Source: a virus
Lineage: Duplodnaviria; Heunggongvirae; Uroviricota; Caudoviricetes
Virus record (IMG/VR): IMGVR_UViG_3300029471_000065
Strand: one strand, 5' to 3'
Length of the DNA: 5,503 nt
Positions 1-5,503 of the stretch are shown piece after piece; position 1 is the first letter of the stretch; every line of letters starts with the position of its first letter. The position numbers and the translations under genes are program-made. The notes under the pieces were generated by a model. That model ran no database searches. It saw only the letters and a list, made by a program, of their open reading frames with translations, and was not told the DNA's origin.

Positions 1-391
1 CAGTAGCAGCGTCGTCAAATGCATTATCGCAAGCCTCACCGCCATCAGTTTCTTCGTAGTCAGCACGGAACAGACCATTTAATTTATTGGCTAACTCTTC
101 GCTTGCCTCTCTGTCACCAGGACGAAACTTAACGGTGATTCTGTTATTGCGGTATTCTGCAATGATGCGGTTAAGTTCAGTTGCTACCTTATTGATTTCA
201 AACTTAGGATACTTCTCGAACTGCTCATCAAGCTTAGTTCCAGCCGCCGTTGCTCCTTCCCATTGACCTCCGGGGACACGAGCAAACCTCGTAGCTTCAA
301 TGCACTTTTCGCGCACTTCCTGCTGTGGAGAATAGGCGCGGTCAAACCTGAGCATGATCCGCTCATGTTTTTTCTCTAATGTCTCTGCCAT
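1..391 (-). CDS. Portal protein, N-terminal 130 codons (P22/Sf6-like portal family); gene continues beyond the window start
   Basis: Manual translation of the minus strand from the ATG at 391..389 gives an open frame to position 1 with no stop: MAETLEKKHERIMLRFDRAYSPQQEVREKCIEATRFARVPGGQWEG...ITVKFRPGDREASEELANKLNGLFRADYEETDGG. It is absent from the ORF track because it runs off the window edge. The ATG lies 2 nt after the terL stop (394-396), fitting the usual terS-terL-portal order. Resemblance to the P22 gp1 N-terminus (RFD..., ...YRPKDG...L.G.YR.D pattern) is from memory. Confidence 0.7.
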   Translation of the reverse strand, partial: MAETLEKKHERIMLRFDRAYSPQQEVREKCIEATRFARVPGGQWEGATAAGTKLDEQFEKYPKFEINKVATELNRIIAEYRNNRITVKFRPGDREASEELANKLNGLFRADYEETDGGEACDNAFDDAAT

Positions 392-393
392 GT

Positions 394-1798
394 TTACCAA
401 CCGGAGGATGAGGGAACGTATATTTCAGTTTCTTCGCGGACCAATGCCGGGCAATGCATACACATCATCAGCGCATCAGCCAGGTTAGGAGATGGAATAC
501 CGAGCTTCTGCTTCATTTCGACCTTAGTCATAAGCTCCAGCTTCCCGTTGTTATTGAATTTGCGCTGAATCTGCGTCAGTTCTGCAAACAGCTTCTCCAG
601 CATCTTCTCGCCTATCGCTTCTTTGTCGAAACTCAGCATGTCGTCGGGGTCTGCATACTCACCGTGAACAACCGCCCGATATGTCAGATACAGCCTGTCA
701 GCCAGCGCGTAATAGAATTGCGCTCGCTTATTGCGGAATACATCGCCAATAGTGCGGACGTTGTCGCCCTGCACGACTTCATCAGCCCATGCTCCGGCCT
801 GGTAAGGCGCATCTTCATCGAATGGCGATTCGCTACCCTTGAACATCGTGGCGGTGATTTTCTTACCGGAGAACGCTTCCGTTGTCTGTCTGCGTAGCCC
901 GGCACCAACACCATCACCATCCCACAGGTAGTGGTCAGCGCCGTCTTCAATCGCCAGCGAAGTAGCCCAGTCAGCACCATCGTTGATGTCCATCAGCAGA
1001 CCTTCGGCAATGCGCTTAACTACCGAACCGTGACGCGATGCATAACCTTTAGCATCTGGCCCTGTATCTGATGGGTCATGCGCAGAGACAACAGCGCCTT
1101 TCGCTTTCCATCCGAGTTTCTTGTGCGCATCGGTTGCGGCTTCAAGCCATTCACGTTTGATGATTGCCATATCACTTGCGCTTACTGGCTCACCAAGCCA
1201 GATGTGACGATACAGTGTCGGATTTCTGCGTTTACACTCTTCCATCTCCAGACGGAGAACTTCAGGAAAGTGCGGGTTGTCGGTGTAGTTCACCGTCAGC
1301 AGGCAAATATCATCTGGAGGATTTACGACGAATCGCTGATAGGTATCGTCGAGGATGTTTTTCGGGTTAAAGCTCACCCATATTTCAGAGAACGGCTTAC
1401 GGATGGTTGGTATCAGGATATCCCATGATTCCTTCGTTACCGCCTCCGCTTCTTCCACCCAGCAGATATCAATACCTTCGAGCGATTTAATCTTCGTCGG
1501 GTTGTTTTTGATGCCGTAGAACATGAATTCAGCATTCGTTCCGAGATGACGAATCATTGAACGCTGAATTTCAAACTCAGCCGAATACCCTTCACGCTCG
1601 ATGGTGTCTTCAAGCAACCGGATTACTGATACTGTTTTGCAGTTCACGAGCGCAGAGAATACGCACTGGCTGCCGACGCGCCGCTTCAACAAGCAGTCTC
1701 GCAATTGCCCATGACTTACCGCTACCTCGACCGCCTTTGGCGACTTTGTAGCGATGCGCCTCAATGAACGGTTCAAAGATAGGATTAATCGAGGTCAT
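394..1798 (-). pseudogene. terL: Terminase large subunit (TerL, PBSX/Terminase_3-like ATPase-nuclease), reading frame interrupted by a frameshift near 1635-1638
   Basis: The 62-aa ORF 1610..1798 carries the N-terminus with a Walker A P-loop (KGGRGSGKS) and its ATG overlaps the terS stop by 4 nt (ATGA). The 460-aa ORF 394..1776 carries the rest of a TerL-like protein in a different frame. The two frames meet at minus-strand CTGCAAAACAGTATCAGTAATCCGG; removing one A from the AAAA run (plus-strand TTTT at 1635-1638) joins them as ...[25 protein letters not shown].... The first ~45 residues of the 460-aa ORF (MNRSL...SALVNCK) are out-of-frame read-through, not real protein. Confidence 0.85.
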
Positions 1799-2322
1799 TT
1801 TCCGAACAGAGTGCTCATCGGTGATGTTTCAATCTGGATTGCGCCGCCGTCTTTGCCGGTTAGCTCGTGAGAAGCTTGTTCTTTAAACGCCTGAACGGAA
1901 ACATGCTTACCAAGAAGTTCGAGATTTTTGACCTTATCAGGCCATTTGATTTTCTTCAGAAGTGCGGTGCTATCTGCAGATACCATCTCCACGACATCCA
2001 TTCCTGATAGCGTTGTGCGCCATACCTTAGGCCAGTCTTTAATTGGTTTTAGCTCACCGTTTTGCAGGAGAATGTCGAGCACATCCATCTGATCGATTTC
2101 AATAAGGCGATTAAGCACATATTCTGCATTAATACCAACAAGATCATTGCGTTGCGCTTTCAGTTCGGCGATTCTGAATTGGATGTCAGGTTTTGACATG
2201 TTTTCGGATGCGGTACGGTTAGCTGTCTTTGCGCTGTACCCCGCCCGAATAGCCGCTTGCGTGGCATTTAAATCGATGAGGTACTCGCGACAGAACATTT
2301 CTTGTTTGTCGGTGAGTGCCAT
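1795..2322 (-). CDS. terS: Terminase small subunit (Terminase_2 / P27-type, N-terminal HTH DNA-binding domain)
   Basis: 175-aa ORF beginning [56 protein letters not shown], the characteristic N-terminal motif of Terminase_2 small subunits (from memory). Its stop overlaps the terL start by 4 nt, indicating translational coupling. A weak GGAAG Shine-Dalgarno lies upstream of the ATG at 2322. Confidence 0.8.
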
Positions 2323-2348
2323 TTTTTACTTCCCATAAGGAGATTGTT

Positions 2349-2531
2349 ATGAACGATGACTTTAAAACAGGTGACATTGTTAAACTGAAATCAGGCGGAC
2401 CTGACATGACTATCAGGTCATTTTCATCTACCAACGGTAACTCTTTTCTTTGTCAATGGTTTGCTGGCAAGAAGCTTGAGCAAGGATATTTCAAACCGGA
2501 ATCTCTTGAGCGCGTTACCCCAAAGCCATAG
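2349..2531 (+). CDS. Small protein of the YodC/DUF2158-like family (60 aa), function unknown
   Basis: ATG at 2349 preceded by a strong Shine-Dalgarno TAAGGAG (2336-2342) at 6-nt spacing. Product MNDDFKTGDIVKLKSGGPDMTIRSFSSTNGNSFLCQWFAGKKLEQGYFKPESLERVTPKP carries the GD.V.LKSGGP.MT motif I associate with YodC-like proteins (from memory). The ORF track's longer 2316 start is a GTG extension with no RBS, so the ATG at 2349 is preferred. Confidence 0.75.
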   Translation: MNDDFKTGDIVKLKSGGPDMTIRSFSSTNGNSFLCQWFAGKKLEQGYFKPESLERVTPKP

Positions 2532-2575
2532 TCCCAAACACACCAACCTTAACTCTTGATGATATTTCATCATGG

Positions 2576-2815
2576 ATGATGTCCGTTTTATCAACAGATG
2601 GTTGCCTTTATCAGCAGGATGTTGTGGATTATCTCGTTAAACAACATAACGAGCAGCACCTCAAAGAAAATGCGGATGGCAACCAAGCGCTATCAACAAA
2701 AGTGATTAATAAATTCAGGGTTGATAGCGGTGAAAGTGTTGTTTGGGTTAAGCCAGATAAGTACTGGCGTTTCCGTGTGCCTGAAGACGAAAACGGTCGT
2801 GAAGCTCGCGGTTAA
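2576..2815 (+). CDS. Hypothetical small protein (79 aa), co-directional with and 44 bp downstream of the YodC-like gene
   Basis: Open frame MMSVLSTDGCLYQQDVVDYLVKQHNEQHLKENADGNQALSTKVINKFRVDSGESVVWVKPDKYWRFRVPEDENGREARG ending at TAA 2813-2815, 18 nt before the 2833-2853 hairpin. No clear Shine-Dalgarno before the ATG at 2576, so the start is uncertain (an internal GTG after AGGA at about 2621 is an alternative). No family recognised. Confidence 0.5.
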   Translation: MMSVLSTDGCLYQQDVVDYLVKQHNEQHLKENADGNQALSTKVINKFRVDSGESVVWVKPDKYWRFRVPEDENGREARG

Positions 2816-2832
2816 ACTAATCAACTATAAAA

Positions 2833-2853
2833 GGCAGCATGTTGAGTGCTGCC
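2833..2853. terminator. Candidate bidirectional rho-independent terminator between convergent genes
   Basis: Perfect inverted repeat GGCAGCA (2833-2839) / TGCTGCC (2847-2853) with a 7-nt loop. On the minus-strand transcript the stem is followed by UUUUAUAGUU, 38 nt after the stop of the 80-aa gene. On the plus-strand transcript it lies 18 nt after the stop of the 79-aa gene and is followed by a moderately U-rich tract (AUAUUCAUCUCACUUAUUUGUUAUUU). Confidence 0.55.
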
Positions 2854-2890
2854 ATATTCATCTCACTTATTTGTTATTTCAGGTTGAGCA

Positions 2891-3133
2891 TCATGCTCCG
2901 GTAGTGAACAGGTCTAACGCTTCCTTCGATTTACGCACCGCTTCGATAGTGCGGGTCGTGATATCTGAATTAGCGCCGCCTGACTGGAAGTGAATTTTGA
3001 ATAGCTCAAGCTTCAGCTCGTCAGTGCCAATGAACTGAAATGCTTCTTCTGCGGCTGCGTTCTGGTTCATGACCAGCTTGTAAATCTCTAACTGGAATTT
3101 CTGTTCTTCAGTCATGGGAATAATCTCTGCCAT
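2891..3133 (-). CDS. Hypothetical small acidic protein (80 aa)
   Basis: ORF MAEIIPMTEEQKFQLEIYKLVMNQNAAAEEAFQFIGTDELKLELFKIHFQSGGANSDITTRTIEAVRKSKEALDLFTTGA with a GGAG Shine-Dalgarno 6 nt upstream of the ATG at 3133 (minus strand AACGGAGCCAACAATG). It is followed by the terminator-like hairpin. No family recognised. Confidence 0.6.
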   Translation of the reverse strand: MAEIIPMTEEQKFQLEIYKLVMNQNAAAEEAFQFIGTDELKLELFKIHFQSGGANSDITTRTIEAVRKSKEALDLFTTGA

Positions 3134-3427
3134 TGTTGGCTCCGTTTATCCGTTAAAAGGGATATCAGTTAAGTTATCCCGTGTAGGGTATAAGCCATTG
3201 TCGAGACCACTCATTGAATGGCCTCTGCAATAACCGATGTCTTTCCATCAGTCCGCCACCACAAAGAATCTTTTTTGCCATAAGGCTGGAGGTTCATCTT
3301 TCAGTGGCTGCCAGTGTTATTTCCCCACTTACTGGCTTGGGTTGTTTCGTGGTACTGCCGTAACTGGTTGCCCAGAATAAATTCTGGTTTCATTATCAAG
3401 CCCACCCGTAGATGGGCTTTGGAATGG

Positions 3428-3946
3428 TCACTTTGGCAGTCCGGGGATCGATATTTGCGCCTGCTGCTCAAGCCTTTCGATTCTTGCTATGAGTTGCGGT
3501 TTTTTGATCCTGCCCCAGCGGTTCAGCAAGCGTCCTGACATACTGGCAACATCCTTTTCCTTCATGAACTCCAGCATTAACTCGTTGTGCTCTCTTTGGT
3601 ATGAGTGAGCCATCTCCATCAGCCTGTCACGCATCCAATTAAATGCTTTGATAAACGCCTCTTTGATGGCGGCAGCTTTTTTGCCGGTAAACGACATGAT
3701 GATGTACATCGCACCGTCTTTGGAAATTTCATATTCAACATACTGATTACCCTTGTGTTCATAGGTAACCCGCGAAAAGTTGCTGGTTAGAAATTCATCC
3801 GAACAGTCTAGCTTTTCGATTTTCTGAATGATGTGGTGATGCTGCTTGTCGAAGTAAGATGCTACCTTGCGGGAGGTTGTGATCACGCGATCACCAGAAA
3901 CAACCACCATGTCCCGGAAATCGAGATTAGCCAATTGATGATTCAT
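3428..3946 (-). CDS. Phage regulatory protein, Rha family (antirepressor-like), 172 aa
   Basis: Start assigned to the ATG at 3946..3944 (MNHQLANLDFRDMVVVSGDRVITTSRKVASYFDKQHHHIIQKIEKL...), matching the N-terminal Rha-domain pattern (V.TSR.VA..F.K.H..V...I..L) from memory. The ORF track's 240-aa version extends upstream through the N gap and is an artefact; the upstream in-frame residues (VSEPEKSRYRWRPLSGG...) are low-complexity and span a hairpin. The Shine-Dalgarno is weak to moderate (AAAGG about 10 nt upstream). Confidence 0.7.
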   Translation of the reverse strand: MNHQLANLDFRDMVVVSGDRVITTSRKVASYFDKQHHHIIQKIEKLDCSDEFLTSNFSRVTYEHKGNQYVEYEISKDGAMYIIMSFTGKKAAAIKEAFIKAFNWMRDRLMEMAHSYQREHNELMLEFMKEKDVASMSGRLLNRWGRIKKPQLIARIERLEQQAQISIPGLPK

Positions 3947-4041
3947 AGCGTCTTTACCTTTTAGAAAGTGAGCCTGTCTCACAGAAAAGCCGCCCGAGAG
4001 AGGTCGCCACCTATAACGGCTTTTCTCAGGCTCGCTTACTG

Positions 4042-4146
4042 NNNNNNNNNNNNNNNNNNNNNNNNNNNNNNNNNNNNNNNNNNNNNNNNNNNNNNNNNNN
4101 NNNNNNNNNNNNNNNNNNNNNNNNNNNNNNNNNNNNNNNNNNNNNN
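4042..4146. other. Assembly gap (105 consecutive N)
   Basis: Run of n characters seen directly in the sequence; indicates a scaffolded draft assembly with unknown true length and content. Confidence 0.99.
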
Positions 4147-4575
4147 GCATTGCGTCCTGATGTATTCCTGCAGGTAGTTAACCTGCGCGGTTATCCTGTC
4201 GATTCCACTTCGGAGACGGTAATAATTGAGTTCAGCATCTGCTGTAAGTCCTGGGCTTTCTCCATCGCCCATGCTGCTGGCTCCGGTCGTTGACTTTGCA
4301 CAGGTGGCAGCGACTTGCAGGCGCTTACGCCCAGCAGAAACATCAGCACGGAGACTTTCGATAGTCGCGTTAGCATCAGCAAGCTCCTTTGTATATCTGG
4401 CATCGAGTTCTGCTACGTCACGTTGACGCTTCTGCATGTCAGCGATGATGGATGTGGCTTTGTCGCGCTGCTCTTTGTAGGCGATGGCGTTATCACGGTA
4501 ATGATTAACAGCCCATGACAGGCAGACGATGATGCAGATAACCAGAGCGGAGATAATCGCAGTTACTCTGCTCAT
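4147..4575 (-). CDS. Rz: Spanin inner-membrane subunit Rz (i-spanin), 3' end truncated by the assembly gap
   Basis: ATG at 4575 overlaps the R stop by 4 nt (ATGA). N-terminus [31 protein letters not shown] matches lambda Rz as I recall it, with a single N-terminal transmembrane segment and a coiled-coil-like remainder. The visible 143 codons end ...[11 protein letters not shown] and run into the N block, so the stop codon is not visible. Confidence 0.85.
4191..4376 (-). CDS. Rz1: Spanin outer-membrane lipoprotein subunit Rz1 (o-spanin), embedded in the +1 frame of Rz
   Basis: Start assigned to the internal ATG at 4376, preceded by AAGGAG at 7-nt spacing. Product [61 protein letters not shown] (61 aa) has a signal peptide with lipobox V-S-A-C and a proline-containing mature part. 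It is wholly contained in Rz, as in lambda (MLKLKMM... start, from memory). Confidence 0.7.
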
Positions 4576-5048
4576 ACCTCAATCTCTCTGACCGTTCCGC
4601 CTGCTTCTTTGAATTTTGCAATCAGGTTGTCAGCCTTATGCTCGAACTGACCATAACCAGCGCCCGGCAGTGAAGCCCAGATATTGCTGCAACGGTCGAT
4701 AGCCTGACGGATATCACCGCGATCAATCATCGGTAAAGCGCCACGCTCTTTAATCTGTTGCAGTGCCACAGCGTCCTGGCTTTTCGGAGAGAAGTCTTTC
4801 AGGCCAAGCTGCTTACGATAGGCATCCCACCAACGGGAAAGAAGCTGGTAACGTCCGGCTGCTGTTGATTTGAGTTTTGGGTTTAGCGTGACAAGTTTGC
4901 GAGGGTGATCGGAGTAATCAGTGAATAGCTCTCCGCCTACAATGACGTCATAACCATGATTTCTGGTTTTCTGCCGTCCGTTATCAGTTCCCTCTGACCA
5001 CGCCAGCATATCGAGGAACGCCTTACGTTGATTATTGATTTCCACCAT
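4572..5048 (-). CDS. R: Endolysin R (lambda-type lytic transglycosylase), 158 aa
   Basis: Product [51 protein letters not shown]... is near-identical to lambda R as I recall it. The start overlaps the S 3' end by 17 nt and the stop overlaps the Rz start by 4 nt, the lambda arrangement. Confidence 0.95.
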
Positions 5049-5355
5049 CTTCTACTCCGGCTTTTTTAGCAGCGAAGCGTTTGATAAGCGAACCAATCGA
5101 GTCAGTACCGATGTAGCCGATGAACACGCTCGTTATATAAGCGAGATTGCTACTTAGTCCTGCGAAGTCGAGAAGGTCACGAATGAACCAGGCGATAATG
5201 GCGCACATCGTTGCGTCGATTACTGTTTTTGTAAACGCACCGCCATTATATCTGCCGCGAAGGTACGCCATTGCAAACGCAAGGATTGCCCCGATGCCTT
5301 GTTCCTTTGCCGCGAGAATGGCGGCTAACAGGTCATGTTTTTCTGGCATCTTCAT
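5032..5355 (-). CDS. S: Holin S (class I holin; dual-start S107 antiholin / S105 holin), 107 aa
   Basis: Product [107 protein letters not shown] matches lambda S from memory, including the Met1-Lys2-Met3 dual start (ATGAAGATG at 5355..5347). Confidence 0.95.
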
Positions 5356-5380
5356 GTCTTACCCCCAATAAGGGGATTTG
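5347..5380 (-). promoter_or_regulatory. S dual-start translational control region with upstream sdi-like stem-loop
   Basis: Minus strand reads CCCCUUAUUGGGGGUAAGAC-AUG-AAG-AUG; the CCCC/GGGG hairpin immediately 5' of the two start codons corresponds to the lambda sdi structure that sets the S107:S105 ratio (established for lambda; the sequence here appears the same from memory). Confidence 0.6.
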
Positions 5381-5503
5381 CTCTATTTAATTAGGAATAA
5401 GGTCGATTACTGATAGAACAAATCCAGGCTACTGTGTTTAGTAATCAGATTTGTTCGTGACCGATATGCACGGGCAAAACGGCAGGAGGTTGTTAGCGCA
5501 ACC

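Follow-up and report, generated by a model that had tools for sequence, protein, structure and literature searches.

An apparent 8-base deletion splits the large-terminase gene of an Sf6-type phage scaffold: very recent inactivation or local assembly error

The window, meaning the whole stretch of DNA analyzed here, is an entire JGI/IMG scaffold of 5,503 nt (IMG/VR record IMGVR_UViG_3300029471_000065) and the sole record of the terL allele that it carries. All late genes in it lie on the minus strand. Its features are as follows.

5355..5032, minus strand: lambda-family holin, a late gene
5048..4572, minus strand: GH24 endolysin, a late gene
4575 into the N gap, minus strand: Rz, with an embedded Rz1 lipoprotein ORF
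4042-4146: run of 105 N
3946..3428, minus strand: Rha-family regulator
3133..2891, minus strand: DUF2560 gene
2576..2815, plus strand: DUF6953 gene, opposite to the late genes
2349..2531, plus strand: YodC/DUF2158 gene, opposite to the late genes
1795..2322, minus strand: terS, small terminase of 175 aa, intact (Pfam Terminase_2, E=3.5e-39)
1798..394, minus strand: terL, in two frames
1610..1798, minus strand: terL 5' fragment ORF of 62 aa (Pfam Terminase_3 profile positions 2-46, E=5e-7)
1635..1638, minus strand: A4 run (T4 on the plus strand), which is not the lesion, lies about 9 nt upstream of the deletion and does not differ in length from that of any intact homolog
1626/1627: deletion junction, coding strand ...AGTATCA/GTAATCC..., where coding nt 173-180 (GCGATTCG) are lost
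394..1626, minus strand: terL 3' part, native V61-W470 plus stop, shifted +1 from the frame of the start codon (Terminase_3 positions 42-201, E=5e-28)
2..391, minus strand: 5' end of a P22-type portal gene (Pfam P22_portal), 130 codons, intact to the contig end

The order terS, terL, portal is present in the window (Terminase_2 at 2322..1795, terL at 1798..394, P22_portal from 391), and the start of terL overlaps terS by 4 nt. The portal fragment is identical to the portal of Escherichia coli GPEC79-13-647 at 130 of 130 residues, and the exact TerS protein occurs in many NCBI E. coli genomes, and in all 10 of the places shown an intact TerL of 470 or 471 aa comes after it. Positions 1400-1900, spanning the terS-terL boundary, have prophage matches of 94-97% nucleotide identity in about 640 of the 5,426 complete E. 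coli genomes, and the same stretch also matches, in the same identity range, phages Sf6, HK620, CUS-3, and Sf101; these phages and the matching prophages are P22-like (Lederbergvirus) headful packagers. On balance, and taken jointly with the 8-bp deletion described below being real, we favor reading the window as the part of an E. coli phage or prophage of Sf6/HK620/CUS-3 type (P22-like, headful-packaging) that runs from the lysis to the packaging genes.

Several other features of the scaffold were recorded. The ORF inside Rz in another frame (4191-4403, minus strand) has a lipobox-like LLGVSAC and a proline-rich tail, and appears to be the expected Rz1 spanin lipoprotein, seemingly intact. 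Between the lysis cassette and terS, the YodC/DUF2158 and DUF6953 genes (2349-2815, plus strand) are opposed to the late operon, are kept in relatives with the same terS, and look like moron-type accessory genes. The N gap lies just upstream of a slot that in relatives holds genes with Rha, KilA-N, or T5orf172 domains, and it replaces about 255 nt in the closest relatives (positions 1746-2000 of locus L003), so the count of 105 N is not the true length; that stretch in the relatives comprises the last Rz codons, a hypothetical ORF of 50 aa, and the spacer before Rha. The two contig ends coincide with points of divergence among related prophages, one upstream of the holin and the other about 390 nt into the portal gene, and within terL the closest relative switches every few hundred bases. 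These end positions and switching relatives reflect either typical mosaicism or the presence of several related prophages in the sample; the N gap together with the ends at mosaic boundaries suggests that a mixture of related prophages went into the assembly.

The original prediction placed terL in two frames, an ORF at 1610..1798 and the rest open to 394 in another frame, with the Walker A motif in the N-terminal ORF and a T4 run at 1635-1638, and all of this is as described. The 62-aa ORF consists of native residues M1-S58 followed by four out-of-frame residues, NPVA, and a TGA at 1612..1610, and it contains Walker A as GGRGSGKS (residues 22-29, G22-S29). Walker B (ICWVEE, residues 114-119) lies in the 3' part, which has no further lesion and also holds the RNase-H-like nuclease domain: residues 208-470 match the Sf6 gp2 nuclease crystal chains 5C10/5C12 (E ~1e-175), with Pfam Terminase_3C by itself below its cutoff (21.2 vs 26.7 bits). 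Because the Terminase_3 hits to the two pieces cover consecutive profile positions (2-46 and 42-201), they represent a single ATPase domain cut in two, and the same coordinates rule out the idea, raised with the original prediction, that the N-terminal ORF belongs to an independent gene family. When the 8 nt are restored, the gene encodes a protein of 470 aa that is identical to WP_000200760.1 at 470 of 470 residues and to Sf6 gp2 (PDB 4IDH) at 469 of 470, which bears out the earlier view of one gene broken by a frame-shifting lesion. An N-terminal ASCE ATPase domain with Walker A (GxxxxGK[ST]) and Walker B motifs, a C-terminal nuclease domain, and synteny thus all place the gene in the TerL family of Terminase_3/PBSX, Sf6 gp2 type; an uninterrupted frame of ~470 codons is lacking, with a stop at 1612..1610 after the 8-bp deletion. 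As written, terL reads as a pseudogene, a predicted null allele of the Sf6 gp2-type TerL family.

Judged from sequence comparison, the large-terminase frame is broken by a unique 8-base deletion and not by an extra homopolymer base. All 15 intact comparators, which include 10 loci picked solely for encoding an identical TerS, carry 8 extra bases between 1627 and 1626, either GCGATTCG or, in Sf6, GCGATTCA. Intact genes read CAAAACAGTATCA-GCGATTC(G/A)-GTAATCCGG where the window reads CAAAACAGTATCA-GTAATCCGG, and the exact position of the deletion leaves 1 nt of ambiguity, or 4 nt should the second repeat have been TCAG in the ancestor, as in Sf6. Apart from the 8-nt gap, alignments of 1.4-2.3 kb to 16 loci are gap-free, and the alignment to E. 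coli GPEC79 and Sf6 shows a single gap, of 8 nt; in each full-length E. coli match, a 501-nt query over the site corresponds to 509 nt. The allele was absent from the ~560 complete E. coli genomes covering the site, in each of which an 80-nt query corresponds to 88 nt, and the two-ORF arrangement was found in none of these copies and in none of the 15 aligned ones.

The homopolymer explanation fared poorly in the same alignments. It held that terL had gained one base in the A4/T4 run at 1635-1638, through a sequencing error or a slippage mutation, and in its favor the removal of one A does restore a single open frame; since losing 8 nt moves the frame just as gaining 1 nt does, the arithmetic of the original prediction worked. 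The product of that repair, however, is 467 aa long and not the native 470 aa, being 3 residues short with 2 substitutions and altered where native TerL reads ELQNSISDSVIRLL, against 470 of 470 identical residues when the 8 nt are put back. Intact homologs, proposed as the place to look for one base fewer, instead have the run unchanged (CAAAAC in 15 of 15 intact comparators) and are 8 nt longer, the sole length difference being the 8-nt gap of mixed sequence located 9 nt downstream of the run. Because the A4 length is common to all intact homologs, a homopolymer-length error does not explain the split, and we consider an extra base in the run almost certainly wrong. A +1 frame offset, then, need not mean one added base; comparison with homologs both moved and resized the lesion.

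Among the closest known systems is the gene 2 protein of Shigella phage Sf6 (PDB 4IDH/4IEE/4IEI/4IFE; 469 of 470 residues identical over the full length after restoring the 8 nt). Sf6 shares with the window the terS-terL-portal order and the 4-nt terS/terL overlap; the window copy differs in lacking coding nt 173-180 and in stopping after residue 58 plus four out-of-frame residues. The small terminase is also of a different type (423 nt for Sf6 gene 1, 528 nt for the window terS), and nucleotide similarity to Sf6 starts only near the 3' end of the window terS. WP_000200760.1, a "PBSX family phage terminase large subunit" found for example in E. coli GPEC79-13-647, matches at 470 of 470 residues after repair with 30 synonymous differences. 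GPEC79-13-647 is the only complete E. coli genome with a single match over at least 80% of window positions 1-4041 (97.9% identity), and it has the same gene set as the window (Rha, DUF2560, DUF6953, YodC, terS, terL, portal); it differs in that its terL is intact, its Rha-DUF2560 spacer is 56 nt longer, and it has an additional 2 nt at window position 3368.

On either side of the deletion stand short, imperfect direct repeats, TCAG...TC(G/A)G; with the Sf6 allele as ancestor the direct repeat would be perfect over 4 nt, and with the commoner E. coli allele 3 of the 4 positions match. The 8 bp (coding nt 173-180) may have been lost between TCAG and TC(G/A)G by replication slippage or microhomology-mediated deletion, a mechanism that we infer because it is what such flanking repeats lead one to expect. 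The surrounding coding nt 165-190 repeat imperfectly with a period of 8 nt (TCAGCGAT / TCGGTAAT / CCGGTTGC) and lie at the base of a weak hairpin. Hairpin-driven deletion was considered and rejected, the folding of the intact 51-mer (−7.2 kcal/mol, z = −2.0, 6 of 200 shuffles as stable) being too weak as support. The finished genome of E. coli ETEC1716 (NZ_CP122880.1; positions 2680-2690 of locus L017) carries a naturally defective terL of Sf6 type, the pseudogene QDX09_RS17460, which breaks within ~16 nt of the window deletion (window 1610-1630). It retains GCGATTCG, extends as far as ...GTAATCCG, and is joined there directly to the 3' end of a tail gene; the remainder of terL and the genes usually found after it are absent, so this is a different event from the window deletion. 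That nt 165-190 are a recurrent deletion hotspot costing Sf6-type prophages their packaging, with the window and ETEC1716 as independent examples, seems very unlikely to us; the two nearby breakpoints were found post hoc and are most likely a coincidence.

A split or recoded but functional terL, working through +1 frameshifting, termination-reinitiation, or two cooperating fragments, would draw on the overlap of the two frames and on a TTG at 1617, 5 nt before the TGA, as a possible reinitiation codon. We regard it as extremely improbable. None of the ~560 E. coli copies has the arrangement and terL is intact at all 10 loci with identical terS; the stretch that would have to host a +1 shift, AGT AAT CCG GTT GCT TGA, lacks a known +1 slippery motif or a Shine-Dalgarno-like stimulator, and no recognizable slippery motif was read from the sequence at 1610-1630. 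Transcriptional slippage requires a longer run than A4, so the run upstream is too short to serve. A restarted product would be without Walker A, and a joined one, however made, would have residues D59-L65 missing or changed. Programmed +1 frameshifting of the prfB type (CUU UGA C) likewise requires a +1 shift just before UGA, but the window has neither its slippery P-site codon nor its upstream Shine-Dalgarno-like element, and no relative has such an arrangement.

The rest of terL bears on the age of the lesion. Against GPEC79, the gene has 30 differences over 1,405 nt, of which 30 are synonymous and none non-synonymous; since ~23% of random changes would be synonymous, at most ~2 substitutions can have accumulated since constraint was lost. 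Only three terL substitutions are private to the window among the 15 comparators, and all are synonymous. No frameshift or premature stop was found in the other genes of the window (Rz enters the N gap and the portal gene is cut by the contig end), nor was any other coding indel found in 5.4 kb, further indels being intergenic only. In the Rha-DUF2560 spacer (window 3368-3386), the window is 56 nt shorter than GPEC79, with 9 nt replacing 65 nt; the 2-nt indel at 3368 adjoins this change, and these are the sole other length differences from the closest relative. We rejected the idea of a low-quality, indel-rich sequence on the absence of another coding indel in 5.4 kb and the few private, synonymous substitutions, and the scaffold sequence appears accurate at the base level. 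A single lesion, no non-synonymous change among 30 differences, and neighbors without frameshift or stop do not describe a long-inactive cryptic prophage. Because the rest of terL is undecayed, the deletion is very recent or else not real; if it is real, the inactivation would be very recent.

The choice between these two is closer. An artefact would mean that terL is intact in the real phage and that the 8 bases were lost in contig merging, gap closing, or consensus calling, for which a mixed-strain metagenome assembly is the proposed setting. It would account for an allele recorded only once: an exact search for the junction in genome, viral, and metagenome contig collections returned no second copy, and exact-protein lookup found the 62-aa terL fragment once in 15 billion proteins. 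For that fragment and for nine versions of the downstream ORF with different candidate starts, lookup returned nothing beyond the window's own contig. The other proteins in the cluster of the 62-aa fragment are contig-end partials or different truncations, and none of the 14 listed has the NPVA tail. The perfect conservation of the repaired protein, with 0 of 30 differences non-synonymous, fits an artefact equally well, as zero decay is what either predicts, and the 105 Ns in place of ~255 nt and the scaffold ends at variable junctions also point that way. So does the absence of small indels from finished genomes, where 0 of 53 full-length terL copies (a spread sample of the E. coli matches) carry one; the natural rate of small frameshifts in terL is thus low, probably of the same order as the per-gene frequency of small assembly errors in metagenome scaffolds. 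Defective relatives, which weigh in favor of a real deletion, are common in nature, as the annotated terL pseudogene of strain ETEC1716 illustrates: less than 80% of terL is covered in 69 of 648 E. coli records (~10%), these being large truncations.

Contigs from De Bruijn graph assemblers are made only of k-mers present in reads, which counts against an error introduced at assembly, and a loss of 8 non-homopolymer bases would be an unusual read error. The site is also separated from the N gap by 2.4 kb and from the closer contig end by 1.6 kb, and as far as one can tell the contig has no other error, its private changes being all synonymous and its other ORFs intact. The size of 8 nt, the mixed non-homopolymer bases, the flanking microhomology, and the clean contig elsewhere all speak for a real event. 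We consider an artefact quite possible, if short of probable, and lean modestly toward a deletion that exists in the biological sample. Overall, the lesion reflects one of two things: an inactivating mutation of very recent date or a mistake in local assembly. The gene (an Sf6 gp2 orthologue), the phage type, and the class of lesion are all already known, and in that respect the finding is an ordinary one.

In TerL proteins, an N-terminal ATPase drives DNA translocation and a C-terminal nuclease cuts concatemers (PMC4678813, PMC5727402). Translation of the window allele from the normal start would yield 58 native residues with the P-loop alone and reach a stop after a further NPVA. The other 410 codons, for Walker B, the lid subdomain (an assignment taken from the TerL literature), and the nuclease domain, would stand in the +1 frame with no convincing ribosome-binding site; no Shine-Dalgarno-like sequence was found upstream of the downstream in-frame ATG, GTG, or TTG codons. 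Any product of a downstream restart would be without Walker A. As neither a 58-residue P-loop peptide nor a restart product lacking Walker A can do the job of TerL, the allele as written is predicted to be packaging-null: it would be null for the ATPase/nuclease that cuts DNA and pumps it into procapsids, and DNA-filled particles would need intact TerL supplied in trans.

If the deletion is an artefact, it warns that a frameshift on a short metagenome scaffold should count as a pseudogene only when reads support it. If, as we favor, the deletion is real, this copy of the phage would be unable to package DNA alone and would be a freshly disabled prophage, and the scaffold would offer a snapshot of the first step in prophage domestication, with the other cassette genes on its 5.5 kb still intact.
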